DNA from: an uncultured Candidatus Saccharibacteria bacterium
GTDB taxonomy: Bacteria; Patescibacteriota; Saccharimonadia; UBA4664; CAZJNH01
Assembly: GCA_964547425.1 (NCBI GenBank)
Contig: CAZJNH010000005.1
Coordinates: 17,703 to 81,702, forward strand
Length of the DNA stretch: 64,000 bases
Direction: 5' to 3'
The position numbers and the translations under genes were made by a program. Numbering within the stretch: the stretch's first letter is position 1; each line of letters opens with the position of its first letter. The notes below the pieces were generated by a model. It ran no database searches. It saw only the letters and a program-made list of their open reading frames with translations, and was not told the origin of the DNA. Positions 1 to 64,000 of this stretch are shown in pieces.

Positions 1-479
1 CCGTTGGCCGAGTTAATCGACACCCCGGAAAAATCGCCGTTGGCTTCCATAGCGGCGGCCAGCTTGCTCACCAGCCGATAGTTCGGAGCCGTTCCGGTTA
101 CCTCCAGCAGTCCGCCTTCTCCGGCACTTAACGCGGTAACAAACACCGAATTCGGCGAAACTTTCTCTAACACCGCAAAGAACTTAGTCAAAAGAGTACG
201 ATTCTTGTATAGGCCGGGCAAAGCCTTGAGATTTTGCTGCAAAGTCAGCATGTCCTGCAAGTTCTCAGTTTGGACCAGCTGCGCCTGCTTGCTGTTTATA
301 CCCGACTGAACTCGATCGATAGCGAAGTGCTGGGCTTGGGTGACGAAAAATAAAACCACTATCAATCCGATCAATCCGCCGTTAATCGTAACCAGCAGCG
401 TAAAAATCAGTTGCTTCTTGCGAGTGTCCTGTACCTGGGTCTGCTTCTGGTCCGGAACCAGGTTAATCGCTACAGCCAT
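1..479 (-). CDS. pilN: Type IV pilus assembly protein PilN-like (N-terminal part; gene runs off the left edge of the window)
   Basis: Minus-strand ORF starts with an ATG overlapping the pilM stop (ATGA). Translation MAVAINLVPDQKQTQ... has an N-terminal TM helix and a coiled region typical of PilN, directly downstream of pilM. Confidence 0.55.
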   Translation of the reverse strand, partial: MAVAINLVPDQKQTQVQDTRKKQLIFTLLVTINGGLIGLIVVLFFVTQAQHFAIDRVQSGINSKQAQLVQTENLQDMLTLQQNLKALPGLYKNRTLLTKFFAVLEKVSPNSVFVTALSAGEGGLLEVTGTAPNYRLVSKLAAAMEANGDFSGVSINSAN

Positions 480-1516
480 CAGCTAACCTCCATCTGGGCG
501 AGCCCCGCAGCTACCGCATATTGGCTAGCCGATGTGAGCAATTTTTCCTGCAGATTTGATGGATAAGATACGTTCTCCCAGGGGTTACCGACCTCAACGG
601 GCAGGTTCAAAATATTCGCCATATAAGTCGGGAACTGCGGCATCAAAGAAGATCCGCCGGTCAGTACCGCTTTCTCGATTTTGACGCCCGGGTGGTGTTC
701 ACCGAAGTACTGGATAGCTTTTTGGATTTCAGCGACCAGGGTGTCTAACATCGGCTTAACCCCGGCGAGGACTTGGCCCTCCAGCTTGTCCTGGGTTAAC
801 CCGAACTTGATGATAAATTGCTCGGCTTGGGTCTGCTCAACGCCAAGATGCTGGGCGACGGCCTTGGCAAAACTAAGGCCTCCCACCGGAATAGCTGCTA
901 TTAACCTCGGCACACCCTTAAGTTGTATGGTCAAATCCGTATTCAATCCGCCCATATCCAGAAGTATAACGCAACTTTCATCTGAAGACACTAATGCTTG
1001 GCTCATAGCTAAAGCGTTGGGTTCCAGGCCGACTAACGTCAGCCCGGCTTGCTCACAAATTTCCAGATACCGCTGGGCGGTACGGGTTGGGGTCGCGACG
1101 ATAAGTACCTCCATTTCCTTGGCCTGGTTGTCACCTTTTATGACCGACCAGTCGAGTTTCACCTGGTCGAGCGGTAGCGGGATGCTGCGCTCCGCCTGGT
1201 AGCGAATACCCTTTTCCACCTCCGAGTGGCTCATTTGCGGGACGACTATCACCGAGGAGTAAACCTTACTGGACGGAATACCTAGCACCGCCTGTTTCGT
1301 CGAAACGTTTGTCTCCGCAAGCAGCTGCGTAAGCTGCTGGACGAGGCTGGCGATATCGACCTCGGCGTCGCTTTGGGTCAGGTTTAGCGGCACCTTCATG
1401 TCGCCGAAGGTTACCAATAAAGGTTTACCGCCGCCGTGTTTTAACTGCACCAATCTGATGCCCGACGAACCGATGTCAATCCCAACAAAATTAGTCTCGC
1501 CACCCAGTAAGGCCAT
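479..1516 (-). CDS. pilM: Type IV pilus assembly ATPase-like protein PilM
   Basis: 345-aa ORF with actin-like fold motifs (GIDIGSSGIRLV..., DMGGLNTDL) typical of PilM/FtsA-like proteins, followed by pilN. Confidence 0.85.
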   Translation of the reverse strand: MALLGGETNFVGIDIGSSGIRLVQLKHGGGKPLLVTFGDMKVPLNLTQSDAEVDIASLVQQLTQLLAETNVSTKQAVLGIPSSKVYSSVIVVPQMSHSEVEKGIRYQAERSIPLPLDQVKLDWSVIKGDNQAKEMEVLIVATPTRTAQRYLEICEQAGLTLVGLEPNALAMSQALVSSDESCVILLDMGGLNTDLTIQLKGVPRLIAAIPVGGLSFAKAVAQHLGVEQTQAEQFIIKFGLTQDKLEGQVLAGVKPMLDTLVAEIQKAIQYFGEHHPGVKIEKAVLTGGSSLMPQFPTYMANILNLPVEVGNPWENVSYPSNLQEKLLTSASQYAVAAGLAQMEVS

Positions 1517-1566
1517 TACTTATCAATCATAAAGGATATGCACTTCGGGGTCTATACCATAAGCAT

Positions 1567-3744
1567 TTAGAAGAGTGGGGGCTGTTCGTTTTCGCTGAAC
1601 TGCAGCGTGCAGTCGGATTTTGTCGGATCGCAGTTTCCGGTGCCGGATGACAGAGTTAATCCCGGCGGTCCCGCGCCGACAAACACCAGGCCCATTTCTG
1701 GCCCGCCAATCTGTTCGGCGACAACCGGCCCCGCGGTTTTTGAGCCATCGCCTCTGCGCCAAAACAGCACGGCGTTAGCCGAAAGCAATCCGTGAACTTG
1801 GAGTTTTGCCTCACAAGGATTCCCGCCGCTTTTTGGTGATTTAGGGCAGGTCCAGATATTGCCTCTGAAGCAAGCCCTGAGAGCTCCGCGCCTGGCGCAT
1901 GGCCCAACGCCAGCGAAGTAGTAGCCGTCCAGATTGGTAACAGCTCCTGCGACCTTTAAGCTGGCGTAATCAACCAACGCGAACGAAGGCAGCTCGGAAG
2001 TGCTGCTAAAGCCGTTGCCGCCGTTGTCGTCGTATTTAATGTTACCGCCTATCCTAACGCTGTACCCAGCATTCTGAATCGGGTGGCAGCCGCCGCTGCA
2101 GCTGGTGCGGATTGGAATAGCCTGGATAACCAAGGTTTTGTGGCCGCGAATGATAATCGGGCCGCCGTTGGGGTTCCTAAGGTTAATCGGTTGGTTAAAA
2201 TCAACACTGCCATATAGCGACGGATTATTACAAATTTCTTGCCCGTCATAACTGATACAGTGCAGCGCCGGTGAAACATCCTCCAGTACATGGACGTAGC
2301 ACCATATCATCTGTTCCGGCTTACCTACACTTAACGGGTCCGTGCCGGCTAACATTCTGACGATTCTGGGTACATCTTTATTGCCGCAAGCGTCTTGGTC
2401 GTTGCCCTTACTACCGATGTAGATGACATTGCCTGAAGGCGAGTGAGATATATGTTTTCCCTTGCTGCGGCCCGCGAAATTGTTGGTGTAGTTAATCACG
2501 TTTTGCAATTCCAGCTGGCAAATCGGGAAGCCGTAGTTCATAGTCGGATCGCTCGATTGGCCAACTCGCAATCTGCTGGCCGGGTTCTGCGACCCTCCGG
2601 AACCAAAACCAAAAATTGGGCCTGTGGAGGAAATCACGGAGCTCACGCCGGACTGGTCAAAACTGCCGTGAACCGACTGCGGAACCAAGGAACCGAAGTT
2701 ACACTTCACCCTTTTGGATGTCCTTATCACTGCCCCGGAGTGGACATCACCATAAGTCGCTAAGTTATTGAAGATCGTTGTGAGGTACGGGATCCTTGGG
2801 CCGAGTGCCGGGGCGGAGGTGGAGCAAGCTTTGCTCACCATATTTAAAAGCCCGGTGGCATCCCACATCGTAAAGGTATAGGACTGTCCCGGCGACAGCC
2901 CGGTTACTGCTGGTGCCGTGCCCGGGCTGGTGGTAAACGGGTTGCCGGGTATAGGATTCCCATTTTCATCATCGATAGTAACGCTAGGTGTACCGCTAAA
3001 CGTGTAGCCCAAAGTAATCGACGTGTCGGTCGATGAATTGCAGGTAATTCTCCCGCTGGGTCCGGGAGTAGGCCTTGTCCGACAGCTGTCGGCGGCCAAG
3101 TTACTACCGCTACCGCTATCCCGCAAGGTGCCTTTATAGCTAGTCCCAGGCGAAAGACCCGTCTCGTCCCAATGCCCGCTGCCGTTGGGCGTGCTATAGC
3201 CCAAATCTTTGTAGTGGACGAGAACGCCGGCGCGGTAAAGTACCGGATCGTTAACGTTTTTCCAGGTTGCCCGCCACCTGATAGCTGTTTGACTCAGGGT
3301 AGTACATGTAACTGTGCCTGACCCACCGTTATTTCCCCCGCAACCGACAGGATTTAGATCGCCTTTAGTATCAATGGTACCGCCGCCATCAAAGGTTAGA
3401 GTGATTGTCGCTACGAGGGTCCCGTTTCGGCTGAAGGTCGTCCCTACTCCTTTACACAAAGCATTAGTGTTATCAGACCACTCTAGGCCTCCTCCAGTAG
3501 CCGGACCGGTAATAGCAATGTGATATTGGACATTGGCAATTGGTGTCGAGTAGGCAAAATAAGCATTAAAATTTTGACCGGTAACGCCCGTTAAAGAGAC
3601 CGTACACGATCCGCCGCTTGATAAGGCGACGCCTGAACTAGTGCAGACCGTGGCGGCTTGAGCAGGTGGTGGGTTAAACCCGTACAGCGCCAAAGAGGAA
3701 GCCAAGGTCAGTACCAACAGCCCAACTCGGCGGAAAAATCTCAT
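1567..3744 (-). CDS. Large secreted Cys-rich surface protein (function unknown)
   Basis: 725-aa ORF with a Sec signal peptide (MRFFRRVGLLVLTLASSLALYGF...AQA/AT) and many Cys, Gly and Thr residues. It overlaps the upstream membrane-protein gene by 4 nt. Confidence 0.65.
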   Translation of the reverse strand: MRFFRRVGLLVLTLASSLALYGFNPPPAQAATVCTSSGVALSSGGSCTVSLTGVTGQNFNAYFAYSTPIANVQYHIAITGPATGGGLEWSDNTNALCKGVGTTFSRNGTLVATITLTFDGGGTIDTKGDLNPVGCGGNNGGSGTVTCTTLSQTAIRWRATWKNVNDPVLYRAGVLVHYKDLGYSTPNGSGHWDETGLSPGTSYKGTLRDSGSGSNLAADSCRTRPTPGPSGRITCNSSTDTSITLGYTFSGTPSVTIDDENGNPIPGNPFTTSPGTAPAVTGLSPGQSYTFTMWDATGLLNMVSKACSTSAPALGPRIPYLTTIFNNLATYGDVHSGAVIRTSKRVKCNFGSLVPQSVHGSFDQSGVSSVISSTGPIFGFGSGGSQNPASRLRVGQSSDPTMNYGFPICQLELQNVINYTNNFAGRSKGKHISHSPSGNVIYIGSKGNDQDACGNKDVPRIVRMLAGTDPLSVGKPEQMIWCYVHVLEDVSPALHCISYDGQEICNNPSLYGSVDFNQPINLRNPNGGPIIIRGHKTLVIQAIPIRTSCSGGCHPIQNAGYSVRIGGNIKYDDNGGNGFSSTSELPSFALVDYASLKVAGAVTNLDGYYFAGVGPCARRGALRACFRGNIWTCPKSPKSGGNPCEAKLQVHGLLSANAVLFWRRGDGSKTAGPVVAEQIGGPEMGLVFVGAGPPGLTLSSGTGNCDPTKSDCTLQFSENEQPPLF

Positions 3745-4247
3745 CGAACCGTCACCTGTTTAAACTCATGGGCATGCACAACCACTCCAGATGCGTCCTT
3801 AAAAAGCGAACCGTATTCGTACTTACCCGGATAAGCCGGCTCCGCGTAGACGGTAACCGTTCTAGTATCTCCAGCTTCAATGTTACCCACCTCAAACACC
3901 CCCGTCGAACTGCCCTGATCGGATTCGATGCTTAGCAGTTTGGCCGAGGCAGAGCCGGTCATTTGGCCAACCCCGTCGAGTGTTAGTTTGACGTCCTTCC
4001 AGTTGGCTTTGGTCTGGTTCTTAAGGACATAAACCAGGGTGACTCGGCGGCTCGAGGCTGACGGCTTCTTGGTTTTAAGTGTGGTTAGGAAAGGCAGTAC
4101 CAAGAAGAAGAGCACGAGAATAATGGCAAGTAGACCTAAGCCCATTAATATATATCGGCTTGGTTTTTTGACGTCTGGACCCACCTCTGCCAGTCCCGCC
4201 TGTTTGAATACCTGGCGAAACCGTTTCTGAAACCTCTTAAGCTTCAT
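3741..4247 (-). CDS. Membrane-anchored protein (N-terminal TM helix, extracytoplasmic beta-rich domain)
   Basis: ORF 3741..4265 was trimmed to the MKLKRF start. It has one TM helix (ILMGLGLLAIILVLFFLVLPFL) and is translationally coupled to the downstream large secreted protein. Confidence 0.55.
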   Translation of the reverse strand: MKLKRFQKRFRQVFKQAGLAEVGPDVKKPSRYILMGLGLLAIILVLFFLVLPFLTTLKTKKPSASSRRVTLVYVLKNQTKANWKDVKLTLDGVGQMTGSASAKLLSIESDQGSSTGVFEVGNIEAGDTRTVTVYAEPAYPGKYEYGSLFKDASGVVVHAHEFKQVTVR

Positions 4248-4289
4248 CGAGCTTAAGCATAGCACCAGCCAGGGACTAGGGTCTAGGGC

Positions 4290-5024
4290 TTAGGTTTTAG
4301 CGTCAAGGAGGTAAAATCGTTCGCGGTTGCCTTGGGCGCCGGTGACCTCCGAGTCCGCGGAGCCAATGATTTCGTAATGTTCCCGAAGCCAGGTCTCTAG
4401 ATCATCCAGGATTTGCTGGCGGACGGTTTCGTCTTTGATAACACCGCTATAGCGATCGGCGATTTGTTTGCTGGCCTCGAACTGAGGTTTGGCCATCGCG
4501 ACGATTAAGCCATCACGAGTCAAGAGTCGGGACACAGGAATCAGGATTTTAGTCAGCGAGATGAAAGAAACATCAATCAATGCGAGGTCGGCTTTCTCAG
4601 GCAACTCCACTTTTCGGATGTCCGTCTTTTCCAATACCACGACTCGCGAGTCGTTTCTTAACTTTTGGTCGAGTTGGTTGGTGCCGACGTCGACGGCGTA
4701 GACTTTTGCCGCACTGTTCTGGAGAGCGTAGTCGGTGAAGCCTCCGGTTGAGGAGCCAACATCAAGGACGGTTTTGCCGTTGAAGTCGATTGCTAATTTC
4801 TTAGCCACCGACGCCATCTTCAAACCACCGCGCGAGACGTATTTGGGGCCTTGATCGATTCGGATTTCCAGATCACCAGAAACTAAGTGGCCGGCTTTTG
4901 TGGCCGGCATTCCGTCGACATTTACCCTCCCAGCCATAATCAAAGCCTGAGCCTTCGCACGGGTTTCCGCCAAACCCTTCTCAACCAGCAATAAATCTAA
5001 TCTCTGCTTCATAACAAGTACCAC
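4290..5024 (-). CDS. tlyA: TlyA-family rRNA 2'-O-methyltransferase (hemolysin A-like)
   Basis: S4-like N-terminus followed by an FtsJ-like methyltransferase motif (VLDVGSSTGGFTDYAL). Confidence 0.85.
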   Translation of the reverse strand: MVLVMKQRLDLLLVEKGLAETRAKAQALIMAGRVNVDGMPATKAGHLVSGDLEIRIDQGPKYVSRGGLKMASVAKKLAIDFNGKTVLDVGSSTGGFTDYALQNSAAKVYAVDVGTNQLDQKLRNDSRVVVLEKTDIRKVELPEKADLALIDVSFISLTKILIPVSRLLTRDGLIVAMAKPQFEASKQIADRYSGVIKDETVRQQILDDLETWLREHYEIIGSADSEVTGAQGNRERFYLLDAKT

Positions 5025-5035
5025 TTAAGTCCGAC

Positions 5036-5596
5036 TTATTTGGCGCGTTCGATGTAGGCGCCGGTCCGCGTGTCGACCTTGAGCAAGTCGCCCACTTTAA
5101 CAAATAGCGGCACGTTCACCTTTAGCCCGGTTTCCAGAGTACAAACCTTAGTCGCGGCCGTGGCGGTGTTGCCTTTAACTCCGGGTTCGCAATCCGTCGC
5201 TTTAAGCACGACATTCTTGGGTAATTGGACTTCAATAATTTTGCCGCCTGAGCTCTGCAATATCACCTCGGAGCCTTCGGTTAGGTAGTTAGCCATGTCA
5301 CTAACGACATCGGACGATATTTGGTGCTGGTCGTAGGACTGCTGGTCCATAAACACAAAGTCCGAACCTTCTTTATATAAGTACTGCGCGGTCCGGTTTG
5401 TGACGCTGGCTGGCGAAATTTTTTCCGCGGGCCGAAACGTCTTTTCCAAAAGCGCGCCGTTGAGCAAATTTTTTACACGGGTTCGCATGACAGCACCGCC
5501 CCGGCCCATCGAAACATGCTGGGTCGAGACGACCTTGTGGGGTGCGCCGTCGATCTCAATTAAGAGCTCTTTTCGCAGGTCGCTGATCGAGTACAT
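5036..5596 (-). CDS. efp: Elongation factor P
   Basis: 186-aa ORF with the EF-P signature (KPGKGxA-like region; three-domain length). Confidence 0.9.
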   Translation of the reverse strand: MYSISDLRKELLIEIDGAPHKVVSTQHVSMGRGGAVMRTRVKNLLNGALLEKTFRPAEKISPASVTNRTAQYLYKEGSDFVFMDQQSYDQHQISSDVVSDMANYLTEGSEVILQSSGGKIIEVQLPKNVVLKATDCEPGVKGNTATAATKVCTLETGLKVNVPLFVKVGDLLKVDTRTGAYIERAK

Positions 5597-5600
5597 TGCC

Positions 5601-5819
5601 CTACCTAACTACAAACGGTAAGAGAGCAATTTGGCGCGCGCGCTTGAGCGCTAGCGCAACTTTGCGTTGGTGCCGGGTGCAAGTTCCGGTGCGTTTTCGC
5701 GGTTCAATTTTGCCGTAAGTATTTAGGAATCGCTGCAAAAGTTTGACGTCTTTGTAATCAACTTCGTCGACTTTTTCGACGCAGAATCGGCAGACTTTTC
5801 GTCCAAAATGAACAGCCAT
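5601..5819 (-). CDS. rpsR: 30S ribosomal protein S18
   Basis: 72-aa ORF with a conserved S18 C-terminus (...[29 protein letters not shown]) in the rpsF-ssb-rpsR arrangement. Confidence 0.9.
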
Positions 5820-6325
5820 TAGAATGGGATGTCGTCGAGGTTAACTTCGGAGCCTGCATCCAGGTCTTCAATTACGACGTCCTTCTCTTTAGTTTTGGCC
5901 GGTGCCGGCTTTTCATCAGCTGGAAGCTGCGAACCTTCGGCTTCAGACGCGGCAGGTACCGGAGCGGAATAGCTACTGCCACCACTACCTTCACCTGGGC
6001 GGTCGAGGAAGTTAATGTCACTAGCCACAATCTCGGTCCGCTGCCGCTTCACGCCGTCCTTTTCCCAGCTTTGGGTTTGCAAGCGGCCAGCGACCATTAC
6101 CTTGCGGCCTTTGGCCAAGTACTGCGACGCCAATTCACCGAGCTTACCCCAGGCGACGATGTCGTGGTACTCCACCTCTTCGCGCTTTTCCCCGGAGGCG
6201 TCGTTCCAGCTGCGGTTTGTAGCCACGGCAAACGAAGCCACCGACTGGCCATTTGGCGTAGTCCGCAGTTCGGGGTCGCGGGTTAGATTACCCATTACGA
6301 TCGCTTGATTAAATGATTTAGCCAT
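5819..6325 (-). CDS. ssb: Single-stranded DNA-binding protein
   Basis: OB-fold N-terminus, Gly/Ser-rich linker and acidic C-terminal tail ...DDIPF. Confidence 0.9.
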
Positions 6326-6695
6326 TTACGGCCTCCTTCTCCTCTTCGGCCGGAGCTTCAACTTCGGCTTCAGTTTTGGCTTTCTTTGCCTTGCCGGGCT
6401 TAGCCGGCTTAATATCGGGTGATTTGACTAATAAATAGCGGATGACTTCTTCGCTCAAGCGAAGAGCCCGGTTTAGGGCATCCGTCTTGTCGGGATCGAT
6501 TTGAACCACAAAAAAGACGTACACGGCAAACTGATGGGCGCCAATTTCGTACGCCAAACGCTTTTTGCCCCAGTTGTCCCTTTTAATAACTTTGCCGCCC
6601 AAATCGGCGATTTGGCTCTCCAGTTTCTTGACTGGGGTGTCCAAGTCGATCTCCAGATCCGGATGCAGCAGTACGACCAGTTCGTATTCGCGCAT
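6318..6695 (-). CDS. rpsF: 30S ribosomal protein S6 (with Lys/Ala/Glu-rich C-terminal extension)
   Basis: MREYELVVLLHPDLE... is the canonical S6 N-terminus, upstream of ssb. Confidence 0.9.
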   Translation of the reverse strand: MREYELVVLLHPDLEIDLDTPVKKLESQIADLGGKVIKRDNWGKKRLAYEIGAHQFAVYVFFVVQIDPDKTDALNRALRLSEEVIRYLLVKSPDIKPAKPGKAKKAKTEAEVEAPAEEEKEAVNG

Positions 6696-6809
6696 AAAAA
6701 AATTCCTTCCTTCGGCCTAAGCCCCGCGTCTGGCGCAGGGAAAAAGGGTTATTTGACCAAGAAATTGTACCCGTTCCCAAGGGGGTTGGTCAAGGACTAG
6801 AATGGGGAT

Positions 6810-7334
6810 ATGTACACTCTAGGGTCACACTTAGCTAACGCGCAGGTTTTTTCGCTGCAGTCCGGGCACGCTATCGCCAAGGTCAGCGGGCAAATCATTG
6901 AACCCTCGACTCTCGAACTGGCAGCGTTTTACGTTAACTCCCCCAAATCGCCCCAAACCGTTGTCTTGGCGCGGGATATCCGCCGGCTGACACCCGATAC
7001 CGTTGTCGTTGACTCGAGTGAGGACCTAGAAGATCCGGCCGAGATCGTTAGGCTCCAGGAGCTTATTCAGCGTAAATTCTCGCTTCAGGGTATCAAGGTA
7101 GTTAGCGAATCCGGCCAGAAGCTGGGCAAGGTTGGTGACTATACCGTCAGCCTTTCCACCTACAAGGTCCAAAAGATCTATGTTAAGCCGTCGTTGATGA
7201 AGGCTTTTCTTGCCAACAGTTTAATCATCGACCGAGCGCAGATCGTTGACGTCACCAACCAGAAAATCACTGTTCGAGACGGAACGGTCAGTGCTAGAGG
7301 CATGGCATCGATTAAGGCTTTGCCGACTGATTGA
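6810..7334 (+). CDS. PRC-barrel domain protein (tandem PRC domains)
   Basis: 174-aa ORF with two repeats of the PRC-barrel-like pattern. A terminator hairpin follows. Confidence 0.6.
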   Translation: MYTLGSHLANAQVFSLQSGHAIAKVSGQIIEPSTLELAAFYVNSPKSPQTVVLARDIRRLTPDTVVVDSSEDLEDPAEIVRLQELIQRKFSLQGIKVVSESGQKLGKVGDYTVSLSTYKVQKIYVKPSLMKAFLANSLIIDRAQIVDVTNQKITVRDGTVSARGMASIKALPTD

Positions 7335-7340
7335 ATAAGG

Positions 7341-7398
7341 TCTCTCCCTTTTTCGTCTAAACACGAATTACTTAGGTCGTATAGGGAGAGACCTTTTT
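7341..7398 (+). terminator. Rho-independent terminator (GGTCTCTCCC...GGGAGAGACC + TTTTTTCG)
   Basis: 10-bp GC-rich stem followed by a T6 tract immediately after the PRC-barrel gene. Confidence 0.6.
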
Positions 7399-7544
7399 TC
7401 GTCTGGATTAGCCCCGCTAAAAGGGTTGTGCTTCAAAAATCCTTAAGCTATCATTGAGCCACTAAGAGGGGTTGTGGTGGTTATAGTACTGCTCTGGGCG
7501 TTCGCCTTCGTTCTGGCGTTTCGGTTACTCGCGACCAGCAACAG

Positions 7545-8219
7545 CTAGTCAATTTCTAGCTCGGATAAAGCTGTTTTTACCTGCGAATAACTAAAGCCCT
7601 GTTTAACTAAATACTCGATGAGTTTTGGCTGATCTCTTCGAGCCTGAGCGATCTGTTCAGGGCTTTTTGTTGTTGAGGCCTCAGAGCCGAAGGCCTGGTA
7701 CTTTACCAGGTTCAGTTTTTTGCGCGCGATATCCTTGATTGCTTGGGTCTCGGCCTCCTCATCCACCTCAGACAATGCCGACTCAATCGCGACCTCGTCC
7801 ACACCTTTCTGCCGCAACTCGGATAGTAACTTCCGGCGGCTGGCCGGTTTCAGCAGCCGCCGGCTTTCGACCCAGGACTTGGCAAAGCCTTCATCGCTCA
7901 ATAACCCCTGCGACAATAGCCGCTCGGTAACCAGCTCTATTTCTTCGACCGGATGGCCTTTCTTGAGCAAATGGTCCTTTGTTTCTTTGGCCGACCGCGG
8001 CCGAAAACTCAAGTAGTGGATGGCTTGGTCATACACCTTCGATTGGCTCGACAAGGCCTTCAGCTTAGAAAGTTGGTCGTCGTCCAGCTCGTCCCCGCGA
8101 TTGATGGCAGACGAAACCAATTCGGCTTCAGGCAAAGAGAAGCTATACTCCCCATCAACAAAAATAGAGTAGCGGTTTTGGCGTTTTACCTGCTGCTCTA
8201 TTTTTGTAATCTTCGGCAT
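7545..8219 (-). CDS. recX: Recombination regulator RecX
   Basis: Three-helix repeat protein directly downstream of recA; its size and position are typical. Confidence 0.8.
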   Translation of the reverse strand: MPKITKIEQQVKRQNRYSIFVDGEYSFSLPEAELVSSAINRGDELDDDQLSKLKALSSQSKVYDQAIHYLSFRPRSAKETKDHLLKKGHPVEEIELVTERLLSQGLLSDEGFAKSWVESRRLLKPASRRKLLSELRQKGVDEVAIESALSEVDEEAETQAIKDIARKKLNLVKYQAFGSEASTTKSPEQIAQARRDQPKLIEYLVKQGFSYSQVKTALSELEID

Positions 8220-8228
8220 ACTGCCGGA

Positions 8229-9269
8229 TTAAGCTGAAGCGACGAGTTTGCGGATCTCTCTTTCGAGGTCGGCCTTAACCTTGGGCGTGTCTTTGAGGAA
8301 CTGCTTGGCGGCTTCGCGGCCTTGGCCGATCTTTTCGCCTTTGTATTCGTACCAGGCTCCGCTTTTGTTGACCAGTTCGTACTTCACAGCGAGGTCGAGA
8401 ACCTCACCTTCGACGGAGATACCAACGTTGTACATCACATCGAACTCAGCTACCCGGAATGGCGGAGCCACCTTGTTTTTGACGACTTTCACCCGGACTT
8501 TACTGCCAATAACTTGCTCGCCGTCTTTGATCTGCTCAATTCGGCGAATATCTAGCCGCACTGAAGAGTAATACTTCAGCGCCTGCCCGCCGGCGGTGGT
8601 CTCGGGGTTGCCGAACATTACGCCGATCTTCATCCGCAATTGGTTAATGAATATAACGGTGGTCTTGGACTTAGAAATAGCACCCGTTAGCTTGCGCAGA
8701 GCCTGGCTCATTAGCCGGGCCTGCAAGCCCATATGCGAGTCGCCCATGTCGCCCTCGATCTCCATACGCGGCACCAGAGCCGCCACAGAGTCGACAACCA
8801 CGACATCAACGGCGTTCGACCGCACGAGCGTTTCAGTGATCTCCAGGGCCTGCTCGCCGGTGTCCGGCTGAGAAATAAGTAAGTCGTCGAGGTTTACGCC
8901 AATCTTCGCGGCATATTCAGGATCCAAAGCGTGCTCGGCGTCAACGAACGCAGCCAAGCCACCCTTCTTCTGGACTTGTGCCACAGAGTGCAAAGCCAAT
9001 GTCGTCTTTCCGCTCGACTCCGGACCATAAATCTCAATAATCCGGCCCTTAGGTATGCCCCCGCCGAGCGCCAGGTCCAAGCCCAAACTTCCGGTCGACA
9101 TCGTTTCAATATCAATCTTGTGGTGCTCGCCCAGCTTCATAATTGAGCCTGCCCCAAACTGCTTTTCGATTTGCGCGACGGCCAGTTCTACCGCTTTTTT
9201 GCGTTGGCCCTTCTCGCTTTTGTCTTCTTTTTCCACTGTCTCTGGCTTCTCCAGTAATGCATTTGTCAT
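8229..9269 (-). CDS. recA: Recombinase RecA
   Basis: Walker [11 protein letters not shown]1/L2 loops, 346 aa. Confidence 0.95.
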
Positions 9270-9296
9270 TTTAACTTCGTTCGCTCCTTTACGCTA

Positions 9297-9330
9297 ATGT
9301 GTAATCAGCACTATAGCGAACAAACACCGA
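9297..9330 (-). promoter_or_regulatory. Sigma70-like promoter of recA (TTGACA-18-TATAGT)
   Basis: The minus strand reads cTTGACAtgttcggtgtttgttcgcTATAGTg about 30 nt upstream of the recA start. Confidence 0.5.
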
Positions 9331-9343
9331 ACATGTCAAGCCT

Positions 9344-10003
9344 TTAGAAAATCTGGTTTAATTCCTCGAGGTTTTCGATCTTAATAAACTCATTGTCGGT
9401 CGGATAGGCGCCGTGGTCGAACTGAATTAACTTGCTGAACCCGACCTTACTGGCTCCTTCCAGCGCCGAAGGCACGTCATCAATAAACGCCGATTCCTCA
9501 GCTGAAACTTTGGCCGCCTCCAAGGCTGCTTCGTAAATACCGGGCTGGGGTTTGTCGATGCTAATCTCCCGCGAAATAATTACCGGGTCGAAATACTCAA
9601 GCAACTTCAAATAAGTCAGCTCGCTGCCCCGCCGCGACGTCATGCCATTAGAAATAATTCCCAACTTGTATTTTTTCCGCAAATACGCCAGCGTCTCAAT
9701 CGCGCCGTCGTTTAGTCGGTAATCCTTTTTCATCCAGGCATCTGTCATAAAATCGACCCGTTCTTTAGTCGTCTCAATCCCTAGCTGCTTCAAAATCTTG
9801 GCGTTGTGCTTGTCGGCCCAATGCTTCTCTTTCTCCAGCGTCTCGATATCGTTCCAGCCTTCAAAACCGGTTTCCTCGGCTAGCCTATGGCCAGCTTTGT
9901 AGTCTTCATAGTCTAACCCTAGGTACGCCGCAATCTTGCGTCTTGGATCTTCGTTGAGAGTAATGAGAACATTGCCGACGTCGAAGAAAATGATTTTGAT
10001 CAC
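9344..10003 (-). CDS. HAD-superfamily hydrolase (subfamily IA-like)
   Basis: N-terminal FFDVGNVL (DxG-like motif) and C-terminal D-rich motif. Confidence 0.75.
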   Translation of the reverse strand: MIKIIFFDVGNVLITLNEDPRRKIAAYLGLDYEDYKAGHRLAEETGFEGWNDIETLEKEKHWADKHNAKILKQLGIETTKERVDFMTDAWMKKDYRLNDGAIETLAYLRKKYKLGIISNGMTSRRGSELTYLKLLEYFDPVIISREISIDKPQPGIYEAALEAAKVSAEESAFIDDVPSALEGASKVGFSKLIQFDHGAYPTDNEFIKIENLEELNQIF

Positions 10004-10462
10004 CTAAATCTCGCCTCGTTCCTGTAGCTCATTTTGAATTTCTTTGATGTTTCCGAGAAATTCCCTCCGCACCGCTAAATCCACGTCGTCGATATAAGGC
10101 GATGGATAACTGCGGCTCAAAAATTTTCCTCTGCGCTCGCTGGTCGACCAGGCATACGACGAGTACTCGCCAGTATCTTTTTCGGTGAAGAAAGCGAACC
10201 CACCAAAGAGAGGGTCAATCTCACCCCGAACAGTTAACTCAATTTTAGAATATTTGCCTACATCCTCGAGCTCTAAATGTTTAGTAGGATATGTGACCTC
10301 GTCCCCTTCAGAAGTGTGCGCTGTTTCTTCGGTCGTTTCGGTCTCAGGGTGCTTAAAAACGATGCTTCTTGCCGTACTGAAGCTTTCGTCGAACAACCTA
10401 TCCTTTTCAGCTTGTTCGGGATTACCGATCTCTTCTGGTGTTGTGCCACTGGTCTCGGACAT
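10004..10462 (-). CDS. Acidic protein of unknown function, RGEI-terminating paralog family member A
   Basis: 152-aa ORF. It shares TPEEIGNPEQAEKD, HPET and a C-terminal ...ELQERGEI* with ORFs 11473..11913 and 62937..63470. Confidence 0.65.
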   Translation of the reverse strand: MSETSGTTPEEIGNPEQAEKDRLFDESFSTARSIVFKHPETETTEETAHTSEGDEVTYPTKHLELEDVGKYSKIELTVRGEIDPLFGGFAFFTEKDTGEYSSYAWSTSERRGKFLSRSYPSPYIDDVDLAVRREFLGNIKEIQNELQERGEI

Positions 10463-10467
10463 AAGGA

Positions 10468-11430
10468 CTACTGTATCACCGTGTCCTTCGCGAAGTCGAG
10501 GTCGCGTTTGGTCTCCCCCTGTTTACCGAGAGGGTCGAGCGTTTTTTCGGCCACAACCTTATTAGTAATAATTAATGCCGTCGAACCTGCGTTGCCGGTG
10601 GTTACCTTGATGTCGTCTTTGCCGGTAAAGGCTTGCGTCGTGCCGGCCAGCATCGTCCCGCGAAACACCTCTTGGCCATCCACCTCCACCACAATCAGCG
10701 TCGCTTTGTCCTTAATCTTCACGCCAACTGCGATCCCATTAAACTTCTTGGCCGGAACCAGCTTTTCTTTGCCTGCCACCGGCGGCAAATGCGCCAGGAT
10801 GTTACGCGTCACAGTGGTGGATTTGCCCAGCTTGTTTTTGGCGGTAATTTGAATCGTGTTTAACCCGTCCGACAGCGCCAATTTGTCGCTGAACTTACCG
10901 TCGTTATCGGCCAAAATCGGCGAGTCGTTGATGAATATGTCGGTTCCCGGAGTCGCCTGCCCGCTGATGTCGACTACGCTGCCGGTAATCGCTTCGTCCG
11001 ACACCGGCGAGCTGATCTCCAGCCTCGGCGCAGCCGCCAAAGCCGAGAACTGCCAGGCCAAATAACTGCCAATCAGCGCCACAACCACCACCGTAGCCGC
11101 GGCCACTGCCAGCTTTGGTGTCAAAGAAACCCTCGAAGACTTCACCGGCTTCGGCGCCGACCGCTCCGGTGTTTCCACCTCGCCCCGCTCGTGGCTATAC
11201 TGCTTGGCCAGAGCCGGACCGTCTAATCCTAAATAGTTGGCGTAGGCTTGCACGAAGCCGCGAATGTAAACGTCGTTGGGAATTGAGTAATCATCCTCTT
11301 CCAACTTCGTCAGATACTTCCCACGAATCTTCGTCGCCAGTTCCACCTGCGACTGCCGCAGACCCTGCTTCTCCCGCTCCTTCCGCAGAACCTCCCCAAC
11401 CTTCTCCGACTTTTTCTCTTTAGGCGTCAT
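10468..11430 (-). CDS. rodZ: RodZ-like cytoskeletal protein (HTH_XRE N-terminus + TM helix + C-terminal DUF4115-like domain)
   Basis: N-terminal HTH (LRKEREKQGLRQSQVELATKI), a central TM segment (VAAATVVVVALIGSYLAW) and a C-terminal beta-rich domain. Confidence 0.7.
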   Translation of the reverse strand: MTPKEKKSEKVGEVLRKEREKQGLRQSQVELATKIRGKYLTKLEEDDYSIPNDVYIRGFVQAYANYLGLDGPALAKQYSHERGEVETPERSAPKPVKSSRVSLTPKLAVAAATVVVVALIGSYLAWQFSALAAAPRLEISSPVSDEAITGSVVDISGQATPGTDIFINDSPILADNDGKFSDKLALSDGLNTIQITAKNKLGKSTTVTRNILAHLPPVAGKEKLVPAKKFNGIAVGVKIKDKATLIVVEVDGQEVFRGTMLAGTTQAFTGKDDIKVTTGNAGSTALIITNKVVAEKTLDPLGKQGETKRDLDFAKDTVIQ

Positions 11431-11472
11431 AAGGTCAGGATACAGGGGCTAGGATCTAGGATCTAGCTATTC

Positions 11473-11913
11473 TTAGATCTCGCCTCGATCCTGAAGTTCG
11501 TTTTCTACCTGTGTGATTAATGCCTGCAACTCCCTCCGTTCGGATATGTCCGTATCCCTTTTGTAGTTTTGGAGGTCATTGTCTTCTAGGTAAGTGATTT
11601 TGCGGTCTTCACTCCAACCATAATCGCGCGCTGGCAGGTCTTCTTTGGGTTCAAAAAAGATAGCGTTAAGCTTCCCTTCGGAATGAGCCGTATGCGATTC
11701 GGTTTTACGAGCTAGTATGGCACGGCCATAGCCAGCGACGTCAAGCAATGTGACATGCCTCGCCTCAACACCATGAGAACTTTCAATTCTAGCTTGGGGA
11801 TGACTTAGAAGGATATTAGTTACCGTTCTCAATGTTGAATTATAAATTTTGTCTTTCTCGGCTTGTTCCGGGTCAGCAAGTTCTTCAGGTGTTGGTCCGG
11901 GACGTTCACGCAT
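11473..11913 (-). CDS. Acidic protein of unknown function, RGEI-terminating paralog family member B
   Basis: 146-aa ORF with the same N-terminal TPEELADPEQAEKD and C-terminal ...ELQDRGEI* motifs as member A. Confidence 0.65.
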   Translation of the reverse strand: MRERPGPTPEELADPEQAEKDKIYNSTLRTVTNILLSHPQARIESSHGVEARHVTLLDVAGYGRAILARKTESHTAHSEGKLNAIFFEPKEDLPARDYGWSEDRKITYLEDNDLQNYKRDTDISERRELQALITQVENELQDRGEI

Positions 11914-11918
11914 TATTT

Positions 11919-14027
11919 TTATTCCTCGATAGTAATATCTTCAACGCTCGCGGCTTCGTCGACGGAGCTGACTAGAACATCGCGGGGGCGGGCGCCGTCG
12001 GGCGGGCCTATTACTCCTCGTTCTTCGAGGATGTCGAGCAATCTGGCGGCACGGGCGTAGCCAACTCGTAATCGGCGTTGGAGTAGCGATGCCGAGGCCT
12101 TGCCGCTGCGAATAACCGTGTCGGCCGCTTCCTGGAACAAATCATCATCTCCGCTTGAGCCATCAAAATCGTGGCCGCGGCCTCCGGCACCCATATGCAC
12201 CGGCTGTGTCAGCACCTCTTCGTTGTAACTCGGCTCCCGTTCCTTTTTAAGGTATTCAGTGACGGCCTTGATCTCTTTTTCGCTGATGAAAGTACTTTGA
12301 ATCCGTTTCGGCTTAGGAGTCTCGGACGACATATATAGCATGTCACCACTGCCCAGCAGCTTCTCGGCGCCACCTTGGTCAATGATCACCCGCGAGTCGA
12401 CTTGCTGGGCCACCGTAAACGCCAATCGGGCCGGCACGTTGGCTTTAATGAGTCCGGTAATGACGTTCACACTCGGTCTCTGAGTCGCCAGTACCAGGTG
12501 AATCCCGGTCGCGCGCGACATCTGCGCCAGCCGGACGATTGCTGACTCCACTTCCTGCGAAGCGACGTGCATCAGGTCCGCCAGCTCGTCGATTACGACT
12601 ACGATATAGGGCATACCCTCATCCTTTTTGGCGGAGTTGTACTCTCCGATATTGCGTTTACCAACCTCGGCAAACAGCTTGTACCGGCGCTCCATCTCCA
12701 TCACCGTCCACTTCAGCGCCGAGATACATTCCTTGGGTTCAACGATCACCGGCGACAGCAAGTGCGGGATGTTGTTGTACATCGTCAGCTCCACCCGCTT
12801 AGGGTCAACCAGGATAAGCTTTAGATCCGAAGGCGAGTTGCGGTAAAGCAAACTCATCAGGAAAGTATTGATCATAATCGACTTACCGGAACCCGTGGCA
12901 CCGGCGATCAGCATATGAGGCATTTTGGCGAGGTCCGCGATCATCGGCTCTCCCGAAACGTCACGGCCGAGAACGAAAGTCAGCGGCGACTTTGAGGCCT
13001 TAAACTGATTCGAGCCTACCAGGTCCCGCATCCGCACCAAGGCCGGCTTTTTGTTGGGGATCTCAATGCCAACCGCGCTTTTGCCCGGAATCGGCGCCTC
13101 AATCCGCAGTGGATGCGCCGCTAGCGCCAGGCTCAAGTTGTGGTCGAGTTGCGTTATTTTGTTCAATTTTACGCCGCTCTCCGGCTTGATCGTATATTGA
13201 GTAACTGTTGGACCCACGTTGACTTCGCCGAGGCCAACTTCGATGCCGAAACTCTCCAAAGTTTTGTGGATAGTCGCGGCGTTTTCCTTGATATTACCAG
13301 CGTCCGGCTGGGTGGTAGTTTCTTCGAGTAAATCAAGCCCTGGCCCCTTCCAGTCTGGGTCGGCGCCGGCGGTCAGCGGCTCAAACTCTTGCTGCGCCGG
13401 AGGCTTCCCGCCCAGCGTTCCACGGATCGGTAATTTGGTTGAAAGTACGGCGCTCGCGGGGTCATTAATGGCAAACTCGTCCTCGTTCCCGCGCCGAAAT
13501 AATTTCATTATCAGATGCCAAACGTCGCTTAATTTGGTGTTAGTGGCGACGATGAAGCTGATGAGTAAAACCGCGATCAGCAGAATGATCGAAGCGGTCT
13601 TGTTCGCCAGCCTGAGCAAGCCAAGACTAACCAGGTAGCCAATGACTCCGCCGCCAACGCCGTCTTTGGCGTGCTGCAGGGCGTTGTCGGAGTACGGCAG
13701 ATGCATTAGACCGGCTAGAGCCACAACGATCAGGAAAAGTCCGATGTAGTTGTTGGCCCGCATCTGGTATTTCTTTGGCTGAAAGAGCAGCCACGCCAGC
13801 AGGAAAAACAGCAGCGGCAGAACGTATGCGACCCAGCCAACCAGTATCCTCAACCCCGTTAATGTCCAAGATAACAGCGAACCGCCGACCCCAAACATTG
13901 CCAGAATCAAAAGGAATGCGAGCGCCACAAGGACAATCGCTGTAATCTCGGCAACTAGTTCGGGATCCAGCTGCGGCCTAAGGCTGGGCAAATCCCTTTT
14001 TTGCTTGCGTTTCTTCCGTCGCGCCAT
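11919..14027 (-). CDS. ftsK: DNA translocase FtsK
   Basis: N-terminal TM helices, Walker A GATGSGKS, and C-terminal gamma/wHTH domain. Confidence 0.9.
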   Translation of the reverse strand: MARRKKRKQKRDLPSLRPQLDPELVAEITAIVLVALAFLLILAMFGVGGSLLSWTLTGLRILVGWVAYVLPLLFFLLAWLLFQPKKYQMRANNYIGLFLIVVALAGLMHLPYSDNALQHAKDGVGGGVIGYLVSLGLLRLANKTASIILLIAVLLISFIVATNTKLSDVWHLIMKLFRRGNEDEFAINDPASAVLSTKLPIRGTLGGKPPAQQEFEPLTAGADPDWKGPGLDLLEETTTQPDAGNIKENAATIHKTLESFGIEVGLGEVNVGPTVTQYTIKPESGVKLNKITQLDHNLSLALAAHPLRIEAPIPGKSAVGIEIPNKKPALVRMRDLVGSNQFKASKSPLTFVLGRDVSGEPMIADLAKMPHMLIAGATGSGKSIMINTFLMSLLYRNSPSDLKLILVDPKRVELTMYNNIPHLLSPVIVEPKECISALKWTVMEMERRYKLFAEVGKRNIGEYNSAKKDEGMPYIVVVIDELADLMHVASQEVESAIVRLAQMSRATGIHLVLATQRPSVNVITGLIKANVPARLAFTVAQQVDSRVIIDQGGAEKLLGSGDMLYMSSETPKPKRIQSTFISEKEIKAVTEYLKKEREPSYNEEVLTQPVHMGAGGRGHDFDGSSGDDDLFQEAADTVIRSGKASASLLQRRLRVGYARAARLLDILEERGVIGPPDGARPRDVLVSSVDEAASVEDITIEE

Positions 14028-14066
14028 AACCTATATTATACCTGTTAGCGTAAGCTCTTTATAGTT

Positions 14067-14981
14067 CTAATGTGCCAGGACAATCGTGCCAAGAATAATT
14101 ATCGCGGCGGCCAGGACCTTGCGAGTAAGATGTTGGCGGGAGATATTTTCCTTGATGATATGAGGAAAAAAGATGGTAAGTATTGCGCCGAACCCAATTA
14201 GATAAATCGCTTGGACACTCATTACCGCCTGCACGATCGCCACCGGCACCAGCAACATGGCATAGCGCATGGCCGCAAGGCCGCTCAAGTTCAGCAGCTC
14301 GTTGGCCTCGCCCAGGCTTAGGGCTACGACTTTATGCTTTGACAGTAGATCCAAAAATCCCCGCCGAGCAGACCGGCTAAGGCAAAAGACCGTAATCGAA
14401 GCGATCAAACCAGCCGAAAATTCGTAGAACTGCGTGGGCACATACGACGATTCAACTGCTACGAACTTAAAGACAATGTTACTGAAGGCAATTGCAAGCG
14501 AAGCGACAGCCATCAACCAAAACACCCGGCGGTTAAACGTGGTCTTGCCGGAGGTTTTATCGAGGTTGATTGAGATGGAGCCTAGTAGAATCAGCCCTAT
14601 CCCCGCCAGTTCGAGTAACGATAAGGACTCATGCAAAAAAATTAGCCCCAGGACGTAGTTCGCCACAATGATCATCTGGAATAGTGTTGCCACGACCGAC
14701 GTTTCAGCGACCTTCAACGCCCGGTAATAGACATAAAAGGCGGCGGTTGTGAGTAGCCCGACCAATATGCCTCCGAGCGCGTTGCGTAAGCTGTAATGGG
14801 CTAGTTGATGGCGCGCGAACCAGCCAAAAACAATTAAAAGCGGGGTAACACAAAGGCCGGTCAAGATAGTTACCGGACCAGCAGAGTCTCCTTCCGCGAT
14901 GCGCGACAACAAATACTTCTCGATGAAGTTTGTCGACGCAAACAGTAGCGGCGCGATTAAGGCTAAAGCAAACCACAGCAT
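14067..14981 (-). CDS. DMT-superfamily (EamA-like) transporter
   Basis: About 10 TM helices. ORF 14067..15293 was trimmed to the MLWFALALIAPLLF start, because the upstream extension has no membrane or coding character. Confidence 0.7.
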   Translation of the reverse strand: MLWFALALIAPLLFASTNFIEKYLLSRIAEGDSAGPVTILTGLCVTPLLIVFGWFARHQLAHYSLRNALGGILVGLLTTAAFYVYYRALKVAETSVVATLFQMIIVANYVLGLIFLHESLSLLELAGIGLILLGSISINLDKTSGKTTFNRRVFWLMAVASLAIAFSNIVFKFVAVESSYVPTQFYEFSAGLIASITVFCLSRSARRGFLDLLSKHKVVALSLGEANELLNLSGLAAMRYAMLLVPVAIVQAVMSVQAIYLIGFGAILTIFFPHIIKENISRQHLTRKVLAAAIIILGTIVLAH

Positions 14982-15054
14982 GCTTCCAATTCTAAGCCAA
15001 AACGCTATACTTATCCGCACGTTCGATCCGGAAGGACTTTGACAAGCGAGGAGG

Positions 15055-15138
15055 GTTAGATGCGTCTGTTCATTCACCGGCTGGTCAACGCACCAGAGCC
15101 GCCAAGAGGGATCTTCGACGAAGACAGCCAGAGTCCCG
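15055..15138 (+). CDS. Possible 27-codon leader ORF (MRLFIHRLVNAPEPPRGIFDEDSQSPE)
   Basis: A GAGGAGG RBS lies 5 nt upstream of the ATG. The ORF is too short for the ORF track. Speculative. Confidence 0.25.
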
Positions 15139-15152
15139 AATAGGAGGAAATA

Positions 15153-15356
15153 GTGGCAAAGGCGTGTGCGGAGCAATGCTGTCCCGGGAAGAGAATCTTC
15201 TCGACTCATGACGAGGCCCAGCGGCACATCGGCCGAGTCCGAATGCAGATGGGATGGCGGCTGAGGGTTTACAAGTGCCCGAAGTGCAAGCATTTACACG
15301 TGAGCAGTTCGGAATCCAGAGGGAGGAATAAAGCCGGGACAAGGAGAAAACGATGA
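15153..15356 (+). CDS. Small zinc-ribbon protein (Cys cluster CAEQCC...CPKCKH), function unknown
   Basis: GTG start 5 nt after an AGGAGG RBS; 67 aa, basic, with a C-x3-CC...C-P-x-C-x-H motif. Confidence 0.55.
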   Translation: MAKACAEQCCPGKRIFSTHDEAQRHIGRVRMQMGWRLRVYKCPKCKHLHVSSSESRGRNKAGTRRKR

Positions 15357-15625
15357 AGCCGGTTATCACTAGCTTGCCTCCCGAGTTATTTGAGGCCTGC
15401 CAGACTCTGGCCACAGTACTCGGGATCGAGGTTGGTGAATTGATGCTCGAGATCACTTGGGAGTTCATCGAAATGATCGAAGGCGACCTTGAGCTCCTGG
15501 GAAGACTGACCAACCACGACAGGTCAGTCAGGTTGGCCTTGAACTCGGCGGTAAGCCTGCGCAACCGCGAGCGTCAATTGAATGGCGCTAAACCGGCAAG
15601 CAAGCTGAGGGGAGGGCTGCGATGA
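15353..15625 (+). CDS. Small acidic protein with basic C-terminus, function unknown
   Basis: ATGA overlap with the upstream ORF, AGGAG RBS, 90 aa. Confidence 0.5.
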   Translation: MKPVITSLPPELFEACQTLATVLGIEVGELMLEITWEFIEMIEGDLELLGRLTNHDRSVRLALNSAVSLRNRERQLNGAKPASKLRGGLR

Positions 15626-15723
15626 AAAAGAAGCACCTGTGGCTCATCGGATTGTTGCTGCTCGCGGCGATAGTTCCCCTCTGGAAGCGCTGGTGGGGCA
15701 CTCTGCCGAGTTTCGAGAACTGA
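15622..15723 (+). CDS. Hydrophobic 33-aa peptide (MKKKHLWLIGLLLLAAIVPLWKRWW...), single TM helix
   Basis: ATGA overlap with the previous ORF; strongly hydrophobic core. Speculative. Confidence 0.3.
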   Translation: MKKKHLWLIGLLLLAAIVPLWKRWWGTLPSFEN

Positions 15724-15869
15724 TGGATACATTCCCTTGGCCAATGATCGTCGAGAAGTTCTCCTCGGCGATCAAAGAGCCCAGCGCAAAGCAGCAGAAG
15801 CTGCGCGAGCTGGCCGACAAGACGCTCAAGTTCAACCCGGTCGATCCCGACAAACCGATCGGGGGATGA
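15721..15869 (+). CDS. Small protein (49 aa), function unknown
   Basis: The start overlaps the preceding stop (TGATG). It is part of the ORF-track entry 15639..15869. Confidence 0.35.
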
Positions 15870-15870
15870 A

Positions 15871-16056
15871 ATGGCGGTCATAATTGTTCCTGCGCTTAGT
15901 TCGGGACCTTCAAGGCCGATCAGGAAAACCAAGGAATTGGTCGAGGTTGTCCAGAACGGTCGGTTCTACGAACGTAACGCCAAAGAGGTTTGGCCGTCGT
16001 CGATCAAAGCTCAGCCTGCATTGGCTGAGCTGTTCCGAAATAGAGAGTGGCATTAA
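15871..16056 (+). CDS. Small protein (61 aa), function unknown
   Basis: ATGAAATG junction with the previous ORF; a terminator hairpin follows. Confidence 0.4.
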   Translation: MAVIIVPALSSGPSRPIRKTKELVEVVQNGRFYERNAKEVWPSSIKAQPALAELFRNREWH

Positions 16057-16086
16057 AAGCCCGGGCGCGCATCGATGATGCGCCCG
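16044..16086. terminator. Bidirectional intrinsic terminator (GCCCGGGCGCGCATC...GATGCGCCCGGGC flanked by A4/T4)
   Basis: About 13-bp GC-rich stem with an A-tract on the left and TTTTCTT on the right. It sits between the convergent small-ORF operon and rnj. Confidence 0.65.
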
Positions 16087-16094
16087 GGCTTTTC

Positions 16095-17894
16095 TTATAT
16101 TTCGATGACGACGGGGACGATCATCGGGGAACGTTTGGTTTGCTTGTAGAGGAAGTCGCTCAAATCGTCGCGGAGGCGTAGTTTAAACCGGTTCCAGTCG
16201 TTGGGTTTGTTGGGGCTGGCCTGGCGCTTAGCAAAAGCCTGGCGCACTTCGGCGCGGGCTTTGGCGATCAACTCCTCGTTTTCCTTCATATAGATGAAGC
16301 CGCGGGAGATGACATCAGGGCTCGTAATCATCCGGCCCGTCTTTTTCTCAACGGTCGCAACGACTACGAATATGCCATCCTTAGCCATCGCCAGCCGGTC
16401 GCGAAGGACGATGCCTTCCACGTCACCTACTCCCGAACCATCGATCATAATCATCCCGGCCTTCACACTTTCGCCTTTTTTAGCGACACCGGGCTGGGCA
16501 AGCTCCAAGACATTGCCATTATCCAAGACGAATACATTTTTTAATTCAATGCCATTTTTAGTCGCCAGTTCGGCGTGGCGCATCAGGTGATGGAACTCGC
16601 CGTGGATCGGCACAAAGTACTTCGGATGGATCAGCTTAATCAGCTCTGCCAGATCATCCCGGCTAGCGTGGCCAGAAACGTGCAAAGGGCCGCAGTCGTC
16701 CAGCTGTCGGTGGATGTGCTGGAAGACCTTGGAACCTTCGCGCAGCAAGCCATCGACCGTATGGACCACCGAAACTTCATTTCCGGGGATCACACTCGAA
16801 CTCATAATCACGCTGTCGCCCGGCTTAATCTTGATAAACGGATGGTCACCGGTCGCCATTTTGTTTAAGACGGAGTTGATTTCACCCTGGTGTCCGGTGC
16901 ACATCACAGCCACCGTCTTGTCGGGCATCTTGGCCATATCCTGCAATCTAATGATTAGCCCGGCCGGGATGCGAAGGTAGCCGAGTTTGACCGCCAGCTC
17001 GACGTTGGCCAGCATTGAGCGGCCAGCGAAGGCCAGCTTGCGGTTGGTCATCTCGCACGCCTTAATTACTCCCTGCATCCGGTGGATGTTACTGGAAATA
17101 GCCGACACAATAATCCGGCCTTTAATGCGCTTAAACAGCTCCTCAAAGCTCGGTTCAACGACCTTCTCGCTCGGGGTCCGGCCGAGCTGTTCACAGTTGG
17201 TACTGTCGCTCATGAGCAGCAGTACGCCTTGCTTGTCGGCAATCTCTTGCAGCCGAGGGAGGTCCATTAATTTCCCATCGATCGGCGTACGGTCGAGCCG
17301 CCAGTCGCCGGTGTGGACGATCACTCCGACAGGAGTTTCGATTACCACGGCACAGGCGTCCGGAATCGAGTGGGTTACCCTGACCAGTTCAATCTTGAAG
17401 ACGCCCAGCTGAATTTTTTCGTGTTTATCGGGGTCGATTACCCGCATCACCGGCTGAGTTTTGAGCCGAAATTCGACCAGTTTTTTCTCGATCATACCGG
17501 CGGTAAAGCGCGACAAATATAAAGGGGCCTGGACTTTCGGCAAGACGTAAGGTATGGCGCCAATGTGGTCTTCGTGAGCGTGGGTAATGATGTAGGCTTT
17601 GACCTTGTGCTTGTTCTGCTCGAGGTAGGTAATGTCGGGAATGACGTAGTCGATCCCCGGCTGGGAGTCGTTGGGGAAGGCAAAGCCGGCGTCGACCACA
17701 ATAATGTCGTCACCGTATTCGATTGCCATCATATTTTTGCCGACCTCGCCCAAGCCGCCGAGCGGAATTACGCGGACAGTCGGAACACGGTTGGCCACGT
17801 TGGCCTGCCTCGGTTGAGGCTGGGGATTTTGATTTGGTTTTGGAGCTGCATTTTGCCCCTGGGGCTGCGGTTTAACCGCAGTTGTTGGATTCAT
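16095..17894 (-). CDS. rnj: Ribonuclease J (metallo-beta-lactamase/beta-CASP)
   Basis: HAHEDHIG motif, beta-CASP region, 599 aa with a Pro/Gln-rich N-terminal extension. Confidence 0.85.
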   Translation of the reverse strand: MNPTTAVKPQPQGQNAAPKPNQNPQPQPRQANVANRVPTVRVIPLGGLGEVGKNMMAIEYGDDIIVVDAGFAFPNDSQPGIDYVIPDITYLEQNKHKVKAYIITHAHEDHIGAIPYVLPKVQAPLYLSRFTAGMIEKKLVEFRLKTQPVMRVIDPDKHEKIQLGVFKIELVRVTHSIPDACAVVIETPVGVIVHTGDWRLDRTPIDGKLMDLPRLQEIADKQGVLLLMSDSTNCEQLGRTPSEKVVEPSFEELFKRIKGRIIVSAISSNIHRMQGVIKACEMTNRKLAFAGRSMLANVELAVKLGYLRIPAGLIIRLQDMAKMPDKTVAVMCTGHQGEINSVLNKMATGDHPFIKIKPGDSVIMSSSVIPGNEVSVVHTVDGLLREGSKVFQHIHRQLDDCGPLHVSGHASRDDLAELIKLIHPKYFVPIHGEFHHLMRHAELATKNGIELKNVFVLDNGNVLELAQPGVAKKGESVKAGMIMIDGSGVGDVEGIVLRDRLAMAKDGIFVVVATVEKKTGRMITSPDVISRGFIYMKENEELIAKARAEVRQAFAKRQASPNKPNDWNRFKLRLRDDLSDFLYKQTKRSPMIVPVVIEI

Positions 17895-17916
17895 AAATTA
17901 GTTAATATTTCCTTTC

Positions 17917-18546
17917 TTAAATTTCTAGTTTCATATTCTTAATTGGTTTTGATTCAGGTTTCATCTCATTGATTTGCTTAAGGATCGCCGGAATCTTGGA
18001 GAAGTCGGAGATCAAAGTCTGCTTCATCGATCCGTTATAAAGAGCCGCAGCAGGGTGAAATAAAGGGAGATAAACTCTACCGTTTTTTTTCATCGGGTGA
18101 CCGTGCACTTCGCTAATCCGTTTGTCTGGCAGAAACACGCTCATAGCGTGGCGGCCAAGGAAGACGGTCAGCTTCGGTTGGATAATGTCGAGTTGCTGCA
18201 TTAAGTACGGCATAAACGCCTCGCGCTCCTCCGGCTCAGGATCCCGGTTGTTCGGCGGGCGGTACTTCACAATGTTGGTGATGTAAACTTGCTCGCGTTT
18301 GAGACCGATTGTGCCCAGCATTTCGTTCAGAAACTTGCCGGCCGCTCCCACAAACGGCTTGCCCTGCTCGTCTTCTTGCTTGCCCGGAGCCTCACCTATA
18401 AAGACGATCTCGGCATCTGGCGACCCATCGGCGAAGACCAGTTGCGTCGCGCCGTCACGCAGCTGCGGACAGACGTTGTCCTTCTTGATCTGCTCTTCGA
18501 CCGCGGCCAAAGCCGCAGCCTTATCTTCACTACTCATTTCGGGCAA
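17917..18546 (-). CDS. Uracil-DNA glycosylase, family 4
   Basis: GEAPGKQEDEQGKPFVGAAGKFL is the family-4 UDG motif. Confidence 0.8.
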   Translation of the reverse strand: MPEMSSEDKAAALAAVEEQIKKDNVCPQLRDGATQLVFADGSPDAEIVFIGEAPGKQEDEQGKPFVGAAGKFLNEMLGTIGLKREQVYITNIVKYRPPNNRDPEPEEREAFMPYLMQQLDIIQPKLTVFLGRHAMSVFLPDKRISEVHGHPMKKNGRVYLPLFHPAAALYNGSMKQTLISDFSKIPAILKQINEMKPESKPIKNMKLEI

Positions 18547-18588
18547 AGCCAGGCCTTCGATTTCGCTCAGGCTAGGCTTTGATCAAAA

Positions 18589-20694
18589 TTACTGGTCGAC
18601 GGCTTTTTTGGAGAGCTTGAGACGTCCTTGGGGATCAATCTCGGTTAACTTAACCTTTATGATATCACCTTCCTTCAGCTCATCCTCAACTTTCTCAACC
18701 CGGTGGTCGGCGATCTGTGAGATGTGTAAGAGGCCGTCTTTGCCCGGCATAATCTCTACGAACGCGCCAAAGTCTTTGATCGAAACGACTTTGCCTTCGT
18801 AGATCCGGCCGATCTCGGGGTCTTCGGTCAGACCCTTGATCCATTCAATCGCCTTTTCGGCGGCGGGCTGGTCATTTGATGCAATCATCACGAGTCCGTT
18901 GTCCTCGATGTCGATCTCGACTCCGGTTTCGGCGATGATCTTATTGATCATTTCGCCGCCTTTGCCGATAACCACTTTGATCTTGTCGGGGCTAATCATC
19001 AGCTTGTGGATCTGCGGCGCGAATTTGGACAGTTCGGCCCGCGGCTTGTCGAGCGCTGCCATCATCTTACCCATAATGTGAGCCCGGCCTTCCTTAGCTT
19101 GAGCTAGCGCATGGCGCATAATCTCGGGCGTAATGCCTTTAACTTTAATGTCCATCTGCAGGGCGGTAATACCGTCGTCGGTCCCGGCCACCTTAAAGTC
19201 CATGTCACCGGCAAAGTCCTCGGCTCCGGCGATGTCGGACAGGATCACAAACTGGTCACCATCGGTCATCAGTCCCATAGCGATTCCGGCCACCGGCTTT
19301 ACCAGCGGCACTCCGGCGTCCATTAGTGAAAGGGTTGAACCGCAAACACTGGCCATGCTGGTCGAACCGTTTGAGGCCAAAGCCTCCGACACGGTGCGAA
19401 TAGTGTAAGGAAACTCCTCGACATCGGGAATCATCGGCTCTAACGCCCGCTCGGCCAAGGCTCCGTGGCCAATTTCGCGGCGGCCCGGGCTACGCATTGG
19501 GCGCACTTCGCCGGTCGAGTATGGCGGGAAGTTGTAGTGGTGCAAATAGCGTTTGGTAGTGTCCTCTTCCATAGTGTCGATCAACTGGGCGAAACTCGTT
19601 GACGCCAAGGTCGTAATGTTCAGGATCTGCGTAGTGCCTCGAGTAAACAGCGCCGAACCGTGGGTCCGGGGCAAAACTCCGACTTCGCAGGTAATCGGGC
19701 GAATCTCGGTGGTCTTGCGGTTGTCCGGCCGGTGGCCTTCGGAGAGAATCGCCCGGCGGATTTCTTTGTCGATAGCTTTGTCGAAAGCCACTTTAATCTG
19801 GTCGATCGCGTGATCACCTTCGAATTTGGCGATGACTTCTTTGGCTAGATTCCCCAGTGTGTCGTGGCGGGTGTACTGGTTCTCGTGGCGAACGGCGGCG
19901 CCCAGCTTGTCTTTGAGGTAATCGTCGACTTGCTTGGCTAGGCTCTCATCAACCTTATAAAGCTCAAATTCCTTCTCTTTGACGCCTAGTTCCTTGCGCA
20001 TCTGCTCCTGCAGCTCGATCACCGGTTGGATGGTCTTGTGCGCCAGCTCAATAGCCTTAATCATGGTCTCTTCATCGACTTCGCTGGCCCCGGCTTCGAC
20101 CATCATAATGGCGTCCTTAGTGCCGGCAACGGTCAGGTCGAGTTGGCTGTTTTCCAGCTGTTCGGTGGTTGGGAACGGCACGAGCTCGCCGTTAACCAGT
20201 CCGACCCGGATGCCGGCAACCGGGCCTTCAAAGGGCGCGCCGGACAGGTTTAGAGCCGCCGAAATGGCGGTGATGGCAATGATGTCAGGTGAGTGGATTA
20301 AGTCGGCCGACAACACCGTCGCCACGCCCTGAACATCGTTGCGGTAGCCTTTGGGAAACAATGGCCGGATCGGCCGGTCGATTAAGCGCGCCGATAGCGT
20401 TGCGTGCTCGCTGGCACGGCCTTCTCTTTTAATAAAGCGCGAGCCGGAGATTTTGCCGGCGGCGTACATCCGCTCTTCGTAATCAATCAAAAGCGGGAAA
20501 AAGTCGATGCCTTCGCGCGGCTGGTTAGCCACCACAACGGTGCCCAAAACCACCGTATCGCCATAGCGGACGGTCACGGCGGCGTCGGCCAAAAAGGCCA
20601 TTTTGCCCGTTTCGATTGTTAGTTTGCGTCCCGCGAATTCGGTTTCGAATCGCTTAATATTGTCCGCGTCGTGCGGACCAATCAGGTTTTCCAT
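18589..20694 (-). CDS. pnp: Polyribonucleotide nucleotidyltransferase (PNPase)
   Basis: 701 aa with two RNase PH domains plus KH and S1 domains. Confidence 0.95.
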   Translation of the reverse strand: MENLIGPHDADNIKRFETEFAGRKLTIETGKMAFLADAAVTVRYGDTVVLGTVVVANQPREGIDFFPLLIDYEERMYAAGKISGSRFIKREGRASEHATLSARLIDRPIRPLFPKGYRNDVQGVATVLSADLIHSPDIIAITAISAALNLSGAPFEGPVAGIRVGLVNGELVPFPTTEQLENSQLDLTVAGTKDAIMMVEAGASEVDEETMIKAIELAHKTIQPVIELQEQMRKELGVKEKEFELYKVDESLAKQVDDYLKDKLGAAVRHENQYTRHDTLGNLAKEVIAKFEGDHAIDQIKVAFDKAIDKEIRRAILSEGHRPDNRKTTEIRPITCEVGVLPRTHGSALFTRGTTQILNITTLASTSFAQLIDTMEEDTTKRYLHHYNFPPYSTGEVRPMRSPGRREIGHGALAERALEPMIPDVEEFPYTIRTVSEALASNGSTSMASVCGSTLSLMDAGVPLVKPVAGIAMGLMTDGDQFVILSDIAGAEDFAGDMDFKVAGTDDGITALQMDIKVKGITPEIMRHALAQAKEGRAHIMGKMMAALDKPRAELSKFAPQIHKLMISPDKIKVVIGKGGEMINKIIAETGVEIDIEDNGLVMIASNDQPAAEKAIEWIKGLTEDPEIGRIYEGKVVSIKDFGAFVEIMPGKDGLLHISQIADHRVEKVEDELKEGDIIKVKLTEIDPQGRLKLSKKAVDQ

Positions 20695-20790
20695 TTACTC
20701 CTTTAATTTTGGTGAGTAAGTTTCAGGGTCCAGACCCGCCTCGGCGGATCAAAACTCTGCCACTTACTAACCTCTAATTATTTAATGTGC
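20695..20790 (-). promoter_or_regulatory. pnp leader with long stem-loop (candidate RNase III/autoregulatory site)
   Basis: Nested inverted repeats GUAAGUGG...CCGCC-GAG-GCGGG...CUUACUCACC lie between rpsO and pnp. Confidence 0.4.
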
Positions 20791-21057
20791 TTAGCGCCGA
20801 AGATCGAGCTTTTTGAGGATCGCCGTGTAGCGCTTGATGTCGGTCTTTTGCAGATACTCGAGCAGACTGCGCCGTTTGCCGACCATTTTGACCAAGCCGC
20901 GGCGGCTGTGCTCATCCTTTTTGTGGGTCTTCAAGTGCTTGGTCAGTTCTTTGATTTTCTCGGTGAAAATCGCGACCTGAACCTCCGGTGAACCGGTGTC
21001 TTTCTTGTGGGTCGCAACCCCGCTGATTACTTTGGATTTTTCGGCGGTTTTTAGCAT
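20791..21057 (-). CDS. rpsO: 30S ribosomal protein S15
   Basis: Conserved ...[20 protein letters not shown].... ORF-track start trimmed to the internal Met (MLKTAEK). Confidence 0.85.
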
Positions 21058-21163
21058 CGCAATGGGTAATTCTACCAGTTCCGCTCTCACGTTTCAACCA
21101 TTAGGGTTAACTTGATAATTGCGTTTGCGGGAGTCGGCCAAGTGCCGACCCCCGCTGTGTTCC

Positions 21164-21415
21164 TCAGTCCGTCATGAGGCGATCCTCAGTTAATGCGAAC
21201 AACCATAGCATCTTCGCATGACGCGGAGAGGTTACGAGAAGTCGCGCTTCCTCCGCCGAGATGCCAGCGAGACGGATCATCTCTAGCAAGCGGCGAGGTG
21301 TAGGAACGGAACTTCTGTGAGGCGTTGAGGCATCGAGCGCCGACTGAATACGATCTAGGTCATCGGCCGAGAGATCGTCGTCGAGGGCGCGCTCGAGCAG
21401 TTCAATAGCGGTCAC
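21164..21415 (-). CDS. Small acidic protein (83 aa), function unknown
   Basis: GTG start preceded by a GAAAGGAAAG RBS. It lies downstream of copy 1 of the 28-bp promoter-like motif. GC is higher than in flanking genes. Confidence 0.45.
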   Translation of the reverse strand: MTAIELLERALDDDLSADDLDRIQSALDASTPHRSSVPTPRRLLEMIRLAGISAEEARLLVTSPRHAKMLWLFALTEDRLMTD

Positions 21416-21558
21416 TGTCTTTCCTTTCGTTTCACGGAAATGAACAGGGTCGCTTTAATAGGAGGTGTGTCTGACAATGTGGTCAGTATTACACGCAAAA
21501 CTCCTCACTTGAGGGGACATTTGAAAGAGCGTAGAGCGTAATTAGTTTACACTATTTA

Positions 21559-21586
21559 TGCTTATCTGTCAATAGCTGTTATGGTT
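21559..21586 (-). promoter_or_regulatory. 28-bp repeated promoter-like motif, copy 1 (TGCTTATCTGTCAATAGCTGTTATGGTT)
   Basis: The minus strand reads TTGACA-17-TAAACT. The same sequence recurs at 22280..22307 with 1 mismatch. Confidence 0.5.
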
Positions 21587-21663
21587 ACCTTTCGTCCTTT
21601 TGGACTCATCAGAGTGAACACGCATTCACTGAGGTTGCCCGGTTTAACCCCCGGGCTGGGCTT

Positions 21664-21894
21664 TCAGTCGAATACGAAACCAATTCGTTCGTAATCTTGC
21701 TTTCGTGAGTAAGGCGCGCCCAGTAGGATGCGCACTTCTTCCCAAAAGTGATGGACGCTCTGCACCGTAAAGAGCTCTGTGCCTGGAGCGGGCTGGATGG
21801 CTTCACCCACAACAGGCAAACGCTCCCAGGGGTGATCTTCCAGAACGAGTTCGCCCCAGCCGACCTCACAATCGATGTACAAGACCAGTTTCAT
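21664..21894 (-). CDS. Small protein (76 aa), function unknown
   Basis: ATG start 8 nt after an AGGAGG RBS that overlaps the stop of the upstream ORF. Confidence 0.45.
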   Translation of the reverse strand: MKLVLYIDCEVGWGELVLEDHPWERLPVVGEAIQPAPGTELFTVQSVHHFWEEVRILLGAPYSRKQDYERIGFVFD

Positions 21895-21906
21895 TTTCCC
21901 CACCTC

Positions 21907-22224
21907 CTAGCCTTCTCTGTCGAGCTGGATCCGACAGTGGATCAAGACGTCGTGTCCGTTCACGATATCCGGACAACTTGGTTTGCCGTGGAAGGTCCCC
22001 GAACGTTCGTGGGTTGTGCCATCCGGACGCTGGTAAACACCCAGGAAGCTGCCGGTCTTTACCCAAGTGGTAGACGCAGGCTGGATCGGCACTGGACTAG
22101 GAGTCGGTACCTCCCGGTGCGAAGCCGCGCCGCCAAGGCCGATGATGGCGAATCCGCCGGCAAAAGCGGCGATCGCCACCCATACCGCGATCTTGCGCAA
22201 CTGCTTTTTTCTGCGGTAACGCAT
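21907..22224 (-). CDS. Small membrane-anchored protein (105 aa; basic N-terminus, one TM helix, exposed C-terminal domain)
   Basis: ATG 6 nt after an AGGAGG RBS, about 35 nt downstream of motif copy 2 (minus strand TTGACA-17-TAAGAT). Confidence 0.5.
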   Translation of the reverse strand: MRYRRKKQLRKIAVWVAIAAFAGGFAIIGLGGAASHREVPTPSPVPIQPASTTWVKTGSFLGVYQRPDGTTHERSGTFHGKPSCPDIVNGHDVLIHCRIQLDREG

Positions 22225-22279
22225 CCCATCCTCCTGCGTTTGAATATGTCGAAGAGCTCACGAGATCTTACATTAAAAC

Positions 22280-22307
22280 TGCTTATCTGTCAATACCTGT
22301 TATGGTT
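22280..22307. promoter_or_regulatory. 28-bp repeated promoter-like motif, copy 2 (TGCTTATCTGTCAATACCTGTTATGGTT); possibly divergent promoter
   Basis: Minus strand: TTGACA-17-TAAGAT. Plus strand: extended -10-like TGTTATGGT upstream of the ORF at 22326. Confidence 0.5.
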
Positions 22308-22325
22308 CGTGATAGGATTAGATTT

Positions 22326-22562
22326 ATGCATTGGCAGGACATTGTATTGGCAGCTGGATCGTTCGTTTTTGCCGTGGCCTTAATTCCTACAGTATTAAGC
22401 AAAGAGAAGCCGCCACTATCGACCAGCCTGCTGACCGGCATAACCTTGCTGGTATTTGCGGTCGTCTACGCCACTCTCTCATTATGGCTATCCTTCTTCA
22501 GCACCTGTATAACGGCCGCGCTTTGGCTGACGATCGCGGCTCAAAGACTGATTAAAGTCTGA
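22326..22562 (+). CDS. Small integral membrane protein (2-3 TM helices), function unknown
   Basis: ORF 22302..22562 trimmed to MHWQDIVLAAGSFVFAVALIP.... The hydrophobic segments support coding. The 3' end overlaps truB by about 22 nt. Confidence 0.4.
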   Translation: MHWQDIVLAAGSFVFAVALIPTVLSKEKPPLSTSLLTGITLLVFAVVYATLSLWLSFFSTCITAALWLTIAAQRLIKV

Positions 22563-23203
22563 TTTATTTGTTCGGCGGAGGTATCGAGATCAACCGCATC
22601 CACGAGCTTAAAGTCACCGATTTCGGCTCGAGCGAGTTTCGATAAATATGCGCCTGCGCCGAGTTTTTGGCCAATATCTTGCGCTAAAGATCGTATGTAA
22701 GTGCCGCTTGAAACCTTGGCGGTAAAAGTGATCAGCGGATAGCGGTAATCGTTTAGTTTGGTGCTATGAATAGTTACTTTTCTCGAAGGGATTTCAACTT
22801 CTTGGCCTTTGCGGGCCAGTTTATAGGCCCGCTGGCCACCGACTTTGATGGCCGAAAATTGGGGCGGAGTTTGGTCTTGTTGACCAACAAATGAGTTCAA
22901 TACGGTTTCGACTTTTTTGGCCGTCGGGACATCATTATTTATTTTGTTCAATTCGCCCTCGGCATCGCCGGTAGTGGACTCAAAACCTAACGTCAGTTCG
23001 GCCTCATAAACTTTATCGAGTATGGAATAATTGCTGGCGGCCTTCGTCGCTGACCCGAATAACATTATCATCAAACCGGTCGCGAGAGGATCCAATGTCC
23101 CCGCATGCCCTATCTTCTTGAACCCGGTGATACGCCGAAGCTTGCGGATCACATCAAAAGACGAGATCCCCTTGGGCTTATTCACCAGTAGAATTCCATT
23201 CAT
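22541..23203 (-). CDS. truB: tRNA pseudouridine(55) synthase TruB
   Basis: GHAGTLDPLATG catalytic motif. Confidence 0.85.
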   Translation of the reverse strand: MNGILLVNKPKGISSFDVIRKLRRITGFKKIGHAGTLDPLATGLMIMLFGSATKAASNYSILDKVYEAELTLGFESTTGDAEGELNKINNDVPTAKKVETVLNSFVGQQDQTPPQFSAIKVGGQRAYKLARKGQEVEIPSRKVTIHSTKLNDYRYPLITFTAKVSSGTYIRSLAQDIGQKLGAGAYLSKLARAEIGDFKLVDAVDLDTSAEQINQTLISL

Positions 23204-23220
23204 AAAGTAACTCTACTGGT

Positions 23221-23327
23221 CAAACTCTAAGATTCAAACTCTAAGTCCTAAGTAAGTTTCAGGATTAAAGTCTTAAGTCTTTGAACTTTAATCTTACTTA
23301 GAGTTTAGAACTTAGTTCTTAGAGTTT
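23221..23327. repeat. CTAAG-unit palindromic intergenic element (copy A)
   Basis: The AAACTCTAAG units form a long imperfect inverted repeat with CTTAGAGTTT units. Related copies lie at 47380..47491 and 59272..59332. Confidence 0.6.
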
Positions 23328-24399
23328 ACGGCTCCAGGAAGCTGGCGAGTCCAGACTTGATGTGGTCAGGGAGCTCGAACTCAATTCTAGCTTCAGATTC
23401 CAGATCTTCGGCGGGTCCTTCGGCTTCCACTCTCGGTTGGGCTATTACCTCTGGCCGCTCTTCCATCTTCTCGGTGGGTTGAGGTTTGTCTTCAGACTTC
23501 GGCGGCTCAGCCTTCTCTGCCTTCTCGGCGCTGGCTTCTGGCAGCTGTTCTTTCTTCTGAGGCTCTGGATTCTTCAACTCGGCCAACTTCTTCAGCTCCT
23601 GCTGATTCTTCTCAGCTTGCTGCTGATGATCAGTGGCTGGTTCATGATGCCCAAACAATCCTTTGACTACCTTTGGCTGGTCAGCACCCGCGGCTATTAA
23701 CTGCGCTGAGAGAGTCAAAGATTTAGCCGTAGTGTGAGGGGCGGTGAAACGATCCGTTGATGCATACAGGCCGGCTAGCAGGGTTGTCGCGATCTCCTCA
23801 TCCAGGCTAACCTGCAAAGATTCCGCCAACGCGGCTAGAATCTCGCACAAACTGGCGGCCTGGCCATCGATTAAGTTAACCGCCGCGAAGTTCTCGTTTG
23901 AGCGATGGAAATCGATGTTAATCATCGGCACCTTGGCCGTGAATTCAGGGTGAGCCGAGATAACCTTGTCGATCCGGTCGCGGGCAGGAACACCCAAAAC
24001 GATGGCCAGGTCGTAGTTGTACTGCCCATGGTCAAACGTGACGTCGCCTTTATCAAAGCTGCCCGAGAACGGAGTAATAAATAAGTTCAGTTTGCCGTCT
24101 TCAATGGTGTAGCGCAGTTTGTCGATCTCGGCTTTAGATAAGCCCAACCGAATAATGAAGTCCCTCGAACCGCCTAGCTGCTTCTCGAGCTGATCCAGGG
24201 CGAGGAAGTTCAGTTTGTGGGGCAGTTGGTCGGAGATGACCGCGTTCACCCGCTTGCCCAGCTTGCGCAAAATCAACATCATCGCCAAAACCGCCGCGGC
24301 TTGGTCGGGCGTTGGCCGGTGGCCGGCGGTAACTAGAATCGTCTCGGCCTGTTTTATGGCTTCGGACGCTTGCTGTTTGGGATTTACGGTTTGTTCCAT
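23326..24399 (-). CDS. DHH/DHHA1 phosphoesterase (NrnA-like nanoRNase/pAp phosphatase) with Lys/Glu-rich C-terminal tail
   Basis: DHH-family motifs are present. Start trimmed to MEQTVNPK, which is preceded by a GAGGAAG RBS. Confidence 0.7.
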   Translation of the reverse strand: MEQTVNPKQQASEAIKQAETILVTAGHRPTPDQAAAVLAMMLILRKLGKRVNAVISDQLPHKLNFLALDQLEKQLGGSRDFIIRLGLSKAEIDKLRYTIEDGKLNLFITPFSGSFDKGDVTFDHGQYNYDLAIVLGVPARDRIDKVISAHPEFTAKVPMINIDFHRSNENFAAVNLIDGQAASLCEILAALAESLQVSLDEEIATTLLAGLYASTDRFTAPHTTAKSLTLSAQLIAAGADQPKVVKGLFGHHEPATDHQQQAEKNQQELKKLAELKNPEPQKKEQLPEASAEKAEKAEPPKSEDKPQPTEKMEERPEVIAQPRVEAEGPAEDLESEARIEFELPDHIKSGLASFLEP

Positions 24400-24512
24400 C
24401 TGGCTTCCTCGAAAAATACGATGGTCAAGAGTATCAAAAAACCGCCTTTGAGTCAACCATAAAAGAAATCCCGCACCCTTCTTACGAAAGGTGCGGGACT
24501 TGAGCCCCTCCC

Positions 24513-24845
24513 CTAGACGGGCTCAACCACGGGCCGCCGGTCCGGTCTGGACAGATAGCCGCCCTTTGGTTTCTGTATCAGGCCGAGGTAACGACGCAGA
24601 TCGCGCCTGTCCTGTTCAGTAACTCCGCCCCGGATGCCGTACTCCTCGTCGATGCCTTCCCACAAACAGTCCAGGCTGACATCACACGTTCGGCAAACCG
24701 CCTTCGCGGCCGCTATCTGCAAGAGCGCCGGCCCGGTAGTTCCGGATGGGAAGAACAGCTCCACATCCATCGTCTTGCACAGGCCCCGGCTCCAAACACT
24801 GCCCGACACACAGGATTCCTGCAGTTCCTGCTCGGTTGTCGCCAC
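24513..24845 (-). CDS. WhiB-like (Wbl) Fe-S transcription factor
   Basis: Four Cys in the WhiB arrangement (C...DVELFFP...AKAVCRTCDVSLDCL...GIRGGVTEQDRRDLRR). Confidence 0.7.
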   Translation of the reverse strand: MATTEQELQESCVSGSVWSRGLCKTMDVELFFPSGTTGPALLQIAAAKAVCRTCDVSLDCLWEGIDEEYGIRGGVTEQDRRDLRRYLGLIQKPKGGYLSRPDRRPVVEPV

Positions 24846-24966
24846 TGCACCCCTCTCGGTTCGTGCCTCCCCACTACCGTTTGGCTGGAAAATAATACTC
24901 CCAACTCGCTTTGTTGTCCAGATACTCCTTTACAAAGCCCCTTCTGTAAGATAGACTTTTCGAGTT

Positions 24967-25284
24967 ATGCCGATCATCAAATCAGCAATTAAGCGCGCGA
25001 AGCAGTCAGAAGTCCACCGCTTGCGCAACCTCAAAGTCAAAACCGCCATCAAAAAAGATATGCGGGCGGTTCTTGACGATGCCGCGGCCAAGGACGTCAA
25101 TGCCAAATTAAGCGCCGCTTTCTCGAAGATCGACAAAGCCGTCAAAACCGGCCTGATCCACAAAAACACCGCTGCCCGCCGCAAATCCAGGCTGGCTCGA
25201 ACCGTCAATCTATCCGCCAAAGCCAAGCCGGCGGCCAAAGCTACTGCTCCAACGAAGACTGCACCCGCCAAAAAGGCGGAATAA
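24967..25284 (+). CDS. rpsT: 30S ribosomal protein S20 (with Ala/Lys/Pro-rich C-terminal tail)
   Basis: [21 protein letters not shown]... is a typical S20 N-terminus. Confidence 0.9.
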
Positions 25285-25475
25285 TGGCTGATCGGGAGGG
25301 TCCGGTCAGGGAAATGATCGAACTGACCGAACAGTTGGAGCGGCATCTTAAACTGCTACGTGATTACGCCGCTTCCCCGGGTGACTTGTGGCTGGCGCGC
25401 GGCGAACTCGCGAAGGCTAACGCCGCGCTGGCTGAAGCCGCCAAGCTTCTTAATGAAATTGAATCTATCGATTAA
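25284..25475 (+). CDS. Possible small helical protein (63 aa) coupled to rpsT
   Basis: The ATG overlaps the rpsT stop (TAATG). The sequence is helical and charged, with a convergent 11-nt overlap with holA. Speculative. Confidence 0.3.
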   Translation: MADREGPVREMIELTEQLERHLKLLRDYAASPGDLWLARGELAKANAALAEAAKLLNEIESID

Positions 25476-26400
25476 CCAGCTGGCAAACGCGATAAATTAA
25501 CCGCTCAACCAGCACCTCGGCCTCACCCAGGCCGCTTTTTATTTCGTACTCAGTTTCCAGAGACAGCAGGAAAGCCTTCTTGAGAGTTTCCTCCGAGAAT
25601 TCACCGCGCTTGGCCATGGCTTTACCGGCCACAAACGGCGACATCCCGGCCTTTTGGGCCAGTTCGTCCGGCGTGATAGTCCCCGCGGTTTTGGCCAGCA
25701 ATAAGTTACGCAGCTGCCAAGTGACCATTGTTAAAACGTAATGGGCATTCATCTGCTGCTCCAGCAGGTTTCGGTAATCGCTTAAAGCCTGCTTCAGCCG
25801 GCCGGCCGACATCGCCTCCACCAGATCAAAAATAGTCTGGCTGGGGCTTTCAACCACCAACTCCTCAACCTCTTTGAGACCAATCGTCTCGCCAAAGTTA
25901 GCCAGCTTCTGGATCTCGTTGTGGAGCCGCCACTGGTCATCCCCCGTGATATCAATAAGCTTTTTGACCGCCGGCTGATCCGCCTTACTGCCCAGCCTTT
26001 CAAACTCCCGCTTAGTCCAAGCCTCGAGCTTCGGCGGTATCAGGTTGTCAAACTTCACGGTCTGAGCTTTCTTCGATAATTGCTTGAAGTACGAGGTTCG
26101 CTGATCAACCGCGTCGTCATAGAAGACAGCCACCGTAGTGTCTGGGATCTGGTCAATTAATTTACTCATATTCTCGGCCGCGGCTTTGTTTTGACCAAGA
26201 TTCTCGATCACCACCAGCCGGCTGTTGGCCAAAAACGGTACCGAAGTCAGGCTCGCTAGCAGGGTTTGATCGTTGGTTTCGACACCATTTATCCGCTCAA
26301 GCCCCATATCGCCACCGGATTGTTTGACATAAGCATGTGTCATTTCGCGAATCTTCTGCCGCGCCGCGAAGCTGTTTGGCCCGTAGAAAAAGAAAATCAT
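25465..26400 (-). CDS. holA: DNA polymerase III delta subunit
   Basis: Delta-subunit-like AAA+ lid and C-terminal domains. Start trimmed to MIFFFYGPNSF. Confidence 0.7.
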   Translation of the reverse strand: MIFFFYGPNSFAARQKIREMTHAYVKQSGGDMGLERINGVETNDQTLLASLTSVPFLANSRLVVIENLGQNKAAAENMSKLIDQIPDTTVAVFYDDAVDQRTSYFKQLSKKAQTVKFDNLIPPKLEAWTKREFERLGSKADQPAVKKLIDITGDDQWRLHNEIQKLANFGETIGLKEVEELVVESPSQTIFDLVEAMSAGRLKQALSDYRNLLEQQMNAHYVLTMVTWQLRNLLLAKTAGTITPDELAQKAGMSPFVAGKAMAKRGEFSEETLKKAFLLSLETEYEIKSGLGEAEVLVERLIYRVCQLVNR

Positions 26401-27296
26401 TTCGGCGCCTTCTGGCACTTTGGGCAGAAATGGGTGCCGCGGCCGGCTACTCGAATCTTTTTGACCTCGGTGCCGCAAACTGGGCAGGGCTGGCCTTGGC
26501 GACGGAAGACGCGCGCAAGATCCAAGTAATCTCCTTTGCCACCCATATGATTAACGTAATTCCTCACGCTCGACCCGCCATGCTTAATTCCAAGTGTGAT
26601 TATATCTTTGATGGCCTGGTGCAACCGCTTGATCTCAGCCGGGGTAAGTGATCCTGCTAACCGTAAGGGATGAATCTTAGCCAAGTGCAGGCTCTCATCG
26701 GCGTAGATATTACCGACGCCTGAAACCGTTGATTGGTCGAGAATAACAGGTTTGATTGGCGATTTCGGACGGCGTTTGATGACTTTCGTGAAGCTATCAA
26801 GCGTGAAGTCTTTCGATAATGGCTCGGGACCTAATCTGGAAATCAACGGGTCGCGATCTACCATTGATGATTCCACCAGCTTGATCCAGCCAAACTTGCG
26901 TTGGTCGTTAAAGAACAGTTTGTCGCCGGTTTTGAACTCAAAAATTACCCGGGTCGATTTGTCCGGCAACTCGTCAACCATCGATGGCGACGGATGGCCT
27001 CCAACCTTACGGACATTTGACACTTGACCCTTAACCTCTGACTTGTGATCCCAGACCAATTGGCCGGTCATTTTGAGATGCACCAGAAGAGAATGGGAGC
27101 CAGAAAGATTAATGACTAAGACTTTGGCGCGGCGTTCGATACCATCGAACTTCGCGCCGATAACAAGCTTTTTTATCTCTTCGGCGGATGAGTGAAAAGA
27201 CTTGGCCCAGTCGATTTTTACGCCAGAAATCGTCTGGCCAACCAGGCCTTGCTCAAGCCCGCGCTTAATTGTCTCCACTTCGGGTAATTCTGGCAT
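26397..27296 (-). CDS. mutM: Formamidopyrimidine-DNA glycosylase
   Basis: N-terminal PELPEVE, and a C-terminal zinc finger CPVCGTEVKKIRVAGRGTHFCPKCQ. Confidence 0.85.
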   Translation of the reverse strand: MPELPEVETIKRGLEQGLVGQTISGVKIDWAKSFHSSAEEIKKLVIGAKFDGIERRAKVLVINLSGSHSLLVHLKMTGQLVWDHKSEVKGQVSNVRKVGGHPSPSMVDELPDKSTRVIFEFKTGDKLFFNDQRKFGWIKLVESSMVDRDPLISRLGPEPLSKDFTLDSFTKVIKRRPKSPIKPVILDQSTVSGVGNIYADESLHLAKIHPLRLAGSLTPAEIKRLHQAIKDIITLGIKHGGSSVRNYVNHMGGKGDYLDLARVFRRQGQPCPVCGTEVKKIRVAGRGTHFCPKCQKAPK

Positions 27297-27307
27297 GCAG
27301 CCATTAT

Positions 27308-27355
27308 CCTATCTGAAAGTTTGTTTGACAAAGCTCAGATAGCATCAGATAGTAT
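27308..27355 (+). promoter_or_regulatory. Promoter with operator-like palindromes (CTATCTGA-N18-TCAGATAG, plus a third TCAGATAG)
   Basis: TTGACA at 27325..27330 and a -10-like GATAGT/TAGTAT. The inverted repeat pair flanks the -35, with an extra direct copy over the -10. Confidence 0.45.
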
Positions 27356-27384
27356 TGAAAGCATTACCGTTTCGAGGAAGATGA

Positions 27385-28944
27385 ATGAGGGGTCCAAACA
27401 GCGTGAGGGAATTTATCAGCCAGAAAAAGCAGGCCTATCTGGCCTTGTCGCAGGAAAACAAATTCTTCCAGCCCGGCCTGCTCGTGGTGGTAGCTCTGTT
27501 GGCGATTGTCGGTATCTACTTAATCTTCCGATCCTTTGCTGCCACCGTCCAAACTCTAACTTTTGGACCCATAGCCGACGCCACGGTCGCGAACAAAACC
27601 GCAGCTAGTACTAACTACGGAGCCAATACAACTTTGGTGGCGGTGGCTGGGTCAGCTACCACCAGCCGTAAGGATTTCTTACTGAAGTTCACGGTCAGTG
27701 GAATCTCTGGCAAGAAAATTGATTCGATCAAAGTTAAGTTATACGCCACCAACGGTTCGGCCTCCGGGGGCAAAATCTATGGTACCGCTAATACGGTAAT
27801 TAACTCAGATAATTCCGTCTCCGCTTTGCCCGACTGGAACGATGGTTCGGTTAATTGGAACACCGCTTACAAAACCGCCAACCCACCCCTTTTAGACTCA
27901 ATTGGCACAGTCTCAGCTGGTCATTGGTACAACTTTAATGTCACCGCCGCGGTCAAAGGTGATGGCACCTATACTTTTCGGGTAGCCAACGGCTCCGCTA
28001 ATAACGTTACTTACGGCTCTAAAGAATCCGCCACCCCGCCGCAACTGGTTGCCACCGTTGAGCAACCAGCTGACTCCACTCCCCCAAGTGCTCCGACCAA
28101 CCTTACAGCCGAAGTAAGAAGCGGCTCAATTACCGACCTATTTTGGACGCCCAGTATGGACAACGTTGGCGTGGTTAATTACTACGCTTATACCTCAGAT
28201 GGCACTATAGCTGGCGCCACATCTAACGAAGCGGCTGGTAGCACTTGGGTACACGTAGGTACAAAACCTGCCACTCAGTACAGCTACTACGTCAAGGCTG
28301 TCGACGCGTCAGGCAACCTCTCTGCTCCCTCAAACACCGTTACTATCACTAGCAACCCGATCGACACCACCGACCGCACCTGTGCCATGCCGGAAGGGTT
28401 CCAAATTGAAATCAACACGGCTGGTGGCTATACCTGCGACTCCATCTACTCAATGCTAAAAGAAAATGCCTACCCAAACGATTTCGCCAAAGTCACCGCC
28501 CACTTCAAAATAATGGTGCAAGACGTCTACCCGTCTTCGGTCACGGCGCATTCTAACACCGTCAACGGAACCACGTGGTATAGCGCAACGATGTACCTAA
28601 ATGGAGTTGGAAGCTCGTTTAGTGTTGACCCCGACGGCATTTTGGCTCACGAGTACGGCCATGTCTGGACGCTTTACGGGTGGAATATGCTCCATAACGA
28701 TGACTGGACCTTGTACAACAATATTCGCTGGGATGCCGACGATGGGTCGAGTATTATTGCCCAAAACCCTCTGCTACACAAATCGTATGAGTGGGACCAA
28801 GCCGAAATGATAGCAGAGGATTACCGATTACTGTTTGGGGGCCCAGCCGCTAAATATTTTAGACACATCAACCCCGATATCGCTGATCCAAGGCTTCAGC
28901 CCGGCCTCAAAGATTGGCTACTCCACACCTGGGCTAATGAATAA
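27385..28944 (+). CDS. Membrane-anchored surface protein: DNRLRE-like domain + fibronectin III + C-terminal HExxH putative zinc-metallopeptidase domain (paralog 1)
   Basis: N-terminal signal-anchor (LLVVVALLAIVGIYLIF). ADATV...KDFLLKF...LKLYAT pattern (DNRLRE-like), FN3 segment, and HEYGHVW motif. Confidence 0.7.
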   Translation: MRGPNSVREFISQKKQAYLALSQENKFFQPGLLVVVALLAIVGIYLIFRSFAATVQTLTFGPIADATVANKTAASTNYGANTTLVAVAGSATTSRKDFLLKFTVSGISGKKIDSIKVKLYATNGSASGGKIYGTANTVINSDNSVSALPDWNDGSVNWNTAYKTANPPLLDSIGTVSAGHWYNFNVTAAVKGDGTYTFRVANGSANNVTYGSKESATPPQLVATVEQPADSTPPSAPTNLTAEVRSGSITDLFWTPSMDNVGVVNYYAYTSDGTIAGATSNEAAGSTWVHVGTKPATQYSYYVKAVDASGNLSAPSNTVTITSNPIDTTDRTCAMPEGFQIEINTAGGYTCDSIYSMLKENAYPNDFAKVTAHFKIMVQDVYPSSVTAHSNTVNGTTWYSATMYLNGVGSSFSVDPDGILAHEYGHVWTLYGWNMLHNDDWTLYNNIRWDADDGSSIIAQNPLLHKSYEWDQAEMIAEDYRLLFGGPAAKYFRHINPDIADPRLQPGLKDWLLHTWANE

Positions 28945-30517
28945 AATGAAAGCGTTCATCAATCAGAAAAAACAAGCTTTTCACGCACTTGGCCAGCAGA
29001 ACAAATTCCTCCAACCGGGTCTGCTCGTGGTTGTGGCTCTTTTGGCTGTTGTCGGCATTTACCTTATCTTCCGCTCGTTTGCCGCTACCGTTCAAACCTT
29101 AACTTTTACACCTACGGCAGACGCAACGGTCGCGAACAAAGGTGCCGCAAATACTAATTATGGTACCAATCCAACCCTCATAGCGGTCGCCGGTACTAGC
29201 ACCACGGCCCGCAAGGATTTTTTGCTCAAGTTCACCGTCTCAGGAATCTCCGGGAAGAAAATCGATTCGATCAAGCTTAAGCTCTACGCTACTAACGGGT
29301 CAGGCTCGGGTGGCAAAATCTATGCCGCCAATAATACAGTCATTAGCTCAGATAACTCCACTTCGACGCTGCCGGATTGGACGGATGGTTCTGTGAATTG
29401 GAACAACGCCTACAAGATCGTTAACCCGCCAGTATTAGCTTCAGTTGGCTCGGTCTCCGCAGGGCACTGGTACTCCTTTGACGTTACTGCCGCGGTTAAA
29501 GTTGACGGTACTTACACATTCCGAGTGGCCTCAAGTTCGACCAACAACGTGGCTTACGGCTCAAAAGAGTCAGCGTACGCTCCTCAAATAGTAGCCACCG
29601 TCGAACCTCCTGCCGACACGATAGCTCCGACAGCACCAAGTGGGCTTAAGGGCTTTACGGTTGACTCGACCCGGGCAGATCTAAGCTGGACACCAAGCAG
29701 TGATGATCAAGGGGTTGTTGGGTATTATGTTTACGCTAACGGAGTTAAGGTCGACGAAACCCACTTCACCCAATTAATACCAGCCATAATGGCGGAGAAC
29801 TTAAGACCTTCCACCCTGAATAGCATTTACGTTAAGGCCGTAGACGCAGCTGGCAACCTGTCTCCGTCCTCCAATACCATTACTCTAACCACCAATCCAC
29901 CAGGGCCAACCATAGTTACATGCCCTACGACGGCGGAAGGAGTAAAGATAAGTATCAACTCAGCTTCCAGCTTTAGTTGCGCCTCCATCAACAACATCCT
30001 AAAAGCCAACGCGTACCCGGGAGACTTTGCTAAGATCGCGCCCCTTTTGACGATTAACGTGCAGGATACCATTCCGACGCAAGTAGCACCCTCCTTATCT
30101 AGTGAAAATGGCGTCTTTACGGCCTTCACGGCCATTCTTTACTTTAAAGGGGTAAATTCAACTGCTTCAATCGTCCCAGATCGCCAGCTAAGCCATGAGT
30201 ACGGCCATGTGTGGAATTTCTACCACGACTACATCGACCACAACGGGGATCTTCGCCTCAATAGGGAAAATTCAATATACGATAAAACCCGCTGGGACAT
30301 TGAGGATGGGGCCCTAACCATTAGTCAGAATCCATTGTTAAACCACTCCTACGAATGGCAAGACCAGGAAATCATTGCCGAGGACTACCGCCTACAATTC
30401 GGTTCGCTTCTAGGCATTGCCGAAGGTACTCAGATCAACCCCGACATCCCTGATCCCCGGAGTCAGCCTGGCCTGCGCGACTGGTTCCTCAACACCTGGG
30501 CCGTTAAACAGCCTTAG
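28937..30517 (+). CDS. Paralog 2 of the DNRLRE-FN3-HExxH surface protein
   Basis: About 55% identical to the upstream gene throughout, including the signal-anchor and HEYGHVW. Start taken at MNKMKAF, overlapping the upstream stop. Confidence 0.7.
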   Translation: MNKMKAFINQKKQAFHALGQQNKFLQPGLLVVVALLAVVGIYLIFRSFAATVQTLTFTPTADATVANKGAANTNYGTNPTLIAVAGTSTTARKDFLLKFTVSGISGKKIDSIKLKLYATNGSGSGGKIYAANNTVISSDNSTSTLPDWTDGSVNWNNAYKIVNPPVLASVGSVSAGHWYSFDVTAAVKVDGTYTFRVASSSTNNVAYGSKESAYAPQIVATVEPPADTIAPTAPSGLKGFTVDSTRADLSWTPSSDDQGVVGYYVYANGVKVDETHFTQLIPAIMAENLRPSTLNSIYVKAVDAAGNLSPSSNTITLTTNPPGPTIVTCPTTAEGVKISINSASSFSCASINNILKANAYPGDFAKIAPLLTINVQDTIPTQVAPSLSSENGVFTAFTAILYFKGVNSTASIVPDRQLSHEYGHVWNFYHDYIDHNGDLRLNRENSIYDKTRWDIEDGALTISQNPLLNHSYEWQDQEIIAEDYRLQFGSLLGIAEGTQINPDIPDPRSQPGLRDWFLNTWAVKQP

Positions 30518-31227
30518 AATTCTTGTTTGGAGTACCAGTGCTCTTCGTTCACGAACTTGCTGCGCTTACCTTCGATCATCGCCAGCTCTGTTTCGAAACT
30601 GGCAAACCTCTTTTTCAGTTTGCGCGCCTGGTCGATGCTCATCCATTTGTTGCGCCCGCCTTCAAACTTCTCGATCAGTTTGCCTTTCACGTTTGTACAG
30701 TGGACCACGAAAAACATTTTGTCTTCCATATTCTCGCCGGTTTCTTTGAGATAGGTGTGCTCGTGATAAAGTCCGGTCGTTTTGAAATCCGCTTCGAGCC
30801 CAGTTTCTTCCATCAGTTCCCGGCCGGCTGTGAGAGTTAGGGTCTCGCCCCACCGCACTTTGCCGGTCGGAAAGCCCCAATAACCGAAGTAGGGATTCTT
30901 CAAACGTTCCTGGAATAACAGCTGGCGCTGGCCCCGAAATTCCCGTTCAATCGCCAATAGCACCGCAACCTTAGGCTGGCGCTCAATGGTCTTGGAGTCG
31001 GTGTCGAGCTTGTTGGCGTACTCTTTGCCTTTTGGGCTTAACCGGTACTTCCCGCGGGAGACTTTTTCGACCAGACCGTAGTCTACCAACCGGGCGATGT
31101 GGAAGCTAAAGTGGTCACTAGACAGCCCGGTCGGCTTTTGGAGTTCCGAATATCCGGCGTGAGGCAAAAACAACAGTTCCCGCAGAATGCTGGTTTGGGC
31201 GGCATGGATCTTTACCTCGAGACTCAT
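30514..31227 (-). CDS. Winged-HTH + NUDIX hydrolase fusion
   Basis: N-terminal ArsR-like wHTH. Nudix box GKVRWGETLTLTAGRELMEETGL. Confidence 0.7.
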   Translation of the reverse strand: MSLEVKIHAAQTSILRELLFLPHAGYSELQKPTGLSSDHFSFHIARLVDYGLVEKVSRGKYRLSPKGKEYANKLDTDSKTIERQPKVAVLLAIEREFRGQRQLLFQERLKNPYFGYWGFPTGKVRWGETLTLTAGRELMEETGLEADFKTTGLYHEHTYLKETGENMEDKMFFVVHCTNVKGKLIEKFEGGRNKWMSIDQARKLKKRFASFETELAMIEGKRSKFVNEEHWYSKQEF

Positions 31228-31241
31228 GCGCCAATCTTAAC

Positions 31242-31778
31242 CTAAGCGGACAATAAATCTAGTAAAGTCGACTTTACTATTTCGGCATCACTCGGTTTTG
31301 TGAAGTGCCCGTGCCCATCAACTTCGATCTTTTTCGCGCCGATCTTTTCCGCGACCGCCCGAGCCGATTCTGGCGAAACCACATCGTCATCTTTCGACAG
31401 CAAGACCGTCACTTTTTCCTTCCAGCGCTTAACCCTCTCAACGTCTATCAACCGCTGCCATTTGTTGTCCGATTTCTTGTGCGGGATGTCGGGCGGAGCG
31501 ATTAATAACACTCCGTCGATATTTTTAGCGTTCGACTTCTCAAGATAAAAGATCACGGCCCGCGTCCCCAAACTGTGGCCAACCAGAAAAACCGGCTGGT
31601 CCGCCGATTCCACTTCTCGTTTGATTATTTCGATCCACTCCTCAGCTGGCGGATGCTTGTGCCCCGGCATCGCTGGAATTATCACTTCATGGCCGAGCTT
31701 CTCTAACTCCTCCCGAATCTGCGGATACCAATCCGCCTCCGGCTTCGACATATACCCATGAATAAAAACAAATTTCAT
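31242..31778 (-). CDS. Alpha/beta hydrolase, YdeN/RBBP9-like serine hydrolase
   Basis: VFIHGY...GHSLG nucleophile elbow. Start trimmed to MKFVFIHGY. Confidence 0.65.
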   Translation of the reverse strand: MKFVFIHGYMSKPEADWYPQIREELEKLGHEVIIPAMPGHKHPPAEEWIEIIKREVESADQPVFLVGHSLGTRAVIFYLEKSNAKNIDGVLLIAPPDIPHKKSDNKWQRLIDVERVKRWKEKVTVLLSKDDDVVSPESARAVAEKIGAKKIEVDGHGHFTKPSDAEIVKSTLLDLLSA

Positions 31779-32275
31779 TTTGGATAAATTAAATCGATCG
31801 CTATTTGCATTGAGGGTACGTACTTTCCCGGATTTTGGGCAACATCTTTGATAAGCTCTTCTTTCGGTACCCAAGCGACCTTTTCAACTTCATCTTCCTG
31901 AAGGCGAAATTCCGACTCCGGCCGGTCAAGCTTCGCGGTAAACAACTGAATCCATTGTTTGCGTGGCCCCACAGACATAAGTTTTGGACCTAACACAAAC
32001 TTCACTCCACTAAGCCCAATTTCTTCTTCGGCCTCTTTATAAATGTTGGATTCATAGGTCTCATCATGCTCAACCGTTCCGGCCACGGCGGGTCCCCATT
32101 TGTTTGGCTCCTTAGCCTTGGTATGGTGACGCTGGGCTATCAGGACATCGCCCTTCGAGTTAGTTAGCCAAAGCGCGGAGCAGCGGAAAATATCGATGCC
32201 TTCTCTGATCTTTCGCCGATCTAAACTTCCAATCACTTTGTCCTGATCATCAACGATTAGCACCTTCGGCTTCAC
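31775..32275 (-). CDS. NUDIX hydrolase
   Basis: Nudix box GTVEHDETYESNIYKEAEEEIGL. Confidence 0.7.
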   Translation of the reverse strand: MKPKVLIVDDQDKVIGSLDRRKIREGIDIFRCSALWLTNSKGDVLIAQRHHTKAKEPNKWGPAVAGTVEHDETYESNIYKEAEEEIGLSGVKFVLGPKLMSVGPRKQWIQLFTAKLDRPESEFRLQEDEVEKVAWVPKEELIKDVAQNPGKYVPSMQIAIDLIYPK

Positions 32276-32811
32276 TTCAACTTATCCAAAACGGCCGGGG
32301 CGAGTTCGGGGAAGTCTTTGTCCATGAAATGATTTCGATTGGCGAATTCGTGATAGTCGGTGTTCAACTTTTTGTGCACGAATCGTGATTCTTCCGCCGG
32401 AATGAATTCGTCGTCGGTCGAAGCAAACTGGATAATCCATTTTTGGTTAGCTTTGATTTTGTTCCATTGCCAGGGTTTATCGAAATAACCACTCTCTTTT
32501 TCGTCTTCGTAACCTAAATCAGTGTGGTAGGTGCCGATTAAGACCGAACCAAGAAGTTTGTGATCTTCGGCGTAACGCATGACCGCGATCGCACCCGACG
32601 AATGGCCAATGATTATCGTATTTTCGTCGGCCTTAAGTTCATTTTCGATGTATGGCAGCCAGAATTTTGCGCGAGCTTTAACGTTGTCCGGCATCGTTCC
32701 CGCCCAAACCTCAACCCCGGCTTTCTCCAGCTCCGTCTTAACCCCCGGGATCCAAATATCATTCCCCGTCGCCCCACCATTCCCGTGGATGATAATCACA
32801 CGCGGCTTCAT
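32272..32811 (-). CDS. Alpha/beta hydrolase, YdeN/RBBP9-like (second copy)
   Basis: IIHGNGG...GHSSG motif. It is a paralog of the gene at 31242..31778. Confidence 0.65.
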   Translation of the reverse strand: MKPRVIIIHGNGGATGNDIWIPGVKTELEKAGVEVWAGTMPDNVKARAKFWLPYIENELKADENTIIIGHSSGAIAVMRYAEDHKLLGSVLIGTYHTDLGYEDEKESGYFDKPWQWNKIKANQKWIIQFASTDDEFIPAEESRFVHKKLNTDYHEFANRNHFMDKDFPELAPAVLDKLK

Positions 32812-33470
32812 TGGAGTTCCTGGTATTCTTTAACACCTTTGACTAAATCACCAAACCCCGAAACTATGTGCGTTGGCCCGTAAGCCTTCAGTTTATCGAA
32901 GTCGTAAAATATCTCGTGCTGTTTAGGAAAAACCAAAATACTGTCTACGCCCGCATTCTTCGCTGCTTCGATATCCTTTGCCGAATCGCCGATCATCACC
33001 GCCTGCGCTTTTTCACCTCCTAATTCTTTGAGTGCCTTTTCTATGACCTCGGGATGGGGCTTGTGGCTAGTGACGTCATCGGCGGTCAAAATAACTTCAA
33101 AGTATGACCGAACCCCTGTGTTATCGAGTGGTTTTTTGATGTCTTGTGGTCTGGAACTAGTCAGCAAAGCAAGTTTTTTACCAGCCGCCTTAAGCTCTTC
33201 CAGCAATTGCTTGGCTCCCTCGTATAAGTGAACATGAGGGAGTTTTTCTTCTACAATTCGGTCCATTAGATCCATACAGGAAGTATAATCGGCTTCACTA
33301 ACTCCAAGATTCTTAGGACCGTTCCAGTTGCCGAATTGGTTAGCGATCTCTTTGTCGGTAGCATGAACGCCGAACTTTGCCATCGACTGCCGATAAGCTT
33401 CCAGCCAAATCTCAAGAGTGTTGGCGAGGCAGCCGTCCCAATCGAACAAGAAATAATCGTAGTTTTTCAC
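32808..33470 (-). CDS. HAD-IA phosphatase (beta-phosphoglucomutase-like)
   Basis: FDWDGCL, ...SSR...K... and GDSAKDIEAAKNAG motifs. Confidence 0.75.
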   Translation of the reverse strand: MKNYDYFLFDWDGCLANTLEIWLEAYRQSMAKFGVHATDKEIANQFGNWNGPKNLGVSEADYTSCMDLMDRIVEEKLPHVHLYEGAKQLLEELKAAGKKLALLTSSRPQDIKKPLDNTGVRSYFEVILTADDVTSHKPHPEVIEKALKELGGEKAQAVMIGDSAKDIEAAKNAGVDSILVFPKQHEIFYDFDKLKAYGPTHIVSGFGDLVKGVKEYQELQ

Positions 33471-33502
33471 TTCAGCTGGTCCCAGTTTTGGCCGATGACG
33501 GT
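33471..33502. repeat. Direct repeat R1: duplicate of the last about 10 codons of polA
   Basis: TTCAGCTGGTCCCAGTTTTGGCCGATG is identical to 34432..34458 and would encode ...IGQNWDQLK*. Confidence 0.8.
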
Positions 33503-33504
33503 CA

Positions 33505-34431
33505 TCAATTGAGTACCCCCGACTTATTTATGCTGTAGGTCCGGACGTGCGATTCGCCGAGCTCCGCGCTGCCATCCTCCTTCAGGATCCTGGTATGAGT
33601 TTCAAAACTGACTGGCTCGCCCGTCATTAGCAAGGAATGGGCTTCATCATCAAGGCTATAAAACGCTGGGCCAAACTGCCTTTTTCCGTCATGGCTTTGA
33701 TACACGACCGGATTAGTGACATCGAGCAAAATATGCACACCTTGCTTAGGCTCTAGAACCTGGAACGAATGCATTTCTTGAGTTTTTTGCCCTTGCGATT
33801 CGGTCTCTAGTTTACCCGCTACAAGTGTAGACTTAATGCCAGCGAATTTAAGTAAATTGTGCGTTACGGCAGCCCGTTCGGTACAGGCTGCAACGGCTTT
33901 GCCGGTCTCCTCAGCTTTATCGGCGAACTCTTTAATAGACATAACTCGCTCGGACTCAGTTCCATCTTCGTTGGGTTGAAGTACGCCAGCATCCATGATC
34001 ATCCGTTGCCTCTCAGACGAAGAACCAAAGCCCTTGAAGTAGACGGCTTGGCCATAAAATGCTTCTCGGATGGCCATATTAAAATAACCGGTCGGATCAT
34101 TCTCTGTCTGTGGCAACTTTTCAAAGTTGCGGTACTGCTTAATCCTGTCGACAAAGATTTTATAAGGCTGCTCATCGTCTAACTTATAGCTTCCTCCCAT
34201 CATCAAGTTGGGCGTGATTTCAGTCTCCGGGTGAATAAACTCAGCGTACGGTTTAGACATAGCATCGAGGTGTGTTTTGACACTCTTTTCATTCAGTTCG
34301 CTTAAGCGCTTATCAATAAATTCATCGTAGTTGATTGATTCAATGTTTGCTTGTTTATCGACGATCGCCGCCAATTCAGCCGGGTATTTTGGCTGCTCAG
34401 TCTCCGCGTTAAAGCCCTGGGTTTCGCTCAT
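33505..34431 (-). CDS. Hypothetical protein (308 aa) inserted between polA and the HAD gene
   Basis: Its ATGA start overlaps the polA stop. It is flanked by the 30-bp direct repeats R1 and R2. Confidence 0.6.
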   Translation of the reverse strand: MSETQGFNAETEQPKYPAELAAIVDKQANIESINYDEFIDKRLSELNEKSVKTHLDAMSKPYAEFIHPETEITPNLMMGGSYKLDDEQPYKIFVDRIKQYRNFEKLPQTENDPTGYFNMAIREAFYGQAVYFKGFGSSSERQRMIMDAGVLQPNEDGTESERVMSIKEFADKAEETGKAVAACTERAAVTHNLLKFAGIKSTLVAGKLETESQGQKTQEMHSFQVLEPKQGVHILLDVTNPVVYQSHDGKRQFGPAFYSLDDEAHSLLMTGEPVSFETHTRILKEDGSAELGESHVRTYSINKSGVLN

Positions 34432-37160
34432 TTCAGCTGGTCCCAGTTTTGGCCGATGGCAGTTGAGACTTCGATGGGAACGCCGAGGTCGTGGACGTTT
34501 TCCATTGTATCCTTCATGATTTTGGCGACCGCTTCGGCGTCCGTTTTATCGCATTCGGCGATCAATTCGTCGTGGATTTGCAGGAGCAGGTCGGCTTTGC
34601 CTTCCAGTTTTGGCGCCAGTTTGATCATAGCGATCCGCATAATGTCGGCCGCGGTACCCTGGATAGGCACGTTCACCGCCATGCGCTCGGCGGCGTTGGC
34701 GATCATAAAGTTGTTGGAGTTAATCTCCCCGCACGGCCGGCGGCGGCCAAACAAAGTTTCGACGTATTCGTTCTTGCGCGCGTCGGCTTTAACCTTGTCG
34801 ATGTACTCGCGAAGTTTCGGCCGTACCTGGTAGTAACGGTCAATGAAACCCTTGGCTTCCTCAAACGTCATGCCTGTACCCTGCGCCAAACTGTGCGCGC
34901 CCATACCGTAAAGCACGCCAAAGTTGGTGGTCTTGGCGTTGTAGCGCTGCTGTTTGGTAACTTTGTCGATCGGCACGCCATACAGCTCTGCCGCGGTTTG
35001 CTGATGAATGTCGATGCCCTCTTCGAAGGCTTTAATCATATCCTTGTCCTTCGAGAGAGCGGCAGCGACCCGCAGTTCAATCTGGGAGTAATCCGCGCCC
35101 ACAAACACCCGGCCTTTCGGGGCAATGAAGGCTTTGCGGATCTGCCGGCCCAGCTCGGTCCGGACCGGGATGTTCTGCAGGTTTGGATTTATCGAGTTCA
35201 GCCGGCCGGTTTGAGTAATGGTTTGGCTAAAGCTGGTGTGGATCCGGCCGTCGCCCGCCACCTGCTGCGGCAGTGTATCGATATAGGTGGTTTTGAGCTT
35301 CATCAGCTCCCGGAATTCCATTAAGTGGTCGATGATCGCGTGCGTGCCCTGAAGCTTGTCCAGTTCCTTCGCCGCGGTCGACAAACTGCCGGTTTTGCCC
35401 TTTTTTACACCTTGCGCTACCAAACCAAGCTTGTCGTAGAGAATCTTTGAGAGCTGCCCGGGGGCCGCGATATTAAACCGCTCGCCGGCTTGCTTATAAA
35501 TCTCCTGCTCAAGCTTGAGGATCTTGGCGCTGACTTCTTTATTCAGCTTCTTCAAGAATTCGACATCGAGAGAGATGCCGGCAATCTCCATTTCGGCCAG
35601 GACCTTTATCAGTGGCCAATCGGTTTCTTCAGCCAGTTTTTTGTAGTGCTTGTCGATGCCGGGCTTGAGTTTTTCATACAGCCTCCAGGTGACATCGGCG
35701 TCTTCGGCGGCGTAGCGAGTGGCGTCCTCGATGTTCGCCAGATCGAAAGTCGACTGGTTTTTGCCTCGGGGACCGATGAGATCCTCTATCGGGATCATCT
35801 CGATGCCCAGCTCACGGAAGGCCAGGTCGGAGAGCGTTGGTGTACGGGCTAGCGGGTTCAGAATAAAGCCGGCGATCATTGTGTCGAACGCTAAGTTTGA
35901 GATTTTGGCGCCATGTTTGCGCATAACCTCGTAGTCAAACTTGAGGTTGTGGCCGACGATTTGGCTCTTGGGATTCTCCAAAACCGGCCTAATAATTTCA
36001 ACGGCAATTTTAGTTTCCAGCTGCAGCCCTTCTTTGTGTCCGGTGGGAATGTAATACGCCTCTCCCTCCTTAAAACTGACCGACATACCAACCAAGTTGG
36101 CGGTCAAAGTATCCAGCGCGTCGGTCTCGACGTCGAACGCGAAAACCCGTTTTTGTTCAAGTTTTTTGACCAGCTCGCGCAGAGCTTTTTCGTCCGCAAC
36201 CGTAATGTAATTTGATTGTTCAATGTGCGTGCGTTTGACCGGCTCGGCCGCGCCCTCGAACAGCGTGCCCTGGCCGCCAGCGCTGCCACCCGGTAGTTTG
36301 TCCAGTAAACTTTTAAAGCCCATGTTCCTGAACAAGTTGTGCAGAGCCTGCCGGTCGACGTTACCAACCCGGACCTTCTCCAGATCAAGCTTGTACGGCG
36401 CGTCACACATAATCGTGGCTAATTTATAGCTTAAATAGGCGATATCTTTGTTATCCCGCAGTTTCTCCTGAACTTTGCCGGGGATCTCATCCAAGTGCTC
36501 ATAGATGCCATCGAGGCTTTTATACTCTGCCAGCAAACCAACCGCCGTTTTGTCGCCGACTCCCGGCACGCCGGGGATGTTGTCGCTCGAGTCGCCGGCC
36601 AGCGCTTTGTAATCGATCACCTGGTCCGGTTTAAAGCCGTAGCGTTCGTAAGCCTTAGCCGCGTCGATTATTTCGGTGTCGGTCATCCCCCGGCGCTGCA
36701 TAAAGATCGAAACGTGAGGGTGGTTATCTAGTAACTGGAAAGTGTCGCGGTCGTTGGTAACGACGATGATTTCGAGATTTTTGTCGGCTTGCTCAATGAT
36801 CGTTCCAATAATGTCGTCGGCCTCATAACCGTCTAGCTCGACCAACGGCAAACCCATCGCGGCTGCAAACTCCATTACATGAGGGATTTGAGCCTTAAAG
36901 TCATCCGGCATCACCTTGCGGGTAGCTTTGTACTCCGGGTACATCGCGAGGCGTTTGGTCAGCGCCGTTTTGGCCTTGTCCCAGGTGAGAATTGCGTAAT
37001 CCGGCTTGAGATCAGCGTAGGCTTTTAAAACCATTTGGGCGAAGCCGTAAACCCCGCCGGTCGGCTGGCCTTCGGGAGATGTCAAATTTCCCAGCGCGTG
37101 GTACGCCCGGTAAAACACCGCCTTCCCGTCTATTAAAACCAACCTCGGCTTCTTTGCCAT
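34428..37160 (-). CDS. polA: DNA polymerase I
   Basis: 910 aa with 5'-3' exonuclease, 3'-5' exonuclease-like and polymerase domains (motifs A/B/C). Confidence 0.95.
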   Translation of the reverse strand: MAKKPRLVLIDGKAVFYRAYHALGNLTSPEGQPTGGVYGFAQMVLKAYADLKPDYAILTWDKAKTALTKRLAMYPEYKATRKVMPDDFKAQIPHVMEFAAAMGLPLVELDGYEADDIIGTIIEQADKNLEIIVVTNDRDTFQLLDNHPHVSIFMQRRGMTDTEIIDAAKAYERYGFKPDQVIDYKALAGDSSDNIPGVPGVGDKTAVGLLAEYKSLDGIYEHLDEIPGKVQEKLRDNKDIAYLSYKLATIMCDAPYKLDLEKVRVGNVDRQALHNLFRNMGFKSLLDKLPGGSAGGQGTLFEGAAEPVKRTHIEQSNYITVADEKALRELVKKLEQKRVFAFDVETDALDTLTANLVGMSVSFKEGEAYYIPTGHKEGLQLETKIAVEIIRPVLENPKSQIVGHNLKFDYEVMRKHGAKISNLAFDTMIAGFILNPLARTPTLSDLAFRELGIEMIPIEDLIGPRGKNQSTFDLANIEDATRYAAEDADVTWRLYEKLKPGIDKHYKKLAEETDWPLIKVLAEMEIAGISLDVEFLKKLNKEVSAKILKLEQEIYKQAGERFNIAAPGQLSKILYDKLGLVAQGVKKGKTGSLSTAAKELDKLQGTHAIIDHLMEFRELMKLKTTYIDTLPQQVAGDGRIHTSFSQTITQTGRLNSINPNLQNIPVRTELGRQIRKAFIAPKGRVFVGADYSQIELRVAAALSKDKDMIKAFEEGIDIHQQTAAELYGVPIDKVTKQQRYNAKTTNFGVLYGMGAHSLAQGTGMTFEEAKGFIDRYYQVRPKLREYIDKVKADARKNEYVETLFGRRRPCGEINSNNFMIANAAERMAVNVPIQGTAADIMRIAMIKLAPKLEGKADLLLQIHDELIAECDKTDAEAVAKIMKDTMENVHDLGVPIEVSTAIGQNWDQLK
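34432..34463. repeat. Direct repeat R2 (native 3' end of polA)
   Basis: See R1. Confidence 0.8.
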
Positions 37161-37266
37161 AGCTCATTAATTATACCTGGGAAAGAGGAGAGCGCGACAT
37201 GCCCGGAGGGTCGGCTTAGCCGATCGCGCGAGATGAGGAGAAAACCCTGGTTGTCTCCTCATAGAT

Positions 37267-37302
37267 AAAGACGAACCCCGAAGGGTCCGCCTTCGGGGCT
37301 TA
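37267..37302 (-). terminator. Repeated stop-codon-embedded intrinsic terminator (copy 1)
   Basis: The minus strand reads TAA-GCCCCGAAGG-cggac-CCTTCGGGG-UUCGUCUUU. An identical 36-nt sequence lies at 38212..38246. Confidence 0.6.
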
Positions 37303-38142
37303 ACGAGCTGTCGCTCGCTTTTCGAATGCTTGTCGGATTTCTTCAACCGACATATTTTCCATTTGGCGGGCTTGCTGATCGGACAACCGGTCGCCCATGA
37401 CCAAATTGAGTAGGTCTTCTTTCGTTAACTCCAGACCCATCCGCTCTTTGAGCAGCAGCTCAAGGTAGGCGGGATTGAACGAGGCTGGAGGTATCCAAGT
37501 TTCCCTCAAAACCGGAGCCCGATTGCCAGATGCAACAAGAGCGGCGAATCGTTCTGAAAGGATCTGCCCAACCCGCAGATGCAAGCAGCCGATCGGCATC
37601 ACAACCCGCAAGTCATCGACCAAAGCGGCAAAAGGACGAACCACCTGTCCGATCTGGCGAAGAATAAAATCTTCGCGTTCTAGCTGCGCGGATAGATGAA
37701 GCTTATGCAGATTCCGACGAAACTCAAACTCCTCTTCGAATTGATCGAGATGCGGAGCGATCTCAACGGCGTGGAGTTGGCCGAATAAGCGATCGAACTC
37801 CGGGAAGGTTACGGGCATGTCAGCGCAGGCGATTTCGGCGCCGCACTCAAACAACACCTCAAGAAACGCCAGTCGATATGGAACCGAAAATGCCTTCGAA
37901 CTCTCCATCACTTTGCGCTCACTAGCCAGCGCGGCGGCGTCGCCGTTGGCAATCGCCTGATGCTTCTGCAGCCACTCGTCTTGCCAACCGAAGCATTCAA
38001 GCAGCAAGACGTCAGCTTCTTCTAATTGCCTGTGCAGCTCACCGAGGTCACCCAAGTCTTCCGGGATCGCGTGCGCGTGATAGAGCATATGGATATCAAC
38101 GCTCGGCGGAATTCCGAAGCTACTCTTATAGGTCCTGGACAC
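37300..38142 (-). CDS. Hypothetical protein (280 aa)
   Basis: Long ORF with coding-like composition; no recognisable motif. Confidence 0.5.
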   Translation of the reverse strand: MSRTYKSSFGIPPSVDIHMLYHAHAIPEDLGDLGELHRQLEEADVLLLECFGWQDEWLQKHQAIANGDAAALASERKVMESSKAFSVPYRLAFLEVLFECGAEIACADMPVTFPEFDRLFGQLHAVEIAPHLDQFEEEFEFRRNLHKLHLSAQLEREDFILRQIGQVVRPFAALVDDLRVVMPIGCLHLRVGQILSERFAALVASGNRAPVLRETWIPPASFNPAYLELLLKERMGLELTKEDLLNLVMGDRLSDQQARQMENMSVEEIRQAFEKRATAR

Positions 38143-38211
38143 AAGTTACCTCTCTTGAAGGGCTACCAAAACGGTCGAGGGAATTATATAAGAAAAACTT
38201 GGGAAGGTGAA

Positions 38212-38246
38212 AAGACGAACCCCGAAGGGTCCGCCTTCGGGGCTTA
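38212..38246 (-). terminator. Repeated stop-codon-embedded intrinsic terminator (copy 2)
   Basis: Identical to copy 1, located at the stop of ORF 38244..39176. Confidence 0.6.
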
Positions 38247-39176
38247 AGTCGTTGCCATCTCTGGCAAGTTAGCGGTCAGTTCGACCACCGGTTCGATCAT
38301 GGTGATGCTGTCGAGGTCGAGGTCCCATATGTTGCCGTTGTAAAGCGTTTGGACCTTCAACCTTGGCAACTCTTGATCCTTCTTCGGCACCAGCTTCAAA
38401 ACTCGCGCGATCAGCGGATCGTTTTGAGTCTTGTAGTACTCGCGTTTTTCCTTCCGCCATTGGTCGGTCCAGTCGAAGTAGTAGAACTTAACGCGATCGG
38501 CGGAAGAGAAGCGGCAATATTTGCCAATTCTGCTACTCAGCTCACCGACGAGAGAGGCGATCGCGGCACTCAACCGCTCTTTCCGTCCCGAGCTCACGTC
38601 TTCGGCAAGGCGCCACTTCGCCAGAGCTTCGTTCAGTTCCGCTACCGGTAAGAACACCGGCTCCGGGGCCAACTGGCTGGCGACCTCAACTCGGCTGTCT
38701 GGTGTTAGCCGGAAGTACTCCAGCCCACCGGCTTCCGCCATAAGAGATGGCCCAGCCCAAGTGTTTTTCTCGTTGTAGCGCAGTAGCCCTTTTTCCCGTT
38801 CGACAAGTGTCTTGCCTTGATCGTGCGTGAACTTGGTAACGGATATGTACTGATTGCCCAGCCGCCGAAGTAGCTCGACCGCTATTTTCTTGGCGCCCTT
38901 GGCGTTGCCCGCGGCTCCCTGGGCTTGGCTCTGCGCTTCGTGATACAAACGCAAAGCATCACCCAGGTCATCGGGGTCGCCGAACTCCATCTCGAAGCGC
39001 GGTGGAGGTTTGGGTTCAGCTTCTTTGCGAGCGGCCTCTTCGGCCTTGCGCTGTTCCTCCGCCTTTATTTCAGCCTCAGCCCTCAGCCGCTTGCGACGCC
39101 GGCGGAGGTTCGAGACGAGGACGAACAGGAACGTACTCCCGAGCATGATTATCACAAACCACGCGAAACGAGACAT
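38244..39176 (-). CDS. Membrane-anchored hypothetical protein (N-terminal TM helix, charged coiled-coil region)
   Basis: MSRFAWFVIIMLGSTFLFVLV, followed by a KAEEQRKAEEAARKEAE-type segment. Confidence 0.5.
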   Translation of the reverse strand: MSRFAWFVIIMLGSTFLFVLVSNLRRRRKRLRAEAEIKAEEQRKAEEAARKEAEPKPPPRFEMEFGDPDDLGDALRLYHEAQSQAQGAAGNAKGAKKIAVELLRRLGNQYISVTKFTHDQGKTLVEREKGLLRYNEKNTWAGPSLMAEAGGLEYFRLTPDSRVEVASQLAPEPVFLPVAELNEALAKWRLAEDVSSGRKERLSAAIASLVGELSSRIGKYCRFSSADRVKFYYFDWTDQWRKEKREYYKTQNDPLIARVLKLVPKKDQELPRLKVQTLYNGNIWDLDLDSITMIEPVVELTANLPEMATT

Positions 39177-39340
39177 TTCGCCTCCATATTTGGGTGCAAC
39201 CCGATAGGTCGGGGAAAATTATTATCCTTTTCGCGGCGAAATAAAAGCGTTAGTTCAATAGTAAAGTCCCCCGAGGGTCTCCTCAGGGGACTTTAGAAAA
39301 TCTCCGGGCACCTACCCGGTAACTGTTTGTGAGCGCCTGC

Positions 39341-39982
39341 TCACTCCCAGTTGTGCGCCTTCCAATGCGCTAGAGCCGTACACGGTTCTTTATATCGACC
39401 GGCTAAGTAATCCAAACCCCATGCGATCTGCACCCGCGGGTTGGTCAGCCAATCACCTCCATAAGCGGCCATCTTCTTGCCAGGATCGGATTGCGGGATT
39501 CCGTAAGCGTACTTGGGTGTTCCATCCGTCGTTTGCCAATGGGACTCGTGTGTCCATAGCGCGCGCAGGCAGGTCCATGCCGGGCCTGTCCACCCTCTGT
39601 CGGCGGCCATCTGCTGACCGAGTGCGAGGTTGGCAAGGTTATCGCCGTCGGGCGAATTACCACCACTAGCTCGCGTGATACTGGGCAGTTTCGTCGGAGG
39701 ATCGAGGTTCACAGACGGTGCGATCTTCTTGAAGCTCTTCGGCTGCGTCAAACGCGACATCAGCTTCCCGACAACCGGCCTCGGCGCGGGGTTAGCTATC
39801 AAACGCGACACCAGGTGCGAAACGGGGCTCGCCGCGGCCGTCTGGCCCGGGAGCGCCGGCAGTACTGGTTGTACTGGTTGCGCGGGCATTATGTCAGCCC
39901 GCGCCTGCTTGTGGCTCATCAGCGAAAATCCCACAACGGCCATACCCAGCAGAAACAAGATTTGCAATGTCCGCTGCCGCAT
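39341..39982 (-). CDS. Secreted lytic transglycosylase-like protein (SLT/lysozyme-like C-terminal domain)
   Basis: Start trimmed to MRQRTL (GAGGAGAAGGAAG RBS). Signal peptide, Pro-rich linker, and C-terminal W-x-HESHW...AYGIPQ...QIAWGLDYLAGRY motif (E-S...G-x-x-Q pattern of family-1-like transglycosylases). Confidence 0.65.
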   Translation of the reverse strand: MRQRTLQILFLLGMAVVGFSLMSHKQARADIMPAQPVQPVLPALPGQTAAASPVSHLVSRLIANPAPRPVVGKLMSRLTQPKSFKKIAPSVNLDPPTKLPSITRASGGNSPDGDNLANLALGQQMAADRGWTGPAWTCLRALWTHESHWQTTDGTPKYAYGIPQSDPGKKMAAYGGDWLTNPRVQIAWGLDYLAGRYKEPCTALAHWKAHNWE

Positions 39983-40314
39983 CTTCCTTCTCCTCTCGGA
40001 TTTTGGGAGCTGCGGGCGGTCACTCTTTTTAGTTCTCCGCGGCAACTTGCGGTGGCCTCACCTAGGCTGCCTGGCCAAAACGACCATACCGGATACTTGA
40101 GCGACTCAGGCCCTGAACATCCAAGGTCTTGTCGGGTAGCTTCCTCCTATTGTTTGGCTTTTTTCATACTCAAAGCGTCAGGGCGGTTCAAAAACCTGCC
40201 CCAACGCTAAGCGCGCCGAGTATATCAGAGGTTTTTGGCTCAGGCAAGCCAAAGCGTAATAGGAAAGCCCCGGGGATTCGCTCCCCGGGGCCATGGATCT
40301 TTGTTTTCGTCGTG

Positions 40315-40845
40315 CTACCAGCCAATGCGAACGTAGCTGATCCTGACATGCCAGATGATCCCCTGGCCGTGCGGAGCTAGCTGCTCAAACACATGCTCGT
40401 CCAGGTCAATCACCCTGCCATCAACGTAAGGGCCGTGGTCGTTCACCACACAGCTAGTTGAGCGCCCGTTGTCCAAGTCCAGGACATGGATCACGGTGCC
40501 TTTGGGCATGGGTTCGCGGTGAGCGCAGTGCCCCGGACCATCTTCGTCCCAAGACGCCTGTCCGTACTCAACGTTACCCGTTGCCACCGCAGTCTTTGCT
40601 GCCGGTGCTGCTTTGGCCACCGGCCGGCTGGCTGGCTGGGTTACTGGCCGTGGCGTTGACGCCGGGCGCGGTTTGGCCGTGAGTGCAACCGGTCTCGGCT
40701 GAACCACCCGGATCGTCACCGGCGCCGCTGGCGGCGCTGGCGACAACCAATCGATATCGGCGCTGGCCTTACCCGCCAGGAGCGAACCCGACAGCACAAC
40801 CATGGCAGAAGTTACAGCTAGAGCGGAAAATTTTGCTGTCCGCAT
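40315..40845 (-). CDS. RlpA-like double-psi beta-barrel (DPBB) lipoprotein/secreted protein
   Basis: Signal peptide, Pro/Ala-rich linker, and a C-terminal DPBB pattern (GQASW...GTVIHVLDLDNGRSTSCVVNDHGPYVDGRVIDL). Confidence 0.65.
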   Translation of the reverse strand: MRTAKFSALAVTSAMVVLSGSLLAGKASADIDWLSPAPPAAPVTIRVVQPRPVALTAKPRPASTPRPVTQPASRPVAKAAPAAKTAVATGNVEYGQASWDEDGPGHCAHREPMPKGTVIHVLDLDNGRSTSCVVNDHGPYVDGRVIDLDEHVFEQLAPHGQGIIWHVRISYVRIGW

Positions 40846-41160
40846 CTTTCTTGACCCCTTTCGGTCCGTTTCATCCCTCCCCGGGATTCACGGGCCTTCC
40901 GAGGTGACGGAAGGGTGCGGGCGGCCGCTACAGAAGCGACACTACCCTGGTCTAGCCGGTTTTGTGGTCACTCTTTGCGAAACCTCCAATGCGGTTGGTG
41001 GCAGCGACTGGCTTAGCATTATTGACTGGGCCCGGATTCGAAGAGCGAACTTTACCCCTGTTTCGATTCCAGTCTAGGCCTAGTTAGGTGCTAAACCTCG
41101 ACTAGCATACTAAACAATTATGGCTCAGACAAGCCATAATAATGTCAAAACCAATTAACT
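40846..41160 (-). promoter_or_regulatory. Long structured 5' leader of the RlpA-like gene (candidate cis-regulatory RNA)
   Basis: About 300-nt non-coding leader with several hairpins and the motifs UCGAAUCC, CCCGCACCC, CCCGUGAAUCCCGGGG and CCGAAAGGGG. The family is not assigned. Confidence 0.3.
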
Positions 41161-41174
41161 TTTTTAACCGTAAC

Positions 41175-41238
41175 CCAAAACTTGTAATTCCCTAACCTGA
41201 AAAGGGTTACACCCTTAACAGATTGGGGAATTACAAGG
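41175..41238. repeat. 63-nt hairpin repeat element, copy 1 (bidirectional terminator-like)
   Basis: CTTGTAATTCCC...GGGAATTACAAG 12-13-bp outer stem with an internal sub-hairpin. It is near-identical (1 indel, 1 substitution) to 56309..56373. It lies right after the gmk stop. Confidence 0.7.
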
Positions 41239-41240
41239 TG

Positions 41241-41798
41241 CTAGCGGAGATGGGTTTTGATGGCGGTGACGGTCTCGGCAACGGCGCGGTCGAGGCTGTC
41301 GTTGGTGATCACAAAGTCGGACTGGGCCTGGCCGTCGATCAATTCTTTTTCGGCATTCAGCAACCGCTGCTGTATCACCTCGTCCGAGTCGGTCTGGCGG
41401 TCGCGCAGTCGGCGTTCCAGCACTCCGATCTTGTCCTCCAAAGTTTCACCGGGCGGTTCGATCAAGATCAGTAGCGCTTCGGGATACTTGGCCTTAACTT
41501 GGCCAGCGCCCTGAACGTCGATCTCCAAGATTATGTGATCCCCGACCTTAGGCTTCTTGGTACCATAAAAGTTTCCGTGGACTTCGGCCCACTCCAGCAG
41601 TTCGCCGCGCTTCACTCGTGCCTTAAACTCCACCTCGTCGACGTGCTCGTACTTGCCTGGTATATCATTGGATCTTGCTTCGCGGGTCGTCAACGTCTGC
41701 CCGAACTTTAACTCCGGCAATGCCTTAAATACACCTTCCAAGACCGTATTTTTACCAACTCCGGATGGCCCGGACACAACCACAATCGCCATTACCAA
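41241..41798 (-). CDS. gmk: Guanylate kinase
   Basis: P-loop SGPSGVGKNT plus the GMP-binding region. Confidence 0.9.
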   Translation of the reverse strand: MVMAIVVVSGPSGVGKNTVLEGVFKALPELKFGQTLTTREARSNDIPGKYEHVDEVEFKARVKRGELLEWAEVHGNFYGTKKPKVGDHIILEIDVQGAGQVKAKYPEALLILIEPPGETLEDKIGVLERRLRDRQTDSDEVIQQRLLNAEKELIDGQAQSDFVITNDSLDRAVAETVTAIKTHLR

Positions 41799-41831
41799 AA
41801 GTATACAGCCTGCTCACTTTCCCCTACAGTA

Positions 41832-42398
41832 GTGCCCATGAGCAATAAAAAAGTCTTAGTTTTGGTTGGTATGCCGGGGGCGGGCAAAAGCTTTTGCGTG
41901 GATTATTTGAAAGCCAAAGACATTCCCAGCGTTTACTTCGGCGGCATTACGCTTGAGGAGGTTGAGAAACGCGGGCTGCCTATCAATGAAATTAACGAAA
42001 AAATGGTCCGCGAAAGCATCCGGGCCGACGAAGGCCCCGGCGCTTACGCCAAACGGATTATCGACAAAATTGAGAAGTTATTTGCCGAGGAGCACAAGCG
42101 AGTGGTGGTCGACGGGCTGTATAGCTGGACCGAGTACACATTGTTTGAAGAGCATTTCGGGGAGCAGGCCAAATTCGTTGCGATTATCGCCCATCGGCAT
42201 CAACGTCATGAACGACTTGCGAAGCGTCCGGTGCGTCCTCTAACGAAGGAAGAGGTTGATTCGCGTGATCGGGCCGAGATCGAAAACCTAGAAAAAGGTG
42301 GCCCTATCGCCCGGGCCGATTACACCGTCTTAAACGATTCGACACCGGAAAAACTGCTCGAAGACTTCAATAAAGTCCTAGACCACATCAAGTTTTAG
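41832..42398 (+). CDS. P-loop NTP kinase (dephospho-CoA kinase/AAA_18-like)
   Basis: Walker A GMPGAGKS; small kinase fold length. Confidence 0.6.
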
Positions 42399-43756
42399 CG
42401 CAGGTAATCCTTTAACTTCTTCGATTCGCGGTGTTTGCGCAGTTTGGCTAAGGCTTTGGCTTCGATTTGGCGGATGCGTTCGCGCGTGACGCCAAATTCC
42501 TGGCCGACCTCTTCGAGCGTGTGGCTGCGGCCGTCTTCGAGACCAAAGCGCATGCGCAGTATCTTCTGCTCGCGCGGCGAGAGTAGAGCCAAGACGTTGC
42601 CGACATGTTCCTTCAGTAATTGATAAGTCGCGGCCTCTTCCGGACTAACCGACTCTTCGTCTTCAATGAAATCCCCTAGTCGCGAGTCGTCCTCTTCGCC
42701 AACGGGAGCTTCAAGTGAGACGATGTCCTGCTTAATTTTCAGAATGTGGTTAACTTTCTCAACTTCCATATCCATCTCGGCGGCGATCTCTTCCGGCAGC
42801 GGTTCACGGCCCAACTCCTGGACCAATCGGCGCTGAGTCCGAATCAGTTTGTTAATCGTTTCAACCATATGCACCGGAATCCGGATGGTTCTAGCCTGGT
42901 CGGCGATGGCACGGGTAATAGCCTGGCGAATCCACCACGTCGCATAGGTCGAGAACTTATAGCCTTTTTTGTAATCGAATTTCTCAACCGCGCGGAGCAA
43001 ACCGGTGTTACCCTCCTGAATTAAGTCGAGCAGATCGAGCCCACGGCCGATGTAGCGCTTGGCGATAGAGACCACCAGCCGCATGTTGGCCTCGGCCATT
43101 TTGTCCTTGGCGTTTTTGTCGCCTTTTTCGATTTTCTTGGCCAGCTCAACCTCTTGCTCACCGGTTAAAAGCGGGATTTTGCCGATCTCACGCAAGTACA
43201 TCCGGACCGAGTCATCGGCGATGTCTTTAATGAAGTCTTCTTCGACCTCAAGGTCGTCTTCGGGCTCGTTGTCCCAAATCAGCTTTTCTTTTTGGTCAAC
43301 GATCTCAATACCCTGGTCCAGCAAAGCGGTGTAGAGCTCGTCGAGCTCGTCGATGTTTTCTTCCGCGTCCGGCACCGCGTTCAAAATTTCCTGTTGGGTA
43401 ACGAACCCTTGTTCTTTGCCCTTGACCATCAACCGCTCGATCTCGGGCGGGTAGGTGATCTTTTCTTCTTCGGCTTGGGCGGGTTTTGCCGCGGTTTTGC
43501 CCTTGGGTTTACCCTCCGCCTTGGCATTAGCCTTAGGCTTAACGGCTGTTTTAGCTGCCGGCTTAGCGGCCAATTTAGCCTTCATCTGCACCGCTGCTTT
43601 TTTGGGCTTCGGCACTGGCTCGGGGCGCTTTTGCCCGCGGGCTTTAGCCGCTACTTTACTAAATAGCGTCTTTTTTGCCTTAGCCGCCGGCTTTACTTTG
43701 GCCTGATGGCTTTTGGCTTTCGGTTTGGGGTCTGGGTTCTTTGCTGATTTTGCCAA
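42395..43756 (-). CDS. rpoD: RNA polymerase sigma-70 factor (primary, RpoD-like) with Lys/Ala/Pro-rich N-terminus
   Basis: Regions 1.2-4.2 are conserved (e.g. [21 protein letters not shown]). Confidence 0.9.
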
Positions 43757-43758
43757 CT

Positions 43759-45495
43759 CTAAAATTCTCCCTGGTTTATGCTTTGGACTTTAGCCAACAA
43801 AGCGTCACGGCGCGTGTGATCGCCGGTCTGCTCTGCTTGTTTTATTTCGCTGGTGAGCTCGTGAATGCGCTGTTTCGTAACAATGTCTTGCAAGCGGCGG
43901 GCTAAATTGTATGCCTCGGCCTTGCGGTTCGCGGGTGCCGTATCTTGATATTCTTCCTCCCCGCGCAATCCTAGAATTTTGACATAGTCGGCCAGTTCAG
44001 GCAACCCTTGAGCGATCTGGACATCCCGCGACTTGGGATCATGAGCTACCGCATGCCAAATTTGTTGGCGCTCGCTCGAAGAAAATAGCCCTTTAGACAA
44101 CTGCCCCAGCCCGTCCCGTGTCTCCGCAAAAGCTAGCACAATCGACAGCAATGAGTCCTCTACTTCTGCCTGCGCATCCTTCTTCTGTAAGTCTAATTTG
44201 TCCTCGGATGGCAAGTTAGACTTATTGGTTTGGGGTGTCAGTTTTTTGGTGACAGCGTCGGCGGATACTCCGGTGAGGTCGGCGACGAGTTTGGCATAAT
44301 GCTCCCGCTCAACCGGATCGGACAGCCTGGAGACCACCTGGGCCATCCTGGTCGAAAACTGCTTTTTGCCCAGAGCCGTATTCAGATCAAACTGGGCCTT
44401 TAGCCGGTCGAATAAATAATCCATCGCGTACCGCGCCTCCCCAACCGCCTGCTGCCACAATTTGGGGTCGCGCTTGATTAATTCATCCGGGTCTTTGGCG
44501 CCTTTCAGTTCGATGATCTTGACGGTAATGTCGAGGCCTTGGGCCAGCTCGATTGAGCGCTCGGTGGCCGCCAAACCGGCCTGGTCTTCGTCGAACGCCA
44601 GCTTAACGTTCTTGGCCAACCGGCTAATGGTCCTCAATTGGTCGGCGGTTAAAGCCGTACCGCTAGAGGCCACGGCCTGTTCTACACCCGTTTGGTGGGA
44701 GGCGATAACATCGAGGTTGCCTTCCACAAACACCGCCTCGTCATTTTCGCGAATGGCGTCCTTGGCCAAATGTAGGCCGTAAATAAGGTGGCTTTTGTTG
44801 TACAGCATCGTTTCCGGAGTGTTGAGGTACTTTGGACCGCTCTTGCCATCGTCTTCGATCAGCCGAGCCGAGAAACCGACCGGGCGGCCCTGGTTGTCGC
44901 AGACCGGCAGCATAATCCGGGACCGGAACAGATCGCGCAGACCGCGGGCGTTTTTAGTCGCCAGCCCGGATTTGATTAATTCTTCTTGGTTGAAACGTTT
45001 ATTGAGCAAAAACTGGGTTAGCGCTTCCCAGCTGTCGGGCGCGTAACCGATTTGAAAATCTTTGATCGCCTGTTTGGTGATCCCTCGGCTTTTGAGATAC
45101 CCCAGCGCGGTGGGGTTTTTGATCAGCGTTTCCTGATAATAACGTACTGCCAGCTCCATCGCGGCGTAGAGCCTTTTTTTGAACTCACCGGTTTTAGCGC
45201 TGCCGCCTCGAGGTTTTAGCTCAACCCCAGCTTTTTTAGCCAGCAACTCCAGGGCATCGCGAAACTCCAGCCCCTCCATCTTCATCACAAAGCCAAAGAT
45301 GTCACCGCCCAGCTCACAGCCGAAACAGTGCCAAATACCTTTTTCCGGGCTGACCATAAAACTCGGGGTTTTTTCCTGATGGAAAGGGCAGACCCCTTTA
45401 CGGTTGCGCCCTGCCGGCTTGAGCTGAATGTAGCCGCCAATCACGTCGGCGATGTCGAGCCTCCGCTTAATCTCCTCCACTTCGTCCATGAACAT
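43759..45495 (-). CDS. dnaG: DNA primase
   Basis: Zinc finger [11 protein letters not shown] and TOPRIM EGNLDV. Confidence 0.9.
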
Positions 45496-45518
45496 ATTTT
45501 ACCCTAGAAATAGGAAAG

Positions 45519-45543
45519 AGCCCCTGGTTGGACCAGGGGCTCC
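45519..45543 (-). terminator. Intrinsic terminator (GAGCCCCTGGT-TGG-ACCAGGGGCTC + T-rich)
   Basis: Perfect 11-bp stem followed by UUUCCUAUUUCU on the minus strand, after ORF 45558..45932. Confidence 0.55.
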
Positions 45544-45557
45544 CGCAACAATCCGAG

Positions 45558-45932
45558 CTACTGCGACGGAATACGGAAGTACCCGTCGGCAACCTTAGCC
45601 AGCTCCGCGAACAACTCGCGTTCGGACTCCGGCAGGGGCTTCAGCACCGCGCGGGCACGGCCGGGCGACATGCTGATCTCCGTACCGGCCAGACCTCCCT
45701 GAACGTAGCCGCCGCTTTGCAACGACACCAGGGCCGCGTCCAGTTCGCGGTACTGCCCCGAAAACGGACCGGGGATGAACACTAGCCTCCGGCCGGCAAT
45801 TCGCTGCTCGCCCAGTGACTCAACCACCACTTCGAACATCCGGTGGTGCCGATCCTCCCGGGTGTCGAGAAACTGGATCCCTCGCAGCCTTAGCGCCGCG
45901 AGGAGGTAGAGGAAGAAGTCGGTTGTGTCCAT
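45558..45932 (-). CDS. Hypothetical protein (124 aa)
   Basis: ORF with coding-like composition; no motif recognised. Confidence 0.4.
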   Translation of the reverse strand: MDTTDFFLYLLAALRLRGIQFLDTREDRHHRMFEVVVESLGEQRIAGRRLVFIPGPFSGQYRELDAALVSLQSGGYVQGGLAGTEISMSPGRARAVLKPLPESERELFAELAKVADGYFRIPSQ

Positions 45933-46082
45933 CAGTTGAACCGCCTCATCTTGCTGCCGCTACGACGCCGACGGTGGTGGTACCACCAATCGGCAAGAAT
46001 ACTGCGCAACCTTTTCATCGCCACCCCCACACTCGGTGTCAAACTGCGGAGATAGATAGTCTAGCGTTAAGGAAGTGTTTGA

Positions 46083-47366
46083 TCAAGCAGGCGGCGGGGT
46101 GACACCGTTTTGTTTGATGATCTCGCTGTAGGCCGTGGCACTTGGCCTGACGGTTCGCTCAAAGGTTTTGTAGTTGATCTCGACCAAGCCAAAGCGCGGC
46201 CAAAAGCCGCTGTTCCACTCGAAGTTGTCGGTCAGCGCCCAGTGCAAATAGCCGCGGACATCGACGCCCTCTTCGATCGCCCGATGGACAGCCCGGACCA
46301 CGTTTTCGATGTACCAGCCGCGGAAGTAATCCTTGCGGTCCGCTACTCCATTTTCGGTAATGTAGACCGGTTTGTTGTAGCGTTTGAGGTTTTTTAACAC
46401 GTAATAAATCGACTCCGGATGCAGTTCCCAGCCCATGTCGGAGTGGTAAACATGCGGGCGGTCGAGCCGGATTTTGCTTTCTTTGTGCTGGTAGCGGAAG
46501 TAGTGGTTGAGCCCGATAAAGTCCTGGTGCTTGGCGATTTTGTTGAGAAAATAGTTGTTCCAAATCGCCTCGGAAAGGTGGCGCAGCAAATAATCCACCA
46601 GCCAGTGGCGGCGAAGGTCAAAGTGGATGTTGTTTTTGGACAGACCAACTTCGGCGTCCGGGTTGATTTGCTTGATTAACCGGTAGGCCTGGGTGTGGGC
46701 GCCGATCAAATGGCGGGCCACCCGGTAGGCTGTGCGAAAGCTCTTTTTCTGCGGCGGCCAGACACCTCGCCGGTAGCTGAAGTCGGTGTAAACGTCGGGT
46801 TCGTTGAGCGTAATCCAAAACTTAACGTCACCACCCAGTTCTTTAACGACCTTCTCGCAGTAGCGGAGATAGTGCTGGATCGTTTCGGCGCGCTGCCAGC
46901 CGCCCCACTCGGCCACCCAAACCGGCAAGGTCCAGTGCCACAGCGTCACAAACGGTTCCATGCCTCGGTCCTTAATCGCCTTAATAACCTGCCGGTAATG
47001 TTCAATCTCTTTGTCGCTAAACCGGCCGTCCTTCGGCTCGATCCGCGACCACTCAATCGAAACTCGCTGGGCGCTCATACCAAGCGACTGGGCGAGGTCA
47101 AAATCCTCTTCGTAGCGGCTGTAGTGGTCGGCGGCTTTACCGGAAATATAATTGCTCGGCTTGGTGGCTTGCGGCTCGATCTGCCGCCAAACGGGGCTGG
47201 TTTTGATTAACCGAAAGGCTTCAACCGCCAGCCGTTCGGCATTGGCCTTCTCCCAAAGCACCCAGTCGTTGTGGTTGTGCCCTTCGCACTGGTGGGCCGA
47301 GGAGCTGGCCCCCCACAAAAACCCTTCCGGGAACTTCAAAAACGCTTTGTTGTCCGCTTTGGCCAT
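46083..47366 (-). CDS. Glycoside hydrolase family 1 (beta-glucosidase)
   Basis: FLWGASSSAHQCEG near the N-terminus, TLNEP acid/base region and ITENG nucleophile region. Confidence 0.85.
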   Translation of the reverse strand: MAKADNKAFLKFPEGFLWGASSSAHQCEGHNHNDWVLWEKANAERLAVEAFRLIKTSPVWRQIEPQATKPSNYISGKAADHYSRYEEDFDLAQSLGMSAQRVSIEWSRIEPKDGRFSDKEIEHYRQVIKAIKDRGMEPFVTLWHWTLPVWVAEWGGWQRAETIQHYLRYCEKVVKELGGDVKFWITLNEPDVYTDFSYRRGVWPPQKKSFRTAYRVARHLIGAHTQAYRLIKQINPDAEVGLSKNNIHFDLRRHWLVDYLLRHLSEAIWNNYFLNKIAKHQDFIGLNHYFRYQHKESKIRLDRPHVYHSDMGWELHPESIYYVLKNLKRYNKPVYITENGVADRKDYFRGWYIENVVRAVHRAIEEGVDVRGYLHWALTDNFEWNSGFWPRFGLVEINYKTFERTVRPSATAYSEIIKQNGVTPPPA

Positions 47367-47379
47367 GCCCTAACTTTAG

Positions 47380-47491
47380 CAAACTCTAAGGACTAAACTC
47401 TAAGAACTAAGTAAAACTAAAGATTAAGATTTTGATCTTTAGTTTTGATTCTTTAATCTTACTTAGAGTTTGGTTCTTAGCTCTTAGAGTT
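47380..47491. repeat. CTAAG-unit palindromic intergenic element (copy B)
   Basis: AAACTCTAAGGACTAAACTCTAAGAACTAAG...CTTACTTAGAGTTTGGTTCTTAGCTCTTAGAGTT, with the centre near 47430. The right arm overlaps the last codons of ORF 47477..47794. Confidence 0.6.
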
Positions 47492-47794
47492 CGCGGCCTT
47501 CATGGCAGAAGCGGCCTTTTCGGCTAAACCCAGCCACTCGTCCGAGTGTTTGGCCGGTACCACTACCCATTCCTTCATTGGACGACCCATGCCCGGATCG
47601 AACAGCTCGGCACCGTCGAGCTTGAGCGCCTCCTCGCGGTCGTTTTCATCCACCAATTTAAACACCATGTCGCCCTTCCACTCACCACCCAGCGCTTTGC
47701 CATTTAACTTCCAGACCGGCATGCCAAACATCTTGCCTTTATCTGCTTCGGCAAAATTACTCATCAATTCGTCGGCAATCTCATCAAACGTCAT
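47477..47794 (-). CDS. TfoX N-terminal-domain-like small protein
   Basis: 105 aa; ...KGKMFGMPVWKLNGK... resembles the TfoX_N/YjbR-like fold. Tentative. Confidence 0.45.
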   Translation of the reverse strand: MTFDEIADELMSNFAEADKGKMFGMPVWKLNGKALGGEWKGDMVFKLVDENDREEALKLDGAELFDPGMGRPMKEWVVVPAKHSDEWLGLAEKAASAMKAANSKS

Positions 47795-48881
47795 TTTTCC
47801 TCCTCGGGTACTTTAAAGAAAACTTTGGCTTTTTCATAAGTATCTTTGACCTCTTGGCCACTCTCCGGAAGCAGGTCGCGGATGCTGGGGAACAGCAAAT
47901 TAGCCACTTCATTAACTTGATATAGCTGGCGGTGTTTAAAGGTCTCGGCCAATCCCCGTTTGGAGTGCGGATGGTTTTGAACGCTTCTTAAAAACCCGGG
48001 ATCGCGCAGCTCATTGGGAAGCGCGCTATCTAGGGCTTTAATAATTTCCGGCGCGGCGATTGCTAGTATTTCCACTGGCGGCATTGGAGTGTTCGGTGGC
48101 ACCCGCTTTATCACTAAGTTAGAGAACATTGGCAGATGCTCTTCCGACCAATCAGGATGCTGAGTGATGCTTTCGATAGTAATTTGCATGCCAAGCGCGG
48201 CATCCTCGGCCGTGACCTCGGGATCGTCGTATTGTTGCGATTGTTCGCGGGCGTAACGACGTATGTTGCTAGCCAAAATACTCACTTCGTTTACAAACTG
48301 CTGGCGGGGATTTTCGAACTGGCTCAAGAACTCCACGTACGGCTCAGCTTGGGGTAAGTAATCTTTGGCCTTGTCTAGCATCGGCTTTACTCGCTCCGGA
48401 AATTCTTGCTCTATCCGCCGGTTAATTGCCCTTCGGGCAGGGATCCCGACCCCAACTCCAGCCGACAACGCGGCTAGTTTATCGACGGTGTTTAGTTTGG
48501 ACACTAACTTCTTGATTGGCTTGCGATAAGGGCGCACATCCTCCGGTTTTAGCTCCTCGCCGGCCTGGACCCTTTCAATCAAAGGCCATAACGAGAGCGC
48601 GTGCTCCGTGGAGTAGTGGGCGTGGTAGCCATAAGTCGTGTAGGGGTAACGCATAATGCTTCGGTCAATAAATGCCATAGTGCCTAAGGCCTGGCCAAGT
48701 TCAGTTAGCGGCCGTGTTGGGATGCCCAAAACTTCTATCGGCATTTCCGGAGACTTCGGATCGAAGAACTTGTTGGCGTTGGATTCAGACTTAAGCGGCT
48801 CAGAGCTGGTTGTTTCTAGGTTTTGATACTCAGAGCTAAACTGCTCCTCTCCCGAAGTATCGCCGGGTGTTTCGCCAGACA

Positions 48882-48882
<1 letters not shown>
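47791..48882 (-). CDS. Hypothetical protein (363 aa)
   Basis: Long ORF whose stop and start overlap its neighbours (ATGA). Confidence 0.5.
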
Positions 48883-49288
<406 letters not shown>

Positions 49289-49333
49289 TAGTATTATGAT
49301 ACCGCCAATTGGAGCATCGACCGAGAGGAATGA

Positions 49334-49733
49334 GATGGGCGACGAAGGTGATGTAGGGCAGGCAAACGCCGAGCGCATCCGGCGTGAAGGTGCCAATCTT
49401 GATTACGAAGCAGAGGCTCGGGAAGCCATCGCCCGCTCGTGGGAGCTGACCGATCCAACCTGCCAGGCGCTGGCCTTGCAGGATGCCACGGCCTACGCGA
49501 TCTTGAACCTGCCGCGGACCCAAGAGCGCATCGTCGAGGCGGTCGGTCGGATCTTCCGCTTCGGCTACGTCAACTACCGCGGTGAAGCATCGACCAGGGA
49601 GGTGGTTTTCCACTACTTCTGGTATGGGCATAGCGAGTACCACGCCGAGGACCAGTTCTTCCTCCGAGGCATGGATGTCCAGAAGAAGGAGATGCGCGAC
49701 TTCGCGGTCAAAGACATCAAACAGTGGCTCTAG
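49334..49733 (+). CDS. GC-rich hypothetical protein (about 132 aa)
   Basis: GAGAGGAA RBS upstream of the ATG. About 61% GC versus about 54% background. A terminator hairpin and T-tract follow at 49745..49785. Confidence 0.4.
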
Positions 49734-49799
49734 CGCCCTCAAGCACGGAGACGACCTCCCAAGCTTGGGGGCGTCGTCTTTTTGTATTATGCTTACGCT

Positions 49800-50471
49800 A
49801 TGAAGCACAAAATCTTAGTATTATTTTACAGCTTTTCCGGCAAGACCGCCGATGTCGCCCGCGAAGTCGCGGCCGGAGCCAAGATGGTGACGGACTGCGA
49901 AGTCGAAGTTAAACGCGTACCCGAAACCATCCCAGAGGCTTTTTTTGACGAACACCCGCAGTTCAAGGTCACCAGGCAAGCTCTTGAAAGTGAGTTTCCG
50001 GAAGCGACCGTCGATGATTTAACTTCGGCCGATGCCGTGGCCTTCGGCTCTCCGGTTCATTTTGGCTCTTTCGCGTCACAAATTAAGTCGTTCATCGACC
50101 AGCTCTCACCGGTCTATATCAAGGGCACCATGGCCAACAAACCGGCAGCCGTTTTTTGCTCCGGCGGCTCGATCCACGGCGGCGAAGAGGCCACTTTGCT
50201 TTCGATGATTATTCCGCTACTCAACCTCGGCATGTTGCCGGTTGGGATCCCCTACCCAATCCAGGGCGAAGGCGTCGACTTTGACGCCGGTAGCCCCTAT
50301 GGAGCCACGTTTACCTCGGGCCACAAAGGCGATCTCAAAATGAGTGCCGCCGACAAGGAAGTCGCCAAGGTCCTCGGCCGCCGCCTGGCCATGCTGGCCC
50401 AAGTGGTTAACTGCGCCTGCGAGTCCTGCCAAGCCAACCGCGACCTCGTCAAACAACCCATCGGCGAATAA
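49800..50471 (+). CDS. WrbA-like flavodoxin-fold NAD(P)H:quinone oxidoreductase
   Basis: [16 protein letters not shown]... flavodoxin-like N-terminus; WrbA size. Confidence 0.65.
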
Positions 50472-50512
50472 ATCTAAAGCTTGAGGCCGCCCTTACAGGC
50501 GGCCTCAGTTCG

Positions 50513-51253
50513 TTACATTAGATCCTTGCGAGCTTCTTGCCACAGCACCGTCAAGCCGACGAGCAAGGTAAGAAGTTGAGTGCTGTCGTCGAGGTTGTGA
50601 GGGAACAATTGAAGACCCCCATCTCGATAACGCCAATTCCAGTCGTCACCATCGGCGCCGAGATCGCAGGCATTGCCCGGGGCACCGATGTAGAAACAGT
50701 TTTCGTTGTTAACAACCCGGCACTCCTGCTCGGCCCACTCGCGCTCGTAGCCCGGCCACAACCGGCAGAGCAGTTCGACCATGGCGGCTTGGGCTTTGGC
50801 GGCGGAGGCCTGGTCATGACGGCCCAACCAACGCCGCATCGCCGGAGAAATCTTTGCACCCAGACCGAGCCGAGGATGGTTGTCACCGGCCCACATCGTA
50901 ACGGTTACCAGCTGGCCGGGCGTGCCTGGATAACCGGTTTCGAGTGAGAGTAATTCGGCAATGTTGCCGATCCCCTGGACAAATCCCCGCAACCTTTCCC
51001 CAAACTCTGGGGTGCGGGTTTCCGTCGGTTCGCCTTCCGGTATTTCCCATTCGATGTAACCTTTTGGATCCTTCAAGCGCGGCCCCGTCAACCCTGCTTC
51101 CGCGACCTTGCTGGTGAAGTAACCCGCCGGACCGGCATAGCGCAAGGTGAACTTGAACTCCTCGTATTCAAGGTGATACACCGCCGGCAACTCATGCTGT
51201 GCCAAGTAATGCAAAGACAGCACTTCATGCTCCGTCACGATAGCTCCTCTCAA
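50513..51253 (-). CDS. Hypothetical protein (246 aa), GC-rich
   Basis: Long ORF next to tRNA-Ser with about 60% GC. Confidence 0.45.
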   Translation of the reverse strand: MRGAIVTEHEVLSLHYLAQHELPAVYHLEYEEFKFTLRYAGPAGYFTSKVAEAGLTGPRLKDPKGYIEWEIPEGEPTETRTPEFGERLRGFVQGIGNIAELLSLETGYPGTPGQLVTVTMWAGDNHPRLGLGAKISPAMRRWLGRHDQASAAKAQAAMVELLCRLWPGYEREWAEQECRVVNNENCFYIGAPGNACDLGADGDDWNWRYRDGGLQLFPHNLDDSTQLLTLLVGLTVLWQEARKDLM

Positions 51254-51295
51254 AGATCTCTGCCCAGTTCGGCTATTCTAGCAAAAATAATTCCT

Positions 51296-51385
51296 TGGCG
51301 GAGAGGGAGGGATTCGAACCCTCGATGCCCTTGCGGACATACGCGCTTTCCAAGCGCGCGCACTAGGCCACTATGCGACCTCTCC
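51296..51385 (-). tRNA. tRNA-Ser (anticodon GGA), type II with long variable arm, CCA encoded
   Basis: Manual fold. Acceptor GGAGAGG/CCUCUCC; D-stem GCA/UGC; anticodon stem CGCGC/GCGCG with loop UUGGAAA; 6-bp variable-arm stem; T-arm GAGGG-UUCGAAU-CCCUC; discriminator G followed by CCA. Confidence 0.8.
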
Positions 51386-51467
51386 GCGACAGCTTATTAT
51401 TGTATCTTTCCATCTGTAATTTTGCTAGAATACTCCGACTTGGCGGTGATCGTTGAAAGGACAAGGC

Positions 51468-52100
51468 ATGTGGGATACAAGCTTGGAAAGCTGGCTTCAG
51501 CTGTGGAGAGGCATCCAGCAAATCTCGACGGGTGGTCACCAGCGGTACGAGCAGCTCGTTGCGCTTTATTCAGAGCCTCACCGTGCCTATCACAATCTCG
51601 CCCACATCGCACACTGTCTGCGAGAGCTGAACGAATGCGAATACCCATACGCCGAAGAGCTGGCATTCGCGATTTGGTACCACGATGCCATCTACGACCC
51701 CCGAGCTCACGACAATGAAAAGCGCAGTCTGGAACTTGCGAATGAAGTGATGAGCTGGGGTAGTTTCTTACGCCGCACCGGTGGAATGGTCAGCCATATG
51801 ATCATGTCGACCAAACACGACGGAGAGCCTGTGGATGATGGCTGTAAGACCATGGCCGATATCGACCTTGCAATCCTCGGCCAACCTCCGTCTGAATTCG
51901 ACATCTATGAGCGGCAGATTCGCGAGGAATACTCGTGGGTGGATGACGAGGATTTCCGAACGGGTCGTCTCAAGCTACTAACCAGCTTTGCCAACCGGCA
52001 ATCGGTTTACTTCACCGAGCACTTCCAGAAGAAGTACGAAGCTCAAGCACGTAGCAATCTCGAGCATTCAATCGCTCGGCTCCAGGGCGGGGACCACTAA
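51468..52100 (+). CDS. HD-domain metal-dependent phosphohydrolase-like protein
   Basis: H...HD motifs (YHNLAHIAH and WYHDAIYD). Start trimmed to MWDTSLESW. Confidence 0.55.
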   Translation: MWDTSLESWLQLWRGIQQISTGGHQRYEQLVALYSEPHRAYHNLAHIAHCLRELNECEYPYAEELAFAIWYHDAIYDPRAHDNEKRSLELANEVMSWGSFLRRTGGMVSHMIMSTKHDGEPVDDGCKTMADIDLAILGQPPSEFDIYERQIREEYSWVDDEDFRTGRLKLLTSFANRQSVYFTEHFQKKYEAQARSNLEHSIARLQGGDH

Positions 52101-52137
52101 GTCCCCGCCCTGCTGTATTACTGTAAGGGAAGTCGAG

Positions 52138-52473
52138 TTACATTCCGGGGACGTCTTGGAGCTCGTAAACGTCGACACAGAACTTGCCGGTTTTGTCGGA
52201 GAGAAACGGGTGGCCATCAACTAGCTTGACCGCCGCGGCCATGTCTGCGGCCTGGATGATTGAGTAGCCATTCAGCTGCGGGACTTCGCCTTTTGAACCG
52301 TCATCCTTCACACATTCGCCGTTACGGTCCATTGGCTGGCCCATATCGACCATCGCGCTACCTAGCTTGTCCATCCACACACTCCAGTGGCCCATAATTT
52401 CTTTGGCCTTTTCCGGATCCATATCTTTGGCTTCGGTCGCCGGGCCATTGTAAAGCAATATAAACTTTTTCAT
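52138..52473 (-). CDS. YciI/DGPF-like small protein
   Basis: 111 aa with the alpha+beta barrel-like pattern. Tentative. Confidence 0.4.
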   Translation of the reverse strand: MKKFILLYNGPATEAKDMDPEKAKEIMGHWSVWMDKLGSAMVDMGQPMDRNGECVKDDGSKGEVPQLNGYSIIQAADMAAAVKLVDGHPFLSDKTGKFCVDVYELQDVPGM

Positions 52474-52542
52474 TCGAGCCTCCTTTACTTAGGTGCCGAT
52501 TCTACACCCGGTGATCAACTAAATCTACGTTACAATTGCCAC

Positions 52543-53310
52543 ATGCCAAGAAAGAAAATCGTACTGGCCCCTCCTCGAATGTTCGACCCAACAGGACCGG
52601 ACATCACGTTAGTTCAGGAGGTTGGTAGCCGACTGCCGGCTTCGGTTAATCCTTACGTCATCGGTGGGGCTGCTCGAAACGCGCTATATTACCAAACCTT
52701 CGGCAAGGGCTTAGCCCAGCGAGATTTCGACCTGCTAGCTTTACCAGGGGACGCCACCAAGTTTGTTGATTTCTGCCGAAGAGAGCTTGGTTTCGTATAC
52801 GGTAAAATTCGTCGAAAGTCGGAAGTCGTAGTCCGTAAAAATTTCGTTGAGAAGCCTCAAAACATCACCCATTACGTATACTTTGACCTTCATATTAGCG
52901 AAGAAGCCGATGTTTTGACCAACCTACGCCTAAACTCTGCTTTCACAATTAACGGCTTCGCCATCCCGCTCAAAAGTTTTCCCAAGCTCGACAAGTTAAT
53001 CTCCTTGCCCGGAGCCGTCGACGATTTGAAGAATCGGCAACTGCGGTTAAACCCAGATGGCTATAAATTCCACCCCGGAAACTTGTTTGCCTGCTTGAGG
53101 TTCATGTCGGTCGGTTATAAACCACCGAGTGCCGAAGAGGTGGAACTTCTGGCTAAAGAACTGCCAAAGCTCGAGAAGTGGCGCTTCAATCGCAACGTCA
53201 AAAAAGTCTTTACCTACGTTGGCGGTGAAGCAAATGCCCGCAAGCTGGCCAAACGGCTGGGTGTCGAGGCAGACATATTTAATTTGGATGAGCTTCGCAA
53301 ATCGATATGA
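52543..53310 (+). CDS. Nucleotidyltransferase (poly(A) polymerase/CCA-adding enzyme head-domain-like)
   Basis: VIGGAARNALY...DFDL resembles the GGxVRD...DxD motif of class II nucleotidyltransferases. Start trimmed to MPRKKIVL. Confidence 0.5.
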   Translation: MPRKKIVLAPPRMFDPTGPDITLVQEVGSRLPASVNPYVIGGAARNALYYQTFGKGLAQRDFDLLALPGDATKFVDFCRRELGFVYGKIRRKSEVVVRKNFVEKPQNITHYVYFDLHISEEADVLTNLRLNSAFTINGFAIPLKSFPKLDKLISLPGAVDDLKNRQLRLNPDGYKFHPGNLFACLRFMSVGYKPPSAEEVELLAKELPKLEKWRFNRNVKKVFTYVGGEANARKLAKRLGVEADIFNLDELRKSI

Positions 53311-53801
53311 GATACGTAGCGTTTTTGCGTGGAATTAACGTTGGCGGCAACAAGAAGGTGCCGATGGCAGACCTAAAAGTCTGCCTGGAAAAAGCTGGGT
53401 TTGAGAATGTTAAAACCCTACTCAACTCCGGCAATGTCGCTTTTAATGCCGAAAAAGTCACCGAAGGCGAAATCGAAGAACTCATCGGACAATCGTTCGG
53501 CTTTTCAGTCGGCGTGCTAATCAGGCCGCAAGATTCGCTCAAACAACTGGTCGAGATGGATCCTTTTAAGAACATCAAAAATGCTAAGGCTCTTTATGTG
53601 ACTTTCTTACGCGACAAGCCCATCGATCACAGTCCCGGCGAGTTCAAATTACTTAAGGTCGAGGACGACGCGGCGTTCTGGTACGTCGAGGATAAAGATG
53701 GTCGCGGGACGCTCGACGCGATGAGTTGGTGGGACAAACAATTCGGTAAAAATATAACCACCCGCAACTGGAACACCGTCGTGAAAGCGGCAAATCTGTG
53801 A
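53307..53801 (+). CDS. DUF1697-family protein
   Basis: MRYVAFLRGINVGGNKKVPMADLK is the DUF1697 N-terminal signature. Confidence 0.6.
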   Translation: MRYVAFLRGINVGGNKKVPMADLKVCLEKAGFENVKTLLNSGNVAFNAEKVTEGEIEELIGQSFGFSVGVLIRPQDSLKQLVEMDPFKNIKNAKALYVTFLRDKPIDHSPGEFKLLKVEDDAAFWYVEDKDGRGTLDAMSWWDKQFGKNITTRNWNTVVKAANL

Positions 53802-54376
53802 CGAACGGCGACGCGCCAATGCAAGCTTTTAGTTCAGCCGAAAAGTTCGCGGAGTGGCTGGATAAAAATCATGATCAATCGGACGGGATTTGGCTCCGGT
53901 TTTACAAAAAAGCTTCGGGTGTGCCAACCGTGGTTTACTCCGAGGCGGTTGACGTCGCGCTCTGTTACGGCTGGATCGATAGCCAAATGAAATCCTTGGA
54001 CGAGCAGTCTTACATCCAGAAATTCACTCCACGCCGAGCCAAGAGTATGTGGTCCAAAGTAAACATCGAAAAAGTCGAGCGGCTAATCAAAGAAGGCAAG
54101 ATGTCTGCCGCAGGCCTTGCCCAAATCGAAGCCGCCAAAGCCGATGGAAGATGGGACAAGGCTTACCATTCGCAAAGCACATTTGTGATGGACGAGGATT
54201 TCCTGCGGGCCCTAACCAAACAACCTAAGGCTCAAGCGTTTTACGATTCGCTGACCAAAGCTAACAAATACGCAATATACTTCCGCATTCATCACACCAA
54301 ACCAGAAAAACGATCCGCGAAGATCAGCGAGATGGTCGCCATGCTCGAAGCGGGCAAGGCTATCCACCTGATTTAA
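53798..54376 (+). CDS. YdeI/OmpD-associated family protein
   Basis: W..FY...S.....Y.E.V..AL.YGWIDS pattern. Confidence 0.55.
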   Translation: MTNGDAPMQAFSSAEKFAEWLDKNHDQSDGIWLRFYKKASGVPTVVYSEAVDVALCYGWIDSQMKSLDEQSYIQKFTPRRAKSMWSKVNIEKVERLIKEGKMSAAGLAQIEAAKADGRWDKAYHSQSTFVMDEDFLRALTKQPKAQAFYDSLTKANKYAIYFRIHHTKPEKRSAKISEMVAMLEAGKAIHLI

Positions 54377-54391
54377 GCGTAGAATAGGGTT

Positions 54392-55066
54392 GTGAACATC
54401 ATTGAGTTAAAGAAGGTTAGCAAAGTTTATGGCAAAGGTGATGCCAGGACTTTGGCGATCAAAGATATCAACCTTTCGATCAAACAAGGTGAGTTCGTGG
54501 CGATTATGGGCCCATCCGGGTCGGGTAAATCAACCTTGCTCTCAATTCTTGGTCTTCTCGATATTCCCTCCTCAGGCGAATACGAGCTGGCGGGCGAGAC
54601 GATTAAAGATAAAAGCGATCGCTGGCTGGCACGGTTCCGTCGGGAAAAGATCGGCTTTGTTTTTCAAACCTTCAACCTTATCCCCCGTTTGTCGCTTTCG
54701 GCCAACGTTGAGCTGCCGATGATTTACGGCGGCTGGAGCAAGAAAGACCGCCACTCTCGATCAAAGGAGTTGTTGGAAATGGTCGGATTAGGCCATCGCG
54801 CAAAGAACAACCCGAATCAAATTTCCGGCGGTGAAACTCAGCGGGCAGCGATTGCCCGCGCTTTAGCCAACCACCCTAGCCTAATTCTTGCCGATGAGCC
54901 GACCGGAAACCTGGACAGCAAAACCAGCCTTCAGGTTATGGAGATCCTTCGTGGCCTGCACAAAGAAGGCAACACTGTAGTACTAATCACCCACGAGGCA
55001 CATTTAGCTAGGTTCGCTTCCCGCACCATCCACTTGCGTGACGGCGAGATTGTGAGAAGCAAGTGA
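54392..55066 (+). CDS. ABC transporter ATP-binding protein (MacB/LolD-like)
   Basis: Walker A GPSGSGKST, signature LSGGETQR, Walker B ILADEPTGNLD. Confidence 0.9.
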   Translation: MNIIELKKVSKVYGKGDARTLAIKDINLSIKQGEFVAIMGPSGSGKSTLLSILGLLDIPSSGEYELAGETIKDKSDRWLARFRREKIGFVFQTFNLIPRLSLSANVELPMIYGGWSKKDRHSRSKELLEMVGLGHRAKNNPNQISGGETQRAAIARALANHPSLILADEPTGNLDSKTSLQVMEILRGLHKEGNTVVLITHEAHLARFASRTIHLRDGEIVRSK

Positions 55067-56295
55067 TCTGGGAAAGCATCAAAATGGCACTAAATAGCAT
55101 CCGCAGCGCCAAACTGCGCTCCTTCCTGACAATGCTTGGGATTATTATCGGCATCGCCTCCGTTGTCGCCATCAACGCCGTCGGCGCTGGCCTCAAACAG
55201 CAGGTCGCCGGGCAAGTGAACGATCTGGGTGCCAATCTGGTCTTTGTCCTGCCGGGTCAAGTTATTTCAAAGGAAGGCGGCAAGCAAAGTTTCAACCCTG
55301 GTGCCAGCATTGGCACGTCGACCTTAACCCGCCAAGACATCACCAGCATTGGTAAAACTCCGAACGTCACCAAAGTAACCGACTTTTCCCTAATCTCTGG
55401 TGTAGTTAGCCACGGCTCAACCTCTGATCCTGGAGCCTTACTGCTCGCGACCTCGCCGTCTTACACACAGGTTATAGAAAGCCCAAAGCTGGACGAAGGC
55501 CGCTTCCTCAACGCCGGCGACAAAGACGGTTATGTGGTGGTCTTGGGGGCTGCGGCGAGAGATACGCTGTTTGGCAAAGGCGGTAAATCGATCGGCAACG
55601 CAGTCGATATTCGCGGCAGGCAATTTAAAGTCGTTGGCGTAATGGCCTCGAGCGGTACCAACGGTTCCGGTTCGGTGGGCGGCCCAAGCCTGGATGACGC
55701 CGTTTACGTTAGTATCGACGCTGCCCGCAAGCTGACCGGCACCGAACCATCGATTTACCGAATCGGCGCCAAGGTGGATTCTCAAGATCATGTAGCCCCT
55801 GCGGTCGACGCGATTAAGGCAACTTTAAAGAAAAACCACGGCGGACAGGAGGACTTTAGTGTCCTGACGCAGAAGGATCTACTTTCAACCGTTAATACTA
55901 TCTTGAACGCCCTCACCAGTGCGGTCGCGGCGATTGGCGGCATTGCTCTGTTGGTTGGCGGCATCGGCATTATGAACATTATGTTGGTAGCTGTGACTGA
56001 GCGGACGCGCGAAATTGGGATTCGCAAAGCTTTGGGGGCTACCCGAACGATGATTTTGATGCAGTTTTTAGTAGAGGCGGCGGTAATCAGTTTATTAGGC
56101 GGGGGGTTCGGTATGCTGGCCGCATTTGGTATGGGCCGGCTGGCTGGCAGAGTGACCAAGATTCCTCCGGTCTTTACGGCCCAGATTTTAATAACGGCTG
56201 TGGGCATTACGGTACTAATCGGCGTCATCTTTGGGCTAGCGCCAGCCATCAAAGCAGCTCGAAAACGACCGATCGAAGCTCTGCGCTATGAGTAA
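55063..56295 (+). CDS. ABC transporter permease, FtsX/MacB-like
   Basis: N-terminal TM helix, large periplasmic domain and a C-terminal four-TM FtsX domain. Confidence 0.85.
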   Translation: MIWESIKMALNSIRSAKLRSFLTMLGIIIGIASVVAINAVGAGLKQQVAGQVNDLGANLVFVLPGQVISKEGGKQSFNPGASIGTSTLTRQDITSIGKTPNVTKVTDFSLISGVVSHGSTSDPGALLLATSPSYTQVIESPKLDEGRFLNAGDKDGYVVVLGAAARDTLFGKGGKSIGNAVDIRGRQFKVVGVMASSGTNGSGSVGGPSLDDAVYVSIDAARKLTGTEPSIYRIGAKVDSQDHVAPAVDAIKATLKKNHGGQEDFSVLTQKDLLSTVNTILNALTSAVAAIGGIALLVGGIGIMNIMLVAVTERTREIGIRKALGATRTMILMQFLVEAAVISLLGGGFGMLAAFGMGRLAGRVTKIPPVFTAQILITAVGITVLIGVIFGLAPAIKAARKRPIEALRYE

Positions 56296-56308
56296 CAACG
56301 ACCTTCAT

Positions 56309-56373
56309 CAAAACCTTGTAATTCTCTAACCTGAAAAGGGTTACACCCTTAACAGATTGGGGAATTACAAGGT
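56309..56373. repeat. 63-nt hairpin repeat element, copy 2 (between convergent genes)
   Basis: See copy 1. T-rich sequence follows on both strands. Confidence 0.7.
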
Positions 56374-56386
56374 TTGCGTTTGAGGC

Positions 56387-57418
56387 TTAAGAGAGGTCTT
56401 TTTTGAGGGTTTCGATGAGGTCGACGGAGGAGGGATCAACTTTATTGAGGATGCCGAGATAAACGCCTACGAAGTCGCCGAGTAGTTGGGTCCAGAGCAG
56501 TTGTTGGAGTTTGGTCTCCCCTTCCGCTTTAACTTCGATCGGGGAGGGCATTTTGCCTGAAAGCAGACGATTTGAAATCTCCCAGCGTTCGGCGATCTTG
56601 GGATGGTCGAGCGAAGACTGTAGTTCAATCACTTTGAATAGCTTGGTTTCCGGCTTTAGCCACCCCTGGAATTCGTTGTGGTTAAATTCGCTCATCAGAT
56701 AATAAAACGCCACGTTCTTGGCGTTCTCGTTGATCGAAATCTTCCATTTCTGGGCAGCCGCTGCCAGCACTGGGCCGCTGTAAATCACCACGCTTGACCC
56801 AAGTAGCTTGTCGGCGATTTGCTTGGCCAAGTTTTCGTGCGCCGGTACCGTTTGGACCCACGCCGCGCCCTTGCCCTCCAACCAGTCGGCGGCCTGCTCC
56901 AGTTCCGCGGCAGCGCCGGTGGTGGCTCCAATTTGGTCGAGTGTAAGCGCAATCGCCTTCGCCATAGACAAAGCCGCTAGACGCTGCGGGATTCCGGCCG
57001 GGATTTCAAGTAGCGGCAACTCGGCAGATTTGGCTTCGGCCATTAACTCCCCACCCGCGGACAAAGCGACGATCTGCGCGCCTCGCGCCTTGGCCTCAGC
57101 AAACATCGACAGCGTTTCTTCGGTGTTGCCGGAGTAACTGGAAACAAAAACCAGACTGTTTTGGCCGACGAAGGCCGGTAGATGGTAGTCACGCACCACC
57201 ACAAAAGGCAGCTTTAGCCGATCACCCAGCCAGTTGCGGATTAACTCCGCCGCCAACGCCGAACCTCCCATGCCAGCGAGAACAATATTCGCGTAGGGTC
57301 TAGGAATTAGAGGCGAGAGGCTAGGGAATTGCTGCTTTAGTTGCTTGGCTTGTCCGGCTACTAACCCAAGCGCGTTGCCGCGGTCGATACTGTAAACAAA
57401 CTGGCCGTCGTCTAACAT
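56387..57418 (-). CDS. SIS-domain bifunctional phosphoglucose/phosphomannose isomerase-like protein
   Basis: GMGGSALAAEL... plus a second SIS domain. Start trimmed to MLDDGQFVY; the upstream ORF extension is a terminator/hairpin region. Confidence 0.65.
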   Translation of the reverse strand: MLDDGQFVYSIDRGNALGLVAGQAKQLKQQFPSLSPLIPRPYANIVLAGMGGSALAAELIRNWLGDRLKLPFVVVRDYHLPAFVGQNSLVFVSSYSGNTEETLSMFAEAKARGAQIVALSAGGELMAEAKSAELPLLEIPAGIPQRLAALSMAKAIALTLDQIGATTGAAAELEQAADWLEGKGAAWVQTVPAHENLAKQIADKLLGSSVVIYSGPVLAAAAQKWKISINENAKNVAFYYLMSEFNHNEFQGWLKPETKLFKVIELQSSLDHPKIAERWEISNRLLSGKMPSPIEVKAEGETKLQQLLWTQLLGDFVGVYLGILNKVDPSSVDLIETLKKDLS

Positions 57419-57429
57419 AAGCCTTATTT

Positions 57430-57457
57430 TACAGCAACGAAAAAAGCGACTCAGTTG
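57430..57457 (-). terminator. Intrinsic terminator on minus strand (GCGACUCAUCAACUGAGUCGC + U6) directly upstream of the SIS gene start
   Basis: 8-bp stem plus T6, about 30 nt before the ATG. It is preceded by a perfect 13-bp hairpin at 57482..57514. Confidence 0.6.
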
Positions 57458-57523
57458 ATGAGTCGCTTCGCGTAAGGCGGGCTCGGGGAAATCTCCTTGC
57501 CAGAAGGAGATCTCCCCGAGCAC

Positions 57524-58150
57524 GGTGGCCTCAGCTCTTTCGAGCTAACCCCCTCGGGGGTATTGGTTTCCGGAACTTAGCGTCCGGAGGTCTGGGGAAT
57601 TGAGCTTGCGACAGTCAGGTTCCCAACCTGCCCGTCACTCCGCGATACCCTGCGTGGGCCTAATTGAAAAACGCAGAGTGCTCAGTTCGTTGAACTGGTA
57701 ACAGCCAGGGTCTTCAATCCTGCGTTCTCCAGAGAAGCAAATCGATCTCGAGTGAAACCCGCACCTGCAGAAACCGCGCTATGCGGTTCTCAAAGAGCAG
57801 TACAGCCGCTCGAGCCGGGAAGTTGTTAGGCGTCGCCGCTGTGCCGATCAGGCATTTTCGGGCCTAGGCTCCGAACGTATGACGGGTGTTCCGTACCTCA
57901 GCAGCCGAGCGTTACTTCGTTCGATTGCCTCTTCGGGCCATTCTTCTGGGCTCCTCTTGTGCAGGCCTCGGCCTGCTGGCAACCCGGGAAGAATGTTACT
58001 CGTTCACTTTACTACGGAGGTCCCCTTTCCATGCGTATCCCCCAGTAGTGGAATTTGATCTTTCAAGGGATAGCTCCACCTCATCGCGCTTGAGCTATCG
58101 TTGTGGAATAATCTACGCCCGCTTGTCAGGCGTGTCAAGCTTTTTTAACC
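57524..58150. ncRNA. Candidate structured non-coding RNA region (family unassigned; strand uncertain)
   Basis: About 750 bp with no credible ORF in a genome whose intergenic spaces are usually under 150 bp. It contains multiple long hairpins and is bounded by a minus-strand terminator (57430..57457) and a plus-strand terminator (58121..58146). Confidence 0.35.
58121..58146 (+). terminator. Intrinsic terminator on plus strand (GCTTG-tcaggcgtgt-CAAGC + T6)
   Basis: Hairpin followed by TTTTTT. A TTGACA -35-like hexamer lies just downstream at 58160..58165. Confidence 0.5.
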
Positions 58151-58270
58151 GTAACTAACTTGACAAATAAAAACGCTTATGCTACACCTTAAGTGACAGC
58201 ATCGCGCTGCCAGGTGGAAGTCCCAGGTCAATCAAGTTTGACTTGGGACGAACTGTAGGAGGAGGCGAAA

Positions 58271-58438
58271 ATGGTTTCGAAGGAATTCGAAAAGCTCTTC
58301 GCCAAAGCCCACCCCGAACTCCCCAATCTCGAACTCGCCCTTAAGGAGCACGAGCTGGAGCTGCAAGAGTTCAGGGAACGCCACGAGCGCCATCTCCGCA
58401 AGAAGCAAGAGGCGCCTCCGGCGAAGAAAGCTTCCTAG
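58271..58438 (+). CDS. Small charged coiled-coil protein (55 aa; MVSKEFEKLFAKAHPELPNLELALKEHELELQEFRERHERHLRKKQEAPPAKKAS)
   Basis: Strong AGGAGGAGG RBS 5 nt upstream of the ATG. A 12-bp hairpin (58219..58248) lies immediately upstream. A 10-bp-stem hairpin at 58459..58485 follows. It is below the ORF-track length cutoff. Confidence 0.4.
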   Translation: MVSKEFEKLFAKAHPELPNLELALKEHELELQEFRERHERHLRKKQEAPPAKKAS

Positions 58439-58491
58439 CAGTAACCCTTCCCCGTTTCGTGAGCCAGGTCTGCAGCCTGGCTCACAACCAT

Positions 58492-59226
58492 TTAGGCCGC
58501 TTGCTCGCCGTACTTTTGGCGAGCTTTTTCGACTAACTCCCACGCCGCGCTGGCGGTAGTTTTCAGTTCCCCGGAATTTGGGATACTCATCTCACGCATT
58601 TTGGCCAACAGCCTGCGGGCGTCCTCGAACGACAAAGTCTCGCCCATTTCCTGCCGCACCGCTTCGGTCACCTCATCGTGGGCTTTAACTCTAAGCAGAT
58701 CAATCTTGGCAACGTCAGCGCTTGTAATGTGCAGTTGGTTAGCTAAGTTTATCGCCGCCGTGCCCTTTTTAACGGTTCGTAAATACTCGTGCCATTTCTT
58801 GTTGGTGTCAGGGGAAAAGATCTGCTCCGGAAATTCGAATTGGCCATCAGCGTTTAACATTCCCATCTTGGCCAGTAGTATGTTTTCGGATTCAGAGCCA
58901 TCAATCGACTTCAGCATTTCTTGCATATTCTCCCGGTGCTGCTCCTCTAATTGAGCCTTCTCGTTTTCCGGAGATCTAAAAATCCCCAGCTCTTTTTCGA
59001 CATCTTCACGGGTATATTCACGCAGCTGCTTCATCTTTAACACCAAGTTTTTCTCCTCCGGTTTGCCCCGCGAAACCCTAATTTGGTCGAGCAGCTGCTC
59101 AGCTTCAGGATTAATCTGCATCACCGCGTCGACTTTCGCGTCAACGAGTTCGGCATTGAGATCGGTAACTAACTCTGGCCCGGATATAGCGTGAACAGCT
59201 TCCGGATTTGATCCACCCTCTTTCAT
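58492..59226 (-). CDS. Hypothetical protein (244 aa), helical/charged
   Basis: Long ORF upstream of groEL in the same orientation. Confidence 0.5.
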   Translation of the reverse strand: MKEGGSNPEAVHAISGPELVTDLNAELVDAKVDAVMQINPEAEQLLDQIRVSRGKPEEKNLVLKMKQLREYTREDVEKELGIFRSPENEKAQLEEQHRENMQEMLKSIDGSESENILLAKMGMLNADGQFEFPEQIFSPDTNKKWHEYLRTVKKGTAAINLANQLHITSADVAKIDLLRVKAHDEVTEAVRQEMGETLSFEDARRLLAKMREMSIPNSGELKTTASAAWELVEKARQKYGEQAA

Positions 59227-59271
59227 AAATTAAGCATAACAAAAAAGAGCCCCGCCGGCACAAGTGCCGGA

Positions 59272-59332
59272 AGTCCTAAGAACCAAACTCTAAGTCCTAA
59301 AGCGCTACTTAGAGTTTAGGGTTTAGAACTTG
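59272..59332. repeat. CTAAG-unit palindromic intergenic element (copy C)
   Basis: CCTAAGAACCAAACTCTAAGTCCTAAAGCG/CGCTACTTAGAGTTTAGGGTTTAGAACTTGG inverted repeat between groEL and the upstream gene. Confidence 0.55.
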
Positions 59333-59351
59333 GATCTTCCGCCGCAGGCGG

Positions 59352-61010
59352 CTAGTAGTCCATTCCGCCCATGCCACCGGGTGGCATTCCAGGCGTCGGT
59401 TTGTCTTCGGGAATGTCGACGATCAACCCGCCCATCGTCATCGCGGTCCCGGCAATAGAAACTGCATTCTGAATCGCTTCGCGAACAACCTTAGCCGGGT
59501 CAACTATCCCGCCGGATTTCATATCTACTATTTTGGCTGGTTCATTAACGTTAAAGCCTGAACCAGCTTTGGCCTCCTGGACCTTAGCCAATTTCTCCTC
59601 GGCATTGAGTCCGGCGTTGTTCATTAACTGCTTAAATGGCTCCAGCAGGGCGTTTTTGACGATTAACTTGCCGGCATCAGCGGAGCTTGAAACCTTAGAG
59701 GCGTCTGCGTTTAGCCCTGCCGACAGGTTCACCAGCGATACACCACCGCCAGGCACAATGCCTTCGGCCACGGCAGCCTTGGTCGCGTGAACGGCGTCAT
59801 CAACCCGGAATTTCTTTTCTTCAATCTCGGTTTCGGTAGCGCCGCCTACTTTTATAACCGCCACTTTGCCGGCCAACGCCGCCAGCCGCTCTTCCATCTT
59901 TTCCTGTTCGAACTCACTCGTAGCGTTGGCGATCTGCTTCTTGAGCATCGCGATCCGACCGCTGACCTCTTTGGCGTCGCCGCCGCCTTCGATGATGACC
60001 GTAGCGTCCTTGTCGGCAATAATCTTGCGGGCAGTTCCCAGCATGTTCAAATCAGCATCTTCAAATGTAATGCCCTTTTCTTCGGAAATAACGGTCGCGC
60101 CGGTCAAGATTCCAATGTCTTCCATAATCTCCTTGCGGCGGTCGCCGAAGCTCGGAGCCTTGATCGCCAGGGTATTAAATACACCTTTCAGCCGGTTCAA
60201 AATCAGTGTCGCCAGCGCCTCACCCTCAACATCCTCCGCGATGATCACCACTTCCTTTTTGCCAGCTTGGGCTAATTTCTCAAGTAGCGGCAGGATGTCT
60301 TGGATCGAGCTGATTTTCTTGTCGGTAATTAGGATCGCCGGCTTTTCGTAAACCGCTTCCATCCGCGCCGGGTCGGTCACCATGTAAGGGCTAACAAAAC
60401 CGCGGTCGACCTTAAAGCCTTCGACGATCTCCTTTTCCATTCCCAGAGTTTGCGACTGCTCAACGGTCACTGAGCCGTCGCCACCCACGGCGTCAATAAC
60501 ATCAGCGATCAGCGAACCAATCTCCTCGTCACCGGCCGAAACGGTCGCAACTTGGGCGATCTTCTGTTTGTTACCGGCAATCTTTTCAGTCATGCCACCG
60601 ATTTTTCCAACCACTTGTTCGGCCGCCTCATCCAGCCCTTTTTTGAGGTCCATCGGGTTGTGCCCGGCGGCGATTAGGCGGTGAGCCTCGTTCAGAATGT
60701 GATAGGTCAAAATGGTGGCGGTGGTCGTGCCGTCACCAACTGTGTCGTTTGTTTTCGAAGCCGCCTGCTTAATTAACTCGGCGCCCACGCCTTTGCCTAA
60801 ACTGTCTTTGTCCTTGGCATTAGCCTCAATTTCAACGCCCTTGGCCACCGTCACGCCGTCGTGGGTAACGGTCGGGGAGCCATAGCCTTTTTCAATTACA
60901 ACATTGCGGCCTTTTGGTCCCATCGTTACCTTAACGGCGTCGTATAACTCCTTGGCGCCAGCCAAAATCCGGGCTCGAGCATCATCTTCGTAAAAAACTT
61001 TCTTAGCCAT
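59352..61010 (-). CDS. groEL: Chaperonin GroEL
   Basis: 552 aa with canonical GroEL sequence and C-terminal GGM repeats. Confidence 0.95.
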   Translation of the reverse strand: MAKKVFYEDDARARILAGAKELYDAVKVTMGPKGRNVVIEKGYGSPTVTHDGVTVAKGVEIEANAKDKDSLGKGVGAELIKQAASKTNDTVGDGTTTATILTYHILNEAHRLIAAGHNPMDLKKGLDEAAEQVVGKIGGMTEKIAGNKQKIAQVATVSAGDEEIGSLIADVIDAVGGDGSVTVEQSQTLGMEKEIVEGFKVDRGFVSPYMVTDPARMEAVYEKPAILITDKKISSIQDILPLLEKLAQAGKKEVVIIAEDVEGEALATLILNRLKGVFNTLAIKAPSFGDRRKEIMEDIGILTGATVISEEKGITFEDADLNMLGTARKIIADKDATVIIEGGGDAKEVSGRIAMLKKQIANATSEFEQEKMEERLAALAGKVAVIKVGGATETEIEEKKFRVDDAVHATKAAVAEGIVPGGGVSLVNLSAGLNADASKVSSSADAGKLIVKNALLEPFKQLMNNAGLNAEEKLAKVQEAKAGSGFNVNEPAKIVDMKSGGIVDPAKVVREAIQNAVSIAGTAMTMGGLIVDIPEDKPTPGMPPGGMGGMDY

Positions 61011-61300
61011 TACTTCTCCACCACGGCCAATACGTCTTTGGCCTCAAGGATAATAAATTCCTCGCCTTCAACCTTAACTTTGTCGGGTCCGTACTGGGAG
61101 TGCATAATCTTGTCGCCAACTTTAACGTCGACGGGAATCCGGTTGCCGTTGTCGTCAACCTTGCCGGGACCAACCGCGATTACCTCCGCGATCTGGGGCT
61201 TTTCTTTGGCGGTGTCGGGAATAAAAATACCACTTTTGGTTTTGGCCTCGGCCTCGAGGGACTTAGCCACAATCCGATCCGCTAAGGGTTTTAACTTCAT
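61010..61300 (-). CDS. groES: Co-chaperonin GroES
   Basis: About 96 aa with canonical GroES motifs (mobile loop, roof hairpin). Confidence 0.9.
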   Translation of the reverse strand: MKLKPLADRIVAKSLEAEAKTKSGIFIPDTAKEKPQIAEVIAVGPGKVDDNGNRIPVDVKVGDKIMHSQYGPDKVKVEGEEFIILEAKDVLAVVEK

Positions 61301-61318
61301 CATCTCTCCTTCAGTAAA

Positions 61319-61338
61319 TTAGCACTCTACAGTGCTAA
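61319..61338. promoter_or_regulatory. CIRCE-like inverted repeat with short spacer (TTAGCACTC-TA-CAGTGCTAA) in groES 5' region
   Basis: The 9-nt arms match the CIRCE consensus TTAGCACTC/GAGTGCTAA in 8-9 of 9 positions, but the spacer is 2-4 nt instead of 9. It lies about 20 nt upstream of the groES start. Confidence 0.5.
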
Positions 61339-61364
61339 GTGCCAAAATATCTTAGCGAATCAGA

Positions 61365-62105
61365 TTACTTAGTGTCAAGCAAATGCTTAATGACCTGTTC
61401 GCAGTCTTTATCGTCTTTAACGGCGATCGATTCATATCCGGCAGCTTTAACCGGATAATCGTTGCCGCCCGATTCCATTGAGTCTCCGACAAATAAAATG
61501 TCTTCCTTTCTCAAATCGAGCAGCTCAAGGAGCTTGTTTACTCCATGAGCTTTACCCTCGCGAGTCACATCAACCGAGGTGGTACCGGCTACCGTGGCCT
61601 CAAACCCAGGCAGCCTTTCACTGGCATAGAGGCGCAGTCTCTCCCGCTTCTCGTGGTTTGGATCCCATTTCAATTTCTCCTCCAACGGCGCGTCCTGCCC
61701 CAGACCGGAGTAAGTGACTTGCGATCCTCTGTCTTCGACTAGCTGACCCCAGGATTTTTCTGGTGTCAGGTCCAGTTCATGAACGCCTTCCGTCAGAACT
61801 TCTTCGATGCGCTTGCGATCCTCAGCCGGCAACTCCTCTTTGTAGACCAATTGCCAGGCGCCATGCTCGAACCGGTAAAAGCTCGTACCGTTGGTGGGCA
61901 TCAAAAAAATGTTCGGATAGTTAGTCGCCTCGACTCGAAATCGGTCCAAGAATTGCTCCTGGAAACGGCGAAACGACGCGCCGGAGATCACGCAAACCTG
62001 GTGCTTTTCGAGTAGCTGACTCACTAGATCCGCCATCTCTCGCGTCATCGGCAACTTGCTCGGCGCCAGCGTTCCATCGAGGTCGAACACGATCATTTTT
62101 GGCAT
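61365..62105 (-). CDS. HAD-superfamily hydrolase (Cof/IIB-like)
   Basis: MIVFDLDGTL motif I and a C-terminal GDSMESGGNDY-like motif IV. Confidence 0.7.
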   Translation of the reverse strand: MPKMIVFDLDGTLAPSKLPMTREMADLVSQLLEKHQVCVISGASFRRFQEQFLDRFRVEATNYPNIFLMPTNGTSFYRFEHGAWQLVYKEELPAEDRKRIEEVLTEGVHELDLTPEKSWGQLVEDRGSQVTYSGLGQDAPLEEKLKWDPNHEKRERLRLYASERLPGFEATVAGTTSVDVTREGKAHGVNKLLELLDLRKEDILFVGDSMESGGNDYPVKAAGYESIAVKDDKDCEQVIKHLLDTK

Positions 62106-62126
62106 GGCTCTAGTATACTGTCGGGG

Positions 62127-62921
62127 ATGACAAAACGTGTCTTAATGTGCGCCCCCACGTACTTCGGGATCGAATACTCGATCAATCCCTGGATGGATGA
62201 GAGTAATCAGGTTAACCGGGAAAAAGCGCAACAGCAGTGGGACAAGCTGGTCAAGATCTATAAGCAGCTCGGTTTTAAAGTTGAGTTGGTTGATCCAGTC
62301 GAGCACTTGCCAGATATGGTTTTCACCGCCAACGGCGGGTTGGTGATCGGTGGGAAGGTTATGCTGGCACGCTTTAAATACCCGGAACGGCAAGGGGAGA
62401 GCGTGCACTTTAAGCGCTGGTTCAACCACCATGGTTTCCAGCGGATCTATGTTCCCCGTCACGACTTCGAGGGCGAAGGCGATTGTTTGTACAGCGGTGA
62501 GACGGTGTTTGCCGGCTCCGGCTTCCGCACCAGCGTCTATGCCCACCCCGAGGTAGAGAAGGTTTTCGGCAAAAAAGTGGTTCGGCTAAAGCTGGTTGAT
62601 TCCCGGTTCTACCACCTCGATACTTGCTTCGCGCCGCTGGATGATAAGACGATCATGTTCTACCCCGGCGCGTTCGACAAAGCCAGCCAAGAACTCATCA
62701 AAGAGAACTGTGAAACCTTCATCGAGGCCGACGAGGAATCAGCAGAAGCCTTCGGCCTCAACGCCGTCTCCAACGGCAAGCAAGTCGTCCTCGGAGCTGG
62801 CGCCAAGGGTTTAATCAAAACTCTCGAGAAAAAAGGCTTCGAACCAATCCCCGTCGACTTAAGTGAATTCAAAAAGTCCGGTGGCGGCGCCAAATGCCTT
62901 ACTCTAGAATTAAGAAGTTAG
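62127..62921 (+). CDS. Amidinotransferase-superfamily hydrolase (DDAH/arginine-deiminase-like) with C-terminal catalytic Cys
   Basis: 264 aa with conserved His/Asp positions and ...GGGAKCLTLEL near the C-terminus. Confidence 0.65.
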   Translation: MTKRVLMCAPTYFGIEYSINPWMDESNQVNREKAQQQWDKLVKIYKQLGFKVELVDPVEHLPDMVFTANGGLVIGGKVMLARFKYPERQGESVHFKRWFNHHGFQRIYVPRHDFEGEGDCLYSGETVFAGSGFRTSVYAHPEVEKVFGKKVVRLKLVDSRFYHLDTCFAPLDDKTIMFYPGAFDKASQELIKENCETFIEADEESAEAFGLNAVSNGKQVVLGAGAKGLIKTLEKKGFEPIPVDLSEFKKSGGGAKCLTLELRS

Positions 62922-62936
62922 AATTAGGAATCAAGG

Positions 62937-63470
62937 ATGTCAGAATTTAGCGGCGAAAGTCCGTCACCCGAAGAACAACAAAACCCCGAGCAAGCGGAGG
63001 CAACTCGTATCGGCGAGCTTGCCTTTCGGGAAATGGCCAACATTATTCTGGCTCATCCAGACACTCAAGAAATAACGGAGCCTCAGCACCCTTTAATAGA
63101 TAATCGGGTACCAGATGCTCCAGAGTTAATAGATGGTCCAACTGAGGTTAAGGTCAAGCGTCTAGAGCTAAGTGACATTGCAGGAAATGCAAAAGTTGTG
63201 CTGACGCTACGCGGGGAGCAAGAGCGAAGGGGAGGCATAAACTTTGTTCGTCCCGAATATAATCGCCAAGTAACCTACACGTGGACGACAAAGAGAAACC
63301 CTTATAACAATGTACCCCGCGGAGATATGTATAAAGTGATTGGTCAGTTGGACCCGCCGAACGAACCGCCACTAACCCGGCCCCTCGAGGTTGATAAAGA
63401 CCAGCGCGAAGATTTATTAGCAGACATTGTCTCAATCTCGGCCGAACTCAAACGCAGGGGCGAGATTTAG
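62937..63470 (+). CDS. Acidic protein of unknown function, RGEI-terminating paralog family member C
   Basis: 177 aa with SPEEQQNPEQAEA..., HPDTQE and ...SISAELKRRGEI*. It shares motifs with members A and B. Confidence 0.6.
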   Translation: MSEFSGESPSPEEQQNPEQAEATRIGELAFREMANIILAHPDTQEITEPQHPLIDNRVPDAPELIDGPTEVKVKRLELSDIAGNAKVVLTLRGEQERRGGINFVRPEYNRQVTYTWTTKRNPYNNVPRGDMYKVIGQLDPPNEPPLTRPLEVDKDQREDLLADIVSISAELKRRGEI

Positions 63471-64000
63471 CGTTTTTTGAGGGCTCTCTTGGCCTCGGCG
63501 ATTTCGTCCCAGGGGCGTTTGCCGCTGGGTCCGAGGATAGACTTTTCGTGGCCTTTACCGAGGAGTAGAACCGTATCGCCTTTTTGGGCGTTCATAATCG
63601 CGGCCTCGATCGCTTCCCGGCGATCGTGAATCAGGTATAAATTAATATCGCGTTTCTTTCCCGCCAGCTCCGCTCCGACGGCGATCTCTTCCATAATCTG
63701 CTGGCCATCAATATCCCGATCGTCCTCCTCGGTGATGATAACGACGTCGGCCATTTTGCCGGCCACCTCGCCTTGCAATGGCCGCTTCGCCTCGTCGCGC
63801 CGGCCGGCGGAGCCAAACACTACGATCATCTGGCCGGTGGTTAGCGGCCGCATCTCTTTAAGGATCTTCTCAAAAGATTGCGGTGTGTGAGCGTAGTCAA
63901 CAATGACCGTGAAATCCTGGCCTTCATCAACGGTGTTCATCCGACCCTCCACCGATTCAACCGCCGCGATCCCCTTTTCGATCTGCTTTTCGGTCAAATC
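63467..64000 (-). CDS. Mur ligase family protein, C-terminal part (MurE-like; gene continues beyond right edge)
   Basis: Mur ligase C-terminal domain motifs (TVIVDYAHTPQSF, VVFGSAGRRD). The ORF reaches the window edge. Confidence 0.65.
   Translation of the reverse strand, partial: DLTEKQIEKGIAAVESVEGRMNTVDEGQDFTVIVDYAHTPQSFEKILKEMRPLTTGQMIVVFGSAGRRDEAKRPLQGEVAGKMADVVIITEEDDRDIDGQQIMEEIAVGAELAGKKRDINLYLIHDRREAIEAAIMNAQKGDTVLLLGKGHEKSILGPSGKRPWDEIAEAKRALKKR

Follow-up and report, generated by a model that had tools for sequence, protein, structure and literature searches.

Layout of the gap

The window, the 64,000-nt stretch of DNA that was analysed, comes from a Saccharimonadales (CPR) bacterium and contains an ORF-free gap of 852 bp (57419..58270), flanked by the start of the SIS/PGI gene and by a 55-aa ORF, while most of the other gaps in the window are shorter than ~220 bp. 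An earlier note on this DNA had put the other gaps at typically under 150 bp and had described a 0.75-kb ORF-free stretch at 57430-58270. The shortness of the gaps elsewhere and the lack of a credible ORF were borne out, but the gap extends to 57419, because the SIS gene starts at ATG 57418 (MLDDGQFV..., an N-terminus common to the homologues) and not at GTG 57523. This corrects the public call of the SIS gene, whose N-terminus had been over-extended across a hairpin and a terminator. The features of the locus, including the predicted ones, are as follows.

56387..57418, minus strand: SIS / bifunctional phosphoglucose-phosphomannose isomerase gene, 343 aa, with Pfam PF10432 and PF01380 and with homologues; the downstream neighbour
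57426..57431, minus strand: -10-like box TAAAAT, 7 nt 5' of the SIS ATG; read from the sequence and possibly the promoter of a leaderless mRNA
57437..57469, minus strand: intrinsic terminator with an 11-bp stem, a 5-nt loop and U6, found by the scan
57473..57566, minus strand: 3' domain consisting of two short hairpins, of which one has a GAAA loop, and a helix around the long hairpin
57481..57521, minus strand: long GC-rich hairpin of 18 contiguous pairs including one G.U, from the folds
57437..58104, minus strand: predicted ncRNA of ~668 nt, placed by the promoter and terminator positions; its presumed first bases are the conserved ACAAC and its last ones the T-tract of the terminator
58086..58104, minus strand: conserved 5'-terminal RNA segment, ACAACGAUAGCUCAAGC
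58110..58138, minus strand: sigma-70-type RNA promoter, -35 TTGACA at 58138..58133, 17-nt spacer, -10 TAGATT at 58115..58110
58086..58188, unstranded: back-to-back promoter block of ~100 bp, common to the RNA and the divergent small ORF
58160..58188, plus strand: micro-protein promoter, -35 TTGACA at 58160..58165, 17-nt spacer ending in TGc, -10 TACACC at 58183..58188
58220..58249, plus strand: 12-bp hairpin ahead of the small ORF, within its 5' UTR
58271..58438, plus strand: gene for a 55-aa charged micro-protein, divergent from the RNA and called as a gene in public assemblies

The scan flagged the minus-strand TTGACA-17-TAGATT as the sole promoter-like site in the region; this pattern occurs a single time in the window, with 0 occurrences expected by chance, and an A-tract lies just 5' of its -35. 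The start site at ~58104 was placed by spacing from the -10. A promoter and a terminator of its own on one strand, one generic mark of an ncRNA gene, are thus present at the locus, the promoter, start site and terminator being consensus matches backed by conservation. A minus-strand terminator with U6 had been reported at 57430..57457, about 30 nt before the SIS start; it exists, but its stem occupies 57469..57443 and its T6 57442..57437, and it ends 18 nt before the SIS ATG. Likewise, the perfect 13-bp hairpin described at 57482..57514 is present, but the full structure is larger, with arms at 57478-57498 and 57504-57524, and its minus-strand G.U pair becomes an A.C mismatch when the plus strand is folded.

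On the other side of the promoter block lies the micro-protein gene, positional homologues of which (55-72 aa) were found in all six loci; they end in K[K/R]AS (KKT in L013), and the micro-protein had no match in Pfam, PHROG or PADLOC. In the promoter of this gene, TTGACA and GCTTATG do not vary among six lineages, the hexamers being assigned by reading the sequence. The 12-bp hairpin reported before this ORF was located with arms at 58220-58231 and 58238-58249, and a similar hairpin stands in the 5' UTR in L012 (GUCCCAGG...CUUGGGAC) and in L002 (GGCCCAAG...CUUGGGUC).

Conservation and folding in relatives

The collections that we searched yielded six full members and one partial member. A metagenome scan gave 2 loci only, a protein search brought no additional SIS relatives above 61% identity, and two Logan contigs of the same organism were 100% identical and so provide no population variation. 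The locus is present in the sequencing runs SRR9179562 and SRR9179560. In five deeply diverged relatives, with SIS proteins 60-71% identical, the promoter block, the 5' bases, a body of ~450-760 nt without ORFs, a strong hairpin near the 3' end that a terminator-like hairpin follows, and the micro-protein gene are kept at the same place. The four-fold sites of SIS are only 32-47% identical between lineages, which implies that neutral sites are saturated. Pairwise blastn nevertheless gave 72-84% identity between lineages for the promoter block, the five relatives keep it at about 75-84% over ~100 nt, and an nhmmer profile found the block once per locus in 6/6 loci.

Both hexamers of the RNA promoter and a GCG before the -10 are invariant in six lineages, and the scan recovered the same promoter in L001, L002, L011, L012 and L013. 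The first ~20 transcribed bases (ACAACGAUAGC...) are kept in the five relatives; within them ACAAC, AGC, AA and C are the same in all six lineages, the first of these motifs beginning 5 nt downstream of the -10. RNAalifold supported no consensus structure for this conserved 5' end, so the conservation is one of primary sequence. A hand-drawn 5' hairpin (ACAACG..AGC-GNRA-GCU..CGUUGU) was good in L011 and L012, partial in L001, L002 and L013 and a misfit in the window, and was abandoned. We found no site complementary to the conserved 5' end within the window, and its pairing with the micro-protein 5' UTR was no better than with shuffled sequences.

Downstream of the 5' end the RNA body cannot be aligned across lineages, except for the 3' domain (57473..57566), which is common to the window and L002 only, with 87% identity. 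Because the body is unalignable and internal motifs, assessed by k-mer sharing across members, were no better than chance, a fold common to the whole family is conjectural. In a 241-column alignment of the window and L002, 8 of 45 predicted pairs had changed in both partners and none was broken, compared with 0-2 in slid controls, a count that comes from two sequences only and from a structure predicted from those same two. The covariance model R1, made from the two copies of this domain, matched the window and L002 and no other member, and a family-wide 3' domain was given up. A 5'-3' closing helix was also rejected: folding placed it in the window and in L002, with UGAGGUGG pairing to CCGCCUUA, and its position differed in the other members. 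What recurs more widely is the arrangement of the 3' end, with an analogous long hairpin 5' of the terminator in L001, L002, L011, L012, L013, L015 and L017; in the corresponding position the scan flagged a terminator in L002 and in L013, and L001, L011, L012, L015 and L017 show hairpins with U-rich tracts behind them.

For the whole region the folding z was -7.3 (minus strand) and -3.3 (plus strand). Whole transcripts in 6/6 loci gave z of -5.3 to -7.7 on the RNA strand, the opposite strand being always weaker, and thus fold beyond composition-matched shuffles, which we took as one mark of a structured RNA; the coding controls SIS and GroEL gave -1.0 and +0.15. Sliding windows showed that this signal comes from a few long, lineage-specific hairpins. 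The interior (57570..58103) gave z of -1.76 on the minus strand and -0.46 on the plus strand, so the earlier description of the region as hairpin-dense applies mainly to the 3' 135 nt, the minus-strand interior barely exceeding shuffles.

From the promoter, the conserved 5' end and the terminator, we consider it probable that the gap holds a separately transcribed minus-strand ncRNA gene of ~670 nt, belonging to a small undescribed family. This family is found so far in one Saccharimonadales subclade.

The rival that survives best, possible although we rate it as rather improbable, is that the gap is mostly non-functional spacer. The conserved ~100 bp would then be the regulatory region of the micro-protein gene with its activator/UP sites, and the conserved block could in principle serve that gene at the DNA level; the body would be drifting DNA, the RNA promoter would be incidental or tolerated, and the hairpins and terminator would only shield the SIS promoter from read-through. 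Such a view fits a body that cannot be aligned and ranges from 456 to 760 nt, an interior z of only -1.8, and the lack of a family-wide motif or 3' domain. It also fits the variable nature of the slot between GroEL and SIS, which measures 74 nt in L018 and is occupied by unrelated genes for small proteins in L007, L008, L009, L014, L016 and L019. However, the RNA-side -35, -10 and first ~20 bases, at a distance of 60-110 bp upstream from where the micro-protein transcript would start, are still invariant in lineages whose neutral sites are saturated. Every member has a terminator-type hairpin oriented for the RNA promoter, the RNA strand folds better in every member, and the 3' domain of the window and L002 carries compensatory changes. 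Moreover, half a kilobase is kept in six lineages with very compact genomes; Saccharibacteria/CPR genomes are ~1 Mb and contain very little non-coding DNA. If the body is in fact drifting spacer, the finding shrinks to an ordinary conserved divergent promoter.

The SIS gene, coding potential and known RNA families

A long leader of the SIS gene, regulated by read-through of the terminator on a signal (riboswitch, T-box, or protein-mediated or processive antitermination), is in our view unlikely, although the earlier note had offered an attenuated leader as one explanation. The terminator is on the same strand as SIS and ends just short of its ATG, this arrangement recurs in all relatives, and the conserved 5' element is a possible loading site for an antiterminator. 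On the other hand, 8/8 loci (the window, L001, L002, L011, L012, L013, L015 and L017) have a TAnAAT box 6-7 nt ahead of the SIS ATG, and SIS has no Shine-Dalgarno sequence in 5/8 of them, which together point to a separate leaderless SIS mRNA; in those five loci a read-through transcript would have no ribosome-binding site. The Rfam cis-regulatory families were unmatched, a conserved aptamer-like core is absent, the 18-bp stem beside the terminator is too stable for a switch, and L014, L016, L018 and L019 have SIS without such a leader. Thus, SIS is apparently transcribed from a promoter of its own into a leaderless mRNA, and its expression would not depend on read-through. This suggests leaderless translation of a housekeeping gene for the clade, a subject on which a full-text literature search for leaderless mRNAs in CPR returned nothing relevant.

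We consider it very unlikely that the gap is a decayed protein-coding gene or a set of very small unannotated ORFs. Distant relatives do carry real protein genes of 113-298 aa in the same slot, and some members have ORFs of 20-50 aa after a Shine-Dalgarno-like GGUGG near the 5' end. Nevertheless, tblastn with the proteins occupying the slot elsewhere found nothing in the window gap, and tblastx between members revealed no conserved peptide, its matches being confined to the promoter block and present in all frames, which indicates conservation at the DNA level. The longest ORF within the gap is 90 aa and has no Pfam match. All three stop codons occur in all six frames of the gap, as they do in all six loci, and this also speaks against recoding; 2-nt indels between L011 and L012 break the frame within the conserved 5' part. 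The same gene decaying independently in six lineages with its promoter left invariant would be improbable. The locus is, to judge from these comparisons, without protein-coding potential, and the pseudogene remnant that the earlier note had named as the alternative to an ncRNA locus found no support.

Even less probable is a functional RNA on the plus strand ending at the hairpin and T6 of 58121..58146, or a pair of convergent or overlapping RNAs. A hairpin followed by T6 is present there, and the plus strand of the whole region also beats shuffles, but 58121..58146 was not flagged by the scan, nor was any promoter-like site upstream of it on the plus strand. Its stem has an internal mismatch, and L011 and L013 lack the hairpin, whereas the minus-strand hexamers that overlap it, TTGACA among them, are invariant; the opposite strand also folds worse in 6/6 loci, and the long hairpin has its A.C mismatch on the plus strand. 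What had been taken for a plus-strand terminator is the putative -35/UP region of the minus-strand promoter. Instead of a region bounded by outward-facing terminators and holding one or two structured RNAs, the locus is predicted to be a single minus-strand unit, and the two-RNA layout falls away.

Least likely of all is a divergent member of a known family (RNase P, tmRNA, SRP, 6S, glmS, OLE, GOLLD, ROOL, or a group I/II intron). The cmscan that the earlier note had proposed left the locus without a family: with all 4227 Rfam 15 families at gathering scores there was no match to the gap in the window or in 12 relatives, and at E<10 the window gave nothing but chance matches of microRNA and sRNA models to single hairpins (E 0.18-5.9), far below gathering. 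At E<5 nothing recurred in the RNA regions of the relatives. RNase P RNA (RF00010/RF00011) had no match at gathering or at E<10 in the window and none in the relatives. For tmRNA (RF00023), cmscan was blank in the gap and ARAGORN found only a tRNA-Ser in the window. The Rfam 15 models of SRP RNA, 6S RNA, the glmS ribozyme, OLE, GOLLD, ROOL, HEARO and group I/II introns were also unmatched in the gap. What speaks for a known family is short by-eye resemblances only, among them GGAAAGGGGACCUCCG, identical in the window and L002; the two motifs picked out earlier lie on opposite strands, and the partial likenesses to RNase P, tmRNA and SRP that had been seen by eye gained nothing from the Rfam scans or ARAGORN. 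The idea of an ncRNA locus of unassigned family thus survived in its core, with no Rfam match, no coding potential, and a promoter, 5' end and terminator-like hairpin that come back at the same place in the five relatives.

Two other explanations were also discarded. A repeat or mobile element (REP/BIME, MITE, phage or plasmid DNA) does not fit, since no second copy of the region exists within the 64-kb window and phage and plasmid collections gave no match to it. Nor does a replication origin or terminus, as the GC skew is negative throughout the window, tracks gene orientation and never switches.

The proposed RNA and its comparison with known systems

On the reading that we prefer, that of a minus-strand ncRNA gene, a near-consensus sigma-70 promoter would start transcription at ~58104, and the non-coding transcript of ~670 nt would end in the 18-bp hairpin followed by the intrinsic terminator (57469..57437). 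The presumed constants of the family are the promoter, a start of ~20 bases (ACAACGAUAGCUCAAGC) and an ORF-free body of 450-760 nt leading into a long GC hairpin and then the terminator, together with the divergent gene for a charged micro-protein of 55-72 aa, with which a control region of ~100 bp would be held in common. The RNA would be stable, abundantly made and trans-acting. Its conserved 5' end may be what a partner specifically recognises; the most plausible partner is a protein, and the neighbouring micro-protein is a possible one. The rapidly evolving body with its many hairpins, and the capped 3' end, would mainly give stability or scaffolding. SIS, for which a separate -10 box lies 6-7 nt ahead of the ATG and the mRNA is probably leaderless, would stand outside this RNA unit.

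An invariant promoter and 5' end despite neutral saturation suggest a function worth ~0.07% of the genome. A full-text literature search, including Patescibacteria papers, found no lineage-specific ncRNAs described in Saccharibacteria/CPR. Genetics has recently become possible in these organisms, and the predicted 0.5-0.75-kb RNA gene would be an experimentally tractable target in CPR. As a tentative idea, which we think doubtful as it stands, the locus might represent a new class of large, fast-evolving ncRNA of genome-reduced CPR bacteria that is made from a highly conserved promoter, is recognised by its invariant 5' end of ~20 nt, forms a ribonucleoprotein with the 55-72-aa micro-protein and is kept, as a lineage-specific RNA-protein module, despite extreme streamlining of the genome.

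The predicted RNA resembles riboswitch, T-box and attenuator leaders in being a structured RNA that ends in an intrinsic terminator directly 5' of a metabolic gene on the same strand. It differs from them in that SIS has its own -10 box and mostly no Shine-Dalgarno sequence, an aptamer-like core is absent, and some relatives have no leader at all. CsrB/RsmZ-type RNAs are protein-sponge sRNAs with a repeated GGA loop motif; they are similar to the predicted RNA in their variable length, several hairpins, poor sequence conservation, and strong promoter with an intrinsic terminator, whereas the predicted hairpin loops have no repeated GGA or other common motif. The 6S/Ms1-type RNAs bind RNA polymerase, are abundant and ~180-300 nt long, form a rod with a central bubble, and are poorly conserved across genera. 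As with those RNAs, homologues of the predicted RNA are recognised through synteny and promoter, and a stable, abundant molecule with capped ends would be expected; unlike them, it is 450-760 nt long, has multi-branched predicted folds and leaves the Rfam 6S models unmatched.

OLE, GOLLD, ROOL and raiA are stand-alone RNAs of several hundred nt with their own promoter and intrinsic terminator, found via intergenic gaps, and families of this type have multi-branched folds, highly conserved nucleotides and well-supported covariation. In contrast to them, the predicted RNA matches no Rfam model, is conserved in the first ~20 nt only, has a body that cannot be aligned, and is distributed in one small clade. 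It is nevertheless like them in being a stand-alone gene, in its size, in its promoter and terminator, in its multi-branched predicted fold, and in having been detected through a gap between genes.

The gap upstream of the SIS gene

The window derives from a member of the Saccharimonadales (Saccharibacteria/TM7, CPR), and the reference-genome relatives of its SIS protein (SIS/bifunctional phosphoglucose-phosphomannose isomerase) are all MAGs of that group. On the minus strand the order is GroES-GroEL, a 244-aa gene, the gap and the SIS gene.

Features around the gap (coordinates in the window, strand, description)
61303..59352, minus, GroES-GroEL
59226..58492, minus, 244-aa protein, function unknown, between GroEL and the gap
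58271..58438, plus, 55-aa ORF ("micro-protein"), flanked by the 244-aa gene and the gap
57437..58104, minus, predicted non-coding RNA gene
56387..57418, minus, SIS gene

The SIS protein starts at ATG 57418 (343 aa), with the N-terminus MLDDGQFV that is common to its homologues. An upstream GTG at 57523, used in the ORF list and in public gene calls (378 aa), was rejected because the homologues begin at MLDDGQFV; that call would read across a terminator and a long hairpin (57419..57523). The gap thus spans 57419..58270, 852 bp, and most other gaps in the window are shorter than ~220 bp. As an earlier note had proposed, it contains no credible ORF, the longest being 90 aa with no Pfam match.

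The terminator scan recovered the minus-strand terminator seen in that note (stem 57469..57443, T6 57442..57437), which ends 18 nt before the SIS ATG, and the 12-bp hairpin ahead of the small ORF is also present. The long hairpin, previously described as 13 bp, exists but is larger, with arms at 57478-57498 and 57504-57524; the minus strand forms 18 unbroken pairs including one G.U, where the plus strand has an A.C mismatch. A plus-strand terminator suggested at 58121..58146 was not flagged by the scan, and a minus-strand promoter has its -35 hexamer and preceding A-tract at the same place. This promoter, TTGACA-17-TAGATT (58138..58110, minus strand), is the only promoter-like site found by scanning the region. 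Folding of 57430..58150 gave z = -7.3 for the minus strand versus -3.3 for the plus strand, and length-matched coding controls gave -1.0 (SIS) and +0.15 (GroEL). An RNA transcribed from the plus strand is poorly supported. The earlier description of the region as hairpin-dense overstates the case, because the signal comes mostly from the 3' end and the interior (57570..58103) reaches only -1.76 (minus) and -0.46 (plus).

A conserved block of two predicted divergent promoters

Related loci (L numbers below) were gathered from reference genomes, metagenomes and contigs from a protein search, using the SIS protein as an anchor. Five of them (L001, L002, L011, L012 and L013), with SIS proteins 60-71% identical to that of the window and to one another, carry a comparable ORF-free stretch upstream of SIS and a strongly conserved block of ~100 bp; these five and the window are hereafter called the six members. 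The block is 72-84% identical by blastn over 52-160 nt, and its nhmmer profile matched each locus exactly once. Alignment resolves it into two back-to-back promoters. On the RNA side the invariant elements are CTTGACA, GCGTAGATT and, 5 nt further on, ACAAC..AGC..AA.C; on the micro-protein side they are TTGACA and GCTTATG (an extended -10, TGnTAAACC). The promoter scan recovered TTGACA-17-TAGATT in all five relatives. Since four-fold degenerate sites of SIS are only 32-47% identical between these lineages, neutral sites are saturated, and the block is, as judged by this comparison, under strong purifying selection.

The second promoter drives a charged ORF of 55-72 aa in every locus, always divergent to the RNA. 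The product is probably helical and ends in K[K/R]AS (KKT in L013); Pfam, PHROG and PADLOC gave no match to it. In L002 the ATG preceded by a strong Shine-Dalgarno sequence and the conserved C-terminal part lie in different reading frames, pointing to a frameshift or an error in the assembly.

In several members a heptamer, GUGGAAG or GGUGGAG/GGUGGGC, lies 25-45 nt downstream of both inferred divergent starts. In the window it occurs at about 58075..58081 (minus) and 58215..58221 (plus), and reading the sequences of L002, L011, L012 and L013 placed it at the same relative positions. On DNA the two copies form an inverted pair flanking the promoter block, which may serve to bind a protein, on RNA or on DNA, or may reflect shared ancestry.

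Body and 3' end of the predicted RNA

The distance from the conserved ACAAC to the start of SIS is about 480-790 nt among the members. All frames are broken by all three stop codons in every member, tblastx found no conserved peptide (its matches were confined to the promoter block, and in all frames), and L011 and L012 differ by 2-nt indels inside the conserved 5' part; the transcript is therefore non-coding. A pseudogene is likewise poorly supported.

Every member shows the same 3' layout: a long GC-rich hairpin with a GGGGA-rich 5' arm, a short linker, and a terminator-type hairpin with a U-rich tail. A strict scan flagged three of these terminators (window, L002 and L013) and missed those of L001, L011 and L012 because their longer loop or weaker U-tract falls outside its rules. 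The terminator of L015, a locus outside the six members, was likewise unflagged, though its sequence looks canonical. Whole-transcript folding of the RNA strand gave z between -5.3 and -7.7 in six of six loci, below the opposite strand each time, and sliding windows showed that a few long, lineage-specific hairpins supply most of this signal.

Beyond the 5' ~20-35 nt the bodies could not be aligned across members, and no internal motif common to them exceeded chance. The exception is the window/L002 pair, which can be aligned over the 3'-most ~230 nt and reaches 87% identity in the ~100 nt at the very end. Over the 45 pairs of its RNAalifold structure, eight two-sided and four one-sided changes still pair and none is broken, and control structures slid by 1-3 columns gave 0-2 double changes. 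This is good pairwise evidence that minus-strand helices are maintained, from two sequences and a structure derived from them. The covariance model of this 3' domain matched those two sequences alone, and RNAalifold did not recover a consensus hairpin at the conserved 5' end, so it is unproven that the family as a whole has a common fold.

The main rival explanation confines function to the control region and takes the RNA body for spacer; the weakly structured interior and the absence of a shared fold favour it. Against it, the RNA-side promoter and initial transcribed sequence are invariant, every member has a matching terminator, 0.5 kb has been kept in compact genomes, and the 3' domain is under selection in the window/L002 pair.

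Membership in a known RNA family is poorly supported, in line with the earlier note's "unassigned family". With all 4227 Rfam 15 families at gathering scores, cmscan found only a tRNA in the window, outside the gap; at E<10 the gap gave just chance microRNA/sRNA matches to single hairpins. ARAGORN found no tmRNA in the window, and the outcome was alike in 12 related loci at gathering scores and in seven of them at E<5. The gap showed no similarity to phage or plasmid records and no second copy within the 64-kb window.

Elsewhere in the window, at 21590..21632 on the minus strand, there is a core resembling a type III hammerhead (UC followed by AGUGAAugcgugUUCACU-CUGAUGA-GUCCaaaaGGAC-GAAA). It scores 31.5 bits with Rfam RF00008, below the gathering score of 48.5 (E 4.9e-5 in a 361-nt search), and its stem III would comprise no more than about 3 bp. 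The surrounding gap of 650 nt also contains a promoter-like site (21572..21544) and an 83-aa ORF (21164..21415, minus strand).

The SIS start, the variable slot and the reading of the locus

Eight of eight loci (the six members, L015 and L017; 57416..57431 in the window) have a TAnAAT box 6-7 nt ahead of the SIS ATG, and in L011, L012, L013, L015 and L017 no Shine-Dalgarno sequence separates box and ATG. On the simplest reading, a promoter of its own, fitted into the short space that separates the RNA terminator from the ATG, would give SIS a leaderless mRNA. The earlier alternative of a long attenuated SIS leader is poorly supported: besides this putative promoter, a read-through transcript would have no ribosome-binding site, and an upstream RNA is absent altogether from some relatives. 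In the more distant relatives L003-L006 and L009, a -10 box is followed by a short leader that contains a Shine-Dalgarno sequence.

Among Saccharimonadales loci whose SIS identity falls below about 60%, the GroEL-SIS slot is variable. In L018 it spans 74 nt, and unrelated small protein genes fill it in L007/L008 (177 and 197 aa), L009, L014, L016 and L019, slot proteins of other lineages ranging from 113 to 298 aa. In L015 the slot contains an analogous ORF-free unit of 440 nt that shows no detectable sequence similarity: its promoter is a perfect TTGACA-17-TGnTATAAT, it has a long hairpin and a terminator, and the SIS start is of the leaderless type. L005 resembles this arrangement. Since slot contents differ by lineage, the putative RNA module counts as a lineage-specific insertion there. 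No further SIS relatives above 61% identity came up in the protein search, and the locus is identical in two additional contigs from the same organism.

In the window the GroEL-SIS interval (57419..59351) carries the RNA, the micro-protein gene and the 244-aa orphan gene. L015 has a tRNA gene (2334..2420) convergent to and just downstream of SIS, and partial tRNA-like matches occur at contig ends (3' ends) of L011 and L013; the nearest tRNA in the window, tRNA-Ser (51296..51385), is about 5 kb off.

Taken together, the gap fits an independently transcribed minus-strand ncRNA of an undescribed, narrowly distributed family, with a strongly constrained promoter and 5'-terminal ~20 nt and a fast-evolving body that retains stable hairpins and a capped 3' end. 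We conjecture that such an RNA would be stable and trans-acting and that a partner, possibly the micro-protein encoded in the divergent direction, would recognise it at the 5' end. Full-text literature searches on ncRNAs in Saccharibacteria or CPR, and searches within Patescibacteria papers, gave no description of ncRNAs of this sort, and a search on leaderless mRNAs in CPR gave nothing relevant. The locus is a plausible and testable candidate for an orphan bacterial ncRNA gene, in a phylum with reduced genomes that is still poorly understood.
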